Assembly: GCA_965224245.1 (NCBI GenBank)
Contig: OZ245046.1
Span: 960,001 to 1,024,000 of the forward strand
Direction of reading: 5' to 3'
Length of the DNA: 64,000 bases
Source of the DNA: Candidatus Eiseniibacteriota bacterium
GTDB lineage: Bacteria; Eisenbacteria; RBG-16-71-46; CAZAMP01
Every line of letters begins with the position of its first letter. Position 1 is the first letter of the stretch. The notes beneath the pieces are model-generated. The model had not been told where the DNA came from and did not search any database. It saw only the letters and a list, made by a program, of their open reading frames with translations. Made by a program: the position numbers and the translations under genes. Below, in pieces: positions 1-64,000 of the stretch.

Positions 1-525
1 CTCGGTTGCCCAGATCCCGTTCGACTTGAAGGCGTATCTGAGATCACTGCTGTCGCCATCGTAGTACGAGATGTGGATGTTGTCGTCGGCATCAACCGCC
101 AGAGACGTGTGGTTGTACACGAAGCTTGCGTCAACCGTCTCCACCGTCCATACACCGCGCCGCCGTGAGGCATACTTGAGGTTGAAGTTGTCGAAGTCCT
201 CGTAGCTCACGTGGAGGTCTCCATGGGAGTCCAGCGCCAGTGAGGAGTACTGCCCTACGAACGCCGCGCTGTCGATGGTCTCGAAGGTCCACACCCCCGC
301 CGCCTTTCTCCCGTACTCGAGGGTGTTGCCGTTACCCACGTACGCGACATGGAAACGGCCCTCGTCATCGATGAGCAGGGACGGAAACTGGCCCGTGGTG
401 AGGCCGTCCGCGTCCACGGTCTCGACCTGGAACGGAGTCGCCGGGAAGACGAGTGCGGGTGACGCGATGATCAGCGCCAGAGTCAGTAGTGTGACGGAAC
501 TGTCGAGTCGGGGGAAGCGGGACAT
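1..525 (-). CDS. Secreted beta-propeller protein with 'HISYYD..LKYA..W..ETVD' repeats (partial, runs off window start); paralog of 60298..63441
   Basis: Manual translation (absent from ORF track): AAGGGAG RBS, ATG at 525, MSRFPRLDSSVTLLTLALIIASPALVFPA-TPFQVETVD...SSLALDSHGDLHVSY...SLAVDADDNIHISYYDGDSSDLRYAFKSNGIWATE; open to position 1. Confidence 0.85.
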   Translation of the reverse strand, partial: MSRFPRLDSSVTLLTLALIIASPALVFPATPFQVETVDADGLTTGQFPSLLIDDEGRFHVAYVGNGNTLEYGRKAAGVWTFETIDSAAFVGQYSSLALDSHGDLHVSYEDFDNFNLKYASRRRGVWTVETVDASFVYNHTSLAVDADDNIHISYYDGDSSDLRYAFKSNGIWATE

Positions 526-880
526 GTACGCTCCCTTCGCCTTGGATCGGTTCCATGCGCGATCGAAGCGACCGCCGTTACGTGGAAGCCGCAGGCAGAA
601 ACCACGAGGCCAGGACGATATCGATTATACCCGAATGCCCGGAGGATGGTCAGACGCGGCCCTCCCAACCGATCCGATCACGACGACGTGCCCTTTCGGC
701 ATGCGACCGACTCGAGGTGTGGGCGTTCGGCGCTTTCCCGAGCCCAGGGGAGCGGCCAGAGAGGAGAAGTCCCGGGGGCCGGAGCGTTCTCTCGCTCCTC
801 GACCGACAGACGCTCGACCCCGGGGAACGCGGCCGCTCGAGACCCGGCATCAAGCCAGGTCAGCTTGGAGGCTCCGCAAG

Positions 881-1131
881 ATGAGGAACTCGGATCGCAT
901 TCTCGGCTTCGGGTCCGCTCTGGTGGTGGTCCTCTCCTTCGGGATGGTCGGGAGCTCACATGCACAGCTGCTGAACGGAGCTTCGAGGATCCGGATGCCT
1001 CCGAAGGTGGGATCTGGACTCCCTTCCCATGCTCACGGGGCGCCCCATTCTCGGAGGGGCAGGTGCCTTCGGCGCTCGCGAGACCGGAGGCATCGATGTC
1101 ACGGATACCCGGTTCTCGCGTCGTGGCTTGA
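881..1131 (+). pseudogene. Frameshifted remnant of a secreted protein (signal peptide plus 'LLNGSFE' start typical of CBM-like beta-sandwiches)
   Basis: GGAGG upstream of ATG 881; MRNSDRILGFGSALVVVLSFGMVGSSHA-QLLNG. A 1-nt shift at ~979 gives SFEDPDASEGGIWTPF, ending at TGA 1131. Confidence 0.45.
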
Positions 1132-1289
1132 ATGTTCCCGCACGAGGCGCACAGCTCTCACGGACCTCGGGGAGGACTCGTGTGGAGGCGACATGAGGAT
1201 CATCCTGCTCGAGGAACGACGCATCGCGGTGCGATCGAAATCGCTGGCGGGTCTCGATCACACCGCGACGCCGGTTCACGGTCGCGCAT

Positions 1290-4200
1290 CTACTTCAGCA
1301 GCGACATCTTCCGCAGGATGATCTCGTCTCCAGCCTCGAATCGCGTGATGTAGACGCCGCTTCCCAGCTCGCGACCAGTATCGTCGCGGCCGTCCCAGGA
1401 CGTCACGTAGCGACCCGCCGCGAGGCGCTCATCGACGAGAGTTCGTACCCGGCGGCCGGTCACGTCGAAGATGACGAGTGATGCATCCGCATCCACGGAC
1501 AGACCGAACTCGATGCGCGTCGTCGGATTGAACGGGTTCGGGTAGTTCCGTATCAGGACGAACTCCGGTATCGACTCCTCCAAGACGCCGACGGGCCCGC
1601 TGCTTCCAGTGCACGCGACGTCAGTACACGCCTCCGTGCCGAGCTCGATCGTGCAGGCGAAGTCACCCACGTCGGTGGGCGTGAAGCGAACCTCGACGAC
1701 CAGCGAGTCGTTCGTGCCGAGCTCGAAGGACCCGTCTCCAGTCACGATGCTGAATGGATCGCAGCTCTCACTGACGGTGCCGCTCAGCAGGCCGTAGCCA
1801 CTGTTCCGGATCGTGAATGCCACCGTCAGCGAATCGCCCACCTCGACCGTGCCGAAGTCCAGGGTCTCGGGCTCGACGCTGCAGATGGGCGGCGGCGGCT
1901 CCTCGAACACCCTCACCGTGATCTCCTCCTCATCAAGGAGAGGTGGGGTGCCGTCGTCGGTGACGCGCACGGCGAAGGTGTACTCGCCGGGCGCCTGACC
2001 GGCCACGGGCGTCCAGCTGAACACGCCGGTCGTGGGATCGATGCTGGCTCCCGTGGGCACCGCCCCCTCGAGGCTGAACACGAGCGTGTTCACCGGTGAG
2101 TTGCCGGCGGTGGCGATCTCGAGGCCGGCGCCTCCGTTGTACATCTCCGCGATCTCAGCGGGCGACAGGGCGCGGTTCCAGACCGCCACGTCGTCCATCC
2201 CTCCCTGGTAGTAGTTCGCGTTGGGTGTCTTGAGGCCGAGATACTCGGGTGTGAACGTGTCGGGGATCGTTCCCGTCGCGATCAGCTCCGCGTTTCGATA
2301 CACCATCACGGCGTCACCGCTTCGCGTGGTCGTGAACAGCTGCCAGAGATCGTTGACGAAGTCGGGCTCCGAGGTCATCACCGTCGTCACGTTGTTCCAC
2401 TTGGCGCGAACCCCATCTGCCTCCAACCGCAGCCAATCCGCGTTGGCCCCGTCGCCAAACACGATGGCCGAGCTGCTGGTGAGCGAATCGACGTTCTGGG
2501 GCGCGACCCAGGCCGAGACCGAGAAGTCGCGTGCGAGGGACATGTCGCCGAAGTCCACGTAGTCGTCGGCGCCGTCCAGCTGCAGAGCACCGCCTCCGAG
2601 GACGAACTCGCCCGGGAGCTGGCTGACGGACGCCCCGTTGATCGGCGTTCCGTCGTGGGTTCCCGTCCCACTGGCAAAGGTGGAGTCGAAGGGCCAGTGG
2701 GCGACCAGCCCATCGGAAAGCCCGACCAGGAGGTCCGAATCGCTCGCCGTGGCCGTGAACGTCAATTCGGTATCCAGCACCGCGACCTGGTCCCCGATGG
2801 GGTCGAGCGCCGGGGCCGTGTTGACCTCGGTAACGGTGACGAGGACGGTCTCCTCGTCCGCCAGCGGCGGCGACCCATCATCCTCCACGCGCACGACGAC
2901 GGTGTAGACGCCGGCCCCCTGGCTTTCTGACGGGATCCAGGTGAACACCCCGGTCACCGGATCGATCGCCATGCCGGCGATCTCCGCGCCTCCGAGGCTG
3001 TAGGTCAAGAAGTTGGCGGGAATGTCGGGATCCACCGTGGTTGCGGTGAACGTGAGGAGCGTCTCCTCCGCGATCTCCTGATCCGGGATGACGTCGATCA
3101 CCGGCGGTCGGTTGACCTCGTTGACGGTGACCGTGAAGTCCTCGGTGTCGAACAGGCTCTCGTCGCCTGAATCCGTCGCCTTGACCGTGAGCGGATACAG
3201 CGCTGGGCCCTGGGTCTCATCGGGCGTCCAGTCGAACACGCCGGTGACGGGTTCGATGCTGGCACCGGCAGGCACCACGCCCTCCAGGGAGAAGACCACC
3301 GATCCATCGCTCTCCTCGAGGACGACGCGACCGTTCCCGTCGTTGTAGAGCGCGTCGACCTCTGCGGGGTCGAGCGCCCGGGACCAGATCGCCATGTCGT
3401 CCACGATGCCCCCGTAGAAGTTGCCGCCGGAGATCTTGCAGCCAATGTACTCGGGCGTGAAGGGCTGGGTGTGCGTGAACGTCGTGACCACGGTGTTGTC
3501 CCGATACACCGTGACGAGACTGCCACTTCTCACCAGCACGAAGTGCTGCCAGATCCCATTGGTGAAGTCCGGCTCGGTCGTGCCGACGACCGTCGTTCCG
3601 CTCCACTTCGCCCGGACGCCCTCGAGCTCCAGGCGCAGCCAGTCGAGGTTGTCCAGGTCACCGAGCAGGACGCCGTTGGCGCCGCCGGCCGTGCCGCTCT
3701 GGATGGCCTCGGGCATGAGCCAGGCCGAGATGCTCAGATCTCCCGTGAGCGCGACGTCGCCGACGTCGAGGTAGTCACCCACCCCGTCGAGATAGAGTGC
3801 GCCGGCTCCCAGCTTGATGTCGGTCGTGATGATTCCGGGATCCCCGACGCCCGTACCGTGGTGGTTTCCGGTGACGTCTTCATAGCCCGTGTCGAAGGGC
3901 CAGTACGCGGCCAGGCTCTGGCTGAAGTCGGGATCGAGCACGACCATGCCGTCGCCGCCGTTGTACAGAGCATCAACCTCGGAGACATCCAGCGCGCGCG
4001 ACCAGATGGCCAGGTCGTCCATGGTGCCCTGGTAGAAGTTGCCGCCGGAGATCTTGCAGCCAATGTACTCGGGCGTGAACGGCTGGGTATGTGTGAACGT
4101 CGTGACCACGGCGTTGTCACGATACACGGTGACGAGACTGCCGCTTCTGACGAGCACGAAGTGCTGCCAGGCCCCGTTGGTGAAGTCCGGTTCGGTCGTG

Positions 4201-4910
4201 CCGACGACCGTCGATCCGTTCCACTTCGCCCGGACGCCTTCGAGCTCCAGGCGCAACCAGTCGAGGTTGTCCAGGTCACCTAGCAGGACGCCGTTGGCTC
4301 CGCCGGTCGTGCCGCTCTGGATGGCCTCGGGCTTGATCCAGACCGAGATGCTCAGGTCTCCCGTGAGCGCGATGTCGCCAACGTCGAGGTAGTCACCCAC
4401 GCCGTCGAGATACAGCGCGCCGATGCCCAGCTTGGTGTCGCTCGTGACGATCTCCGGATCGCCCACGCCGGTCCCGTCGTGGCCGCCGGTGGCATCCTCA
4501 TAGCCCAGGTCGAAAGGATAGTAAGCCTCGAGGCCATTGGAGAGATCCGAGCCGGAGTTGCCAGCGAGAGTGACGAGAAAGGACAGGTTCTCCTCCTCGT
4601 CCACGATCTTGTCCTCGATGGGATCGATCACCGGCGCGATGGGACCGCCGTCCTCGACCGTCACGGTGATCGTCTCCTCATCGAAGTAGGAGGGCACGCC
4701 GTCGTCGGTGACGCGAACCGTGAACGTGTACTCACCCGGCGTCTGCCCCGCATCGGGAACCCAGCTGAATACGCCGCTCGACGCACCGATGCTCGCACCC
4801 GCGGGTACGTCGCCTTCGAGGCCGAAGGTGAGGACGTTCAGCGGCGTGCCGCCGATGTCGCCGATGGCGAGACCGCTGCCGCCATTGTAGAGGATGGCCA
4901 GTTCCTCGTC
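1290..4910 (-). pseudogene. 5'-truncated large secreted protein: 3 LamG-like jellyrolls, cadherin/He_PIG-like Ig domains, ASH-like Ig domain, FlgD/T9SS-like CTD
   Basis: LamG motifs (AYYPFD...GALYLDG...WQHFVLVR...MDDLAIWSRAL); Ig motifs (GASIDPTTGVFSWTP...TVRVTDDG); CTD NYPNPFNP...FDVTGRRVRTL...WDGRD. The frame stays open upstream of ORF-track start 4697 to the tail of another LamG (DEELAILYNGG at 4910), with no start codon or signal peptide. Confidence 0.8.
3330..4530 (-). repeat. Recent tandem duplication of a LamG domain (~618-nt offset)
   Basis: Long identical DNA runs, e.g. gtagaagttgccgccggagatcttgcagccaatgtactcgggcgtgaa at ~3414 and ~4032; protein copies nearly identical. Confidence 0.9.
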
Positions 4911-5394
4911 GCCGCGGTGCCGTCTCGGAGCGGTTCATGCAGCTCTGGTGGTCGTGGCCTCCCTGATGGGCGGCGGGGTCTCGGCGACGAACAAGCACAT
5001 CGAGGACTTCACGACCACCGCATACATGGACAGCAGTACGACGGCCCACTGGGACACCGACGCTCAGAAGCTCCATCTGTGGGAATTCCAGATGACCGAG
5101 CTCGGAAGCTACGCCACCGCCGCAGGCTCCTCACCGGATGTAGTCATGCACGGGGGGTATGCCTACTTCATCGACCAGACGGGTCTCACGATCTTCGACA
5201 TCAGCGATCGGGCGAATCCGACGCCGATTGGCAATCTCCCGCTCGGCGGCGAGGGCGTCGGTGTGTTCGTGTCCGGGACGAGGGCACTCGTCGCCGACGG
5301 GTCCTGGGGCCTACGGATCGTCAACGTCAGTGATCCAACATCCCCGACGCTCATCAGTACCTACAACACCACCAGTTTCGCGATCTGGAGTTGA
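4894..5394 (+). pseudogene. 3'-truncated LVIVD-repeat protein of the 'EDFTTT..Y.D...TTA.WD' family
   Basis: Hydrophobic leader then HIEDFTTTAYMDSSTTAHWDT (homologous to N-termini at 31049 and 34595); about 2 LVIVD repeats, then a stop with no continuation in any frame. Confidence 0.75.
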
Positions 5395-5505
5395 CCCGGC
5401 TTCGTGGACACCGAACCACTACGATGTGGCCAGGAGGTCCTCGATCGAGCGGATCGCGGCGCATCGGACCACGATCGGTCCCGAGGCTCCGACGACCTGC
5501 TCACT

Positions 5506-8500
5506 TCACCGTACCACCACCAGGCGCAGCTGGGTGCTCGCGCCCGCGCTCAACGCACGCAGGAAGTACACCCCACCCGGAACGAAGTTGCCCGACTCGT
5601 CCTGTCCATCCCAGGTCACTGACCTGTATCCGGCCTCATAGACGCCACGAGCAATCGTGCGCACGTGGCGGCCCCGCACGTCGTAGACGGACACGTCGGC
5701 CGCCCCCGCTCCCCCTCCGCGTCCGCTGGAGGTGGCAAACGATACGTTCAGGTCTCCGCCTCGGTACGGAAGTGGCCATGCGGCGAGTGTCGCTCGTGGG
5801 CCAAACACGGTCTCGCCCAGCAATTGCTCCTCGCCCAGGCCGTTGATGCCGACCAGGCGGTAACGCATGCCCACGGTGCCGCCCGGATCGTGGTACACGG
5901 TTTCACGGATCAGCGATGTGAGCACGGTCCAGACGTCGGGGCCCACGGGAGAGCGCTCGACCTTGTAGCCGGCGAGGTCGTCGGGACCGGGCTCCGTCTC
6001 CCAGCTCAGGAGCACGCCGCCAGCGTCTCCGGGCGACGCCCGCATGCGCAGGAGTGCGATCGACGCCTCGATGGTGAACGATGCGTTCGTGGTCGCCTCT
6101 CCGCCGACGCTCGGATCGGAGGGGACCAGCCGTAGCTCCGCGAATCGCGTTGGAAGGTGCGGGACGCGCACGGAAGCGTGGTTGGACGGTGAGCCGCCAA
6201 CACCCGAGAGGAGCGTGCGGTAGGTCGAACCGCCGTCGAGAGAAAGCTCGATGTCGGCCGTCTCTGCACCTTTCCAGAACATGTGCGCAAGCGATCCGAC
6301 GTTCCAGGTCTCGCCACCGGTGGGTGAATCGAGATGGAAGCGATTGAGATCCATCACGCCTACCCGTCCCTCACCGACATCCGGTCTGGCGAGCAGAACG
6401 TCGGCGAAGCCATCGCCGACGTGATCGCCACCACTGCCCACTCGATCGCCGAGTCGATCCCCGGGGGAGCCGAACCAGGTCAAGTCGGGCTCACCGTTCA
6501 TGTCGGGACCGCCAAAGAACACATCCACGCGCCCGGCATCGAGGCCCGCGACATCGGAAGCTCCGGACCCGACGACCAGGTCGCCAAAGCCATCGCCATT
6601 GAGGTCGGGGTGAATCGTCAACGCCTCGCCGAAACCATCGCCCGCGAGGCGTCCCGAGATTTCGAACGCCGGTACGTCGATTAGCTCGGGGGCTCCGTGG
6701 TAGACGTAGACACGGCCCGCATCCACGTCGAACTGGTCGTCGGCCGGCGCGCCGATGGCAAAGTCCGGGAAGCCGTCTCCATTCAGGTCGCCGCCTGCGC
6801 CGAGAGCATCTGCGAAGCCAATGCCGGCGATGGGCTCGTCGAGGACCAGGCTGTGTTGGCGGCCGCCGGAGTCGAAGCCGAGAAGGACATGGGCCTCGTT
6901 CTGATTGAGGTCCCGACCGAGGATGTCGTCGAAGCCGTCCCCGTTCACGTCGCCCAGCGCCACGATGCCGCGGATCGGTCTGTCGAAGTCCACGGTGGTA
7001 TCGACGGTGGGGCCGCCGTGGTAAACGAACATCCCTTCGTCGTCCGGTTCGACCGCTCCGAAGTCCTCGAAGCCGTCGCCGTTGAAGTCGCCCACTGAGC
7101 CGACCTCGGTGCCGTACAGTGGCTGCATGCCGTCGGCGAACGTCAGATCCACCACGGGATCGAACGTCGGTCCTCCATAGTAGACGTTCATGGCACCGCC
7201 GCCTTCGGCTCCGGGAACGCCCACCAGCAGGTCGGGATGCCCGTCGGCGTTGACGTCCGCGCAGCCGACGTCGCGACCGAACCTGTCCCCGTCATCCACT
7301 CCGAGAAGCACGACGTCGGGAACATCGTCCAGCGCCGGTCCACCGAAGAAGACATGGACTGCGCCCGCATCGGTACCGCTGGTGTCGTCTTCCGGCGATC
7401 CGACCGCGAAGTCGTCATGGCCGTCGCCATTCAGATCGCGTACGTTGAGGATCGAGTCACCGAAGCGCGCGCCGGAGGAGGATCCTCGCGGCGTCGGTGA
7501 TCACACCAGGCACGGGGACGCGGGCCTCGTTTACCTCGTCTCCACCGACGCCGCCGAGCGCCGTGAACCAGCTGACGCCGTCAGTCGACAAGTCGACGTT
7601 TGCACGATCGTGCCCGCGCCAGCGGACGAGAACTTCGCCTCCCGCGAGAAGCGGGGCCCCGTCGTTGGGCGACAGGATCACGTACGGAAAGACAGACTCC
7701 ACGACGACCCGGCCGCTACTCTCATTGGGAGCGCTGAAGGCAATGTCGTCGTACCCGTCGCCGTTCATGTCCGGGACGCCGGCAAGCCCCGTACCCAGTT
7801 GCCCGTCCATTACCCGTCCGCGGAAGCCGAGCGCCGGGGTCGCCGAGGGCGGCGAGCCACCGAGGAAGAGGTCAGCGCTGCCAGCGTCGAGCATTGAGCC
7901 GAGGTCAAAGGACGACGCACCCACGAGGAAGTCCGCGTAGCCGTCGCGGTTCACGTCACCCGCCGCCGCTACGTGGCTACCGAAGCGCTGGCCCACATGG
8001 ACACCGTCGAACTGCTCTGCCGTTGTCGTGAAGAGGTCGGACGTTCCGTAGACGAGGGCCACGGACCCACTCCCTTTCCACTCGGGAACGCCGACGAGGA
8101 GGTCGTCGAAACCTTCGCCGTCGACATCCCCGGCCCAGGCCAGGGAGTACCCGTTATCGCCGCTTGCTTCGACACCGGACACATCCACGCCGCTCTCGAA
8201 GGTCGGGGAGCCCAGGTAGATCACCCAATAGTTGCTGCTCCAGTCGGACGCGGCGACGTCGCTGAAGCCGTCGGCGTTGTAGTCGCCGCCGCCTGCCACC
8301 ACCTCGCCGAAGGCCGCACCTCCCCCGGGTCCCAGCGCGAGAAAGTCGTTCACAGTATCGGGGTTTGGTCCGCCCTGATAACCGATGATGGCGCCCGTCG
8401 TGGAGTAGCCTGGTACGCCGACGATGATGTCGTCGTAACCGTCCCCGTTCATGTCGCCGGCGCCGTCTACGTCGATCCCGAGGAGGTCCCCCGTGCCGCC

Positions 8501-8943
8501 GTCGACAATCCAGTCAGCCGTAGAAACGGCCCACCCCAGAACACGTGGACACGTCCGGCCCACGTTCCGCCCACGTTGGCGAAGGGATCACCGACGATGA
8601 TGTCGTCGTAGCCGTCCCCGTTCATGTCGCCCGCATTGGCCACGGAGGACCCGAATGACACCGGGACCCCGCTGGGGAGTAGCACGAGGTTGTAGCTCTC
8701 ACCGAGCAGCGGTCCTCCGAGGTAGACGAGGGCGATCCCATCGCCGTAGGAGGGAAAGCCGCTGACGAGATCCCCGTAGCCGTCGCCGTTGAAGTCACCC
8801 CCGGCGATCGAGGCCCCGTTCAGGGTTCCGGCGGGATGACCGAGGTTGTCGAGCAACGTGCGGCTCGAGATCGCATGTGCACAAGGGCTCGTGAGCGTCA
8901 GATGTGCCGTGACCACGACGAGGGACCAGCGATTGATGCTCAT
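5506..8943 (-). pseudogene. FG-GAP (integrin-alpha-like) repeat protein with two Ig-like spacers and CTD, broken into three ORFs
   Basis: GGAGG RBS and ATG 8943 (MSINRWSLVV...AHA); many GD(F/M/V)NGDG(Y/F)DD repeats; 1-nt frameshift at ~8525 (WGGPF/STADW); frameshift or deletion at ~7480 (DAARIL/SGARFGDS); CTD YDVRGRHVRT...WDGQD...GGVYFLR. Confidence 0.85.
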
Positions 8944-9629
8944 ACACACGCCTCCAGCCGAAAGGGGAAGGGAGTCATTCGTCGTCAAGAGCTAAAAGGG
9001 CAAGCAATGAGACGCTCACTCCGCCGATGGTGCTGGCAACTGGTCCCTCTGAGACCTCGGGCTTCGAGCACGCTTGGCCAATGCCCCACCCGTTGCTGGC
9101 TCCACCTCGCACCGTCGCTGCTTCGTCCTGCGAAGCCCTCGATGGTCCGGATGCCCTCATGTTCAGAGGATCATAACGCAGATTCGTGTATTCGAGTGTG
9201 TGACGGAGGAGGGCCAGTGCTCGATGAGCCGCGTCGGTCCATCCTCACCGAGTCTCCGCGCAGGGAGTGCGCTTCGACCAGTCTGCCGCTGAGATCCCGG
9301 CCACGGGCATGAGACGACCGAGAAAGCTCGATCGACTCCCACATGCGGACGTGGCTACGGATGCGGTTCAGCCAGCGACGGGCGTGATGACGCCGGAGGG
9401 CACGACGGGACGCGGGATTGGACGCGGGACACGTCCTGATACCAGCTGCCCGGTCGAGCCGGACGCTTCCATGTATCGTGATGTCCAGTGCCTCCCGGCC
9501 ATGCCATTCGCTGCGCGCTGATTGTCACGCCGGGCGATCCTTGTTCGGCCGGGACCAAGGCTCAGTGGCGACCGCACGGATGCGGTGCCACTGCTGTCGA
9601 CGATGTCGCTTCCAGTTTCGAATGCGCGG

Positions 9630-9756
9630 TGGTCAGCCAGCGTACCTTCGGTGCTTCCGGCCCCTCAAGCACCTCACCTCTAGTGCACGACGTGCCGTCA
9701 CCGCCGTGGCCCGAGAGCTCGTCAGCTTCGTGTGGATGCTGATGAAAGAAGTGGCT
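9630..9756 (+). mobile_element. Degenerate C-terminal remnant of an IS110-family transposase
   Basis: Translation RRAVTAVARELVSFVWMLMKEV resembles the IS110 C-terminal AVxAVARELxGFIW motif; no upstream transposase body. Confidence 0.45.
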
Positions 9757-9879
9757 CCTCGGCCGAGCCGGGGAGCCAGCGTTACCGTGTGGGAGGGAGG
9801 AGCCTCGCCCGCGTCAGCCCTGATGCTCGTCGAAAGCTGCTTCTCCCTCTAGTCGTTGCCTGACACCAGCCGTTCCATG

Positions 9880-11982
9880 TCAGCGAACCACGGTGATCTT
9901 CGCCGAGGCCGTTTGCTGACCGACGTCCAGGACCGCAATGTACACACCGGGGCCGACGGCGTGTCCCACCTCGTTCGTCGTGTCCCACTGCACGCGATGC
10001 CCGCCGGCGTGCTGTGGACCGCTCATGACTCGCTTGACGAGCCGTCCCCGCGCATCATGGATGCGAACCGCCACGTCCCCGCCGTGCTCGAGGGTGAACG
10101 CGATCACGGCCCGGGACTCCGAGGCATCGTACCGAGCACTCAGCTCGGCGGCCGGGCCTTCTCCCCGCCCGCCGAAGGAGACGATCTGGCCGTGCACCGA
10201 GTAGGCGAAGGTCCAGTCCTCGAGGGGGACATCGGGAATCGTCCCGATGAGCTGTGTGCCCGCTTCATCGGAGTACAGCTCGTAGAGATAGGAGAAGAGC
10301 TGCGCTTGATTGTCGTCGAAGTAGACGGGTCCGCACCAGTTGATCGAGAAGTTCTTGGCCGCGGGAACCGCCCCCGCCGGCGTTTCCTCGATGCTCATCC
10401 CCGTGCTGGCGACACCTCGTCCCCATACCTCGACGTCGATGGTCCATCCGCCGAGGACGGGCCACGTCACCTCCTCGCTGGTCACGACCTTCCGTCGTAC
10501 CCAGACCGTCTCTCCCTCGTCCACGAGCGCCGAGCCGAAGATCTGCGACTCGTAGAGCGGCGTACCGGTCGGCTCTGCGGTGCCGCCGACGGTCTCGCGG
10601 TGCCAGAGAAACCAGGGCTCCTCGAGATACTCGAGCGCTCGTCCCGCGTTGAGTCGACCCCTCCCCGTGTAGATGTCCTCACCGGTCTCCGGGTCCTCGC
10701 CGCTGACGACGATGTTGTCGGCGGATCGTTTGATGATGCCCTCGATGTCATCGTTGTAGAGCTGAGGACTGTGGCCGAGCATGAGCGTGGCAACGCCCGA
10801 GGCCTGTGGCGCGGCGACAGAGGTCCCCGAGTAGCAGCCGACGGTCGGTGCGCCGGTCGCGTCGCTGAGATCGACGGTCATGATGTGGCGCGCCGGTGCG
10901 ACCAGATCGAGGGTCTCTCCGTGACAGAACGGTCCCCATGTGCCGATGCCGATGTCGTCGTCCACATCCACGCCACCCACCGCGAGAATGCCGGGTCCCC
11001 GGTAGGAGGCGGGATACGTCTCGTCGTTCGCATACGGGGGACTCTCGCAATGGTTGTTTCCGGTCGCGGCGACAGCCAGGTGATTGAGAAGGTAGATGTC
11101 GCGGAACCCGCTGCGCTTCACGTCGTTGAAGAGCCCGATGTAGCTGTGGTTGCTCACGTCCGAGTTGTCCACCGTCACGATGTCGCGTAGCTCCTGGGCG
11201 GTAGCGGTCAGCCTTCTGGAGTGGATGTTCGTCTTCCAGTCCAGTCCGCGGATGTACGCGCCGTTGCATCCGGTGGCCGCGGCGACCCCTGCAACGTGCA
11301 TGCCGTGTTTGCTGCTGAAGGTCGTGCCGTTCCAGCTGAGGATCCGGCTTCCGAAGTCAGGATGGACGCCCGGAGGAAACGGGGCGTCCATGATCACCAG
11401 AGTGGTGGCGCTGGATCCGGTCGTGATGTTCCAGGCCGTCTCGGCATCGATGTCCGTGCTCCCGGAGTCGTAGTTCGAACCGTTGCACAGGAACGTGGCG
11501 CCGTCGCTGTTGAGGTACCACTGATCCGGGTATCGCGGATCGGTCAGAAAGCAGGTGTAGGACACGAGCTCGTCGTCCGTCGTCACACCCGCGACGTGCA
11601 CGTCGGACAGGGACTCGAGCGCGTCGGCGAACTTCTGATGATCCGCCAGGGACCTCCCGTCCGGGAGGTACAGCAGGTAGTACTCGCTGTAGTCCGTCAG
11701 TCGCACGGTCTCACCCGTCCGCGCGGTCGCATACAGGTCCTTCGCCGGATCGAATCCGGGCCACATTCGCTCGACCTCGGTCACCCCCCACTGCTGGAGC
11801 GTCGACAGCACGGCAGGGGAGGTGACCGCGCCGGGCTGTGACGGGATCACGGGCTGGGTTCTCGGGGCGTCGACGACCCCCGATCGCAAAATGACGTACA
11901 CATGCTCCGGTGTGGGCGCCGAAGCTCGAGCGGCGCCGATCGCGCAGCTCAGCAGCACCAGGCTGCACAGCGTCCTGACCAT
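9880..11982 (-). CDS. S8 (subtilisin-like) serine peptidase with propeptide and FlgD/T9SS-like CTD
   Basis: Signal peptide; catalytic motifs LVIMD, HGMHVAG, SGTSVAAP; AATGN oxyanion Asn; CTD IHDARGRLVK...WD...GPGVY. Confidence 0.9.
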   Translation of the reverse strand: MVRTLCSLVLLSCAIGAARASAPTPEHVYVILRSGVVDAPRTQPVIPSQPGAVTSPAVLSTLQQWGVTEVERMWPGFDPAKDLYATARTGETVRLTDYSEYYLLYLPDGRSLADHQKFADALESLSDVHVAGVTTDDELVSYTCFLTDPRYPDQWYLNSDGATFLCNGSNYDSGSTDIDAETAWNITTGSSATTLVIMDAPFPPGVHPDFGSRILSWNGTTFSSKHGMHVAGVAAATGCNGAYIRGLDWKTNIHSRRLTATAQELRDIVTVDNSDVSNHSYIGLFNDVKRSGFRDIYLLNHLAVAATGNNHCESPPYANDETYPASYRGPGILAVGGVDVDDDIGIGTWGPFCHGETLDLVAPARHIMTVDLSDATGAPTVGCYSGTSVAAPQASGVATLMLGHSPQLYNDDIEGIIKRSADNIVVSGEDPETGEDIYTGRGRLNAGRALEYLEEPWFLWHRETVGGTAEPTGTPLYESQIFGSALVDEGETVWVRRKVVTSEEVTWPVLGGWTIDVEVWGRGVASTGMSIEETPAGAVPAAKNFSINWCGPVYFDDNQAQLFSYLYELYSDEAGTQLIGTIPDVPLEDWTFAYSVHGQIVSFGGRGEGPAAELSARYDASESRAVIAFTLEHGGDVAVRIHDARGRLVKRVMSGPQHAGGHRVQWDTTNEVGHAVGPGVYIAVLDVGQQTASAKITVVR

Positions 11983-12511
11983 CACTCACCTCCATCTCGA
12001 ACGACTCACAGTATCCGGCGTCGAACGGCGCGCGACCGTTCGCGTCCAGCTCCTCGACCGACCCCAAACGCAATTGCCGGGCCAGTCGTGCCAGCACGTC
12101 ACAAGTCGCATGGTGAAGGGAAGGTGGGTCGAGGCGGTCGCGACGGTCACATCGCGGAGCGGCCCTGATTCGTACGACGCTGCCTGACGCTCGTGTGCGG
12201 GTCCGCACCAACCCGGGCACCCTTCCTCGCCTGGCTGGCCGCCAACGGGGAGGGAGATCCATGGCAGGAGTGACATTGATCACGCTGGATGTGCGGGAAC
12301 CGCTGGTCCGGCTGGCGCGCGGGGGTGATTCACACGACGGTGGTCATCCTCGGATTGCTCCGCGCACCGCTCGGCGACCTCGGCGGCATTGATGCGGCTG
12401 TCGTTTGCGCCGACGAGGGGCTACGCGGTACACTGCCATGCGACCAGCCCGTTGGAGTCGGGGAAGCCGGGTTTGACGGCTCATCCTCCCCGAGCGGAGG
12501 ATGAACGCGCT

Positions 12512-12590
12512 TCTCCAAAAGGGATCCTCTCCTAGGCCGCTCTGCGCACGACTCCGAGTGCGCGAGGATCCAAGGCTCATGAGCCTTGGA
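12512..12590. repeat. Structured intergenic repeat, copy 1, ending in a perfect 22-bp palindrome
   Basis: ggatcctctcctaggccgctctgcgcac-[gactccga]-gtgcgcgaggatccaaggctc; outer stem GGATCCTC/GAGGATCC, inner stem GCGCAC/GTGCGC; palindrome tccaaggctcatgagccttgga at 12569-12590. Confidence 0.85.
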
Positions 12591-12635
12591 GCATCCGGTT
12601 CGCCACGCTGGATGCGGTCCCATTGGAGGAGCCCG

Positions 12636-14669
12636 ATGATCCCGACACTCACCCGTCGTCTCGCCACGATCGGCGCGCTCTCCGCGCTTTGCCTCCCGGC
12701 CGGACACGCCGGCCCGCTGACCGACAGGGGCACGCAACCCGGATTGGCCTTTCCCATTCTCTCACCCGGCGACTGTGGTGGCTGCCACGCCAACTACTCC
12801 GGCCACAACATCGAGCCCTTCGACACGTGGGCCGGCTCGATGATGGCTCAGGCCTCACGCGATCCGCTGTTCTGGGCCGCGTTGGACGTCGCCGAGGAAG
12901 ACCTTCCCGGAGCGGGCGACTTCTGCCTGCGCTGCCACGTCCCCACGGGATGGTTGGCCGGGCGTTCCGAACCCCCGGGCGGCTCCACCGACGGATGTGG
13001 CTTCGAGGGGAAGATGGATGAGCGCGACAAGGACCTTGAAGGGGTTTCCTGCCATCTCTGCCACCGCATGATGATCAACCCCGCCCCTCCCGGCGGCGAG
13101 GAGAGCGTGTACTACGAGAACGGCCAGTTCTGGATCGACGACAGCGATTGCGGGGGACAGGGAGAGCCCTGCCGCCGCGGTCCCTACGACTACCCGGCCG
13201 ATGGCACAGAGCCGCCGCCGCACGCATGGGAACACTCGCAGTACCACGAGGACTCCGACAACTGCGGCAACTGCCACAACGTCACCAATCCGGTGAAGAA
13301 TCTCATCACCGACGGTGTGGACACCGGTATCCCGTATCCGATCGAGCGGACGTTCAAGGAGTGGGAGCAGAGCGACTTCGGGCAGCCCGGTTCAGGTACC
13401 TTCCTGACGTGTCAAAACTGCCACATGCCCGATGCGACCGTGAATCCGGCTCACGCCTGTAGTGACGGGATCAACAACCACACCGGTGATCTCCCCATCC
13501 ATCAGCTCGCGGGCGGCAACGCCTGGATCCCGGAGGTTCTGCGCTTGGAGTATCCCAACCTCGACCTGAACTCCGAGTTCATCGCCACGCGGGACTGGGC
13601 GCTGTTCATGCTGCAGAACGCGTCGGCGGAGATCACGATGGCCGCTCCGGACACCGTGGTCCACGGTACGAACCTGCCGCTCACGGTGCAGGTCACCAAC
13701 CTCACCGGGCACAAGCTACCCACCGGATACCCGGAGGGACGGCGGATGTGGATCAACCTCCAGGTGAGGGACGGAGTCGACAACCTGATCTGGGAGAGCG
13801 GCGCCTACGACGACGTCAACGGCGTTCTGACCCACGATTCGGCGATCAAGGTGTACCACTCAGAGCCGGGCATCCACGATTACAACGGCACCGGGGAGTG
13901 CGACTGCGAAGACACGTCGGGGAACCGGCTGTTTCACTTCGTGCTGAACGACTGCATCAAGGTCGACAATCGCATTCCACCGCTCGGTTTCATTGGGATG
14001 AACGATCCCGAGACCCAGCCGATCGCCTACACCTATCCGGAGACGTCTCCCGGATCCGGTGTGCTGGTGAACTACGATCTGACCTCGTACTCAGTCCCCA
14101 TCCCGGTGGATACGCCGACGCCGCTCAGCGTGACGGCCACTCTGCGCTACCAGACTACGAGCAAGGAGTACGTGGACTTCCTGCGGGACGAGGCGATCGA
14201 CAACGGGTTCCCTCCTGACTGCATCGAACGGTCGGATGGATTCCCCACCGAGACCCGCGGAGAGATTCTGCATCAAATGTGGATGGACCACGGTCGCTGC
14301 CCGCCGGTGGACATGGTCTCGTCGTTGGCCACGGTCGAGGTGACCGACGAGCTCCTCGACGCGATCGAGCCTGGGGCCTCGCGTCCACTGAGCCTCGCGC
14401 GGAGCGTGCCGAACCCCGCGTCGGCGGCGACTGGCGGTGCAGTGATCTCGTGCTTCGTGGCGCGAGCGGGGTACGCCCGGATCGAAATCCATGACGTGAG
14501 TGGTCGCGTCGTGCGGGTACTGACGGATCGACACATTCCCGCGGGACCGTTCTCCGTCCGCTGGGACGGACGCGACGCCCGGGGTCGGGTCGTCGCGCCC
14601 GGCGCCTACCACTACCGCCTCACCATGGGTGAGAAGCAGCTGACCCGACGGCTCATCGTGGTGCGGTAG
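12636..14669 (+). CDS. Secreted pentaheme c-type cytochrome (cytochrome c554/c552-like) with FlgD/T9SS-like CTD
   Basis: GGAGGA RBS, signal peptide, five CxxCH motifs (CGGCH, CLRCH, CHLCH, CGNCH, CQNCH), TNLTGHKLPTG motif, CTD PNP...HDVSGRVVRVL...WDGRD...PGAYHYRL. Confidence 0.9.
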   Translation: MIPTLTRRLATIGALSALCLPAGHAGPLTDRGTQPGLAFPILSPGDCGGCHANYSGHNIEPFDTWAGSMMAQASRDPLFWAALDVAEEDLPGAGDFCLRCHVPTGWLAGRSEPPGGSTDGCGFEGKMDERDKDLEGVSCHLCHRMMINPAPPGGEESVYYENGQFWIDDSDCGGQGEPCRRGPYDYPADGTEPPPHAWEHSQYHEDSDNCGNCHNVTNPVKNLITDGVDTGIPYPIERTFKEWEQSDFGQPGSGTFLTCQNCHMPDATVNPAHACSDGINNHTGDLPIHQLAGGNAWIPEVLRLEYPNLDLNSEFIATRDWALFMLQNASAEITMAAPDTVVHGTNLPLTVQVTNLTGHKLPTGYPEGRRMWINLQVRDGVDNLIWESGAYDDVNGVLTHDSAIKVYHSEPGIHDYNGTGECDCEDTSGNRLFHFVLNDCIKVDNRIPPLGFIGMNDPETQPIAYTYPETSPGSGVLVNYDLTSYSVPIPVDTPTPLSVTATLRYQTTSKEYVDFLRDEAIDNGFPPDCIERSDGFPTETRGEILHQMWMDHGRCPPVDMVSSLATVEVTDELLDAIEPGASRPLSLARSVPNPASAATGGAVISCFVARAGYARIEIHDVSGRVVRVLTDRHIPAGPFSVRWDGRDARGRVVAPGAYHYRLTMGEKQLTRRLIVVR

Positions 14670-14689
14670 TACCGTCACATTCCTGTTCT

Positions 14690-15005
14690 CTACGGCACGA
14701 TCGCCACCATCCCGGACGTGCCCCAGCGGCGCAGCACTGCAGGTTTTGCGCAGCACCATGGCCTCGTGATAGGTGCCAGGCGCGATCATGACGTCCCCGC
14801 CCGGGAACGCCGCACCGTGGCCTTCTCCGATGCGATTCCAGGGAGCCGCCGCTGATCCGTCCTCCCATCCACTGGAGCTCCAGTCAACGTGGACGGTGGC
14901 ACGCCCCGCATTCGTGAGGGTCACGACCGAACTGTGCTCGTCAGCCCATTCGACGGTGGCGACAATACCGTTGGACAGGTCAACGAACGACTCACCGGGG
15001 AGCGG
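14690..15005 (-). pseudogene. Orphan 3' fragment of a secreted protein (DUF1565-like 'VHVD...EDGS...PW...IAPGTY.E' terminal domain)
   Basis: PGESFVDLSNGIVATVE...ATVHVDWSSSGWEDGSAAAPWNRIGEG...GGDVMIAPGTYHE; a 1-nt shift in the T4 run at 14744 restores KPAVLRRWGTSGMVAIVP-stop (14690); no start. Confidence 0.6.
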
Positions 15006-15339
15006 CCGGGGGATCTGTGCCTCTCGCGCCGTGCCTACGACCGCAGGGTGGCCGGTGTCGTCGGCGGCGCGGGTGGTCTGTCCGTGGGCGCCGTACTCGG
15101 CAATCTCCCCGGCACGGCCCGGACAGCGCCCGTGGCGCTCGGCGGTCGGGTATGGGTCAAGTGCGATGCCTCCGCACATGCGATCGTCGCGGGTGACCTG
15201 CTCACGACGTCCGCCGTTCCCGGCCACGCCATGAAGGTCACCGACCACGACCGGGCCCGGGGTGCGATCATCGGGCAAGGCCATGACGGAGCTCGCGGCC
15301 GGGCGTGGACTGGTCTTGGTTCGGGTGCGTCGTCGATGA
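15000..15339 (+). pseudogene. Orphan 3' fragment resembling a peptidase G2/IMC-type autocleavage chaperone domain of fibre-like proteins
   Basis: RPGDLCLSRRAYDRRVAGVVGGAGG...PVALGGRVWVKCDA...IVAGDLLTTSAVPGHAMK...GAII; a 1-nt shift at ~15274 gives GKAMTELAAGRGLVLVRV then stop; no start. Confidence 0.7.
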
Positions 15340-15547
15340 AGGCGCTGCGCGACCCCATCGAGGTGTGCGGACCTCGCGCCGAAGCCCGTATACGTAGAAC
15401 CCCCTATCGTCCCGAGCGGCTCGTCCGTGGTTCGATTCGAGGTTTGAGTGGGTGTATCGACCGCCAGACATGGCGTGTCTCCGACTCGAGCCAGGAAGCC
15501 ATGCATTGACGGCTCGCCGCCCCATGACCCGGGCGAGCGATGGTGAC

Positions 15548-15615
15548 TCTCCGAATCGGATCCTCTCCTAGGCCGCTCTGCGCACACTTCTCCGGTGCGC
15601 GAGGATCCAAGGCTC
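15548..15615. repeat. Structured intergenic repeat, copy 2
   Basis: Same 28-nt and 21-nt blocks as at 12522-12578, with a different loop (acttctccg). Confidence 0.85.
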
Positions 15616-15832
15616 GCAGTCTCGACCCAATGTCAAGACGTCGAGCGTTGCGGAAGCGGTCTGGGTCGATGGAGTCTCGACCCCGCGAAAGTCAGTCGCG
15701 GAAGCTCCTGAGGTCCACTACCTGCCTGTGCGCGCCGACGTCGGTGCGTTGCCACCCATGTGACGCCCGGAGGCGGCCTGTCAGACCAACCTCGTGGTGT
15801 CTAGCGACGCTGACCGCACCTTGGAGGCCGAC

Positions 15833-18553
15833 ATGTCACGATGGTCACCCGTTCTCCTGCTGATGATGTTCTGGCATGGACCCGCGTCCTCCTCCACCTA
15901 CGAGATCGATCCGGCCGGTGGGGGCGATTTCGCCACCATCCAGGAAGCGATCGACTTCGCCGTGAACGGAGACATCATCGAGCTGACCGACGGTACGTTT
16001 ACCGGTACGGGAAACGTGGACCTGGACTTCGGAGGGAAACAGCTCATCGTTCGGTCGCAGGGCGGTGATCCTTGGAACTGCATCATCGACTGTGACGGGA
16101 GCGCTGGAACGCCGCATCGCGCTTTCATCTTCGAGAACGGGGAAGACAGCAACTCGAGAGTCGAGAACATCGCGATGATCTATGGTTACCAGACCTCGGG
16201 GGGGGCGGTATTGGTGACCGATGGTGGGCCAGTGTTCAGCGGTTGCGTGTTCTCGCGGTGTCAGGCATCGTCGGGCGGCGTGGTACGGGCGGAGGGGATG
16301 CTCTCGTTTCCGAGGTTCGAGTACTGCACCTTCGTCGACAACAGAGCAGCATCCACCGGCGCCATCGCATCGGTCTTATCCCAGGCGGTGCTGTACGTCT
16401 ACGACACAACCGCCTACCGGAACGGATCTGGTGGAGAAACTCTGTTTCAGTTCTCCTTCGATACCAGCGCGCACATCGAACGGACCATCATCGCGTTCAA
16501 CGACTGCACCGCTCCAGTCCAGAGCGATCCGGGTGCGGGACTGTCCGTCTCCTGCACCGACATCCATGGGAACTCGGGCGGCGACTGGATCGGTTCGGTC
16601 GCGGGTCTGGAGGGGGTGAGCGACAACTTCTCGCTGGACCCGTTGTTCTGTGATGCGGGCGGTGCTGACTTCACCCTTCACTCGAACTCGCCCTGCTCGG
16701 CGACGAGTGGGTTCTCCACGTGCGGACAGATCGGGGCCTGGCCGGACGGGTGCGGGCCGCAGGGGTTCGTGGTGGATCCGTCGGGAGCCGGGGACTACCC
16801 GACCATCCAAGCCGCGCTGGACGCCGCGCCCCCCGGGGAGACGGTGGAGCTGACCGACGGGACCTTCACCGGTGATGGGAATCGCGACCTGAGCTTCGGG
16901 GGTAAGGCGCTGACGCTCCGTTCCATCAGCGCCGATGCCACACTCTGCATCATCGACTGTCAAGGATCGGCCGGGGATCCGCACCGCGGCTTCGTGGTTG
17001 AGGATGGCGAAACACAGAGTACCCGCGTTGAAGACATCACCATCGCGAACGGATACGCGACGATCCGGGGCGGTGCCATTCTGGTCACGAAGGGTGACGC
17101 CACCTTCGAGCGGTGCATCTTCCGCGACTGCGCCGCGCTCAACGGCGGGGTCTACGGGACCGAGAACCTGGGGAGCACTCTGCACCTGTACTCGTGTCTG
17201 ATGGTGGACAACATCGGCTCCGGGGGCGCGGTGGGCTCGGTGATCGAGAGCGCCTCATCGGTTCTGTTCCACTGTACGATCGCTCGGAACGGTGACGGGA
17301 GCGGTCCACTGATCCTGCTCCAGGAGACCTCGACCCTCATCCAGGACACGATCATCGCATTCAACGACTGCACCCTGCCGGTGTGGTGCATTCTCACCTA
17401 CGTCGCGATCGAGTGCAGCGACGTCTTCGGGAACAGCGGCGGCGACTGGGTCGGGTGTCTCGAGGACCTCGAGGGTATGGGCGGCAACGTCTCCCTGGAC
17501 CCCCACTTCTGCGACCCGGACGCGGACGACTTCTCCCTCAATGTCGTCTCCCCCTGCGGTGCCGAGCTGTCGACCTGTGGGCGCATCGGCGCGTTCGACG
17601 TCGCGTGTTCCTGGGCCTTGGGGGACGTCACGGATGTGCCCAATGATCAGGGACGCGAGACCTACGTCAGCTGGGACCGATTCCCGTACGATGCCCCGGG
17701 CAACCCGGAGACCATCACCCACTACAGCCTCTTCCGACGGATCGATCCCCTGTCGCGGTGTGGCGACGGCGCGGCCGGCGATCACGCGCGTGACTATCCC
17801 CCAGGAAGCTGGAGCTACTTGCTGAGCGTGCCCGCGTACGGCGAGGACACATACACGGTCGTGGCCCCGACCGCCTGCGACTCGACGGTCAGTGAGGGGC
17901 TGTGCTGGTCCGTCTTCTTCGTGCGTGCCGGGACGGATGACCCGTTCACCTACTACGACGCAGTGCCCGACAGCGGGTACTCGGTGGACAACCTGGCCCC
18001 CGGCATCCCGACCGGACTCGTTCTCGGGGACACCGATCTCTCCTGGGATGCCGCGACGGAGGAGGATTTCCAGCATCACTCGGTGTATGGATCAGCGTCG
18101 ATGGAGTTCGACCCGACGGCGACACTGATCGGGTACACGATCGACCCGACGTATGACGTGAGCGCCGAGTCGTACGGGTTCTATCACGTGACGACGACCG
18201 ATCACGCGGGGAACGAGGGGGAGGCCGCGAGCGTGGAAGGCGCCTTGCTCTCGTCGCCCGAGATCACCATTCCGGCGGCCTTCGCACTGTCGAACGCCGG
18301 TCCCAATCCGTTCCGTGCGGGCACGTCTCTGACGATTGCGCTGCCGGAGGCGCGCGAGGTGCGACTGACGATCCACGATGTGAGCGGTCGCCTGGTCCGA
18401 AGTCTGGTAACGGGGCCATACACCGCGGGCTTCCACCCGGTGATCTGGGATGCGCGAGACGATGGTGCTCGTCGCGTGGGCCCGGGGATCTACTTCGCGT
18501 GGATCCAGGCAGGGGAGTACGAGGCGGTCCGGCGGCTCACGATGATCCGCTGA
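15833..18553 (+). CDS. Secreted protein: two right-handed beta-helix (pectin-lyase/PMP-like) domains, 'DVPxDQG' stalk, FlgD/T9SS-like CTD
   Basis: GGAGG RBS; duplicated DP.G.GD..TIQ.A.D...ELTDGTFTG.GN.DL.FGGK; GGA(V/I) motifs; DVPNDQG...PDSGYSVDNLAP...YHVTTTDHAGNEG; PNPF...HDVSGRLVR...WDARD. Confidence 0.9.
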   Translation: MSRWSPVLLLMMFWHGPASSSTYEIDPAGGGDFATIQEAIDFAVNGDIIELTDGTFTGTGNVDLDFGGKQLIVRSQGGDPWNCIIDCDGSAGTPHRAFIFENGEDSNSRVENIAMIYGYQTSGGAVLVTDGGPVFSGCVFSRCQASSGGVVRAEGMLSFPRFEYCTFVDNRAASTGAIASVLSQAVLYVYDTTAYRNGSGGETLFQFSFDTSAHIERTIIAFNDCTAPVQSDPGAGLSVSCTDIHGNSGGDWIGSVAGLEGVSDNFSLDPLFCDAGGADFTLHSNSPCSATSGFSTCGQIGAWPDGCGPQGFVVDPSGAGDYPTIQAALDAAPPGETVELTDGTFTGDGNRDLSFGGKALTLRSISADATLCIIDCQGSAGDPHRGFVVEDGETQSTRVEDITIANGYATIRGGAILVTKGDATFERCIFRDCAALNGGVYGTENLGSTLHLYSCLMVDNIGSGGAVGSVIESASSVLFHCTIARNGDGSGPLILLQETSTLIQDTIIAFNDCTLPVWCILTYVAIECSDVFGNSGGDWVGCLEDLEGMGGNVSLDPHFCDPDADDFSLNVVSPCGAELSTCGRIGAFDVACSWALGDVTDVPNDQGRETYVSWDRFPYDAPGNPETITHYSLFRRIDPLSRCGDGAAGDHARDYPPGSWSYLLSVPAYGEDTYTVVAPTACDSTVSEGLCWSVFFVRAGTDDPFTYYDAVPDSGYSVDNLAPGIPTGLVLGDTDLSWDAATEEDFQHHSVYGSASMEFDPTATLIGYTIDPTYDVSAESYGFYHVTTTDHAGNEGEAASVEGALLSSPEITIPAAFALSNAGPNPFRAGTSLTIALPEAREVRLTIHDVSGRLVRSLVTGPYTAGFHPVIWDARDDGARRVGPGIYFAWIQAGEYEAVRRLTMIR

Positions 18554-18575
18554 GAGACGCGACACGTCTGATACG

Positions 18576-18613
18576 GTTCGAGCCCCACGCGGTTGCCCGC
18601 CTGGGGTTCGAAC
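18576..18613. terminator. Hairpin between convergent genes (possible terminator)
   Basis: gttcgagcccca ... tggggttcgaac stem; no U-tract. Confidence 0.4.
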
Positions 18614-18637
18614 TGCTTCGCAGCAAACCGCTACCCG

Positions 18638-19978
18638 CTACCGATACCGGGCCTTGAGCTTCGACCAGGTCGCCGACTCCACGGGGGTGTCGCCCCCCAG
18701 CTTCTCGACCTGATCCTGGAACTCCTGGACGGTGTAGCCCGCGATGGCGTCCACCTGGAGCTGGGTCCGTTGCGCGTCGATGAACGTCGTCAGCTCCGCA
18801 CTTCCCAGCTCCTCGAACTCGTCGAGCAGTGCGTTGAGGCGATCCTCCATGTCCTGGGTGATGACGACGCCGTCGCCGGTGCCGTCCACGAGTGCCTCCA
18901 GCGCGTCGATCCAGTCGGGGATGGCCTGATGGACGCGATAGAAGAAAGTGGGGCGGCCCAGCACCGCGCGCCAGATCTGTGGGGAGAGGTCGTCGTACCG
19001 GGCGATGTAGTACTGCCCTTCCTCGGTGCCGGCCAGGATCTCGTCGCGGTACCGCTGAAGCACCGTCACCATGCGACTGAGCTCACCTCCGCCGCGTGTC
19101 AGAAGGCGGAGGGGCCAGGACCAGTCGCAGATGCCGTACTTCTGGCAGCCGAGCGGGCAATCCCCAAGGCTGGTGAGCCTGAGCAGCCCCGCGACACCGC
19201 AGAGAGCGCACTCCTGAGCGCCACCGCTTTCTGCGAAGAGGATGGCGGCCCTGAGGTCGAGGATGTGATCGAGCCCTCCGGGCATGGGGCCGGTCTCCAG
19301 CGAGAACGACTCCACGCGGAACGGCTCGGGTCCGGGCCACGGGGAGAAGACGACGGTGGCCTCGTCCACGCCGTCGAAGGTGACCGACCCCTCCCAGGGC
19401 ACCATGGTGGACGTCCAGCGGAGGCTGACGGGAGCCTCCGGAACGCGATTGAGGCGAATCGTGATCGGAAGGTCCTGGCCACCGTAGCCGGCGAACCAGT
19501 AGTCACCCGCCGGGTCGGCGAAGGCATCGCCGACGTCGATCGTGGGCTCCAGGGGGGCTCCATCGAAGTCGTCGTCGAGAAGGGTCACGGTGGTGGAGAC
19601 GAAATCCCCCGGATCGGCACCATCGAACGAGATGATCGTGACGGTGAAGGACTCGTCCGACTCGTAGAACTCGTCGTCGAAGAGATCGATGGCCACTTCC
19701 TTGTCCTGCGGATCGCCGATGTCCCACTGGACTCCGATGGAGAGCCCCACGTAGTCCACAGTCTCGGTCGCGGTCCCGCCCTCGGTGCTGCAGTAGATGA
19801 AGACAGAAGCGGCCGGAGGTTCGGACAGCCGCACCGTGGCAACCGCCTGGGATGCATCTTCGGCGACGGAGTAGCTGTCCGAGACGAAGCTCACGGTGGC
19901 GGCGTGCGCGTGTGGCGTGAACATGCTCGCGATCACGACACCGGCCGCTCCCAAGGCCGGAGACGAAAGGTGACGCAT
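18638..19978 (-). CDS. Secreted Calx-beta domain protein with CFI-box-CTERM-like helical region and short 'TWSKLKARYR' tail
   Basis: GGAGG RBS before MRHLSS; signal peptide; VSF...YSVAED...GTAT...DY...DDEFYESDESFTVT; LQRYRDEIL...GQYYIARY..LSP; ends TPVESATWSKLKARYR. Confidence 0.8.
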   Translation of the reverse strand: MRHLSSPALGAAGVVIASMFTPHAHAATVSFVSDSYSVAEDASQAVATVRLSEPPAASVFIYCSTEGGTATETVDYVGLSIGVQWDIGDPQDKEVAIDLFDDEFYESDESFTVTIISFDGADPGDFVSTTVTLLDDDFDGAPLEPTIDVGDAFADPAGDYWFAGYGGQDLPITIRLNRVPEAPVSLRWTSTMVPWEGSVTFDGVDEATVVFSPWPGPEPFRVESFSLETGPMPGGLDHILDLRAAILFAESGGAQECALCGVAGLLRLTSLGDCPLGCQKYGICDWSWPLRLLTRGGGELSRMVTVLQRYRDEILAGTEEGQYYIARYDDLSPQIWRAVLGRPTFFYRVHQAIPDWIDALEALVDGTGDGVVITQDMEDRLNALLDEFEELGSAELTTFIDAQRTQLQVDAIAGYTVQEFQDQVEKLGGDTPVESATWSKLKARYR

Positions 19979-20141
19979 CGGGGCCTCCATGCGTGTATGA
20001 CGGTCGATCAGCTCGACGGTGGGCTCGGCATGGTCGCAGCGATCTCGGTCCGGACGACGTACGTCCGCCCCACTCCCTCAACGATACCAGAGGCGCATCC
20101 CACTGCGGGAGATGTGAACCGACGCAGCTCGCCCCGCGCAC

Positions 20142-21941
20142 CTAGAGGAGTGAAAGCAGACCGATCACCGTGATCGCCATGACGAGACTCAGGCCGATCC
20201 CGAAGCGCGCGAAGTCGCGCGCCCGGTAGCCGCCAGGGCCCATCACCATGAGGTTCCACTGGGACATGGGGAGCACGAAGGCGCAGCTGCAGCCGTAGGC
20301 CACGGCCAGGAGCGCGCGTTCCAGCGGTATGTGACTGCCGAGCGCGAACTCGGCCGCGATGGGAGCGATGATGACCGCCGCCGCACTGTTGGAGCTGGTC
20401 ACCGAGACGGCTGCCGCCAGGAAGAACAGACTTCCGAGCATGGCGGGCTTTCCGAGGGGGGCGGTGACCGAGAGCAGCGCCTGTGCGGCGGTCGAGGCCA
20501 CGCCCGTCGTTTCCAGCGCCAATCCGAGGGGGAGGGTGCCGGCGATGAGGAAGACGACCTTCCACTCGATCGCCCGATGCGCGTCCTCCAGCGCCACGCA
20601 GCGAGTGACCACCATGAGCAGTGCGGCGGCCAGTGCGCTCACGGCGAGCGGCGCGAGGCCCAGGATCGGAGGCAGGATCGCCACCAGCAGCAACAGAAGT
20701 GCCAGTGGTGCGCGTGCCACATCCGCTGCCTCCGACTGGTCGCTGAGCACGATGTAGTCCGGATCGCGCGAGAGCGTGCGAACGCTCTCCGCCGGCCCCG
20801 AGACGAGCAACGCATCCCCCATCTCCAGCGGGATCTTCGCCGGATTCCTCACCGGGGCGTTTCGTCTCCAGAGGGAGATCACGTTGAGTCCGTATCGCTT
20901 GCGGAAGTGGAGCTCGCGGAGCGAGTGGCCGAAGACCGGCGAACGCGGCGAGATGGCGACCTCGGCGAGCATCTGACCCCGACCGAGGATGTGCTCGATC
21001 GCACGGGGTCCGGCGAGACCGAACTGCAGGAGCTCGTCCTCGGCGAAACCCCAGGCGGCCTCGTCGTCGCCCTCCACGTAGAGCGTATCGCCGGGCTCCA
21101 GTCGGAGCTCCGGGTCGGGCGTGAGCGCGTGGGAGACGAGACCGCGCTGGCGATGCACGAGCACGATGCTGAGCCCGTGGCGACCGCGGATGTCGGCCTC
21201 GGCGATGGTCTGTCCCGCGACCGAGGACTGTGGCACGACCCGCATGAGGCAGAGGTCGCGGGTGAGCCCGTAGCTCATCGCCAGCTCCTCGGGCAGGCGT
21301 GCGGCCCGCAGGCGGTCCTCGGTCGGGCGATCGGGGAGCAGCTTGCGTCCGATCGTGAGCGTGAAGAGAATCCCGGTCACCACGATCGGCAGTCCGATCA
21401 ACACGAAACGAAAGACGGAGAACGGCTCGCCCGTTCGGCCCTCCAGGTAGCCCGATACCAGCAGGTTCGGGGGTGTCCCGATGACGGTGAGCGTGCCTCC
21501 GAGCACCGAGGCCGAGGCCATGGGCAGGAGGAGTCGTGACGGCGAGAGCATGCACCGGCGAGAGAGCGTGACGGCCGCGGGAAGGAACAGGGCGGTGGAG
21601 GCGGCATTGCTCATGAACCCCGAGACGGTGGCGGTGGCGGACATGATCATCAGCACGATTCTGCGCTCGCTGCGGCTTGCCAGCCGCATGATGGTGCCCG
21701 CGACGAGCCCCGCGAGACCGCTGCTCTGCAGCCCCGCGCCGACGACGAAGATGGCCCCCAGCGCAATGACGGCGGGGTTTCCGAAGCCGTGTAGCACCGT
21801 GATCGGATCGTCGAAGATGCCCGTGATCGCGAGCAACACGGGGATGCCCAGTGCCACGATCTCCGGAGGAAGCCACTTCCGCACGAACGTGACCACTGCC
21901 GCGACGAGAATGCCGATGACGATCCAGCCCTGAGGTTCCAT
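20142..21941 (-). CDS. SLC13/CitMHS-family di/tricarboxylate or anion permease with TrkA-C (RCK-C) domains
   Basis: Multi-TM halves; GFGNPAVI, SGFMSN, LGGTLTVIGTPPNLL, NLMVMGPGGY..DF.RFG motifs; central soluble repeats. Confidence 0.9.
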   Translation of the reverse strand: MEPQGWIVIGILVAAVVTFVRKWLPPEIVALGIPVLLAITGIFDDPITVLHGFGNPAVIALGAIFVVGAGLQSSGLAGLVAGTIMRLASRSERRIVLMIMSATATVSGFMSNAASTALFLPAAVTLSRRCMLSPSRLLLPMASASVLGGTLTVIGTPPNLLVSGYLEGRTGEPFSVFRFVLIGLPIVVTGILFTLTIGRKLLPDRPTEDRLRAARLPEELAMSYGLTRDLCLMRVVPQSSVAGQTIAEADIRGRHGLSIVLVHRQRGLVSHALTPDPELRLEPGDTLYVEGDDEAAWGFAEDELLQFGLAGPRAIEHILGRGQMLAEVAISPRSPVFGHSLRELHFRKRYGLNVISLWRRNAPVRNPAKIPLEMGDALLVSGPAESVRTLSRDPDYIVLSDQSEAADVARAPLALLLLLVAILPPILGLAPLAVSALAAALLMVVTRCVALEDAHRAIEWKVVFLIAGTLPLGLALETTGVASTAAQALLSVTAPLGKPAMLGSLFFLAAAVSVTSSNSAAAVIIAPIAAEFALGSHIPLERALLAVAYGCSCAFVLPMSQWNLMVMGPGGYRARDFARFGIGLSLVMAITVIGLLSLL

Positions 21942-22305
21942 GCGGGGCATGGTAGTCCACCCGGGCGGCAAGTGGGACGCGGATTTGCCCGGAGAATGGG
22001 TCCAGCTCTCCATCGGGTGAGTGGCCAACACATGAACGTCTTCTGGAGTGTCGGGAGTCCTACCGAGTCGGGCGTCGAGGTCCCCTTCTCGAACGCAGCC
22101 GGGGACCGGCGCACTTCGGGAACCGAGACGAGCTGCTGGAAGCGACGATGGTCACCTCTGCCGTCGGGGTCCCTCTGTCGTCTCATCTGTGAACGCGAGC
22201 CTGGCGGGAGTACAATCAGGGCCGACCACACCGCTCGCGCCGCAGCCGCGCATGGCTCACCCTGCCCTGGGTGACGTCGGTTTGGCCCCATCAGGAGGTA
22301 CCGCC

Positions 22306-24555
22306 ATGATGGATGCTGACGGCCACGAGTCAGATCACGGGAGAGCTCCTTTCCGCACGATCCCCATCCTTCGGGTTCACTGCCTCGCGTGGAACGGCTC
22401 GTGCACGGCGTTCCTGGCTGCCGGCGCTCTGAGCGTGTGTCTCGCGCATGCCGCGGCGACGGGAGCGTGCATCGACTACGGAGACTATCTGCACTGGGTC
22501 GGGAACGTCGATGTGCCGAACGCTCGCGACGTGGCGATCTCCGGCAGCTACGCCTACGTCGCGGGCGGGGATTCTGGACTTCTCGTTCTCGACGTCACGA
22601 CTCCGGAGTCCCCGGTCATGGTGGGGAGCGTCAGCACGCCGGGCTTCGCCAGCCGCGTTGCGGTCTCGGGGAGCCATGCCTACGTGGCGGTGGAGTCGGG
22701 GCTCCAGGTGGTGGAGATCACGACCCCGGAGTCGCCGGCGATCGTGGGGAGCGTGGCCACCCCGGGTGTTGCCAACGGTGTCGCGGTTGCCGGGAGCTAC
22801 GCCTACGTCATGGATGGAGAGGGTCTTCAGGTCGTGGACATCACGACGCCGGAGTCGCCCGCGATCGTGGGGAGCGTCGCCACCCCGGGTTCTTCCCACG
22901 GTGTTGCGATTGCTGGGAGCTACGCCTACGTCGCGGACGTGTCCTCGGGTCTTCAGGTCGTGGACATCACGACGCCGGGGTCACCGACCATCGTGGGGAG
23001 CGCGAGCACACCGGGGCGCGCCTTCGGCGTCGTGGTCTCCGGGAGCCATGCCTACGTCGCGGACGAGCTCTCGGGTCTGCAGGTCGTTGACGTCACGACG
23101 CCGGAGTCGCCGACCATCGTGGGGAGCGTCGACACATCGGGCGAGGCGATGGGTGTCGCAATCTCCGGGAGCACCGCCTACGTTGCGGATGGGTCCTCGA
23201 CGCTCCAGGTCCTGGACATCGCGACGCCGGAGTCACCAGCCATCGTCGGGAGCGTCGGCACGTTGGGCCATGGCTTCAACGTGCTGATCTTCGGGAGCTA
23301 CACCTACGTCGCGGCCGGAGAGTCGGGTCTTCAGGTGGTGGATGTCGCATCGCCGGAGTCCCCGGCCGCCGTCGGAAGCGCTGACACCCCCTTCCATGCT
23401 GACCAGGTCGCCGTCTCTGGAAGCTACGCCTACGTCACGGACAGCGAGTCGGGTCTTCAGGTGCTCGACATCGCGACACCCACGATGCCGATGATCGTGG
23501 GTAGCGTCGACACGCCGGGTACAGCCTACGGCGTCGCGGTCTCCGGGAGCCACGCGTATGTCGCGGACAACGAAGCGGGTCTCCAGGTGGTGGACATCGC
23601 GACGCCGGAGTCACCGATGATCGTGGGCAGCGCCGACACGCCGGCTTTTGCCCGGAGCGTCGCCGTCTCCGGGAGCCACGCTTACGTCGGAGATGCGGGT
23701 CTCCAGGTGGTCGACATCGCGACGCCGGAGTCGCCGACGGTCGTGGGGAGTGTGGGCTCTCCACTGTTTGGCGTCAGCGGTGTGGCGGTCTCCGGCAACT
23801 ACGCCTACGTCGTGGACGAGAGCTGGGGACTCTGGGTCGTGGACATCACGATGCCGGAGTCGCCCGCGATCGTGGGCGACGCCAGCACATCGGACATTGC
23901 CCTGGGCGTCGTGGTCTCCGGTAGCTACGCCTACGTCGCGGTTGGAGTGTCGGGTCTTCAGGTGGTGGACATCACGACGCCGGAGGCACCGGCCATCGTG
24001 GGGGGCGTCGACACGCCGGGTCAGGTGTGGGCCATTGCGATCCAGAAGGGTCACGCCTACGTGGCCGATGGCTTCCCGGGCCTTCGGGTGGTGGACATCA
24101 CGGAGCCGACCTCGCCGACCATGGTGGGGGACGTTCCCCTGGACGCCTACGACGTCGCGATCTCCGGGAGCTACGCCTGCGTCGTGGGGGGGATCTCGGG
24201 GGGTCTTCACATCTTGCCGCTGCAGTGCGACGTGACTCCTGTCGACCCCGGTGGACCACCGCCCTCCGAGGTCGTACCGGCGCTACGACTCGTGGGTAGC
24301 CCCAACCCGTTCTCGAGCTTCACACGCGTGTCCTTCGCCCTGCCGACGGAAGGCCCGGCATCGCTCGAGGTGTTCGACGTCGGTGGACGGTTCGTGGCCG
24401 CTCGGGATCTCGGCTGGCTCGAGGCCGGCGTTCACGGGATCGACGTCGATGGGCGGGATGCCGACGGCCGCCGGATTCCTCCGGGCGTCTGGTTCGTGCG
24501 GCTACAGACCCCGGAGGGGGTGAGCGAGACGTTGAGGATGGTCCGGGCTCAGTAG
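22306..24555 (+). CDS. LVIVD-repeat protein (14 repeats, probably two 7-bladed propellers) with FlgD/T9SS-like CTD
   Basis: AGGAGG RBS; CIDYGDYLHWVG start; 14 near-identical VAxSGS(Y/H)AYVA...GLQVVDI.TPESP.IVGS units; SPNPF...FDVGGR CTD. Confidence 0.9.
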   Translation: MMDADGHESDHGRAPFRTIPILRVHCLAWNGSCTAFLAAGALSVCLAHAAATGACIDYGDYLHWVGNVDVPNARDVAISGSYAYVAGGDSGLLVLDVTTPESPVMVGSVSTPGFASRVAVSGSHAYVAVESGLQVVEITTPESPAIVGSVATPGVANGVAVAGSYAYVMDGEGLQVVDITTPESPAIVGSVATPGSSHGVAIAGSYAYVADVSSGLQVVDITTPGSPTIVGSASTPGRAFGVVVSGSHAYVADELSGLQVVDVTTPESPTIVGSVDTSGEAMGVAISGSTAYVADGSSTLQVLDIATPESPAIVGSVGTLGHGFNVLIFGSYTYVAAGESGLQVVDVASPESPAAVGSADTPFHADQVAVSGSYAYVTDSESGLQVLDIATPTMPMIVGSVDTPGTAYGVAVSGSHAYVADNEAGLQVVDIATPESPMIVGSADTPAFARSVAVSGSHAYVGDAGLQVVDIATPESPTVVGSVGSPLFGVSGVAVSGNYAYVVDESWGLWVVDITMPESPAIVGDASTSDIALGVVVSGSYAYVAVGVSGLQVVDITTPEAPAIVGGVDTPGQVWAIAIQKGHAYVADGFPGLRVVDITEPTSPTMVGDVPLDAYDVAISGSYACVVGGISGGLHILPLQCDVTPVDPGGPPPSEVVPALRLVGSPNPFSSFTRVSFALPTEGPASLEVFDVGGRFVAARDLGWLEAGVHGIDVDGRDADGRRIPPGVWFVRLQTPEGVSETLRMVRAQ

Positions 24556-24605
24556 TGGATCGCATCTGCGCCGTGATCTGACCGACGGCGCATGGAAGTC
24601 CGCGC

Positions 24606-25487
24606 TCATCTCCTCGGTGACGCGATGGGGCGGCCCGGGATGAGCTCAGATCTCGGGTCGCTCCCCCTCCGAATCCACACGAACGACATCATCGCCAGCC
24701 CGCCGAAGGTCAACGCGCTCAGTCCCGCGACGATCGATCGCGTCGCGTCGCCACCGGCCAGGGAACCCTCCGCGAGCAGTGACTGCACCTGATCCGGTCG
24801 CGCCACGAGCCACAACAGGAACACGGCGTCCACGAGACCGTGCACGATCATCCCCGGTATCGTGGATCTCGTGACGCGCGCCAGGATGCCCCAGCCCACG
24901 GCTCCGATCACGTACAGAGGCAAGATGACCAGAGCCGGCTGATGCGCCAGCGCGAACACGATGGCCACGGTGAGAACGGCCGGAACGGTGCCGTGACGCT
25001 CCTCGATGGGCACCTGCATGTATCCCCTGAACGCGGCTTCCTCGACGACACCCGTCATGAGCGCGAGCGTCAGGGCCAGCGCTACCGCGGTGATCAGTGG
25101 GAGCTCTGGCAGTACCGCGATCAATCCCAGAGCTCCCTCCGGCACCTCGATCAGGCTGTATCCGAGGATCACCAGCGAGGCGACGGTCATGCCGAGCATG
25201 GCGCCCGCGATGGTCACGGCCCCGATGTGGCCGCGAGGTGGGCACGCCCGAAGCCAGCGTCGTCGTACGGCACCGGTCGAGTGCGGAGGACCGTCTCCCC
25301 GCAGGTAGCGGAACAGCCCCCACAGTAGAAGTAGCTCCACCGGCACGGCCCATGGAATCGAAGGCGAGGTGGTGAGATTGATCTGAACCAGAATCGAGAA
25401 CGGCACCACACCGAGCAGCTGCACGCCGAGCCCGGTGAGAAGCGCTCGTACCAGGATCGGAATCCTCTGCCATGCACGCATGATCAT
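24606..25487 (-). CDS. CPBP (CAAX/Abi) intramembrane glutamic protease
   Basis: EEAAFRG, FALAH, HGLVD motifs in a multi-TM protein; ATGA overlap with the TetR stop. Confidence 0.9.
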   Translation of the reverse strand: MIMRAWQRIPILVRALLTGLGVQLLGVVPFSILVQINLTTSPSIPWAVPVELLLLWGLFRYLRGDGPPHSTGAVRRRWLRACPPRGHIGAVTIAGAMLGMTVASLVILGYSLIEVPEGALGLIAVLPELPLITAVALALTLALMTGVVEEAAFRGYMQVPIEERHGTVPAVLTVAIVFALAHQPALVILPLYVIGAVGWGILARVTRSTIPGMIVHGLVDAVFLLWLVARPDQVQSLLAEGSLAGGDATRSIVAGLSALTFGGLAMMSFVWIRRGSDPRSELIPGRPIASPRR

Positions 25488-26167
25488 GACGTCACCTCTC
25501 TCGTGTCGACGCCGAGGTCGCCGGCGAGGTAGCGATACAAGGCGTCCGCGAGCTCGGTCGTGAGCTGCTCGTCGGTGAGCGAGAGGGCCACCACCTGGGG
25601 CGTGCCTCCGAGTACGACACGCTCGCGAATGGTTGCCATCACCATGTGGAGTCCGACCTCCAGCGCGAGGCGGGGCTGGGGATGACCCGTTTCATCCTCG
25701 CACTCACCGAGGAACCCATGGACCATTTCGAGGATGCGGGCCGCCGCTTCATGGATCGTGTCCGGGATCAGGTCGGGCTGACGGTAGTTTCGAAGCACGA
25801 GCGCCCGGATGAGCCCTCGCTGGCGTCGGGCCGTGTCGACCAGCCACTGAACCACCGTCGTCACGCGGCTCCGGAGCGCATCGCTCTCGTCGCGCGTTCG
25901 CGCAATCAGCCCGCCGAGCTCGTTCTCGATCTCGGCGTAGTGCAGTTCGAGGAGATGAGGTAGAAGCGCGTCCTTGCTGCCGAAGCGCTCGTAGAAGCTC
26001 CCCACCGAGAAGTCGCCGCGGGCCGCGATCTCCGCCACGGTCAGCTCCTCGAGCGTCTTCTTCTCCAGGGCACTGCGTGCGGCGGCGAGGATCCGCGAGA
26101 GAGTCTCCTTGCTTCGCTTCTGCACGGGCGCGTTCAGGGCGAGTCGGCGGTCCGGGGCGTCTCGCAC
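25484..26167 (-). CDS. TetR/AcrR-family transcriptional regulator
   Basis: QKRSKET..RILAAA...LTVAEIA......GSFYERFGSKDALL HTH; AGGAG RBS before GTG 26167. Confidence 0.9.
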   Translation of the reverse strand: MRDAPDRRLALNAPVQKRSKETLSRILAAARSALEKKTLEELTVAEIAARGDFSVGSFYERFGSKDALLPHLLELHYAEIENELGGLIARTRDESDALRSRVTTVVQWLVDTARRQRGLIRALVLRNYRQPDLIPDTIHEAAARILEMVHGFLGECEDETGHPQPRLALEVGLHMVMATIRERVVLGGTPQVVALSLTDEQLTTELADALYRYLAGDLGVDTREVTS

Positions 26168-26197
26168 GGTGGGTCTCCTTTGCTCATGAGATCGACT

Positions 26198-26221
26198 GAA
26201 CCAGAATACATATTCTGGTTC
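26198..26221. promoter_or_regulatory. Probable TetR operator (perfect 11-bp inverted repeat)
   Basis: GAACCAGAATA-CA-TATTCTGGTTC, about 30 nt upstream of the tetR start. Confidence 0.75.
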
Positions 26222-26381
26222 TGATTTGTTGCATCGACCGGCGGGCCACATTCAATCAGTGGGAGAGACGCGGTTTCGGGGCTCTAAATGCTTGCAGTCG
26301 TGTCGTATACGAGGGGGTGAGCATTTGCGAGGGTATTGCCGGGCTCATCGAGACCTGGTAGCGCCGAGCCGCAAGCCGCAC

Positions 26382-26665
26382 TCACTCGCGGTAGGCCTCC
26401 AGGAAGGCCTGTGTCCGCACGGCGTAGTCGTCGTAGAACTCGTGGTTGGCGGCGAGGATGCGGATCTGCGAGAGCGTCTTGCCCTGCTGCAGATCGGTGA
26501 GCGCGAGAAGGGTGGGGAAGTCCTCGGGATGGCTGTTCAACGTACCCCGCAGGGTCTCGGGGTCGCCGACGACGTAGCCCTCTGCATCGAAGTGGTCCGA
26601 TGCAAGTAGCTCGGCGGCCACCATGGCCGAGGTGGTCGCGTCCACGCCCACGATGCGCTCGTGTG
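26382..26665 (-). pseudogene. Probable orphan 3' gene fragment or small hypothetical protein
   Basis: Protein-like stretch HERIVGVDATT...HPEDFPTLLAL...YDDYAVRTQAFLEAYRE-stop at the end of an otherwise shadow ORF; no convincing RBS or start. Confidence 0.35.
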
Positions 26666-26710
26666 AGGTTGTGTCAAGTCCTGCCTGCAGACGTGTCGAC
26701 CAGCCGTCCC

Positions 26711-27664
26711 TCAGAACCGGATCTCGGTTCCGAGGCCGGCCGGCACGAAGTCGTCTCCGTAGGCATCCATGAGTACCTTGAAGCCGAGGTGCCCGGTGCA
26801 GTGGGCCGGCGCGAGCCGTGCGACCTCCAGCTCCCGCTCGAGGCGCCGAGCCACGCCCTCCAGCTCGGTCCGGGTGTACGGAAGCAGGTGGAAGCCACCC
26901 ATCACCAGCGAGATGGGTTGGCCGAGCTCCTGCTTCGAGTGTCGCACGATCGTCTCGACGGTGCTGTGGGAGCAGCCGACGAGAACGACGCTTCCCTCGT
27001 CCGTGTCCAGGACCATGGAGAGCTCGGGCAGCTCGATGTAGCTGGCCTCTGCTGTCGACTCCTCTCCCTGGAGCCCGAGATTGGGGTAGCGACTGAACGT
27101 TCCGAGAAAGGGCGACGTGGTTGCCACCAGCGTGACGCCATCCGCGACCTCGGTCGTGGCCGTCACGTACTCGACGTTCGCCTTCCAGAACCGGCCGCTC
27201 GATCGGAGGACGATCTCGTCCCGGTCTCCACCGAAGTACCGCATCTCCACGGGGAGCTCGTTCACGATCTCCGGATCCGTTCCACCGATGTTGAACGCCA
27301 GCGGTGCCGCACCCCCGAAGAAGTCCTGCGGGAAGTAGATGCGGACATCCGGATTGACGTCGAGCAGGTAGTCGAAGCCCGAGATGTGATCGGCGTGGGA
27401 GTGTGACGCCACCGCGAAATCTATGGTCGTGAGATCGATGCCGAGTGCCTGCACGTTCGTGCGGAGGATGTCGGCGTCGGTCCCGGCATCGAAGAGGATC
27501 CGTGTCTCGCCGTACTCCACGTACGCAGAGAAGCCGAAGTCGTGAACGGTGCCGGGGATGGATGGTCCGAAGGCATCGTAGAGGTTGACGATCCGGCCGG
27601 ATCCCTTCGCCGCCCCGGCGAAAAGAAGCAGGCTGGCGGTCATGATCAGTGATGACCTGCTCAT
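26711..27664 (-). CDS. Exported MBL-fold metallo-hydrolase (COG1237-like)
   Basis: GGGAG RBS; signal peptide; ILFDAG, SHSHADHISG, GCSH, GGFHL, PAHCTG. Confidence 0.85.
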   Translation of the reverse strand: MSRSSLIMTASLLLFAGAAKGSGRIVNLYDAFGPSIPGTVHDFGFSAYVEYGETRILFDAGTDADILRTNVQALGIDLTTIDFAVASHSHADHISGFDYLLDVNPDVRIYFPQDFFGGAAPLAFNIGGTDPEIVNELPVEMRYFGGDRDEIVLRSSGRFWKANVEYVTATTEVADGVTLVATTSPFLGTFSRYPNLGLQGEESTAEASYIELPELSMVLDTDEGSVVLVGCSHSTVETIVRHSKQELGQPISLVMGGFHLLPYTRTELEGVARRLERELEVARLAPAHCTGHLGFKVLMDAYGDDFVPAGLGTEIRF

Positions 27665-28225
27665 CGATTCTCCCAGTGTGACGGGTGTGAACGTGCCAGT
27701 CGCCACGGGCGTTGCGACGATTCCATCCTATCCTACCCGGCTGACCGGCATCGCGTGATCCTCGCCGGTCGAACGTGCTCGGCGTGTCAGAGCTCGGGCC
27801 CAACCCGGTCACTCGGCGCAGGCTCGAAGACGGCTCTCCTCGCCAGCTTTGAAGGACTGTTCGATCGGTTGCGGTAACGTGCTGATGAAAGCCACGTTGT
27901 CGGGGTCGATGGACGGGCCGCGAGCGAGAGCGTGCACGCCTCACACGGCGCGCTGAGAGTCCGAGAATGATACAGGCGCATCATTGAGGTCATGCTGCGC
28001 AAATAAATAGAATCTCCCGGTAACTTTCCATCTATAGCACGACGCGTCACGAGCGACATGGACGAGACCATTCGTCTGGTCGAGCGTTCGGACGCTCCGG
28101 CGTCCGGCAGGCGCTGCGGGAGCTGGACGTCGCGCCCACCGGAGTCAGCCGGCACCCCGTGCGGCAACGTCGGCTCCTCACCGACAGCGATCAGTCGTAG
28201 GGTCCTACGACGCAGGAGATCAATC

Positions 28226-30685
28226 ATGAAGGCGCGACAGGAAGTACGTGTGAGACCGTTCGCAGCCAACCCAGTGGGGCACGTCGCATGTGTCATGTCG
28301 CTCGCAGGGATCTTCTCCACAGCAGCCTCGGGCGACGGGGAGATCGTCGCGTGGGGATCCAACACCGCCGGACAATGCAACGTACCGGCGACTCTGAACA
28401 CGGGCTACGTCGCCGTCGGGGGAGGAGATTCGTTCAGCCTCGGACTGCAGGGGGATGGATCCGTCGTCGCCTGGGGAGCGAACCACTACGAGCAGTGCGG
28501 CGTACCCACGCCGAGTGGCGACCTCGTGGCCATCGCAGGAGGCATCGACTTCAGCCTCGGCCTCGAGCGCGACGGCTCGATCGTCGCCTGGGGAAGCAAC
28601 GAGCACGGGCAGTGCGACGTGCCGGACGTAGACGCGGTCTTCGTGGCCGTCGCGACGGGTGGCGTCACGCTGCCATACTGGAATGCGCCGGGTGGTGCCT
28701 ACTGGGGCCACGGCCTCGGACTCCAGGCCGACGGCTCGATCCTCGCCTGGGGAGGCGGACCGGGACCTCCACCGGAGCCGAACACCGATTTCGTGGCCGT
28801 CGCGGGAGGTATGGATCACAGCCTGGGACTCAAGGCCGATGGCACGATCGTCGCCTGGGGCTCGGCCTGGCCGGGCCCTCCACCGGGACCGAACGCGGAC
28901 TTCGTGGCCATCGCGGCAGGTGGGGGGGTGGCGCTTGCGAGGCATGGCGTCGTCGGCTCGTTCGGGCACAGCCTCGGTCTCAAAGTCGACGGCTCGATCG
29001 TTGCCTGGGGAGACAATACGTATGGGCAGTGCGACGTACCGGAGCCAAACACGGCATTTGTCGCCGTCTCGGCGGGCGGCGCCCATAGCTTCGGACTCAA
29101 GGCCGACGGTTCGATCGTCGCCTGGGGGAACGACGACTTCGGGCAGTGCGACGTGCCCACGCCGAATGCCGATTTCGTGGCCGTCGAGGCGGGCGGTGTA
29201 TTCGTAGCGGGCTTCCCTGGCTGGACGCGCGATAGCGGGCCGAATGTCGGCCTCAAGGCCGACGGCTCGATCGTCGCCTGGGGAAGCAACGACTTCGGGC
29301 AGTGCAACGTGCCGGCTACCCTGAACGAGGACTACGTGGCCCTCGAGGGAGGTAGCTCCTTCAGTCTCGGACTCCAGGGCGACGGCACCGTCGTTGCCTG
29401 GGGTGACAATCGCGACGGACAGTGCAACGTGCCAGCACCCAGCGCAGATTTCGTCGCGATCGCCGGTGGCGGCAACTCCAGCCTCGGCCTCGCGCTCGAT
29501 GGGGGGATCGTGGCGTGGGGGGGCAACGAGTTCGGCCAGTGCGACGTGCCCGAGCCGAACGCCGACTTCGTGGCCGTCTCGGCGGGCGTGTGGCACAGCC
29601 TGGGGCTCAGGTCCGACCGTACGATCGTGGCCTGGGGGGACAACTACTCCGGACGGTGCGATGTGCCCGAGCCGAACGCCGGCTTGGTGGCGATCGCCGC
29701 GGGGTGGTTTCACAGCATGGGTCTCAGGTCCGACGGGACCATCGCGGCCTGGGGGCATGATGGAGTCGGACAGTGTGACGTGCCGGCGCCGAACGCCGAC
29801 TTCGTGAGGATTGCGGCGGGCCGCCAGCACAGCCTCGGCCTCAAGTCCGACGGTTCGATCGTGGCCTGGGGTGACAACCGCGACGGCCAGTGCGACGTGC
29901 CGGTATCCAATGCGGAGTTCGTCGCGATTGCCGGTGGCGGTGACCACAGTCTGGGCCTCGAGTCCGACGGGACCATCGTGGCGTGGGGGGGCGACGCGTT
30001 CGGCCAGTGCAACGTGCCCGCGCCAAACGCGGACTTCGTGAGGATCGCGGCGGGGACGTTCCACAGCGTGGGGATCAAGGGCGACGCCTCGGTCCGCATA
30101 CTGCAGATGCTGGCGAATCTCCGCTCATCAGTCGCCGCCGCTGAGCTATCCCAGGGTACCGAGCAAAGCCTGCTCGCGAAAGTCGAATCCGTGGAACGAG
30201 CAGTCAATCGCGGGAACGAACGAGCGGCGGGGCGCGTGCTCGACGCATTGGTTCGTCACGTAGAGGCACAGCGAGGGCGTCACATCGACGACCCCGACGC
30301 CGACTCACTGAACCGGTCCGTCCGAGCCATCATTGCACTGCTCGCGTTCGACGCGGGAGACCGCATGGCCGACGGCACGCAGGTGGTGGACGGTGCCGGC
30401 CAGGGGTTCCGCCTCACGGCCAGTGGTCCCAACCCCGTCAGCCACGGGACCGTGATCCGGTACGACCTGATTCGACCGTCGCGCGTCGAGCTTCGCATCT
30501 ACGACGTGCGTGGGCGACTGGTTCGCGCGTACCAGAACGTCGGGATTCACGCTGGCTCCTACGACATGACCTGGGATGGACGTGACGACGCCGGCGTGAG
30601 GGTGGCAGGCGGGACGTACTTCGTGAAGCTGACGGCAGGCGAGGTGACCCGGACGCGGAGGGTGGTGGTTCTGGGCGGGAAGTAG
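28226..30685 (+). CDS. RCC1/BLIP-II-like repeat protein with FIMAH-like helical domain and FlgD/T9SS-like CTD
   Basis: AGGAG RBS; many HSLGL..DGSIVAWG.N..GQC.VP.PN..FVA repeats; SLLAK...GN...L.A...VEAQRG..I helical domain; GPNP...YDVRGRLVR...WDGRD. Confidence 0.9.
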   Translation: MKARQEVRVRPFAANPVGHVACVMSLAGIFSTAASGDGEIVAWGSNTAGQCNVPATLNTGYVAVGGGDSFSLGLQGDGSVVAWGANHYEQCGVPTPSGDLVAIAGGIDFSLGLERDGSIVAWGSNEHGQCDVPDVDAVFVAVATGGVTLPYWNAPGGAYWGHGLGLQADGSILAWGGGPGPPPEPNTDFVAVAGGMDHSLGLKADGTIVAWGSAWPGPPPGPNADFVAIAAGGGVALARHGVVGSFGHSLGLKVDGSIVAWGDNTYGQCDVPEPNTAFVAVSAGGAHSFGLKADGSIVAWGNDDFGQCDVPTPNADFVAVEAGGVFVAGFPGWTRDSGPNVGLKADGSIVAWGSNDFGQCNVPATLNEDYVALEGGSSFSLGLQGDGTVVAWGDNRDGQCNVPAPSADFVAIAGGGNSSLGLALDGGIVAWGGNEFGQCDVPEPNADFVAVSAGVWHSLGLRSDRTIVAWGDNYSGRCDVPEPNAGLVAIAAGWFHSMGLRSDGTIAAWGHDGVGQCDVPAPNADFVRIAAGRQHSLGLKSDGSIVAWGDNRDGQCDVPVSNAEFVAIAGGGDHSLGLESDGTIVAWGGDAFGQCNVPAPNADFVRIAAGTFHSVGIKGDASVRILQMLANLRSSVAAAELSQGTEQSLLAKVESVERAVNRGNERAAGRVLDALVRHVEAQRGRHIDDPDADSLNRSVRAIIALLAFDAGDRMADGTQVVDGAGQGFRLTASGPNPVSHGTVIRYDLIRPSRVELRIYDVRGRLVRAYQNVGIHAGSYDMTWDGRDDAGVRVAGGTYFVKLTAGEVTRTRRVVVLGGK

Positions 30686-31048
30686 CGGAAGCTCCGCCGC
30701 CGGTGGATCTCACGAATCGGCGGCGTGATGACTGAGGCATCGACGAACGGCGTTCGAGCCACGGCAGCGTTTCGACCCGGGTTCACTGTTCAGGCACGAG
30801 CCGTCGTGATCGGCTCGACGAGACCAGGTCACGCGGAATCATCCATCCCACAGTGCCCTGTGCGGTTGCGCGGCTTCGACGTCGGCTGTCAGAATAGTTC
30901 CAAAGGTGCGCTAGTCCGGCTCACGTTGCATCCCACCAGCCCGGAGAATCCGGTCGTTCCGGCACCGGTGAAGTCGGTCCTTCACTTCCCGACGGAACCC
31001 CCCCATGGTCGATGTGCGGTGCCGGGCCACAAGGAACTGGAGTCCCGG

Positions 31049-34000
31049 ATGCTCCCGCCTGTTGCTTCCCCCGACCAACATGACGCCGGATCCTCGCGAC
31101 GCGATCTCTGCAATCGGATCGGGGTAGTCCCCTGCATCGTACTGCTCGTCCACGTGGTGGTCGCATCGGCGCGGGCCGGCTCCTACACCGAGGACTTCAC
31201 CACCACGACCTACATGGACCCCGCCGCGACGACGGCGGAGTGGGATACCGCGGGTGGGGAGATCCGATTGCCGGCATTCGCGCCCACGGTTCTCGCGACC
31301 GTCCCCGTGTTTCAACCCCAGGCGATCGCCACCGACGGTGACCTCGCCTACCTCATGGACAACAACGGGAACCTGGTCATCGTGGACATAGTGGTCCCCG
31401 AATCGCCGGTGGTTTGAAACACGCTGCCCCTGGGGACCACCGAGAACGCGGTGGAGGTTTCCGGCAATCTGGCCTACGTCGCATCGTCCACCGATGGGTT
31501 GCGTGTGATCGACGTGCAGTTCCATACGACGGCGGCGCAGCTCGGCTCCACGCCGACCGCACACTGGGCCTGGGACGTATCCGTTCACGGAGACGTGGCC
31601 TACGTGGCCGATGCGGACTCGGGTCTCACCGTGGTGGACGTGACCGTGCCGACGGCGCCCTCCGTCGTGGGTCGCGCCTCCCTGGGTGATCGATGCCGGG
31701 CCGTCGCGGTCGAAGGCGATCGCGCTTACGCGACATTCGAGGATTCGGGGCTGGTGGTATTCGACGTCGGGGACCCGGCCAGCCCCACCGTGATCGCGAC
31801 CCTGCCGCTGAGCAGCAACCTGCCCCGTGACGTCGCCGTTCTGGGAAACCGCGCGTATGTCGCTGATCTCGTCGATGGCCTGGTGATCGTGGATGTGACC
31901 GATCCCGCGTCTCCGGTGCAGCTCGGGTCGGTCCGGCCCGGCGGGAATCCGAAGTGCCTGGAGGTGAACGGGCATCTGGTCTACCTGGGCGACGGAGCCA
32001 GTCGCCTGGACGTGATCGACGTCACCGATGGTTCGAGTCCGGCGGTCGTGCTCAGTGTCACCGATCCCGCGATGCGGGTGTGGGACGTCGACGTGTCCGG
32101 AGATCTCGCCTACGTCGCGGATGCGGATGGGGGATTCCGGATCGTGGACGTTGCCGCCCCGGTGATGCTCCAGCGGGGTGGTGTGACCCTGGCGTCGGAT
32201 CCGGTGGACATCGACGTCGTGGGGGACCACGCGTTCATCGCCGCGTATGATCTCGACGTCGTGGACGTCTCCGATCCGGACATGCCGGTGAGACATGCCG
32301 CCACCGCCGTGGAACGGGGAATCTCGGCACGTGCGGTCCGCGTCTACGGTGACTATGCTTACGTGGGTCTGGCCGGAGTCGGGCTTGCCGTATACGACAT
32401 CTCGGATCCGATGAGCGCATCGATGATCACGTTCCGGCCCTTCGCACAGGACATCGAGGCGATGGTGATCGACGGAGATCATCTGTTCGCCGCCGATACC
32501 TTCGATGGTCTGGTCATCGTGGATCTGGCGAACGCGCCGTCCCCCTCGGTCGAAGGGACGATCTGGACCGGTGCCAACCCACTCGGCGTGGCCGTCGCCG
32601 GGAACCGAGCCTACGTGGTGGATGACGTCGGTTCACTCACGGTCGTCGACGTCACCGATCCAGCGGCCCCCGTCATTCTCGATGGGTTCAGCTGGCTCGG
32701 ACAGGTATTCGTGAATCTGGACGTTCATGGCAACCGGGCCCACGTCTGCGTGCACAATCCCGTCAGTACGTACGGAAGGGTGGCCACCTTCGGGATCACC
32801 GCGGAGTCACCGACCCTCCTGGAGACCTATGGCGGATCTCAGGAGTTCGCGGAGCAGGTTGCGAACGCCGTGACGCTGGCCGGTCAGCACTCGTACGTGG
32901 CTGCCCACAACGACCTGAACGATGAAGGGGGGCTGGAGATCTACGACCTCACGGTTGCTCCGGCCGTCAACGTGGACCGGGCCATTCTCGGCTACTCGAC
33001 GGACGTCGCCATTCAAGGAGATCATGCGTACGTCACACGGTGGAACGTCGCGCCGGGCGTCGCCGGCCTCGATGTCGTGCAGGTGTATCAGCGATCCTTC
33101 GAGAGTGACTCGTCCCGGACACAGTCCCTGACCGTGGCCGCGCCCCCCGAGGGTGACATCGTTCGTGTGAGACTCGAGGCGACGGAGACGGGCTCGCTCG
33201 ACTGGTACGTCACCGCGTCTGGCTCGAGCTGGACCGCGATCGAGCCGGGGGAGGGCTGGCACGGTTTGTCTCCCGGGATTGGACGGGATCTGCGGTGGCG
33301 CTCCGAGCATGTGCTGACGGATCTGACGGTCAGTCCGAGCTGCCAGCAGCTGACGCTCGACTGGCTGCTCGATGCCGCCCCGCTGAATGCGGTCGACGAC
33401 GTGCCCGACGATCAGGGCGGCTGGGTCAGGCTGAACATCAGCCGATCGGGGTATGACTTCGCCGATGAGACGCTGTTTCCGGTCACGGGTTACCAGGTGT
33501 ACCGGAGGGTCGACGACGTTTCCAGGCAGGCGGTCCTGGCGAATGCTCCCTCGGCGACGGCCTCGACGCTCATGGGCACACCCGTGCTCGCATCGCTCGG
33601 CCAGGCGTCCATCCGCCGATACGATGGACGCGACCACGTCGTGGGTGAACTCGTGCAATCGGGCGAGTTCCCACCCGGCGCCTGGGAGCTACTCGAGTTC
33701 CATGCCGCGACCCAGCAGCCGGACTACACGATACTGGCGCCCACCGTCGGCGACTCGACCGCGACCGGCGGCATCGACTGGTCGGTGTACCTCGTCACCA
33801 CGCACACGACCACACCGTCCGTGTGGTTCGCCAGTCAGCCCGACAGCGGCTACTCGGTGGACGACGTCGCGCCCGGTGTGCCGTCGGGTCTCGCTCTGGC
33901 GGGCATGGAGCTTTCCTGGGATGCCGCGCCGGAAGACGACTTCCAGTACCACACGGTCTACGGCTCGGAGAGCCCGACCTTCGAGGAGACGGCGACGCTC

Positions 34001-34426
34001 ATCGACCACACCGTGGATCCGATGTACGACGTATCCGGATCACTCTTCGGCTACTACCACGTGACGACCACCGATCATGCCGGCAACGAGGGCGAGGCGG
34101 CGAGCGTGGAAGGCATGCTCCTCTCATCGCCGGTCGTCCCGATCCCGACTTCATTTGCGGTGTCGACGGCCGGAGCGAATCCGTTCGGGAGCCGAGCGTC
34201 GCTATCGATGGCCCTCCCCGAGCCATCGAGCGTGCGGGTGGTGGTCCATGACGTCGGGGGACGCGTCGTACGGACCCTGGCGGAAGGAGCATACGCGGCC
34301 GGCTATCACTCGATCGTGTGGGATGCACGCGACGATGACGGCAGGCCCGTCGGCCCGGGCGTCTATTTCGCCCGGATCAAGGCCGGGGAGCACCAGGCGG
34401 TGCAGCGGCTCACGATGATCCGGTAG
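31049..34426 (+). pseudogene. LVIVD-repeat protein with 'DVPxDQGG' stalk and CTD, interrupted by one in-frame TGA (31415-31417)
   Basis: ORFs 30725..31417 and 31451..34426 are in the same frame: ...PESPVV*NTLPLGTTENAVEVSGNLAYV...; GGAG RBS before ATG 31049. Confidence 0.85.
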
Positions 34427-34594
34427 AGCCGGCACGGCACCTCACGGCCTACGCGTGATCTCGTGCGTCACCTGGAGCCGTTGCGGATCTGTATCTGCGT
34501 CGTATCAGACCTGGACCGGCCGGCGATCACGAGGCTCCCGGTTTGATATACTCGAGCTGCGCCCGATCGACGATGCCCACACCGGGAGATCCAC

Positions 34595-37500
34595 ATGCCC
34601 GATCGAGCCGCTTTCTTGCTCGCCGTCTTCGTTGCTGCACTTCCGATCACATCGACCGGCGAACCTCTCTCCTACGTCGAGGACTTCACGAGCACGGCGT
34701 TTCGTGACGCGTTCGGCACCACGGCATATTGGGACCCGGTGGCGGGCGAGCTTGGACTCTATCCGTTCGTCGCCAGCTCCATCGGCTCCGCAGCCACGAA
34801 CGAGAGCGCCGTCGACCTGTGGGTGAGTGGTGACCACCTGTACGTCGCCGACGAGTCTGCCGGACTGACCGTTCTGAGCATCGTGGTCGCGTCGAGTCCG
34901 ACCGTGGTCGGCGCCGTCGACACGCCCGGGCTTGCCCAGGCGCTGGCGGGCCAGGGAAACCACGTCTTTCTCGGTGACGGGGAGTCGGGCCTGGCGGTGA
35001 TCGACGTCGCCGATCCGACGAGCCCCACGATCGTGGGATCGATCGACACGCCGGGAGTCGCCGCCGACGTCGCCGTCGACGGTAATCATGCGTACGTGGC
35101 GGACTCGGGATCCGGGCTACAGATCGTGGAGGTGTCGGCACCATCCGGACCCACCATCGTGGGGGCGGTGGTGATCCCCGGCACATCGCTGGGGGTTCTC
35201 GTCGCCGGAGACATCGCGTACGTCGGAGCCGGCGATTCCGGAGTGCAGGTCGTGGACATCTCCGATCCCACGATGCCGAGCCTCGTCGGCTCGGTCGACA
35301 CGCCCGGTACCGCGCGCGGGCTTGCCGTCTCAGGTGACCGACTCTACGTCGCGGATGGGAGCGCCGGGCTCCGGGTCGTGAATGTCTCCTCTCCCGCGAG
35401 CCCCGTCATCGAGGGAGCCGTGGCCACGCCCGACGTGGCTCATGACGTTCGCGTCTCGGGGCGCCGGGCCTTCGTGGCGACCGGGAGCTCGGGGCTCCAG
35501 ATCGTCGACGTCACCGATCCTGGCAACCCGGTCATCGTGGATGCGCAGGACACTCCGGGCGACGCTCGTGCCCTCGCGATGTCCGGGCACCTCGCGTACG
35601 TGGCGGACTCGGGTTCGGGGCTCGACGTGATCGAGATCGAGATGGCGATCCCACTCACGTCTCTCTCGAACTACGACACGTCGGGCAGCGCCACGTCGAT
35701 CGTCGTATCGGGAGACGTCGCCTTCGTGGCGGACTATGGGGCTGGGATCGTCACGCTCGACGTCTCCGATCCGTCGGTGCCGATGCTCCTCGACAGCTAC
35801 GACACCCCCAACGTGGCACGGGATCTCGCCCTCTCGGGCGATGTGGCGTACGTCGCCGACGGGACGAGCCTCGTCGTGCTGGACGTCTCCGACCCTACGA
35901 ACCTCACGCTGCTCGGCACGTACGCCGGCAACGCGCAGGACGTGGCGATCTCCGGGAACACGGCGTACGTGGCGGACGGAGGCAACACCCTTCTCGTTCT
36001 CGACGTCTCGGATCCGAGCGTGCCCACGCTGGTCGGTAGCCTTCCGGGAATCGGCGCCGACGGAGTCGCCGTCGCCGGCGACGTCGCGTATGTCGCAAGT
36101 GATTCGGGGCTATCGTCCGTGGACGTGTCGGTTCCATCCTCACCGGTTCTACTCGGGAGCCTCGCCACGGCCGACTGGGCGCGCAAGGTCACGATCTCCG
36201 GGGATGTCGCCTACGTGGCGGCGCGGGACGCCGGCCTTCTGGCCATCGACGTGTCCGATCCTGCCGCGCTCGCATTCCTCGGCGCCTACGACACACCCGG
36301 CTCTGCACTTGGAGTCGCCGTTGCCGGCGACCTTGCCTTGGTGGCGGACTGGACCCGGGGGCTGGTCACGCTCGACGTCACCGATCCCACGTCGCCGACA
36401 CTGGCGCAGTCCTTCGAAACGCCGGGTAGCTCCTGGAACGTCGCGACGTCAGGAGACGACGTCTTTCTCGCCGATGGGAACTCCGGCCTCTACGTGCTCC
36501 AGGGGGCGCAGCGAGAACTCGATCCGCTCCGCAACGAAGGTCTGTCCATTCCGATCGATACCTCGAGCGAGAACGTGGCGTGGGTCCGGGTTTCGGCTAT
36601 GCAGGTCGGCGCGGTCACCTGGGAGATCAGCGCGGATGGTGGGAGCAGCTGGCTCTTCGTGAGTCCGCACGGAGGGTGGTCACGACTCCCGGACCCCGGC
36701 AGCGATCTGGTCTGGCACTCGAGTCACACCTGGGTTCCCACGCCCGGCCCGGACATCAACCCCACGGTTTCTCACCTTCAGATCGACTGGTATCACCAGG
36801 CCGCTTCGATCGACTCGATCGTGGACGTGCCCGAGGATCAGGGAGGTTGGGTTCGGCTCTACTTCACGCGATCGGGGTACGACTTCGAAGAGGAGTGGAT
36901 GACTCCGATCACGACCTACGTGGTGCAGCGGCGGGTGGACGATGCACAGCTCGTCTCGAGGGTTCGCACGGAGAGCCTCCCGCTCTCGACAGAGGCACCG
37001 CCACGGGTTCCGGCTCCGGACGTGGGAGCGGCTCCGGGAGGCGTCGATCGGACGTGGCGCCGACTCGAGGAGCGCGTCTTTTTCGAGGCCGTCGAAAGCA
37101 GGGCATCGGGCGGGGAGGCGGACGTCTGGGAGATCCTGGGCAGCTTCCCGGCCTTCAACGAGGAGAACTACGTCTATCTGGCGCCCACGGTGGCGGATTC
37201 CTCGGAGACGCTGCGGTACTCCGTCTATCGGGTGACGGCGCATACGGAGGTGCCGTCCGTCTGGTTCGCGAGCCTTCCCGACAGTGGCTATTCCGTGGAC
37301 AACATCGCTCCGAGCGTTCCGACCGGGCTCGCGCTCGTGGGCAACGACCTCTCGTGGGATGCCGCACCGGAATCAGACTTCGAGTACCACACCGTGTACG
37401 GATCGGCGGCTGCGGAGCTAGACCCGACGGCGACGGTGATCGGCTACACGGTCGTGCAGACGTTCGACGTGAGCGGTGAGTCTCACGCGTACTACCACGT

Positions 37501-37864
37501 GACGACGTCGGATCACGTGGGCAACGAGTCGGGTGCGGCCAGCGTCGAGGGTGATCTGCTTTCCTCGCCCGATGCGTTGCCACCCTCGGCGTTCGTGGTG
37601 TCGGCACCGGGACCGAACCCGTTCCGCGGCCATACGTCGCTGTCGATCGCGCTCCCCGAGGCAGGGAAGATGCGGATTGTCGTCTACGACACGAGTGGGC
37701 GAGCGGTGCGGACGCTGGTGGATGAAACATACACGGCAGCAGTCCATCGCGTGGTCTGGGACGGCCGCGACGATGGCGCATGGCTCGTCGGTCCGGGGGT
37801 CTATTTCGCGCGGATCACGGCGGGTACGTCCAGGGCCGAGCGTCGTCTCACGCTCATCAGATGA
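34595..37864 (+). CDS. LVIVD-repeat protein with 'DVPxDQGG' stalk and FlgD/T9SS-like CTD
   Basis: Signal peptide; YVEDFTSTAFRD; LVIVD repeats; DVPEDQGGWV...PDSGYSVDNIAP...YHVTTSDHVGNES; GPNPF...YDTSGR. Confidence 0.9.
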   Translation: MPDRAAFLLAVFVAALPITSTGEPLSYVEDFTSTAFRDAFGTTAYWDPVAGELGLYPFVASSIGSAATNESAVDLWVSGDHLYVADESAGLTVLSIVVASSPTVVGAVDTPGLAQALAGQGNHVFLGDGESGLAVIDVADPTSPTIVGSIDTPGVAADVAVDGNHAYVADSGSGLQIVEVSAPSGPTIVGAVVIPGTSLGVLVAGDIAYVGAGDSGVQVVDISDPTMPSLVGSVDTPGTARGLAVSGDRLYVADGSAGLRVVNVSSPASPVIEGAVATPDVAHDVRVSGRRAFVATGSSGLQIVDVTDPGNPVIVDAQDTPGDARALAMSGHLAYVADSGSGLDVIEIEMAIPLTSLSNYDTSGSATSIVVSGDVAFVADYGAGIVTLDVSDPSVPMLLDSYDTPNVARDLALSGDVAYVADGTSLVVLDVSDPTNLTLLGTYAGNAQDVAISGNTAYVADGGNTLLVLDVSDPSVPTLVGSLPGIGADGVAVAGDVAYVASDSGLSSVDVSVPSSPVLLGSLATADWARKVTISGDVAYVAARDAGLLAIDVSDPAALAFLGAYDTPGSALGVAVAGDLALVADWTRGLVTLDVTDPTSPTLAQSFETPGSSWNVATSGDDVFLADGNSGLYVLQGAQRELDPLRNEGLSIPIDTSSENVAWVRVSAMQVGAVTWEISADGGSSWLFVSPHGGWSRLPDPGSDLVWHSSHTWVPTPGPDINPTVSHLQIDWYHQAASIDSIVDVPEDQGGWVRLYFTRSGYDFEEEWMTPITTYVVQRRVDDAQLVSRVRTESLPLSTEAPPRVPAPDVGAAPGGVDRTWRRLEERVFFEAVESRASGGEADVWEILGSFPAFNEENYVYLAPTVADSSETLRYSVYRVTAHTEVPSVWFASLPDSGYSVDNIAPSVPTGLALVGNDLSWDAAPESDFEYHTVYGSAAAELDPTATVIGYTVVQTFDVSGESHAYYHVTTSDHVGNESGAASVEGDLLSSPDALPPSAFVVSAPGPNPFRGHTSLSIALPEAGKMRIVVYDTSGRAVRTLVDETYTAAVHRVVWDGRDDGAWLVGPGVYFARITAGTSRAERRLTLIR

Positions 37865-38003
37865 GCCCCGAGCCAGTCACCGACCCGGTACTGGTCAACC
37901 TCTCGACTGGTCCGAGTCCATCCGCTCCTGGTATGGTTGGGTTTTGCAGCATGCGAAGTGGCTGTCACTGAAGTCGATTCCGAAAGTGGTGAGGACCGGT
38001 GGG

Positions 38004-38741
38004 ATGGTGAGACAGACACGCGCCAGTGGCATGAGGTGGATGGCCCCGGCGGCGCTGCTGGCCACGACGACACCCCATGCGGCGATGGCCGAGGGCACCA
38101 TCGACCCGCTTCTGCACGGCATCGCGACGGTCCTGGCCCTCGGCGACGAGACGGGCGGTAGCAGCTCCGATTTCGTGGCCTGGGGCTCTTTCGCCGTGAC
38201 GCGGACCGACTCGCTGATCGTGGGGTCTGATCGAGTCGACGCCACCGCATTCGTCAGTGCGACGATCGAGCCATCTCGGGCTCACATCGTGATGGACGAG
38301 TCGGTGGACGCGGACGTGGCGCAGTCGACCGAGACGCCTCACCTGGCGCGTGCCACGACGAGCACGTCGTTCCAGCTGGAGGTGGACGAGCCCACCGAGT
38401 TTCGTCTTCTCGGCACCCTCCACGTCGACAGCCCGCCGGGGCACGTCCGGATCAGCATTCGGGATCAGGGGACGGACGAGTACGTCGTTCGCATGCTCTT
38501 CGACGAGCCTGTCGACGATCAGGACGTCGATCTGACCGGGTACCTGGAGCCGGGTGTGTACACGATGAGGCTCGCGGCCACGGCGAGCGTCACCCACGAG
38601 ACACCGGAGCGATCGTCGATCACGGGCGTCGACGTCATCTTCGAGTACGTCCTACCGAACACCCCCGTCCGAACACTGTCCTGGGGGGGTATCAAGCGGA
38701 TCCACCAGGGACACGCGGTCGGGTCGCCCGATACGCGCTGA
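38004..38741 (+). CDS. Secreted hypothetical beta-rich protein with short 'SWGGIK' tail
   Basis: GAGGA RBS; signal-like leader (...PHAAMA); ends NTPVRTLSWGGIKRIHQGHAVGSPDTR. Confidence 0.7.
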   Translation: MVRQTRASGMRWMAPAALLATTTPHAAMAEGTIDPLLHGIATVLALGDETGGSSSDFVAWGSFAVTRTDSLIVGSDRVDATAFVSATIEPSRAHIVMDESVDADVAQSTETPHLARATTSTSFQLEVDEPTEFRLLGTLHVDSPPGHVRISIRDQGTDEYVVRMLFDEPVDDQDVDLTGYLEPGVYTMRLAATASVTHETPERSSITGVDVIFEYVLPNTPVRTLSWGGIKRIHQGHAVGSPDTR

Positions 38742-38858
38742 CCGGAAGTGCCGCCAGGACCCGATCGGCGCGAATTGAGGCCTCGAGCCCACACGCGGTA
38801 CAATCCACCGACAGACCTCGCAAACGCGCCCCGCACTCACCCCCGTGGAGGCAAGACA

Positions 38859-41114
38859 ATGAGGTCGTATTGCGCGTCCGCACTCCTGATGTTGCTGATT
38901 CCGGCCCCGGCGTTCTCCCAGGACTGCATCGATTTCGGCGACTATCTGCGCTGGACGGGTAGCACGAGCTTGTCAGGGAACCCCAGTGACGTCCTCATCT
39001 CGGGCGATCATCTGTTCGTCACCGGCGCATTCGGCTTGCAGGTGTTCGATGTCTCCAGTCCGGAGGATCCGTTCATCGTGGGAACCGGAGCCCCGGGGGG
39101 CACTCTCGCAGTGGATGTCTGGGGCACGATCGCATACCTCGCCAAGGGCGACTCGGGTCTCATGCTGGTGGATGTCTCGGATCCGGCGAGTCCTCAGGTC
39201 GTCGGCAGCATCGACACCGCCATGTTCATCTGGACCGCGGACGACGTTGCCGTCTCCGGTTCTCACGCCTACGTGGCGAACTACTACTTCGACCTGACCG
39301 AGTTGAGCTACTCGTACAGCCTGCAGGTGATCGACGTCACGAATCCGGAGGATCCACAGATCGTCGGAAGCGTGGACACGCCCCGTGGGGCCACGCGGGT
39401 CACGGTCTCGGGCAATCACGCTTACCTGGCCGACGGCACGGGGCTGCAGATCGTCGACATCACCGACCCGACGGCCCCACAGCTCGCGGGCACCGCGGAT
39501 ACGCCGGGACTGGCCGTCGACGTGGCTGTCTCCGGCTCCGCCTCCCATGCCTACGTCGCGGACTCGGAGTCCGGGCTACAGGTCGTCGACGTTGCGGACC
39601 CCGTGAACCCGGTGATCGTCTCCGGCGTGGACACGCCATGGCCACTTGCCGTCAGCAGGGTCGCCGTATCAGGTAGCCGCGCCTTCGTGACGGAGGACTT
39701 CACCGGCTCCGGACTGGAGATCGGCGGACTGAAGGTGATCGACGTCGCGGATCCGGCGTCTCCGAACATCATCGGCAGCGTGGGCATGCTCGGAGTCGGG
39801 ACCGGCGTGACCGTGGCGGGGAGCAGCGCCTTCATCGCAGCGGCGTCCGACCCGTACTTCGACGCCAGTCTGCAGATAATCGACATCACGAGCCCCGAGA
39901 GCGTGCCCTTCGTCGGAGTCCTGAATACGCCAGGAGATGCCACCGACGTGTACGTGTCGGGTGAACGCGCCTACTTGACGGCCAGCCCCACGTACAACGT
40001 CACGAGCCTGCAGGTCGTCGACATCTCGTTGCCCCAGAATCCCCAGCTACTCGGCGCCGTGGACATGCCGGGCCTGGCCCGCAACGTCGCGGTCTGGGGT
40101 GACCATGCCTACGCGGCCGCGGACTCCGGTCTGTACGTGCTGGATGTGACCGTCTCCACAGACCCCCAGCTCGTGGCACATCTGGATGCGACCGACCAGC
40201 TTCGTGACGTGGCGGTCCTCGGCGCCTACGCCTTTCTCGCGGATCGGGACTTCGGCTTTCGGGTGGTCGACGTCTCTGAGCCCGAGGATCCTCAGCTCGC
40301 CTTCAGCCTGGCCACACCCGGGTCGGCCAGGGGAGTGGCCGTGCAGGATACGTACGCGTACGTCACGGACGGTGACCATGGCCTGCAGGTGATCGACATT
40401 TCGATCCCGGAGTCCCCCTGGATCGCCGGCAACGTGATCACCCCGGGATCGGCTACAGGGGTCGCGGTCTTCGAGTCCCATGCCTACGTCACCGACTCGG
40501 TTTCCGGACTGCAGCTCATCGACATCAGCGATCCGGAGCTCCCTCACATCATCAGCGCGGTGGATACGCCGTCGCATGGCGGGCGGGTGGCGCTCTCGAG
40601 ATTGCATGCCTACGTGTCGGACGGCATCACCGGTCTCCACATCATCGACGTCGCCGTTCCCGAGGCCCCGCTACTCGTGGCCAGCGTGGACATGCCGGGG
40701 GCCGCCGGCGGGGTCGCCCTCAGCCCCGAACATGTCCACGTCGCGCAGGCTCACCCGTACTTCGACTCGGGTCTGAGGGTGTTCGCGCGCGACTGCGGAG
40801 ACCTGAGTGCAACGTCCTCCGAGGTGCCGGCCATGGGGACTCGCCTCCTCACGGCTCATCCCAATCCGTTCAATCCCCGGACGACGATCGGCTTCGTGCT
40901 GCCGGAAGCGACCACGGTCAGTCTTCGCGTGTTCGACGTTTCCAGCCGGATGGTACACGTCATTCTGGAGAACGAGGCTGCTCCGGCTGGGCAGCACGAG
41001 GTGGTCTGGAATGGCAGGGACGAGTCGGGTCGCCAGCTAGCGTCGGGGACTTACTTCTATCGCCTCGAGGCCGTGGGCTACGCGGAGACCAGGAGCGTGG
41101 TGCTCGTGAGGTGA
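38859..41114 (+). CDS. LVIVD-repeat protein (paralog of 22306..24555) with FlgD/T9SS-like CTD
   Basis: GGAGG RBS; signal peptide; CIDFGDYLRWTG; LVIVD repeats; HPNPFNP...FDVS...WNGRD...SGTYFYRL. Confidence 0.9.
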   Translation: MRSYCASALLMLLIPAPAFSQDCIDFGDYLRWTGSTSLSGNPSDVLISGDHLFVTGAFGLQVFDVSSPEDPFIVGTGAPGGTLAVDVWGTIAYLAKGDSGLMLVDVSDPASPQVVGSIDTAMFIWTADDVAVSGSHAYVANYYFDLTELSYSYSLQVIDVTNPEDPQIVGSVDTPRGATRVTVSGNHAYLADGTGLQIVDITDPTAPQLAGTADTPGLAVDVAVSGSASHAYVADSESGLQVVDVADPVNPVIVSGVDTPWPLAVSRVAVSGSRAFVTEDFTGSGLEIGGLKVIDVADPASPNIIGSVGMLGVGTGVTVAGSSAFIAAASDPYFDASLQIIDITSPESVPFVGVLNTPGDATDVYVSGERAYLTASPTYNVTSLQVVDISLPQNPQLLGAVDMPGLARNVAVWGDHAYAAADSGLYVLDVTVSTDPQLVAHLDATDQLRDVAVLGAYAFLADRDFGFRVVDVSEPEDPQLAFSLATPGSARGVAVQDTYAYVTDGDHGLQVIDISIPESPWIAGNVITPGSATGVAVFESHAYVTDSVSGLQLIDISDPELPHIISAVDTPSHGGRVALSRLHAYVSDGITGLHIIDVAVPEAPLLVASVDMPGAAGGVALSPEHVHVAQAHPYFDSGLRVFARDCGDLSATSSEVPAMGTRLLTAHPNPFNPRTTIGFVLPEATTVSLRVFDVSSRMVHVILENEAAPAGQHEVVWNGRDESGRQLASGTYFYRLEAVGYAETRSVVLVR

Positions 41115-41182
41115 AAGGGAAGCAGCCCGTCGAGAGACACCGCTCGGTTGGTGAGTGATGACCGTGCGCCGGTTCGCTCGAG

Positions 41183-41297
41183 GATCCCGGATACGACGTG
41201 TCGGGAAGTCCGTACGCGTACTACCACGTGACGACGACCGATCACGGTGGCAACGAGGGGGAGGCCGCGAGCATCGACGGCGAGCTGCTCTCGTCGG
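41183..41297 (+). pseudogene. Orphan intergenic copy of the conserved pre-CTD stalk segment
   Basis: Translates DPGYDVSGSPYAYYHVTTTDHGGNEGEAASIDGELLSS, matching ~18143-18260, ~34016-34131 and ~37456-37570. Confidence 0.85.
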
Positions 41298-41351
41298 CTG
41301 ATGATGGGCGGCCGCCGGGAGGCGAGCACGAGTTTACGACGATCCGGCGAG

Positions 41352-41747
41352 CTACTGGGTCTCGGTCCTGAAGTTCATCGTTCCGCTCGCATCGTGAAAC
41401 GTGAGACCGATCGTCCACACGCCGGCCACTCCCTCGGCACTCATCTCACTGCCGCTGGCCTTGAGAGCGCTCGAGTAGACCTGCGTACCGTCGGCGTCGA
41501 GCAGCGTCATGGATGCGGTGCCTCCCGACAGGGCCGAGGAGTGATCGATGGATACGCGCGAGCCGGCACTCTGCCACGTGTATGACAGGATCGTGCTCAC
41601 GTTCGTCGCGTCGGTGACCTGGAACTGAAACGTCCCGGGCTCGTTCACGATCTCCGGCTCGAACTGATCGAGCGAGCTGGTCGTGGTGTCGCCGGAGCAG
41701 CCGGCCACCAGCAGGGCGGCCGCGAGGGTCGCGAGGAGTTTTCGCAT
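41352..41747 (-). CDS. Small hypothetical lipoprotein
   Basis: MRKLLATLAAALLVAG-C lipobox; Ser/Thr-rich beta domain. Confidence 0.8.
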   Translation of the reverse strand: MRKLLATLAAALLVAGCSGDTTTSSLDQFEPEIVNEPGTFQFQVTDATNVSTILSYTWQSAGSRVSIDHSSALSGGTASMTLLDADGTQVYSSALKASGSEMSAEGVAGVWTIGLTFHDASGTMNFRTETQ

Positions 41748-42115
41748 GGTTCCCATCCCTCGTGGGGGGTAATGGCGTTCGTTCTCCCCCTTTCGGCAGG
41801 TTGCCCACCGTTTCCGAGGACTGAATCGCCCGATGGCGGACGACGGCCGACGTGGGTCCTGATGGCGCAGCGCACCCGTCCATCGTGAGGCAGCGGCTGC
41901 CCGATGACGAACCCTAACGCGGTCACGCGCTCCAGAGCGTAGGGGGACTTCCTGTTTGGAATGGCGTTCGGTTGATCCGGTGTGGGGTGGTGAGGTGCAG
42001 CCTCTCGCCCGTCATCTTCACCGTGATCCATTGAGGTCCACCCGAGCGTGACGGAGCCTCGGGCAGTTGCGGCGCATCGATTGGCGGAAGCACTGACGCC
42101 AACTTCGGTGGCGCG

Positions 42116-45100
42116 TCACAGGACCTCTTCGTCTATCTCGTCCTCGTCCTTGTCGATCCCGGGAGGCTGGGCCGCCTCCCGGCCGTTCCGGGGCACGGCA
42201 TCGCGGAGCTCCGGTGCGGGCGCGTCGGATGGACTGGCCGGCTCGATGCCCGGGTTCCGACCCGGGCCGGGCGCGTCGCCCGCGGGAGCCGCGCTCAGGG
42301 GCGGACCCGTGCGCAGCTGATCGATGCCCGGACCGGGACGCGGGCCGACCACCTGGGGGAGGACGGGCCTCCCGCCGACTCCACGGAGGAGGTCGTTGAA
42401 GCGTCCGGCCTGCTCCTCCAGATCGGCTTCGAGGGGATCGTACTCCTGTGTTGGTGGTTCCTCGGCCGCCGTGGACGGGGCCTGCTCACTTCTGATCCGC
42501 TCGTGGTACTCCCGCGCCAGTTCATCGGGGTCCGTGCCTCCCATCATCTGTGCCCATACGCCGAAGCCGTAACCTCCACCGTTCAACCAGTCGTACTGAC
42601 GATGCCAGCTGAGATTCGGATCCTCGGGAAGATCCCTGGGGTCGGTTCCCAGCGGATCGACCCGCGAGAGAGGATTCTGGAAGAACGCCTGGTAGGGATT
42701 GATGCTTTGCGGCTCGCGCAGTCCCAGAGGATCGCGTGAGATGAACCGGGCGCAGATCGGATCGTAGTACCGCGCCCGCATGGAGTAGAGATGGCCGTCG
42801 CGCACCACCCCGTACCGCCCGTGGAACGTGAAGGGGCTGTCCGACGCGCCGCTCTCGGCGAGGAGCCTGCCGAGGGCGTCGTAGGCGTAGCTGTCCGTGA
42901 TCGCGCCCGTGCCGTCGGTGAGGAAGATCGTCGAGCCCACCTCGTCGAAGTGGTGGAAGCGCGGCGAGTCGTCCCCGGCGTCGATCGTGTGCAAGAGGAG
43001 GCCGCCGGGTGTGTGGACGCAGTACGTGCGATCCACGGAACCGCGGGCGACACCTCCGTCACGGATCACCGAGATCGCGGGCAGACCGAGTGCGTAGTTC
43101 CAGACGAACCCCTGCGTCTCGGGCCCCTCGGAACGCGTGAGCACGTTGCCGAACGCGTCCCGGGTGAACCCGACCGGGGTCACCCCGTCGGAGTAGCTCT
43201 CGAGGCGTGAGGCCAGGTCCCAGGCGTACGTGTGCGTCCCGTCGTCGAGGAGACGCCCCATGTCGTCGTAGCTCGCGCCCACGACCTGGTTAGCCGGGTC
43301 GTACTCGTACTCGGTCAGTCCGAGTGCCGGTGTGGCGTGGAGCGGCACGTTCCGCACGGCCCCGGTGATGAGCCCCCGCGCATCCCGGGTGAGCGCGATC
43401 GACGAGAGCCCCGGTCCCTCGGTCGTCGCGATCAGGAGGTCCCGCTCGTCGTACGTGAACGCGGTCGTGACCCCGTTGGGTCGCTCGATCGAGGTGAGCC
43501 GCCGGTCGGAGTCGTAGGTGAGCGTCGTCATGCCCACCCAGTCGGTCACCGTGACCGGGAGCCCCCGGGCATCGTAGCCGTAGGTCACGACCTTGCCCGG
43601 GGCCAGGGTCAGCACCTCGAGCCGGCCGTCGGCGTCGTAGGTCATCGAGAGCCCGTTGCAATCGGTCAGTCGGTCGGCGGCGTCGTAGGCGAAGCTCGTG
43701 CCCGTGGCGGTGAGGAGCCGATCGTCGGCGTCGTAGCCGTACGCGAGCAGCGTGCCGTCGGAGTAGCTCCGCAGCACGAGGCGGCCCGCGGCGTCGTAGG
43801 TGAAGTTCACGACGCCGAGCCCGCCGGGGAGTGTGATCTCGCTGACCCGGCTCCGGTCGTCGTAGGTGTAGAAGTACTGGTTCCCGAGGGGATCACTCTC
43901 GGACGTCACGCGCCCGTGCGCATCGGCCGGGTTCTGCCACAGGAAGCCGCGCGGATCGGTGACGCTCGCCACCTGCATGAGCCCGTTCCGATCGTAGCTG
44001 GCCAGGATCCCCGGTGCGGCCAGCGCGACCTCGGAGATCCTCTCGTTGCCGTCGCGGGTGACGTTGGTGGTCGCCGCCACGGGGTCCGTCACGCGCACGA
44101 TGCGGCCCAGTGCGTCGTACGTGTAGCCCACAACATCCCCCAGCGGTGACTGCACCTCCGTGAGCCGACCCAGGGCGTCGCTCGTGAACGTCCACGTGTC
44201 GGCCAGGGGGGAGCGGATCGATGTCGGCACTCCCTCGGCGTCGTACGTGTAGATCCAGATCCCACCCGCCTCGTCCGTCAGCGAGGTGAGCCGACCCCGC
44301 GCGTCGTAGTCGAAGCTCACGACATCGCCCACCGGGTCGGTGATCGTCGCGATCCGTCGGAGGCCGTCTCGGGTGGCAGCGGTCACCAGGCCCAGGGGAT
44401 CGGTCACCGCCGTCAGGTCGTCGTTGAGGTCATACCCGAAGAGCGCCGAATGTCCGAGAGGGTCGGTGTGCATCCGTAGGTTGTCGTTGTCGTCGTAGGC
44501 GAAACCGGTGACGTGCCCGTTCTCGTCGGTGACGCTGGTGACGTTGTCGCTCGGGTCGTAGCCGATCGCGACCGTCACGCCGCCGGGACGGGTGATGAGA
44601 ATCGGGCGCTTGGCCGCGTCGTAGCCATGGGCCGTCGTGTTGCCGGATGGATCGGTGGCCGAGAGGAGCGTGGCGTCGGCGTCGTAGACGTACGTCCAGA
44701 CGCCCCCGTCCGGGTTCGTCACGGTCAGCGCCTGCCCCGCCGGGTTCCGGGTGTAGCTCCAGGTGTTCGCCTCGCGATCGGTGAACGAGACCACGTTGCC
44801 CGCCGCATCGTAGGTGATCGCGGCCGCCGCGCCGGTGGGGTAGTCGATGCCGGTGAGCACGTGGAACGTGAATCCGTCCTGGACCTGCGGGGTGTAGGTA
44901 TAGGTGAACGTGTTCCCGAGGTTGTCCGTCCGGCTCGTGACGTAGCCCGACATGGGGTCATGCGTGAGCGAGCTCGTGTCGCCCAGGCGGTCTGTCGTCG
45001 ATATCCGCCGGTGAAAGCCGTCGTAGGCGTAGTGGACCGTGTTTCCGGCCTCGTCCACGAAGCCCACGAGGCGACGCTCCGGGTTGAAGAGGTGGCTTCG

Positions 45101-47137
45101 CGGATTCCCCAGGGGATCGGTGATCGTCGTCGCGCCGGGCCCGTACGCGAAGCTCGTCACGTTGAGCTCGCCGTCGGCCTGGGCCAGCACGCGACCGTTC
45201 GGGAGGTAGGCGTTCTGGATCGGCACGTTGCCCACGGGCTCGGTGATCGCGAGAATGCGGCTGGCGCCGTCGTACGCGTACTGGGTCGTCTTCGCATCGG
45301 GGTCCGTGACCGTGGTCAGGTCCCTGCCCGTGTAGCCGTACTGCACCGTCCGACCACTCTGGTCGGTGACCGACACGATGCGGGGCGCGGCCCCGCTCAC
45401 CACGTAGCCGAAGCTCAGGGTTCGCCCCACGCCATCGTCGATCAGGGCCAGCGTGCCGTCGGGGTTGTAGGTGAGCGTATGTGTGTTGCCGCTCCGGTCT
45501 CGCACCCGCTCCAGCGGGCTCTGCTCCTGATCGGCCAGGGAGGCGAACTCGAACGTGAACATCAGGCGATTGACCGGATCCATCATCTCGAGCGTCGTGC
45601 CACTCTCGACCAGCTGAAACGGTGTGCCCCGGAAGGTGGTGAACCCCAGCGGGGCCGGCACCATCTGCCAGTCGGGACCCACCTTCTCGAAGAAGATCAC
45701 CATCCCGCGCTGGTAGTAGATCGCGACCCGGGTGGCGCCGAGTCGCAAGAGTGCATACTGATGGTTGTGCACCCAGTTCGCGCCCACGGGGCTGGATCCT
45801 GGAGCGTAGAAGCCCCAGAACGCGGCCGACTGGCCCACGAACGACCCGTGGTGGCGCGCGAAGCGGAGGGGAAGGTGGCCGCCGAGATCGAGGTCGGTGG
45901 CCCACGTGACGTACTCACCCAGCGATGTCACCACCGGATCGCTCGCTGCCGGTGGCGGAGACGGCTCGTTCGAGAGGGTCCGGAGCTCACCGAGCTCACC
46001 GAGCTCGAGCGCGCCGAGTTCGCCAAGCTCGTCGAGTTCACCGAGCGCGCCGACGTCGGAGCCGTTCGACCCACTCGACGGGAGCAGATCCGGATACCGG
46101 TACAGCTCCCCGGAAGTGGGCGGTGGGCGAACCTCTGCCGTCGTCGAGCAGTCGACCGCCGCCCCCCGGTCGTCGGTCACGGTCAACGTGACGACGTAGC
46201 TGTTCGGCGTCGTGTAGACGTGAGTCGGCGTCGGACCGCTTCCCATCGCGCCATCGCCGAAGTCCCAGTCGTAGCCGGCGATGCTTCCATCGGAATCGAA
46301 AGAGCCCGTGCCGTCGAACGTGATCGGCTCGTCGACCACGCCGCCGTAGGGCCCACCCGCGTCGCACACCGGAGGTGAGTTCGACGTCGTGTCGCACTCG
46401 GTGGAGATCGTCAGCTCCACGGCCCAGCGGTCTCCGAACCCGAGGTCGTTCAGGTCGGTCCAGCTGCCGTGCTCCCCGCTCAGGTTGACGTACGCATTGC
46501 CCGGGATCCCCGTTACGCCCTCGCGTCCGATCGACCAGTCCGCGGGAACGGTTCCGTTCACGTAGATCACCCCGACATACAGACGCTCGCCCTCGGTCAC
46601 CTCGCACGGGCATCCCGCGCTGACGAAGGAGACGTACTCGTGAACGACCGGACCTGCCTCGGGGATCGTGACGTCGAGAACCTTGGCGCACTCGCTACCG
46701 CAGGCGTCGTCGGGGATGCCACCTGCATCGCGCCAGAGGTAGAGATGGTATTGATCGCCGGGGTCGGCCTGCTCGAACCGGATGCGGGTTGCGGTCACGA
46801 CTCCGGCCGAGCACGCCTCGACCGCGAAGGCCATCCCGATGAGGTTCTGCGGGGTGCGGGCCGGGAACTCGGCGGGGACGCAATCACCCTGGACGAAGCT
46901 GCCCTCCAGACCCAGCGATGCACCCGTGGGAACCGCTCCCTGATCGGAGACGCACCCGGGTGAAGACCCCGACGCGCGGGCCGCCTCGCCCCGGGAATCG
47001 ACGCCGGTAGGCGGTGTGGTGCGAACGGTCGCTCGCTCGGCGTCTGCCGGCAGGGAGGTCAGGAGCGCGGCCAGGAGCGCAACCATGCCGGGGTATGACA
47101 TGCCTGACTTCCTGAAGACGGCCACGCTGTTGGACAT
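42116..47137 (-). CDS. Rhs/YD-repeat protein: signal peptide, beta-sandwich, PKD, DUF6531-like, YD barrel, Rhs core, Pro/acidic C-terminal cargo
   Basis: PKD AGGPY...YDWDFGDG...VTLTVTDD; DPV..GEY; many YD..GR repeats; core YDALGR...YSMRARYYDP...RFISRDP...NPLSRVDPLG. Confidence 0.92.
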   Translation of the reverse strand: MSNSVAVFRKSGMSYPGMVALLAALLTSLPADAERATVRTTPPTGVDSRGEAARASGSSPGCVSDQGAVPTGASLGLEGSFVQGDCVPAEFPARTPQNLIGMAFAVEACSAGVVTATRIRFEQADPGDQYHLYLWRDAGGIPDDACGSECAKVLDVTIPEAGPVVHEYVSFVSAGCPCEVTEGERLYVGVIYVNGTVPADWSIGREGVTGIPGNAYVNLSGEHGSWTDLNDLGFGDRWAVELTISTECDTTSNSPPVCDAGGPYGGVVDEPITFDGTGSFDSDGSIAGYDWDFGDGAMGSGPTPTHVYTTPNSYVVTLTVTDDRGAAVDCSTTAEVRPPPTSGELYRYPDLLPSSGSNGSDVGALGELDELGELGALELGELGELRTLSNEPSPPPAASDPVVTSLGEYVTWATDLDLGGHLPLRFARHHGSFVGQSAAFWGFYAPGSSPVGANWVHNHQYALLRLGATRVAIYYQRGMVIFFEKVGPDWQMVPAPLGFTTFRGTPFQLVESGTTLEMMDPVNRLMFTFEFASLADQEQSPLERVRDRSGNTHTLTYNPDGTLALIDDGVGRTLSFGYVVSGAAPRIVSVTDQSGRTVQYGYTGRDLTTVTDPDAKTTQYAYDGASRILAITEPVGNVPIQNAYLPNGRVLAQADGELNVTSFAYGPGATTITDPLGNPRSHLFNPERRLVGFVDEAGNTVHYAYDGFHRRISTTDRLGDTSSLTHDPMSGYVTSRTDNLGNTFTYTYTPQVQDGFTFHVLTGIDYPTGAAAAITYDAAGNVVSFTDREANTWSYTRNPAGQALTVTNPDGGVWTYVYDADATLLSATDPSGNTTAHGYDAAKRPILITRPGGVTVAIGYDPSDNVTSVTDENGHVTGFAYDDNDNLRMHTDPLGHSALFGYDLNDDLTAVTDPLGLVTAATRDGLRRIATITDPVGDVVSFDYDARGRLTSLTDEAGGIWIYTYDAEGVPTSIRSPLADTWTFTSDALGRLTEVQSPLGDVVGYTYDALGRIVRVTDPVAATTNVTRDGNERISEVALAAPGILASYDRNGLMQVASVTDPRGFLWQNPADAHGRVTSESDPLGNQYFYTYDDRSRVSEITLPGGLGVVNFTYDAAGRLVLRSYSDGTLLAYGYDADDRLLTATGTSFAYDAADRLTDCNGLSMTYDADGRLEVLTLAPGKVVTYGYDARGLPVTVTDWVGMTTLTYDSDRRLTSIERPNGVTTAFTYDERDLLIATTEGPGLSSIALTRDARGLITGAVRNVPLHATPALGLTEYEYDPANQVVGASYDDMGRLLDDGTHTYAWDLASRLESYSDGVTPVGFTRDAFGNVLTRSEGPETQGFVWNYALGLPAISVIRDGGVARGSVDRTYCVHTPGGLLLHTIDAGDDSPRFHHFDEVGSTIFLTDGTGAITDSYAYDALGRLLAESGASDSPFTFHGRYGVVRDGHLYSMRARYYDPICARFISRDPLGLREPQSINPYQAFFQNPLSRVDPLGTDPRDLPEDPNLSWHRQYDWLNGGGYGFGVWAQMMGGTDPDELAREYHERIRSEQAPSTAAEEPPTQEYDPLEADLEEQAGRFNDLLRGVGGRPVLPQVVGPRPGPGIDQLRTGPPLSAAPAGDAPGPGRNPGIEPASPSDAPAPELRDAVPRNGREAAQPPGIDKDEDEIDEEVL

Positions 47138-47356
47138 CGACGCTCCACGGTTGCACGTTCGGCACGCCTGAATCCTGGCTCACGGCCTCAATGGTGTCAT
47201 ACAAGCACGGGATGGGTGTACTGGAAACCGGGGAGAACGCGCGGCGAAGGCGGATGAGCCCGATCCGGCTGCAGATGAGACGTCCGCCCCCTCGTCCCGA
47301 TCGATGGTTTCGGTTAGAATTCATCCTGGAGTGCGGCTCACGCGGAGGCTCGAAGG

Positions 47357-47899
47357 ATGATGCGCCAGACACGAAACCCCGGTGTGACGAGAGGCTCGAC
47401 GGCGGCGCTGGGCGTCGCGCTGGCCCTGGCACTCACCCTCACGCCCCTCGCCGCCGCCGAGCTCTCGTATGTCTACGACGAGATCGGACGACTCACCACC
47501 GTCGTCCACGGCGACTCGCTGACCGTCTCCTACGAGTACGACGCGAACGGAAACATCCTGTCGGTGGCCGTGGAGTCGGGGATGCTGGACGTGGGAGAGA
47601 GCGAGCCACCCGCATTGCCGACGACGTTCGGGCTCGGGCATCCACCGGAGAATCCCGTGAGGCATTCGACGCGGATCCCGTTTCAGCTCGCCGGGGCCCG
47701 GAAGGTGACGCTCGACGTCTACGACGCCGTGGGGCGCCGCGTCCGGCGGCTCGTGGAGGGCCCCATGCCCGCCGGCTTCCACGATGCGAGCTGGGATGGA
47801 CTCACGGACGGGGGGGCGACGGCGGCGCCGGGGGTTTATCTCTACCGCATCGTTGCCGGCTCCTACACCGCGACCCGGAAGCTCGTCCTCGTCCGGTAA
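47357..47899 (+). CDS. Small secreted protein: ~40-aa YD-repeat module fused directly to FlgD/T9SS-like CTD
   Basis: Signal peptide (...PLAAA); ELSYVYDEIGRLTTVVHGDSLTVSYEYDANGNILSV; CTD ENP...YDAVGRRVRRL...WDG...PGVYLYR. Confidence 0.88.
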   Translation: MMRQTRNPGVTRGSTAALGVALALALTLTPLAAAELSYVYDEIGRLTTVVHGDSLTVSYEYDANGNILSVAVESGMLDVGESEPPALPTTFGLGHPPENPVRHSTRIPFQLAGARKVTLDVYDAVGRRVRRLVEGPMPAGFHDASWDGLTDGGATAAPGVYLYRIVAGSYTATRKLVLVR

Positions 47900-47929
47900 C
47901 CTGCCTTCATGCCTCGACACACGAGACGA

Positions 47930-49468
47930 TCAGTGATCGACGACGAGTCTCCGGGTCTCGCTGGAGCCACCGGCCTCGAGGCGGTAGAAGTAGGTGCCCG
48001 TCGCGACACGCCGTCCGGACTGATCCCGGCCGCGCCAGACACACGCGTGCTGACGACCGCTCGCCACGAACCCGTTCAACAAACTCCGGACGCGGCGCCC
48101 GCTGCCATCGTAGACGTCCAGTCGAACGTACGTGTCCACGGAGACCGAGAACGTGATCCGTGTGCCGGGTCGGAACGGGTTCGGCGCGTTCTGAGCGAGG
48201 GAAAGTCGCACGTTCGGAACGAAGCTCGGCCCGATGACTGCCAGGAGATCCGAGCGCGGCCACTCCACGACGGAGAAGCGATACTGCTGATCGACCCCCC
48301 TGTCCGATTGGCGCAGCTCCACCGACGACGGGCCCACGAGCTGGATCCCGATCGACCCGTGAGGGAAGTCATCGGTGCCCTCGCAGCGTGCGGTTTCCCC
48401 CATGATCGACGTCGAGTCCACTGGCACCGGGACGATCGAGTCCGTCCAGATGTCTTCCCCCGCTCCTGCATCCGTCCAGCGCGTGCCCGACAGGTGCTGG
48501 ACGGTCATGCGATCGTTCGACACGATCCAGGCCACGGTCGTGATGGAGCTCGGGTCCGGCACGGTGCTCGGAAGCTGAAAGCGGATCGTGTCGACGTCCG
48601 AGAGCCACACCTCGGCGCCCTGCTCATCCACTCGAGAGCCGCCGCTCCGGTGCTGAGCATGAAGGAACGTCCGTGCAGGGGCGAAGGGCGTGGGAAGAAC
48701 CTCGTCCTCGACGTCACCGGCCGAGTCGTAGACGTGCTCGACTCGTTGCATGGACCAGTTCTCGCCCGTGAGCTCGATGACGGCGTAGGAGACGGTCGCC
48801 TCGAACCCCGTGCCGCCTCGCGTGAGTACGGGCTCGTCCCAATCGGGATCCCAGGCCGCCGTACACATCGCCTGATGAACGCCGTCGGGCGTGGAGTGGC
48901 TCGAGGCCTGGCCCGTGATGAACACGACGACGTCGTCGTGATCGAGGATCCCGGATGTGGCGTCCCCCCGAGCTTCATCGGCCCAGACGGGATCGAACGA
49001 GACGAAGCCCGTCCCGCGAACCTCGACGGCATTCGCGCCGGACGACTCTCCCTGGTACTCGACGAGCTCCCACGTGATCCGTGTGTCGCCCTGGTCGGAG
49101 TACCGGCTGAACGTGAAGTGAGTATCGAGGCTGCCGGCTTCGGAGATCCAGACCATCCATCGGTCCGCATCCTGGCGTCCGCCGCCGCTCGTCGCTCCCA
49201 TGCCCGTGAGTCGGGTGCCGGTGATGCGGACGAACGCAGGGCCCACGGGAGGCACGTAGTCGAGCGCGGCCGCAGTCATCGACACGTCGGTGCTACCGTG
49301 TTCGATCACGGTCGTTCCGCGTTGCACGGAGAAGTCGCTGGACGCCGTAGCGCCGGTGGCAGCGAGCGTGAGGCCGAGGACGAGTGCGGGCACGCTGCCG
49401 GCCAGCCACGAGCTCGTACCCATCCTCCGCAGGGTCTCCCGGGTCCGTGTGATGAGATCGGCGTGCAT
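47930..49468 (-). CDS. Secreted hypothetical protein (repeated 'VQRG...W..VE' beta units) with FlgD/T9SS-like CTD
   Basis: GGGAG RBS before ATG 49468; hydrophobic leader; LAQNAPNPF...YDGSGRRVR...TGTYFYRL. Confidence 0.8.
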   Translation of the reverse strand: MHADLITRTRETLRRMGTSSWLAGSVPALVLGLTLAATGATASSDFSVQRGTTVIEHGSTDVSMTAAALDYVPPVGPAFVRITGTRLTGMGATSGGGRQDADRWMVWISEAGSLDTHFTFSRYSDQGDTRITWELVEYQGESSGANAVEVRGTGFVSFDPVWADEARGDATSGILDHDDVVVFITGQASSHSTPDGVHQAMCTAAWDPDWDEPVLTRGGTGFEATVSYAVIELTGENWSMQRVEHVYDSAGDVEDEVLPTPFAPARTFLHAQHRSGGSRVDEQGAEVWLSDVDTIRFQLPSTVPDPSSITTVAWIVSNDRMTVQHLSGTRWTDAGAGEDIWTDSIVPVPVDSTSIMGETARCEGTDDFPHGSIGIQLVGPSSVELRQSDRGVDQQYRFSVVEWPRSDLLAVIGPSFVPNVRLSLAQNAPNPFRPGTRITFSVSVDTYVRLDVYDGSGRRVRSLLNGFVASGRQHACVWRGRDQSGRRVATGTYFYRLEAGGSSETRRLVVDH

Positions 49469-49958
49469 CGATCGTCTCCCGAGAGCGGGGGCCCGCTGCC
49501 GGCATGTGTCAGGTACGAGTCTAAGGCATCTGGAGTGAGGCGAGATTCGCCGCGCCGACATTGAATGCTGATCACCAGGAGCGTGGTCGCTGCCAACCAC
49601 GGGCTCGAGGGGCCTCTCCGCACCGTTGCCTGAAACGGCGCTCGGCTCATCGTCGTGGCCCGCTGACAGGTAAGGAACGGCCAGCTGGTCGGCGGAGCCG
49701 AGCCCAGCGGCCCGCCTGGATGTGCCTGCAGGACACGGGCCCCTCTCGCGGTGTCCTGGAGGCTCGATCCCGACGAGAGCGCCTTCATGCACCGCGCGAG
49801 GCGGAAGACCGCACATGGCGTTGCCGAACGTCGTGCGCTCCGCTACGGTACACTCTGGCCCAGGGTCCGAGGGGAAGGCACTCCGGCCCGTGCAGAGCGT
49901 CGATGTGGCTCCCGCGTCGCGGAGCCACCGGTCATGTACCCCGACCTGGAGGCGCCCG

Positions 49959-50606
49959 TTGACCCGAGTGCTCATCGTCGCGTCGCTTGCGGTGCTGCCG
50001 GCCACCTCTGCCGCCTGGGACGAGATCCAGCGCCAGCAGGTGAACGACGAAGCCGAGATGTTCGCCTCGCACTGCTACGAGGAGATGTGGAACGAGGTCG
50101 CCGACGATGTGTACCTCGAGGGTGCGCTCGTCCAGGCAATCTCGTGGTGGGGGTTCTCCTACCACGATCGTGACCGGCTCGACTTCTACATCCGGTTCTA
50201 CGAGCGCACGGCGGAGGGAGCACCCGGAGCACTGGTCTACGAGCACCTGGCCGTGGACGTACCGGGTGAGGTCCGTCCCCCGTGGGGTCGGGAGTATCTC
50301 GCCGAGATCCCTCCGTTCCTGGCCAACGGCGACTACATGCTCAGCATCGTGGAGTACTGCCGAGACTACTACTTTCGCTGGCGGACCGGCGATGGCAACG
50401 ACGTGACGATCTGGATCCGTGGTGATCTCGATGGGGTTTCGCAGGGAGAGTGGACGAGTGGCGATCACCCCTGGATCGGCCTCGACGGGATCGACATGTC
50501 GTTCGTCCTGTGGGGCGAGCTACCGGCGACGCCGACCGAGGGCGTGAGCTGGTCGCGCATCAAGTCGACATATCGCGGATCGAGGCTCTCGAGCGGCCAG
50601 CGATGA
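49959..50606 (+). CDS. Secreted hypothetical beta-sandwich ('ADD...ISWWG') with short 'SWSRIK' tail
   Basis: GGAGG RBS before TTG 49959; MTRVLIVASLAVLPATSAA signal; ends ATPTEGVSWSRIKSTYRG... Confidence 0.75.
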   Translation: MTRVLIVASLAVLPATSAAWDEIQRQQVNDEAEMFASHCYEEMWNEVADDVYLEGALVQAISWWGFSYHDRDRLDFYIRFYERTAEGAPGALVYEHLAVDVPGEVRPPWGREYLAEIPPFLANGDYMLSIVEYCRDYYFRWRTGDGNDVTIWIRGDLDGVSQGEWTSGDHPWIGLDGIDMSFVLWGELPATPTEGVSWSRIKSTYRGSRLSSGQR

Positions 50607-50641
50607 CGGAGTCGTCTCGAAGCAGCTCGCGGTATGATGCG

Positions 50642-52210
50642 TCAACGGTCGAGCACCAGGCGGCGAGTCGAAGGATCCCTCCCGGCGAGCCGCAGGAAGT
50701 AGATACCCGCGGGTAGCGGGCGACCGTCAGCGGTCCGACCATCCCACGTCAGCTCGTGTCTCCCGGGACGAAACACACCGGAAGCGAGCGTGCGCACTCG
50801 GCGCCCGGATACGTCGTGGACGTCGAGTCGGATGTCGGCAGCACTCGAGAGCTCGTAGACGATACGGGTGTGATCACGAGCGGGATTGGGAACGATCGGA
50901 AGAAGCGCGGAGTGAACCGCCGTCGGGGCGTTGTCCTCGACGTCCAGTCCCGTGAACTGGCGATACCTCACGAACATCGCCGACATCGTCTCGCCGTCTC
51001 TGAGATCCGCCCAGATGGCGTACGGCGTTCCATCCGGATCCAGCGTGATGGCCGGAAACCGCGCGTCCAGATCCCCGAGATCGGTCACGAACTCGCTCTC
51101 GCTCCAGTTGATCCCTCCATCCGTCGAGTACGACAGCATCAGATCGGACTTCTCGTCACCGGGGACGCCATCCCGCTCGTCTTTCCAGAGCAGCCACAGG
51201 ACATCGTTCGAGGGGTCGTGGGCCCACCAGGAGAAACGGCTCGGCTCGTCGGCCAGGGCGACCTCGGAGCTCCAGGTGAAGCCCAGGTTCATCGAACGCT
51301 GGTACGTCGCCATGCCCACCGGACCATCTTCCTGAGTGTAGGCGAGGTGGATGACACCGTGGGTGTCGACGGTGGCGGTGGGATCCAGCTCGTTGGCGCC
51401 CGGGAGTGTCGGGACCCGGTGCTCGAGGAAGGTGAGTCCGCCATCCGACGAAACGGCGACGTATACGTTTCCGTCACTCGTATCAGGAGGCCGGATGTCA
51501 CGCCAGGGAACGGCCACGATGTCCCCGGTGGTGCCCTGGACGCTGAACCGCGGCCACGCGGCATGCATGTCGGCTCCGACGGGGCTGATCTGCCGGGGTG
51601 GCGGGAATGGCGCGCCACCAGGCTCGGATCGCGTGTAGTACACGCTCGGTGCGACCCCGTCCTCGCCGATGTGCCAGGCCACGTGGACACGACTTAGGAC
51701 ATCGACGGAGATGCTCGCGGTCTCGGCATCGAAGGGCATGGTGCCGCTCACGTCAGTCGGAGCGGGATCCCAGCCGGCTCCAGGGATGAATCGCCGGTAG
51801 TAGACGTGAGTCGGATCACCGGAGACACCGTTGACCCAGGCGACGTGCAGGTGACCGTCGGGGCCGACGGCGATGTTCGGTCCGTGGGCGATCAGTGACC
51901 CGATGGAGAGCTGAAGGGCGTCGCTCCATCGGAGCCCGCCATCCTCCGAGCGTGTGTAGAAGATGCGATAGTCGTCTGCGGTGTGGTACACGACATGGAT
52001 CACACCGCTTGCATCGACGGCGATCATGCGACCCACGCCGCCGCTGGCGTTCAGAGAGGAATCGGTGACGGGCATCTCCGGCCCCCAGTAGGGGCTGACT
52101 CCGTGCGGTTCCGCGGCCCGCCCCGCATCGGTTCCAAGCCACAAGCCCGCCGAACACAGGACGAGCGCGGTGCCGCGGCCCGTAGGACGAAACGTGAGTC
52201 TCTCCAGCAT
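50642..52210 (-). CDS. BNR/Asp-box (sialidase-like) beta-propeller with FlgD/T9SS-like CTD
   Basis: GGAGGAG RBS; Asp boxes SEDGGLRW, SSDGGLTF, STDGGINW; VPNP...HDVSGRRVRTL...WDGR. Confidence 0.85.
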   Translation of the reverse strand: MLERLTFRPTGRGTALVLCSAGLWLGTDAGRAAEPHGVSPYWGPEMPVTDSSLNASGGVGRMIAVDASGVIHVVYHTADDYRIFYTRSEDGGLRWSDALQLSIGSLIAHGPNIAVGPDGHLHVAWVNGVSGDPTHVYYRRFIPGAGWDPAPTDVSGTMPFDAETASISVDVLSRVHVAWHIGEDGVAPSVYYTRSEPGGAPFPPPRQISPVGADMHAAWPRFSVQGTTGDIVAVPWRDIRPPDTSDGNVYVAVSSDGGLTFLEHRVPTLPGANELDPTATVDTHGVIHLAYTQEDGPVGMATYQRSMNLGFTWSSEVALADEPSRFSWWAHDPSNDVLWLLWKDERDGVPGDEKSDLMLSYSTDGGINWSESEFVTDLGDLDARFPAITLDPDGTPYAIWADLRDGETMSAMFVRYRQFTGLDVEDNAPTAVHSALLPIVPNPARDHTRIVYELSSAADIRLDVHDVSGRRVRTLASGVFRPGRHELTWDGRTADGRPLPAGIYFLRLAGRDPSTRRLVLDR

Positions 52211-52590
52211 GGCGATCTCCTCCGACCGGCGGGACACGATCTCCGGGAGCCACCTCTGACCGAGGTGCTTTCCATCTGGACATGCGAGAATCTGCTTCGA
52301 ATGTGCAACGAGCCAGCGCGCGGGGCGTTTTCGGCGGTATCTGAGCGGACCCGGGTGTGAGACGGCCTGTCTGCCGCGGGGCCGAGGTCCGTCCAGTTGT
52401 CCATCGTCTACTCGTAGACGCTGCCCGTCGAAGTCTGAGATCCTCGTACTGGAGGGTCGAGCGAGCTGCCGGAGCCGAACCGGGGGGATCACCGGTGGCG
52501 GCGCCGTTCCGCCGTGGACGATCGGTCCCACATCGGACCCGGGGGCGTCTCTGGCGAGCGGCCTCGAAGACCGCGCAAGGAGGTGTCGGG

Positions 52591-53361
52591 ATGAGCGGGG
52601 ACGTCGAGCGGATGCAAGCCGCCTTCATCGGCGTGTTCCAGACGATGACGGAGGGCGTCGCCGGGCGATCCGTGTTCCGCAACGAGGGCGTGTTCTCCGC
52701 CACGACGCGTTCGCCCATTCCTCTGTTCAACCCGATCCTGATCGAGCATTCCGATGCGACGCCGGACGGATTCCGGATTGCCGTCCGGAACTCGGCCGAT
52801 CAGGGCGTGCGCGTGTCTGCACTGCTCCGATCGGGTGTCGACCGTCGATTCGTGGACGTGGCCACCGACCTTGGACTCGAGCAGTCGTCGGAGAGTGCAC
52901 CGGGCATGGCGTTGAAGACGATCGCGGATTCGACGTCTCCAGCCGGCCTGGAGATCAGGACCTCGGGCGCTGTCCTCTACGACCACCACGTGTCCCTCGT
53001 TGCCGCCGGATTCGGCATGCCGCCGTCGCTCGTGGACACGTTCATGTCGCCCGTCATGCAGGCGCGCGCGGACGTGCAGTTCCACGTCGGGTACATCGAT
53101 GCCGAGCCCGTGGCGACGTCCTTCGGCTTCGTTCACTCGGGAAGCGTGACCGTCTTCAACGTGGCGACCTCGCCCGCATTCCAGCGACGTGGCTTCGGCG
53201 CCGCGATGACCATGCAGGCGATCGCCGGGGGCGTGCGGTCGGGGTGCGACGTCGCCTATCTGCAGTCGACTCCCGCCGGAATCCGGGTGTATGAGCGTCT
53301 GGGGTTCCGGGTCGTCGTGACCTACGAGCAGTGGATCACTCCGGTCCAGAGGAGCAGGTAG
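52591..53361 (+). CDS. GNAT-family N-acetyltransferase
   Basis: AGGAGG RBS; VFNVATSPAFQRRGFG...LQST..G..VYERLGF. Confidence 0.85.
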   Translation: MSGDVERMQAAFIGVFQTMTEGVAGRSVFRNEGVFSATTRSPIPLFNPILIEHSDATPDGFRIAVRNSADQGVRVSALLRSGVDRRFVDVATDLGLEQSSESAPGMALKTIADSTSPAGLEIRTSGAVLYDHHVSLVAAGFGMPPSLVDTFMSPVMQARADVQFHVGYIDAEPVATSFGFVHSGSVTVFNVATSPAFQRRGFGAAMTMQAIAGGVRSGCDVAYLQSTPAGIRVYERLGFRVVVTYEQWITPVQRSR

Positions 53362-53400
53362 CCGGGAGGCCTGGTCCGCCCGCGCCGCCGAGAGGTAGGG

Positions 53401-53446
53401 AGCGTGGGGTCGGCGGCGTGACCCGTTCCGACCCCGAAAGCACGCT
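53401..53446. terminator. Hairpin between convergent genes
   Basis: agcgtg/cacgct outer stem and ggggtcgg/ccgacccc inner stem. Confidence 0.4.
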
Positions 53447-53449
53447 GCA

Positions 53450-55660
53450 TCACGGTGTGAAGACGACCCGCTGGACATCCCGGGCACCGGAAGCCGCCAC
53501 GGCGACGAAGTAGATCCCCGGCGCGGCCCGTGAGCCGCCCGTGGTCGCGCCATCCCACACCACCCGGTGACGTCCGCCCGGGAGCCGCTCCGACGCGGCC
53601 AGGCCGGCCACACGCTTGCCCTGCACGTCGAAGACGTCGATGGAGACGTCCGCGGGCGTCGCGAGGTCGAACACGACCTCGGCCGAGACGGAGAACGGGT
53701 TGGGCATGGCACCGCGTACCCGCAGCGACGCGACCCCGACGTCCGCCGGGGGAACTCCCACCACGGCTTCGGGGATGAACAGGATGCCTGCCGGCTGCAG
53801 CACGCCGCCGGAGCCGGGAGGCCCACCGGCACCCGACATGACGAAGTCGTCGACGTAGGCCCCGGTCGCACCGTCGTACCGCTTCACGGAGTTCGTGTTC
53901 CGCGACGCCACGTAGAGGTTCTCGTCCGGACCGAAGGCGAGCCCGTGGGGATTGGCGAGCCCGCCGCTGGCAGGCGCCACGAAGACGTCGATGAACTCAC
54001 CGGTCAGGGCGTCGAACCGGAGGACGCTGTTGGCGGTGCCGTTCGACACGTAGAGGTACCCGTCGTGGAAGATCAGACCCTGTCCCGCGCCGAGGCCGCC
54101 TGCGCCGTCGGAGACGAAGCTTCCGAGGCTCGCTCCGGTCGTTCGGTCCACCATCTGGATCGTGTTCCCGCGGGTGCCGTTGCCGACGATGTAGATGTTC
54201 CCGTCGGGGCCGTACTCCATGTACTTCGGCGAGGTCATACCCGTCGGTGCGAGCGAGGCGAACGTGCCCAGGTACGCGCCGGTGTCACCGTCGTAGCGCC
54301 GGATGTCCCGTGTCACGTTGTCGAGAAGGAGCAGATCGCCGGCGTCGTCCCAGAGAAGGTCGACGAAGACCTGTGCTCCCTCGAGCCGACCGTCGATGAA
54401 GTTGTCGACGAGTCGTCCGGTGGTGAGGCTCATGCGCTGGATCACCGTGAGGGACGGCATGTACACGTCCCCCTCGGGTCCGACCCGGAACTGGTGCACC
54501 CAGGAGGCGCCGGACCACAGGTCGCCGCGGTACTCGCCCGTCGTGCCGTCGAAGAAGCGTGGGCGGTTCGTGAGGTCCGAGGTCATGCCGGAGACGAGGA
54601 GGTCTCCCGGGCTGGCGAAGACCTGGCACTGATCGAGCACGAGATCCTCGTTCAGGTCGACCTCGTCACCGGCCAGGATCTCGTCGACGTCATCGAGGAG
54701 GTCGCCGTCGCAGTCGACGAGGACCTCCGGTCGCGACGGACCGATCAGGTCGTCCGAGAACACGAAGAGAGTGTTCAGCATGCGATCGACCTGTCCCGGG
54801 GTGAACGCGTTCCGGTAGAGATAGCCCGCGTGCCCAGGAGGCCAGCCCGCCTCCATGTAGAGGTCCGTGCGCGGCGCGTAGGGAGGGTCTCCGACGCACG
54901 GGCCGGGGTCGTCCGCGAAGTAGAACCCCGTCGCCGTCGTGTTGCCCGCGTGTACCGCCGGCGAGGCGGGGGTGTCACAGACGCGATCGCCCGCGGTCGC
55001 GCAGTTGGACCCGTCGACGCATTCCAGTCCGTGCTGCGTCTCGTAGGGATGCCAGAGCCAGAACAGGTGTCCCATCTCGTGTGGGGGAAAGGGCGGGTTG
55101 TAGGGCAGCCCGACGACATCGCCGTAGATGTGCCCGCGGGGGCTCGTGACGGAGGTGTACCCCCGCGCCTGGAAGTCGTCGAAGAGGAGCTGATCGGAGA
55201 AGAAGATGTTTGCGACGCCGGGTGTCTCGAAGGTGTTCATCAGTGCGTGAGCCTCGGCGATGGTATTGAGCGTGTACCAGTCGTCGTTGTTGACGTAGCG
55301 GATCACGGGCCGCGCCACGAATACGAACGGCGTGTCGCGGAAGCCGTGGTTGAGGTCACGCATCATGTCGTGGAAGAGCTCGACGTCCGTGACGCCGCCG
55401 GTCCCGTCCGAGCGGCGAAGGATGAAGAACTGGAGCACGATTCGATGCGGTCCCTCGCCGCGGGCATGCGATGCCGCCGCGGCATCCGCCAGACTCGCCT
55501 CCGCCTGCTCGTCGAATCGAAGCATGCACGAGGGACCGGACGTCGCACCGTGACCGTGCTCCGCCGGCAGGGCGTCCGGCGCACCGGCCGCCACCGAGAT
55601 CACCGCGAGTGACGAGGCCGCCGTCACGGCACGCAACGACGACGTGAACGAGTTCGACAT
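53450..55660 (-). CDS. M43/pappalysin-like zinc metalloprotease with NHL/Vgb-like propeller and FlgD/T9SS-like CTD
   Basis: HEMGHLFWLWH, C..GD.VCDTP, YM...FTPGQ..RM; RYDG.TG...F...G.GGL..P..L.FGPD repeats; MPNPF...FDVQG. Confidence 0.88.
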   Translation of the reverse strand: MSNSFTSSLRAVTAASSLAVISVAAGAPDALPAEHGHGATSGPSCMLRFDEQAEASLADAAAASHARGEGPHRIVLQFFILRRSDGTGGVTDVELFHDMMRDLNHGFRDTPFVFVARPVIRYVNNDDWYTLNTIAEAHALMNTFETPGVANIFFSDQLLFDDFQARGYTSVTSPRGHIYGDVVGLPYNPPFPPHEMGHLFWLWHPYETQHGLECVDGSNCATAGDRVCDTPASPAVHAGNTTATGFYFADDPGPCVGDPPYAPRTDLYMEAGWPPGHAGYLYRNAFTPGQVDRMLNTLFVFSDDLIGPSRPEVLVDCDGDLLDDVDEILAGDEVDLNEDLVLDQCQVFASPGDLLVSGMTSDLTNRPRFFDGTTGEYRGDLWSGASWVHQFRVGPEGDVYMPSLTVIQRMSLTTGRLVDNFIDGRLEGAQVFVDLLWDDAGDLLLLDNVTRDIRRYDGDTGAYLGTFASLAPTGMTSPKYMEYGPDGNIYIVGNGTRGNTIQMVDRTTGASLGSFVSDGAGGLGAGQGLIFHDGYLYVSNGTANSVLRFDALTGEFIDVFVAPASGGLANPHGLAFGPDENLYVASRNTNSVKRYDGATGAYVDDFVMSGAGGPPGSGGVLQPAGILFIPEAVVGVPPADVGVASLRVRGAMPNPFSVSAEVVFDLATPADVSIDVFDVQGKRVAGLAASERLPGGRHRVVWDGATTGGSRAAPGIYFVAVAASGARDVQRVVFTP

Positions 55661-55747
55661 GACGCTCTCCCCCGGGCCGAGGTTGAATCGCGCGGGCACC
55701 GGTCGGGGGTGAGGTGGGAGTCACACCCCCGGTGCCGACGATTCCCT

Positions 55748-55774
55748 CTAGTCTCCGGCGAGGGGGATGTGGAC
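55748..55774 (-). promoter_or_regulatory. Candidate ECF promoter GTCCAC-N17-CTAG upstream of the metalloprotease gene
   Basis: Minus strand reads GTCCAC atccccctcgccggaga CTAG aggg; same elements and spacing as 58716..58742. Confidence 0.6.
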
Positions 55775-55800
55775 GGTCCAGCGAGAGAAAGATGCGGTGG

Positions 55801-58026
55801 TCAGTCGCGATCGATCACCGACCGGATGCCGGCCGCCCGGTCATGATCTCCACGTCTCTCGTAGATCGTGGCGATCTTGCCTCCGGTGAACACGAAGAGC
55901 GGCAGCACGCGCGGCTCCGCTCGCTCGATGGCCGTCCGGAACGCGTCGGCGGTCCCGGCGTGCAGCCCCTCGTCGCGAACGCGGGACGCGACGGACTGGA
56001 GCTCGGCCCGATGATCGGGGTGGCGCTGCGAGAGATCGTGACACCGGTTGACGATCGCCAGGATGTAGAAGTGGAGCGCCTCGTCGTGGCGACCGCGATG
56101 GAAGAAGGTGTTCGCGAGCTGCCCGTAGCTGGCGGGAAGCCGCCAGTCCATCGCGCCGTCACGCAGCTCGATCGCCTCCCGCAGCACCACCTCCGCCTCG
56201 GCCTGCCGGCCCAGCGCCGAGAGGACCTCTCCGTGACGTTGCGTCGCGGTGATTAGCCCGGGATGCCCGGGTGGAAGCGCGCGGAAGACCTCACGCGAAC
56301 GGGCCAGGTAGCTCACCGAGCGCTCCCACGCGACCGTTCGCGAGAGGAGATCTCCGTACTCGAGGAGGGTCCGGGCGAGCGCCTCGGTCGGCTGATCCGG
56401 ATACCGATCGAACATCTCGATCGCGGTCTCGAACGACTCGATCGCGGGCTCGAGCCCCGCGAGCTCTCGCGGCTCGTTCGGAGGCGAGGGATTTGTCAGC
56501 TGGAGGCACCGTGCCCGCGCGAATCCCAGGGCGCCCCAGGTCTCGGCCACCTGGAGACTGGGATCGCCGACCACCGACGCGAAGTGACCCCGCGCCTCCT
56601 CGAGATCGTCGAGCCCGCCGCAGTCCCTGGTCACCACCCGGGCGAGTCCGCGAACGTGGAGGAGTCGCGCATAGCGCGCGTCCCGCGGCGAACGGAGCGT
56701 CTCCCGGAGCGACAGCGCGCGATCGGCCTCGGTGAGGGCCTTCGTCCAGCGGTGGCTGCTGGCGTAGCGAAGCGCGAGTCGTTCCCGCACCCGCAGCTCG
56801 ATGTCGGGCTCGGCCGATAGCTCCTCGGTCGCACGCGCGGACGCGTAGTCGAGCTCGTCGATCGGCTCCCCGTCGGGACCCATGCCGGGCGAGAGGGTGG
56901 ACTCCAGGAACACCTCGACGCGGGAGGCTCGCAATGCGTTTCGCTCCGCCGACCGGTAGAGCACCGTCATCGTCACGCCGAAGGCGATGACGACGAGCGA
57001 CAGGACCGACATGACCGACGCCGCCACGGGATGCCGCCGCATGACGCGGCGCATCGACGACAAGACGGATGTCGTCTCCGCCTCGACCGGCTCTCCGGCC
57101 AGAACCCGGTCCAGGTCGCGGGCGAACGCGTCGATCGAGGGGTAGCGATCGTCGGACGACTTGGCCAGGGCCTTGCGGATCACCGCGTCGAGGGATCTCG
57201 TGACCCCGTGGTTGCGCTCGCTCGCGCGGCGCGGATCCTCGAGCGTGATGGCATGAACCGCCGACGCGAGCGAGGTCCCCAGGGGGTACGGCAGCTCGCC
57301 GGTCAGCATCTCGTGCAGAAGTACCGCGAGCGAGTAGAGATCGCTCCGTGCGTCCACACCCGTGGCGTCGCCGACGAACTGCTCGGGTGCGGCATACGCG
57401 ATGGTCCCCATGAACGAGCCGGGGCGAGAGGCCGACACCGAGAGGCTGGACAGCGACGCGGCATCTGCATCCAGCTTGGCCAGACCGAAGTCGAGAATGC
57501 GTGCCCGGCCCGCGGCGTCGACGAGCACGTTCGATGGTTTGAGATCGCGGTGAATGACGCCGCGCTGGTGCGCGTGGAGGAGGGCGTCGCAGACCTGCCG
57601 GCAGAGTCGCACGATCTCGTCCACCGACCGCCGGGCACCACCGTTGGCCGCCCACTCCGAGAGCGGCTCTCCCGCGATCCAGTCCATGACGAGGAAGCGC
57701 TGGCCGCCCTCGTAGATCACGTCGACCACGCCCACGATACCGTCGTGACGGAGCGCTCGCGCCGCCTCGATCTCCCGCTCGAAGCGAACACGACTCTGCT
57801 CGGACGCGAACGCGCCATGCAGGAGACGCTTGACGGCCACCGTACGGTTCCCGGTCCGGCCGCGGTACACGACACCCTGTCCGCCGCGACCGACCTCGTC
57901 GTCCAGCGTGTAGTCGCCGATCCGCCCGAGGGGCGCGCTCTGCTCCACCGCACGGATCCGATCGAACCAGGCGTCGTCGTCGGTCGGGAAGCCGAGGCGG
58001 CCCAGCTCCGGGGCGCGTGGTGTCAT
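55801..58026 (-). CDS. Hanks-type Ser/Thr kinase with TM helix and TPR-like C-terminal region
   Basis: GRGGQGVV, VAVK, HRDLKPSN, DFGLA, GTIAYAAPE, D.YSL; TM segment ASVMSVLSLVVIAFG; helical repeats. Confidence 0.93.
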   Translation of the reverse strand: MTPRAPELGRLGFPTDDDAWFDRIRAVEQSAPLGRIGDYTLDDEVGRGGQGVVYRGRTGNRTVAVKRLLHGAFASEQSRVRFEREIEAARALRHDGIVGVVDVIYEGGQRFLVMDWIAGEPLSEWAANGGARRSVDEIVRLCRQVCDALLHAHQRGVIHRDLKPSNVLVDAAGRARILDFGLAKLDADAASLSSLSVSASRPGSFMGTIAYAAPEQFVGDATGVDARSDLYSLAVLLHEMLTGELPYPLGTSLASAVHAITLEDPRRASERNHGVTRSLDAVIRKALAKSSDDRYPSIDAFARDLDRVLAGEPVEAETTSVLSSMRRVMRRHPVAASVMSVLSLVVIAFGVTMTVLYRSAERNALRASRVEVFLESTLSPGMGPDGEPIDELDYASARATEELSAEPDIELRVRERLALRYASSHRWTKALTEADRALSLRETLRSPRDARYARLLHVRGLARVVTRDCGGLDDLEEARGHFASVVGDPSLQVAETWGALGFARARCLQLTNPSPPNEPRELAGLEPAIESFETAIEMFDRYPDQPTEALARTLLEYGDLLSRTVAWERSVSYLARSREVFRALPPGHPGLITATQRHGEVLSALGRQAEAEVVLREAIELRDGAMDWRLPASYGQLANTFFHRGRHDEALHFYILAIVNRCHDLSQRHPDHRAELQSVASRVRDEGLHAGTADAFRTAIERAEPRVLPLFVFTGGKIATIYERRGDHDRAAGIRSVIDRD

Positions 58027-58619
58027 TGCCAGGCCTCTTCCTGCTCGATCTGGTCGGCCACGAGCTGCTTCAGACGGTCCCGTACGCGCTGCTTGGCCTT
58101 CTGGATCGCGTCCACCGAGAGCCCCGTCGCGTCCGCGACCGACGCCGTCGACTCACCCGCGAGGAGGCGCCTGAACGCCTCCACGGACCTCGCATCGAAG
58201 GTGCGCTCCACCGTGCGCAACGCCAGGCGGAGGTGATGATCCACCCACTCCTCGTGCCACGTGGCGTCGGGGTCGTCGGTCGACTCGAGCCCCGTGAGGA
58301 GCTCCTCGGGAAGCTCTAGCACCTCGCGGCTCCGATATGGACGGGCCCGATGGCGCTGAATGGCATTCCCGACCACGCGGCCGAGGTAGCTGCGGAAACG
58401 GCCCCGCTCGGGCTGGTAGCGAAAGGTCCGGAACGCCCGCAGGAGATTGAAGAGCACGATCTGTCGAACGTCCTCGGCGTCGGCCAGGTCGAGCCCTCGC
58501 TTGCATCCGTAGCGGACGATGAGGCCGCCGTAGCGCTCGTCGAACCGCCGCCACGCGTCCTGGTCCTCCGCGTTGCCCAGCCGGCTCAGCAACGTGGGTT
58601 GAGTGGTGTGCCACGCCAT
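58023..58619 (-). CDS. ECF sigma-70 factor translationally coupled to the kinase
   Basis: TQPTLLSRL...AWRRF...DAEDVRQ...GRFRSYL...sigma4 HTH; ATGA overlap with the kinase start. Confidence 0.92.
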   Translation of the reverse strand: MAWHTTQPTLLSRLGNAEDQDAWRRFDERYGGLIVRYGCKRGLDLADAEDVRQIVLFNLLRAFRTFRYQPERGRFRSYLGRVVGNAIQRHRARPYRSREVLELPEELLTGLESTDDPDATWHEEWVDHHLRLALRTVERTFDARSVEAFRRLLAGESTASVADATGLSVDAIQKAKQRVRDRLKQLVADQIEQEEAWQ

Positions 58620-58715
58620 GGCGTCATCTTACGACATGGCCGGGGCGCGTCGAGCGCCGGGCTCCGTTCGACGAACTCGACGGGCACCACCGTGGCGATT
58701 CCGTTCGCTCCAGGT

Positions 58716-58742
58716 GTCCACCTCGGGCCCGTCGTGCCCTAG
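58716..58742 (+). promoter_or_regulatory. Candidate ECF promoter GTCCAC-N17-CTAG upstream of the NHL/Vgb propeller gene
   Basis: GTCCAC ctcgggcccgtcgtgcc CTAG ggg, 44 nt before ATG 58787. Confidence 0.6.
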
Positions 58743-58786
58743 GGGCAGATACGGGGTTGTGTCGAACTCGGAAGGAGGAGCTCCGA

Positions 58787-59968
58787 ATGCGTGGTTGCAG
58801 GATACTGTGGACAATCCTGGGGGTCCTGACCCTCTGTGTCGTCGGCGAGGTGTTCGCCGCGGACCGGGACATCTACATCGCGAGTCGCGACACCGACTCC
58901 ATCAAACGCTACGACGGTGACGACGGGTCCTACCTGGGAGACTTCGTGAGTCCCGGAAGTGGCGGACTCGATCAGCCCCAGGAGTGCCTCTTCGGCCCCG
59001 GCGACGACCTGTTCGTGACCGGCTTCCAGAACACCCAGGTCCTTCGCTACGACGGCCTGACGGGGGAGTTCATCGGACCGTTCACGTCGGGGTACTCGCT
59101 CAGCCTTCCGGCGAAGATGCAGTACGGACCCGACGGTCACATGTACATCAGCCAGTGGGCCGGGTCGGAGAGGGTGGTGCGCTTCGATCGGGAAACGGGG
59201 GTCTTCATCGACGAGTTCACCGAGTTCGGCGTGATCAACAACTGCGGCATGGCCTGGGATCCCGACGGCAACATGTATCTCGCCTACTGGGGCTCCGATG
59301 GCGAGGACGGCGGTGTCTGGAAGTTCGGTCCCGACGGCTCGGATCTCGGCATGGTCATCGATGCGAACGTGCGTGGCCCCGTCAACCTGTGGTTCGGCCC
59401 CGACGACGATCTCTTCGTGCTGGACTGGACCGAGGGGAGCGTGGAGCGATTCGACGGGACGACCCTCGCGTACGAGGGCCGATGGATCACGAACCTGTCC
59501 CGCGCGGAGGGGTTCGTCTTCGGTCCCGACGGGCGTCTCTTCATCTGCGACTGGCAGCTCAATCGGGTCGCGCGCTACGAGCCCGACGGCACGTTCCTCG
59601 ACATCTTCGCCTCCGGCGGCGGCATGCTCCGCCCCAACAGCATCACCTTCGGACCCGATCGCACGGTCTCGGTAGACCAGGCCACCGGCCCCGGTGTCGT
59701 CCGACTCGGGACGCCACGACCGAACCCGTTCCGTGGATCGACCCACGTCGAGGTCGTCGTCGATGCGGCGGGGCTCGGTTCGGTGGAGGTCTTCGACGTG
59801 GCCGGACGGCGGGTCGCGACTCTCCTCGACGGGGAGCTGGCCGTCGGACTCCATCGACTCGAATGGCACGCGGGCGCGGCCGCGGCCGGTGTCTACTACC
59901 TGTCCCTGACCCTCGGCGGCGACGTCGAGACCCGTCGCATTACCCGGCTCGCACCGTCGATCCGGTGA
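58787..59968 (+). CDS. Secreted NHL/Vgb-like beta-propeller with FlgD/T9SS-like CTD
   Basis: AGGAGG RBS; signal peptide; IKRYDG...YLGDFV..GSGGL..P...FGP repeats; RPNPF...FDVAGRRV. Confidence 0.88.
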   Translation: MRGCRILWTILGVLTLCVVGEVFAADRDIYIASRDTDSIKRYDGDDGSYLGDFVSPGSGGLDQPQECLFGPGDDLFVTGFQNTQVLRYDGLTGEFIGPFTSGYSLSLPAKMQYGPDGHMYISQWAGSERVVRFDRETGVFIDEFTEFGVINNCGMAWDPDGNMYLAYWGSDGEDGGVWKFGPDGSDLGMVIDANVRGPVNLWFGPDDDLFVLDWTEGSVERFDGTTLAYEGRWITNLSRAEGFVFGPDGRLFICDWQLNRVARYEPDGTFLDIFASGGGMLRPNSITFGPDRTVSVDQATGPGVVRLGTPRPNPFRGSTHVEVVVDAAGLGSVEVFDVAGRRVATLLDGELAVGLHRLEWHAGAAAAGVYYLSLTLGGDVETRRITRLAPSIR

Positions 59969-60297
59969 GACCGGGATAGCGGTGCCGGAGTTCGAGCCCC
60001 CGCCGGACCACGGCGCGGGGCTCGGGCGCCTCTCCGCCTCTCCCATTCGACTCGGTGTTCGGGCCGTCCGGGAGAGCGCGATCCCGGGCCGACCCGCGAA
60101 ACCGGAAACCTCCCCACCTCGCGTGCACTTCGAGCGATCCCGGCATTGGATTCCTTGGAGGTCGCGAGGGGCGGGAAGGTGCGTCCAGGACCCCGTGCGT
60201 GTCCTGGGTCCCCCGGCCCCCGTGGCGGCTCGCATGCCGTGCGTGGCCCCGACCGACGCTCGGTACGATGCTCGAGGCACAGAGACAGGTGGTGTCG

Positions 60298-63200
60298 ATG
60301 GCGGTCATCCTGAGGTCGATCGGTGTCGGGCTACTCCTACTCGTGCCGACGATCACCCTCGCCGTGACCCCGTTCGTCCACGAAACGGTCGACGGTCCAC
60401 AGGACACCGGGCTCTTCAACTCCATCGCCGTGGAAGCCGACGGCACCATCCACATCAGCTACCACGAGGACACGTACGACGACCTCAAGTACGCCGTCCG
60501 GACCGCGGACGGATGGACCATCGAGACCGTCGACGCGGACGGTGTGGTGGGCTACGAGACGTCGATCGTCCTGGATGCGGCGGGCCACCCTCACATCAGC
60601 TACTACCGGAGCGGGGACTCGGTCAGGTACGCGACCAAGTCCGCCGGCAGCTGGACGATCGAGGCGATCGAGACCGGGATTGCCTGCCGCGGCACGTCCA
60701 TCGGGCTCGATTCCGCCGGAGATCCCCACGTCGTCTACGTCGACGCCACCGCCGGCGCGCTCGATCACGCAACGCGAACCGATGGCGTCTGGTCCATCGA
60801 GACGATCGACGACAGTGGGGAGGTCCATGACGACACGTCGCTCGAGATCACGGCGGACGGGATCCTGCACGTCAGCTACCAGGGTGGTGTGGACGGCGAC
60901 CTCATGTACGGCACGAAGGTCGGGTCCATCTGGACCCTGGAGGCGGTCGCGATCGTGAACGAGGTCGGCTCTCATTCGTCGCTCGAGCTCGACAGCGGAG
61001 GCCACCCGCACATGGTCTACTACGACGAGACGAACGGCGACCTGCGCTACGTCCATTCGAGCGGTGGTGACTGGACCTTCGAGCTCGTGGATGCGCTGGG
61101 GGACGTGGGGCTGTACGCATCTCTTGCTCTGGATGCCGCCGACGTGCCTCACGTCTCGTATCACGACGCGACTCGTGGTGATCTCCGGTACGCCAAGCGA
61201 GAGGGGGGAACCTGGTCGGTCGAGAGCGTGGACACGCCCGGCCTGACGGGAGGCTGGACGTCGATCGCGCTCGATGCCGAGGGCAACCCGCTCATCGCCC
61301 ATCACCGCGAGTTCACCTCGAGAGCGCTCCGGCTCGCGGACTCCACCATCCGGCTGACCTCCCCGGTCGGAGGGGAACGCTGGAACACGGACTCGTCGGC
61401 CACCATCACCTGGCGTGGGGTCGGGGAGGTGGACATCCAACTGTCCCTCGATGGCGGCGCCAGCTACGTCGCGCTGGCAACCGGGGTCACCGGAGGGGAG
61501 GCCGTCGTCCACCTTCCCGGGATGGAATCCGATCACGCTCTGGTGAAGGTCGTTCGCGAGACGCCTCACTCCTCGTCGGTGTCAGGCTCCTTCACCATCG
61601 CGAAGGCACGCATCGCGCCATGGTGGACGAGCTTCGCGGTCACCGAGGGGTCGGCGGGCCGATACTCCTCCCTCGCGCTGTCGGCGGGTGGTCAGCCTCA
61701 CGTGAGCTACTACGACGCCTCGACGTTCTCGCTCCGCTACGCCATCGAGGACGGCGCGGACTGGCTCGTCGAGGACGCCGACGACTCGCTGGGGACCGGC
61801 AGCCACTCGTCGCTGGCGCTCGACGTGCACGGCGATGCGCACGTGAGCTACACGGACCTCCTGAACACGGCGCTCAAGTACGCAACCCGCGTCGATGGGA
61901 TCTGGTCCACGACCTTCGTGGACTCGGCGGGAGACGTCGGCGCCTACACCTCGCTCGCGCTCGATGACGAGGACCGTCCCCACATCAGCTACCACGACGC
62001 CACGAACGGAGCCCTGAGGTACGCCACGATGGACGGGGTCTGGGTGACCGAGACCGTCGATTCGGACGGCACGGTCGGCGAGTACACCTCGATCGCCGTC
62101 GATGACCAGGGGTATCCCCACGTCAGCTACTACGATGCGGGCAACGGCCACCTGAAGTACGCCACGCGAGACGGAGCGTGGAGCGTCGAGACGGTCGACT
62201 CGCTGGCCGTCACCGGACAGCACACGTCGATCGCGCTGGACGACCGCAACGATCCCCACATCAGCTACTACGCCCTGACCGGCGGGAATCTCGAGTACGC
62301 GGTCAAGCGCGACGGGGTGTGGCACATCGAGACCGTCGATGCCTCGGAGAACGTGGGCGATTACACGTCCATTGCCATCGACTCCCGGGGCCGGCCGCAC
62401 ATCAGCTACTACGACGAGGTCGGCTATGACCTCCTCCACGCGGTCAAGGACGGCACGGTCTGGCGCATCGACGTCGTCGACTCGCGAGGGTTTGCCGGCC
62501 CCTACAGCTCGCTCGCACTCGACGAGCTGGACAACCCCCACGTCAGCTACTTCGATCCCACCGATGGTGACCTCAAGTACGCGTCCGGGGGGCTCGCGGT
62601 CACCGGACCGGCCGGCGGAGTGACGTGGCCCGTCGGAGGGCCCCGAGCGATCACGTGGGACGGGATCGGCGTCGTCGACATCTCGATCTCCGTGGACGGT
62701 GGAGGCACCTACGTTCCGGTGGCGTCTGGAGCCTCTCGTGGCACCTACCCGCTCCTGGTACCACACATCCCGACCCGCTTCGGCCGGGTGCGGGTGGAGC
62801 GGCGGGAGGAAGCCAACGATCACGGCACGTACGTGTACCTCGCCGCGATCTCCGAGAGCGAGCTCTTCACGATCGACGCATCGGTAGCGCTGTTGAGCTT
62901 CCGTGTCGATGCACTCGAGGACGACACGGGCGTCGTCGTCGCGTGGCGAACAGAGCCCGGCGTGCCCGATCTCGCGGGATACCGGCTCGAGCGTCGACGT
63001 GGAGGGGGCTACGTCACGGTCGTCTCCCACTCGACCGACACGACCCACCGCGATCCGGAGGGGACGATGGAGAGCGTCTACCGACTCTTCGCCGAGGGCG
63101 GCTTCGGTGACGAGCTCTACCTGGGCTCGACGGACGACGGCGCGACGCCGCCACCACGTGGCGGGCTCTCTGTCCATCCGGTGCCGCTTCGCTCGGGCAC

Positions 63201-63441
63201 GCTGACCGTCGAGTTCGCCACGACGCTCGGCGGCCCGGACGGAGCGACGACGGTCGCCATCTACGACATCCTGGGCCGACGCGTCCGAACCCTCGGCGAG
63301 GGGATCTTTCCACACCCGCAACATGTCGTGACCTGGGACGGAACACGCGAGAACGGGACCCCGGCGTCCAGCGGGGTCTACATCGTCGAGGCCCGCACAC
63401 CGATCGGCCGGGTCGCGAGGAAGTTCACTCTCATACGTTGA
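60298..63441 (+). CDS. Secreted double beta-propeller ('HISYYD..LKYA' repeats) with Ig spacers, 'VPH.PTRF' stalk and CTD
   Basis: Signal peptide; many SIALD..G.PHISYYD...LKYA...W..ETVD repeats; SP.GGE spacer; YDILGRRVRTL...WDG...SGVY. Confidence 0.9.
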   Translation: MAVILRSIGVGLLLLVPTITLAVTPFVHETVDGPQDTGLFNSIAVEADGTIHISYHEDTYDDLKYAVRTADGWTIETVDADGVVGYETSIVLDAAGHPHISYYRSGDSVRYATKSAGSWTIEAIETGIACRGTSIGLDSAGDPHVVYVDATAGALDHATRTDGVWSIETIDDSGEVHDDTSLEITADGILHVSYQGGVDGDLMYGTKVGSIWTLEAVAIVNEVGSHSSLELDSGGHPHMVYYDETNGDLRYVHSSGGDWTFELVDALGDVGLYASLALDAADVPHVSYHDATRGDLRYAKREGGTWSVESVDTPGLTGGWTSIALDAEGNPLIAHHREFTSRALRLADSTIRLTSPVGGERWNTDSSATITWRGVGEVDIQLSLDGGASYVALATGVTGGEAVVHLPGMESDHALVKVVRETPHSSSVSGSFTIAKARIAPWWTSFAVTEGSAGRYSSLALSAGGQPHVSYYDASTFSLRYAIEDGADWLVEDADDSLGTGSHSSLALDVHGDAHVSYTDLLNTALKYATRVDGIWSTTFVDSAGDVGAYTSLALDDEDRPHISYHDATNGALRYATMDGVWVTETVDSDGTVGEYTSIAVDDQGYPHVSYYDAGNGHLKYATRDGAWSVETVDSLAVTGQHTSIALDDRNDPHISYYALTGGNLEYAVKRDGVWHIETVDASENVGDYTSIAIDSRGRPHISYYDEVGYDLLHAVKDGTVWRIDVVDSRGFAGPYSSLALDELDNPHVSYFDPTDGDLKYASGGLAVTGPAGGVTWPVGGPRAITWDGIGVVDISISVDGGGTYVPVASGASRGTYPLLVPHIPTRFGRVRVERREEANDHGTYVYLAAISESELFTIDASVALLSFRVDALEDDTGVVVAWRTEPGVPDLAGYRLERRRGGGYVTVVSHSTDTTHRDPEGTMESVYRLFAEGGFGDELYLGSTDDGATPPPRGGLSVHPVPLRSGTLTVEFATTLGGPDGATTVAIYDILGRRVRTLGEGIFPHPQHVVTWDGTRENGTPASSGVYIVEARTPIGRVARKFTLIR

Positions 63442-63493
63442 TGCAGCGACCGCTCCGCGTTCACGGGATGGAGCCGGACTGGCCGCAGCGCCC

Positions 63494-63940
63494 TCAGTAC
63501 GGCGTGCCCTCTTCCAGAAGCCGCTTCGTCATGAGGAACATGACGTGTCCCTTCGGGTAGTCCGGAATCGACGCGAGAACCTCGTAGCCGCGCTTCTCGT
63601 AGAAGGGCTTCGCCTGCCAGCTCGTCGTCTCGAGCAGCGCCCGCTCGTATCCATGCTCGATGGCGAACCTCTCCGCGCGCTCGAGGAGTGTCGAGCCGAT
63701 GGCGTGTCCGCGCAGAGCCTCCGACACCCACATGACTTCCAGGTGGAGCACGTTCCAGAAGCAGGCAGCGCGGAGTCCCCCGACGAGGCGTCCGTCGTCC
63801 TCGCGGGCGAGCACGAATAGCTGTTCACCGGAGTCAGGGTCCGCGAGATCACCGATCGTGCGCCGGTTGTGCGCCACCAGTGCCTCGCTGATCACGCGGG
63901 CGTCCTCGGCTGAAGGGGCGGTGGTGACGCTGATCTCCAC
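63494..63940 (-). CDS. GNAT-family N-acetyltransferase
   Basis: LHLEVMWVSEALRGHAIGS...LETTSWQAKPFYEKRGY; AGGAG RBS before GTG 63940 (ORF-track start is 63967). Confidence 0.88.
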   Translation of the reverse strand: MEISVTTAPSAEDARVISEALVAHNRRTIGDLADPDSGEQLFVLAREDDGRLVGGLRAACFWNVLHLEVMWVSEALRGHAIGSTLLERAERFAIEHGYERALLETTSWQAKPFYEKRGYEVLASIPDYPKGHVMFLMTKRLLEEGTPY

Positions 63941-64000
63941 GATCACTCCTGTCTGACGGTCTGGCACATGGATGAACGATGAGGGAAGGCATCCCTCGTC

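Follow-up and report, generated by a model that had tools for sequence, protein, structure and literature searches.

Organization of the locus

The window analysed here is a stretch of 64,000 nucleotides from the genome of a Candidatus Eiseniibacteriota bacterium, and the locus under study is formed by two divergent genes within it. The first (P0001, 42116..47137, minus strand) encodes an Rhs protein of 1673 aa; the second (P0002, 47357..47899, plus strand) encodes a protein of 180 aa, hereafter the mini-protein. Both genes and their positions agree with a preliminary description of the sequence, which had also put the divergent gap between them at about 220 bp; the spacer common to both measures 219 bp (47138..47356). 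A promoter scan of the locus returned zero sigma-70-type sites, and the three terminator-like sites found in the same scan are at chance level. A GGAGG sequence is located ~9 nt upstream of the ATG of the mini-protein gene, and the GC3 of both genes is 0.87.

Downstream of the Rhs gene lies an ORF of 134 aa (P0140, 41352..41756, minus strand; GC3 of 0.85), which is lipoprotein-like in that it has a lipobox-like L-V-A-G-C motif and a weak match to LPAM_1. It is a candidate immunity or accessory gene, a role that is unproven. A 691-aa protein with a C-terminal sorting domain (CTD), encoded at 47930-50005 on the minus strand, was considered as a member of the family of ~640-aa CTD proteins encoded upstream of other Rhs genes and was rejected, as the CTD is all that they have in common. 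The window contains 16 ORFs with a CTD of the type found in the mini-protein, the mini-protein gene counted, and such a density of CTD genes counts against the two-chain reading favoured below.

The Rhs protein

The Rhs gene was delimited by its ORF and translation and by Pfam and NCBIfam matches; its features, all on the minus strand, are described from the N-terminus onwards. The protein begins with a putative Sec signal peptide (residues 1-33, 47039..47137), recognized by eye from R9 and K10, a hydrophobic run at 17-29 and A-D-A before E34. There follows a PKD domain (residues 253-334, 46136..46381; PKD_4 PF18911, 74.4 bits), a stretch that is also matched by PKD domains of collagenases in the PDB. 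The DUF6531 N-terminal plug region (residues 400-479, 45701..45940; PF20148, 31.0 bits against a cut-off of 24.1) aligns with the plug-proximal part of 7pq5. The YD-repeat shell spans approximately residues 545-1418 (42884..45505), where the RHS_repeat family PF05593 is matched with 305.6 bits over 13 stretches and the AF2 model shows a regular strand-turn meander. The shell is followed by the Rhs-associated core (residues 1419-1497, 42647..42883; TIGR03696 Rhs_assc_core, 53.6 bits against a cut-off of 32.5), in which both D-P-x-G aspartyl autoprotease motifs are found and can be aligned to those of solved Rhs cores; judged by these motifs, the core is of the canonical self-cleaving type.

An AF2 model of residues 400-1510, plug included, has a mean pLDDT of 94.4 and a pTM of 0.86. 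[quoted passage not shown] With its repeats, its predicted cocoon fold and its core motifs, P0001 qualifies as an Rhs/YD-repeat container. Relatives of the shell in the database number 5590. The preliminary description held that this container has a Sec-type leader and lacks PAAR, VgrG and CTD, and the searches bear it out: zero matches to PAAR, VgrG, prePAAR or CTD were obtained with the Pfam and NCBIfam models.

The region after the core (residues 1498-1673, 42119..42646) is acidic and Pro-rich and is presumed to be the cargo. It consists of 176 aa with no Pfam family at E<=1 and no toxin family, and its scores against the Atlas (<=0.79) are at chance level. The earlier view of the Rhs C-terminus as cargo thus stands in part: the position after the core agrees with it and is what the term is based on, because the region matches no toxin family.

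The mini-protein

Matches of the mini-protein to the RHS repeat, TIGR04183 and FlgD_ig families all lie above their cut-offs, and its composition of YD strands followed by a CTD is as first proposed. Its features lie on the plus strand. A putative signal peptide (residues 1-34, 47357..47458) ends with A-A-A before E35, has residues 16-27 modelled by AF2 as a hydrophobic helix and aligns with hydrophobic N-termini across the family. Next comes the YD hairpin pair (47459..47578; PF05593 at residues 40-70, 32.9 bits against a cut-off of 22), for which AF2 gives four strands, 36-40, 46-51, 55-61 and 67-74, with a pLDDT of 76-88; the passenger amounts to ~40 structured residues. The linker (residues 75-98, 47579..47650) is variable in the family alignment and probably flexible, with a pLDDT of <50 at residues 76-93. 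The remainder of the protein is a T9SS type A C-terminal sorting domain with an Ig fold of the FlgD_ig type (47651..47896), matched by TIGR04183 at residues 99-178 (30.3 bits, cut-off 23) and by PF13860 at residues 112-167 (45 bits, cut-off 27). The CTD model has a pLDDT of ~90, and its fold matches are FlgD Ig domains and PorU.

Across the 6.9-Mb genome, PF05593 has matches in two genes only, 12 in the Rhs gene and one in the mini-protein gene, and the Rhs protein is the sole match to TIGR03696. The confinement of RHS repeats to these two adjacent genes is beyond chance.

Conservation of the gene pair

A profile of the mini-protein N-terminus identified the family in 7 of the 206 genomes of the phylum (G000, G010, G170, G180, G190, G193 and G196), or 7 of its 43 Rhs-bearing genomes. 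In all seven the mini-protein gene adjoins a large YD ORF (Rhs) without a CTD; it lies directly downstream on the same strand in five, upstream on the same strand in G010, and is divergent in the present window. The arrangement with the mini-protein downstream of Rhs is found again on metagenome contigs (L101/L102, L103, L104 with two pairs, and L108). The co-occurrence expected from the preliminary description is thereby seen well outside the window, and it extends with other tails to the Acidobacteriota. Most relatives of the pair appear to be translationally coupled, and the divergent pair of the window differs from them in this respect.

The Rhs proteins associated with a mini-protein form one shell clade according to their alignments: the shell of P0001 (405-1467) is collinear with the full-length members at 33-40% identity and 394-604 bits, and scores at most 273 bits against other Rhs of the phylum. 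Most of those others adjoin unrelated CTD proteins without a hairpin; an N-terminal YD hairpin was sought in the ~640-aa and FG-GAP CTD partners, and the search yielded no match below E 0.5. A pattern scan of contigs with the mini-protein alignment gave 62 loci, mostly generic YD repeats within large proteins, and no full-length mini-protein. In the phylum of G207 (labelled Gemmatimonadales; 301 genomes) the best 11 candidates per genome gave matches to the CTD part only and no full-length mini-protein; as it was those best 11 that were scored, the evidence for absence of the mini-protein from this phylum is weak.

The module formed by signal peptide and hairpin is also joined to tails of other kinds. 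In L109 it is followed by a Gly-run, a TM helix and a basic tail, in L110 by an EF-hand or dockerin-like tail, and in the Acidobacteriota by dockerin-like, Ig/FN3/IPT or TM-anchor tails. A large YD ORF is present at 10 of the 12 Acidobacteriota loci that were retrieved, and at 8 of these 10 it lies within 20 bp or overlaps. That the hairpin module recurs in two phyla or more, with tails that differ, suggests that a general principle is at work and not a peculiarity of one locus.

One explanation of the small gene is that it is the decayed remnant of a longer gene encoding an Rhs protein with a CTD. A single protein of another lineage, P0209 (1907 aa), gives this some footing: it combines DUF6531 and RHS repeats with an Rhs core (60.7 bits) and, ~620 residues past the core, a T9SS CTD at its terminus. 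It resembles the Rhs and mini-protein pair in its parts but has the CTD on the same chain and no hairpin protein apart from it. Such a natural fusion, as read from its domains, links Rhs and T9SS CTD functions; it also weakens the earlier premise, by which the C-terminus of an Rhs is unable to provide a CTD, and shows that this is not absolute. Against a remnant, the mini-protein family keeps a length of 161-191 aa, its own signal peptide, an intact frame and the invariant residues D41, R45, L46, Y59, Y61 and D62, and the GC3 of the small gene equals that of Rhs. In addition, when 25 large YD ORFs from the phylum were examined, none had a CTD, and the search for longer forms of the mini-protein gave P0209 as the sole match to hairpin, linker and CTD, over 24% of the query. 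Decay has therefore been largely refuted, in favour of the original idea, and is now highly improbable.

Another explanation is that the mini-protein is an independent small surface protein of the T9SS, whose YD pair was copied long ago from Rhs and which is found beside it through descent of the cluster rather than binding. In line with this, its YD repeats are generic, sharing 28-40% identity with many repeats of Rhs proteins; CTD genes abound in this region of the genome; and, within 10 kb of the genes for stand-alone hairpin proteins of Lachnospiraceae and relatives (L004, L010 and L011), a large YD gene is absent. Independence is, however, hard to reconcile with an adjacency kept in 7/7 genomes of the phylum and in a second phylum while identity among the mini-proteins has fallen to 27-44%, with a four-strand passenger for which neither a fold nor a function in its own right is evident, or with the complex model described below, which passes its controls. 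We regard it as unlikely.

Predicted insertion of the mini-protein into the Rhs wall

A model of the complex was built from Rhs 551-1507 and mini-protein 35-77, so that shell residues 400-550 and the cargo were left out. It reached an ipSAE of 0.86, against 0.00 for the best of three controls, among which there was no non-cognate YD hairpin and no non-partner Rhs. Of 80 solved complexes 58 attained this mark, as did 2 of 110 mismatched pairs; the counts are only rough because self-made alignments were used. Runs agreed in at least 99% of contacts, with a partner pLDDT of at least 87. Two-chain YD shells (TcB-TcC) have been solved, so that some of the score may stem from resemblance and not from binding.

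In the model, mini-protein residues 36-40 pair antiparallel to Rhs 1256-1260 and residues 66-72 pair with Rhs 1272-1279; the mini-protein interface comprises residues 35-46 and 61-74. The four strands of the mini-protein are thus predicted to insert into the shell wall at Rhs 1256-1279, and the idea of the preliminary description that strands are added to the Rhs shell in trans finds support in the predicted interface. The slot (43277..43378, minus strand) would consist of a strand at 1256-1262, a crossover linker at 1263-1271 (family motif R-x-V-P-L), a strand at 1272-1279 and a coil to 1287. Other predicted contacts are with Rhs 1022-1064 and with the core at 1420-1490, and none is at the cut N-terminal edge. 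The available text on RhsA places the N-terminal plug and the core cap at opposite ends of the cocoon (PMC8765631), and for this reason the omitted plug is not expected to extend to the predicted site.

The slot is supported independently by the AF2 monomer, in which the longest non-strand break of the shell falls at the same site (1264-1287, model residues 865-888; local pLDDT of 82) and residues 1272-1279 are non-strand. R1262 and P1265 are nearly invariant across 114 homologues, and in 112 of the 114 rows the slot region measures 42-47 aa. The motif R-x-x-P-L followed by D-x-A-x-Q is present in 9 of 12 Rhs that have a mini-protein partner, whereas none of the 18 other Rhs of the phylum has it; ancestry confounds this comparison, the mini-associated Rhs being a single clade. 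A slot filled in cis was considered for P0050 and P0070, which have 32 extra residues at this position; these consist of the next two repeats duplicated in tandem, and the case was set aside as suggestive but ambiguous.

The predicted site of the mini-protein touches the core at 1477-1490, a segment flanked by the two protease motifs. This invites a mainly structural or mechanical explanation, in which the two-chain shell is real, the mini-protein closes the wall by the core or acts as a removable pin, the CTD serves co-localization only and Rhs leaves the periplasm otherwise. Mechanical removal of a seal for toxin exit is proposed by the authors of the RhsA study in its available text (PMC8765631); the Ig or FN3 tails of the hairpin partners in Acidobacteriota, moreover, are not obvious secretion tags. 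Most hairpin tails across lineages are nevertheless sorting or anchoring modules (T9SS CTD, TM anchor with basic tail, dockerin-like), and among Pfam and NCBIfam matches no other export signal is visible on Rhs; a mainly structural role seems rather unlikely.

Secretion systems of the genome

The genome that encodes the mini-protein also contains genes of the T9SS machinery. SprA is matched with 540.1 bits summed over one 2363-aa frame (cut-off 200) and PorU with 469.6 bits (cut-off 420); next to PorU is a PorV-like gene that, at 92.8 bits, falls short of its cut-off (250). Like the cargo proteins of T9SS type A, the mini-protein has a putative signal peptide and a TIGR04183/FlgD_ig CTD; it differs from them in that its passenger is so small and in that the proposed true cargo would be a separate, non-covalently bound protein.

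Three TssC/VipB matches (445.6, 323.2 and 133.5 bits) are located at C1:1.558-1.579 Mb, ~551 kb from Rhs, and together with the fold matches they raise the question of whether Rhs is delivered by the T6SS of this genome, or freed by lysis or vesicles, with the small neighbour being irrelevant. P0001 does share with T6SS Rhs effectors (RhsA 7q97, Tre23 7pq5, Tse15, RhsP) the cocoon fold, a DUF6531-type plug and self-cleaving core motifs. Those effectors, delivered via VgrG and cytoplasmic chaperones, have PAAR, VgrG or a clade domain where P0001 has a Sec leader and PKD. With a Sec-like leader and no match to PAAR, prePAAR, VgrG or an adaptor, P0001 does not appear from its sequence to belong with T6SS-delivered Rhs, and the distance of the T6SS genes points the same way; delivery by this system, or release by lysis or vesicles, is quite improbable. 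Wall strands supplied in trans are not described in the available text of the RhsA study (PMC8765631).

A proposed two-chain container and its relation to known systems

The reading that we favour, at slightly better than even odds, is that of a two-chain, Sec-exported Rhs container whose small subunit gives it a T9SS handle for export or anchoring; the insertion is predicted by the model, and the export or anchoring role is one that we infer. Rhs and mini-protein would each reach the periplasm via their own signal peptide. There the N-terminal YD pair of the mini-protein would enter the Rhs slot between 1256-1262 and 1272-1279, beside the C-terminal core plug, and its four strands would complete the Rhs sheet in trans. 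The flexible linker of ~25 residues would then present the T9SS type A CTD, a signal by which the container, itself without a tag, could pass the SprA translocon or become attached to the surface in a PorU-dependent manner. Points that weigh against this reading are the divergent orientation of the pair in the window, the restriction of the mini-protein to 7 of 43 Rhs-bearing genomes, the unrelated CTD neighbours of most other Rhs of the phylum, the hairpin proteins of Lachnospiraceae and relatives that have no large YD gene nearby, the T6SS sheath genes of the genome and the CTD that P0209 has on its own chain.

For Rhs containers outside T6SS delivery, a YD hairpin acting in trans with a lineage-specific sorting module would account for export and tethering together, and the pair would be, as far as we know, the first case of a T9SS substrate carrying a separate folded protein. 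A full-text literature search found no published description of the pair or of T9SS hitch-hiking of this kind. It may even be, as a more speculative and on balance doubtful extension, that Sec-exported cocoons of the widespread DUF6531-RHS family are generally two-chain, with a conserved slot and lineage-swapped tails (T9SS CTD, TM/Gly-rich anchor, dockerin-like, Ig arrays). The hairpin would in that case be both a handle for export or surface tethering and a pull-out pin, with tension at cell contact extracting the strands, opening the cocoon beside the cleavage site and freeing the cargo. If true, the pull-out pin would give T6SS-independent Rhs proteins both a delivery and a trigger mechanism.

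Some elements of the proposed two-chain container have parallels in other systems. In the co-export of ‘hitch-hikers’ by the Tat system, a folded partner without a signal is exported bound to a signal-bearing subunit; this takes place at another membrane, with other machinery and another binding mode, and the comparison is an analogy only. A structural likeness is seen with TcB-TcC (e.g. YenB/YenC2, TcdB2-TccC3), whose structures are lower-ranked fold matches to the Rhs shell model. These form a YD shell of two chains that meet in the wall, as is predicted for the pair, with an Rhs core that plugs one end and the cargo after it, and a teneurin paper notes in its available text that TcB and TcC join where the wall has a gap (PMC5851990). 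The second chain here, however, would contribute four strands and not half a shell, the predicted junction is ~160 residues before the core, and the mini-protein carries a T9SS sorting domain, whereas a beta-propeller gate and a TcA partner are lacking. The pair is not a Tc toxin, because no propeller or TcA-type domain was matched by Pfam or NCBIfam in either protein or beside them.

The YD shells of teneurins likewise have a conserved wall gap, to which the same available text assigns a functional role (PMC5851990). As described there, the teneurin gap lets the protein's own C-terminus out, whereas the Rhs slot is predicted to admit strands of another protein. In most of the mini-associated Rhs relatives the core is degenerate and the C-terminal tail long, and in this they recall uncleaved shells of the teneurin type.

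The Rhs protein and its small neighbour

The genome analysed here (G000; 6.9 Mb, 66% G+C), of which the window spans C1:960001-1024000, encodes, at window positions 42116-47137 on the reverse strand, an ORF translating into a 1673-aa protein (P0001) that by its repeats, core and fold belongs to the Rhs proteins. Its putative Sec-type leader (residues 1-33) was recognised by eye, from R9 and K10 followed by a hydrophobic stretch, with A-D-A preceding E34. The first 250 residues gave no family match, and this unassigned region precedes a PKD domain (residues 253-334), which a low-complexity Gly/Glu/Leu-rich linker of G-E-L-G-type repeats (about residues 335-399; window 45940-46135) separates from DUF6531 (residues 400-479). 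The protein also contains 13 RHS_repeat stretches (305.6 bits), an Rhs-associated core with both D-P-x-G motifs (residues 1419-1497; 53.6 bits, cut-off 32.5) and, after the core, a 176-aa tail rich in acidic residues and proline, for which a family search returned no match. In the domain-model search, P0001 matched no PAAR or VgrG model and no model of the FlgD_ig / T9SS type A sorting domain (CTD). It falls outside the T6SS type of Rhs, and it differs from Tc toxins in having neither a propeller nor a TcA partner. A lipoprotein-like ORF of 134 aa (41352-41756, reverse strand; GC3 0.85; no family match) lies 360 bp downstream and is a possible candidate for an immunity or accessory protein.

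The mini-protein (P0002, 180 aa) is encoded at 47357-47899 on the forward strand, divergently from the Rhs gene across a 219-bp spacer. Its gene looks real, because GGAGG precedes the ATG and its GC3 (0.87) equals that of the Rhs gene. The translation begins with a signal peptide, followed by a single RHS_repeat unit (residues 40-70; 32.9 bits, cut-off 22) and a C-terminal CTD (PF13860, 45 bits; TIGR04183, 30.3 bits, cut-off 23), so that its domain matches class it as a T9SS type A CTD protein. The AF2 model has four strands (36-40, 46-51, 55-61 and 67-74; pLDDT 76-88), a disordered linker (residues 76-93, pLDDT <50) and a CTD with a confident Ig fold, which is similar to FlgD Ig domains and less so to PorU. 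The preliminary description, which had reported an Rhs protein with a Sec-type leader but no PAAR, VgrG or CTD, and a 180-aa YD-CTD gene diverging from it at about 220 bp, is thus upheld.

The neighbourhood of the locus is strongly enriched in CTD genes: the same FlgD_ig-type CTD ends 16 ORFs in window 1-64000, including the flanking LVIVD-repeat and BNR-repeat proteins, and a first look at G000 gave 481 candidates. Adjacency to a CTD gene alone therefore means little, and the informative part is the YD pair. PF05593 has 13 matches in the whole genome, all in two genes (12 in the Rhs gene, one in the mini-protein gene), and TIGR03696 matches the Rhs protein only. With 28-40% identity and a best score of 27 bits against the Rhs repeats, those of P0002 were not copied recently from any of them. 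Beyond the pair, a 691-aa ORF (47930-50005, reverse strand) has a signal-peptide-like stretch from about residue 190, and its start is overlapped by another high-GC3 ORF (49722-50606, forward strand); it is probably annotated too long at its 5' end.

Conservation of the pair

A protein search returned four proteins of the same build as P0002 (P0005-P0008; 164-175 aa, 34-44% identity). Among 206 genomes of the phylum (a set identical to the class; tallies include G083, on which no claim rests), full-length mini-proteins besides that of G000 occur in G170, G180, G190, G193 and G196, and a divergent one in G010. Ten aligned members (161-191 aa) have a signal peptide ending in A-x-A and, ahead of the CTD, a linker that varies, with D41, R45, L46, Y59, Y61 and D62 invariant. 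When longer forms were sought, 72 proteins came up, each matching either in its YD repeats or in its CTD, and P0209 alone had both. Of 25 large YD ORFs inspected from the phylum, one of them with its C-terminus cut by a contig end, none has a CTD. Because of these two results, the reading of the mini-protein as a decayed fragment of a longer Rhs-CTD gene, raised in advance as an outcome that would count against an adaptor, is very unlikely.

In all seven mini-holding genomes of the phylum the small gene adjoins a large DUF6531+RHS protein (about 1380-1690 aa): in five it is encoded directly downstream in the same orientation, with an overlap or a gap of at most 58 bp, in G010 it is upstream on the same strand, and in G000 it is divergent. 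A metagenome scan with P0007 as query added 13 loci; the order Rhs then mini-protein recurs at L101/L102, L103, L104 (two tail-to-tail pairs) and L108, while L105-L107 are too short for gene order to be judged. The expected co-occurrence of YD-CTD mini-proteins with CTD-less Rhs proteins in other genomes is therefore found. As RHS repeats are present in 43/206 genomes, most Rhs-bearing genomes have no mini-protein. The P0001 shell (405-1467) is collinear with full-length mini-associated Rhs proteins at 33-40% identity (394-604 bits), against at most 273 bits for other Rhs proteins of the phylum; by this separation in sequence scores, Rhs and mini-protein seem to be co-inherited as a pair. That the two are functionally paired is very probable. 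Among mini-associated Rhs proteins the canonical core is kept only by P0001 and the L109 protein, and in the remainder the core is degenerate, P-Q-P-F-P-P-type repeats are present and C-x-W-C often stands at the terminus. At L075-L078, L101-L104 and L108, most Rhs C-termini lack D-P-x-G, and in many the last residues are C-x-W-C or C-x-x-C.

Predicted strand insertion in the shell wall

A complex of Rhs residues 551-1507 (86-row alignment) with mini-protein residues 35-77 was modelled, Rhs 400-550 and the presumed cargo being left out. It scored 0.86 in three runs against 0.00 for the best of three controls, none of which offered another YD hairpin; the score mark is attained by 58/80 solved complexes and 2/110 mismatched pairs, counts that are approximate here because custom alignments were supplied for this complex. 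Contact agreement between runs was at least 99% and mini-protein pLDDT at least 87, and the confident Rhs-mini interface that had been anticipated is thus obtained, as a prediction on a partial shell. Since two-chain YD shells have already been solved, part of the score may reflect likeness to them.

In the model, mini-protein residues 36-40 run antiparallel to Rhs 1256-1260 and residues 66-72 pair with Rhs 1272-1279, so that four mini-protein strands would sit between two sequence-adjacent Rhs strands, in a predicted gap of the wall (slot; strands 1256-1262 and 1272-1279), and the nine-residue linker 1263-1271 must cross over them. At this linker R1262 and P1265 are nearly invariant among homologues. 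Further modelled contacts involve the neighbouring turn (1022-1064) and the core (1420-1490), with none at the artificial N-terminal edge (551). RhsA is sealed at one end by its protease core and capped at the other by an N-plug (excerpts of PMC8765631), and the omitted P0001 plug should accordingly lie far from the core-touching site. Modelled by AF2 as a monomer over its full extent and together with the plug (mean pLDDT 94.4, pTM 0.86), the shell is a regular strand-turn meander with one long break at 1264-1287 (local pLDDT 82); as 1272-1279 is not strand there, the slot is not filled in cis. The slot linker motif occurs in 9/12 mini-associated Rhs proteins versus 0/18 others of the phylum, and the slot region measures 42-47 aa in 112/114 homologues, both observations being confounded by shared ancestry. 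The monomer break, the RhsA polarity and the conservation of motif and length reduce the risk of an artefact, and insertion of the mini-protein strands at the slot, as modelled, is plausible and somewhat more likely than not. Wall gaps and two-chain shells have precedents in teneurin and TcB-TcC, the teneurin C-terminus leaving through a gap placed where TcB and TcC meet (excerpts of PMC5851990). In two P0001 homologues (P0050 and P0070) an insert of about 32 residues stands precisely at the predicted slot; it duplicates in tandem the two YD repeats that follow and may be a cis-filled version of the slot.

Hairpins with other tails

Judged by sequence, the hairpin is a module combined with interchangeable tails. 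At L109, an Rhs protein 45% identical to P0001 with a canonical core (60 bits) has a hairpin partner encoded downstream, whose signal peptide and hairpin lead into a run of glycines, then a hydrophobic helix and finally a basic tail, with a below-threshold GlyGly-CTERM likeness (11.8 bits); the partner at L110 has an EF-hand or dockerin-like tail, also scoring below threshold. In an Acidobacteriaceae contig (L028) the gene for a hairpin protein bearing Ig repeats overlaps the end of a 2314-aa Rhs gene, and in Desulfitobacterium (L033) one follows a 1408-aa Rhs. Hairpin matches occur in 16 of 401 Acidobacteriota genomes sampled; 12 loci were inspected, leaving out G208 (already covered), G327 and G389 (both with matches inside large frames) and G569 (short match). 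A large YD ORF stands at 10/12, overlapping or at most 20 bp away in eight of those ten, and none was seen at L117 and L125. Tails at these loci are dockerin-like or of FN3/Ig or IPT type, or consist of a TM anchor ending in basic residues, and several of the Rhs proteins belong to the P0001 family (L114, 48% identity; L121, 37%) and share a slot-like linker. At L004, L010 and L011 (Lachnospiraceae and relatives) no large YD gene lies within 10 kb of the hairpin gene. These contigs and L040, labelled Firmicutes/Chloroflexota, encode small proteins that have one YD pair each and no Rhs within 10 kb: among the first three, LRR repeats are fused to one, another has a TM anchor and the third is tail-less, and on L040 the YD pair sits at the C-terminus.

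Proposed link to the T9SS, and other routes

G000 encodes SprA (540 bits within one 2363-aa frame, cut-off 200) and PorU (469.6 bits, cut-off 420), the latter adjoined by a PorV-like gene scoring under its cut-off. The four-strand hairpin of the mini-protein would complement the Rhs cocoon wall in trans and thereby connect the cocoon with a module for sorting or anchoring; that the mini-protein would act as a handle for T9SS export or anchoring is, with modest confidence, the best-supported mechanism. The proposed union of these elements is what is new: within the scope of a full-text literature search (PMC9251779 included), nothing was found on a T9SS-Rhs adaptor, T9SS hitch-hiking or YD-hairpin partner proteins.

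P0209 (1907 aa) unites DUF6531, RHS repeats, a canonical core (1132-1216; 60.7 bits) and a T9SS CTD (1837-1900) in one chain, a natural cis fusion that supports an Rhs-T9SS connection; its CTD follows a self-cleaving core on the same chain. The premise of the preliminary description, that an encapsulated, cleaved Rhs C-terminus cannot supply a CTD, is thus not absolute, since P0209 has its own.

Other Rhs genes of the phylum have different CTD neighbours. Homologous CTD proteins of about 620-670 aa, with no Pfam match beyond the CTD, are encoded directly upstream on the same strand at nine loci and in one cut copy (L083-L090, L098 and L099, where the Rhs genes encode 2400-2580 aa), and FG-GAP+CTD proteins take that place at L082, L097 and L100. 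No YD hairpin was found in either kind of partner, and these proteins may represent alternative ways of solving the same problem, or just an effect of CTD gene density.

Delivery of the Rhs protein by a T6SS would draw on the three TssC/VipB-type sheath matches of this genome (G000:C1:1558468-1579327; 445.6, 323.2 and 133.5 bits), which lie 551 kb from the pair, but the Sec-type leader of P0001 and its lack of PAAR argue against this route. G000 combines a T6SS locus with a full-looking T9SS.
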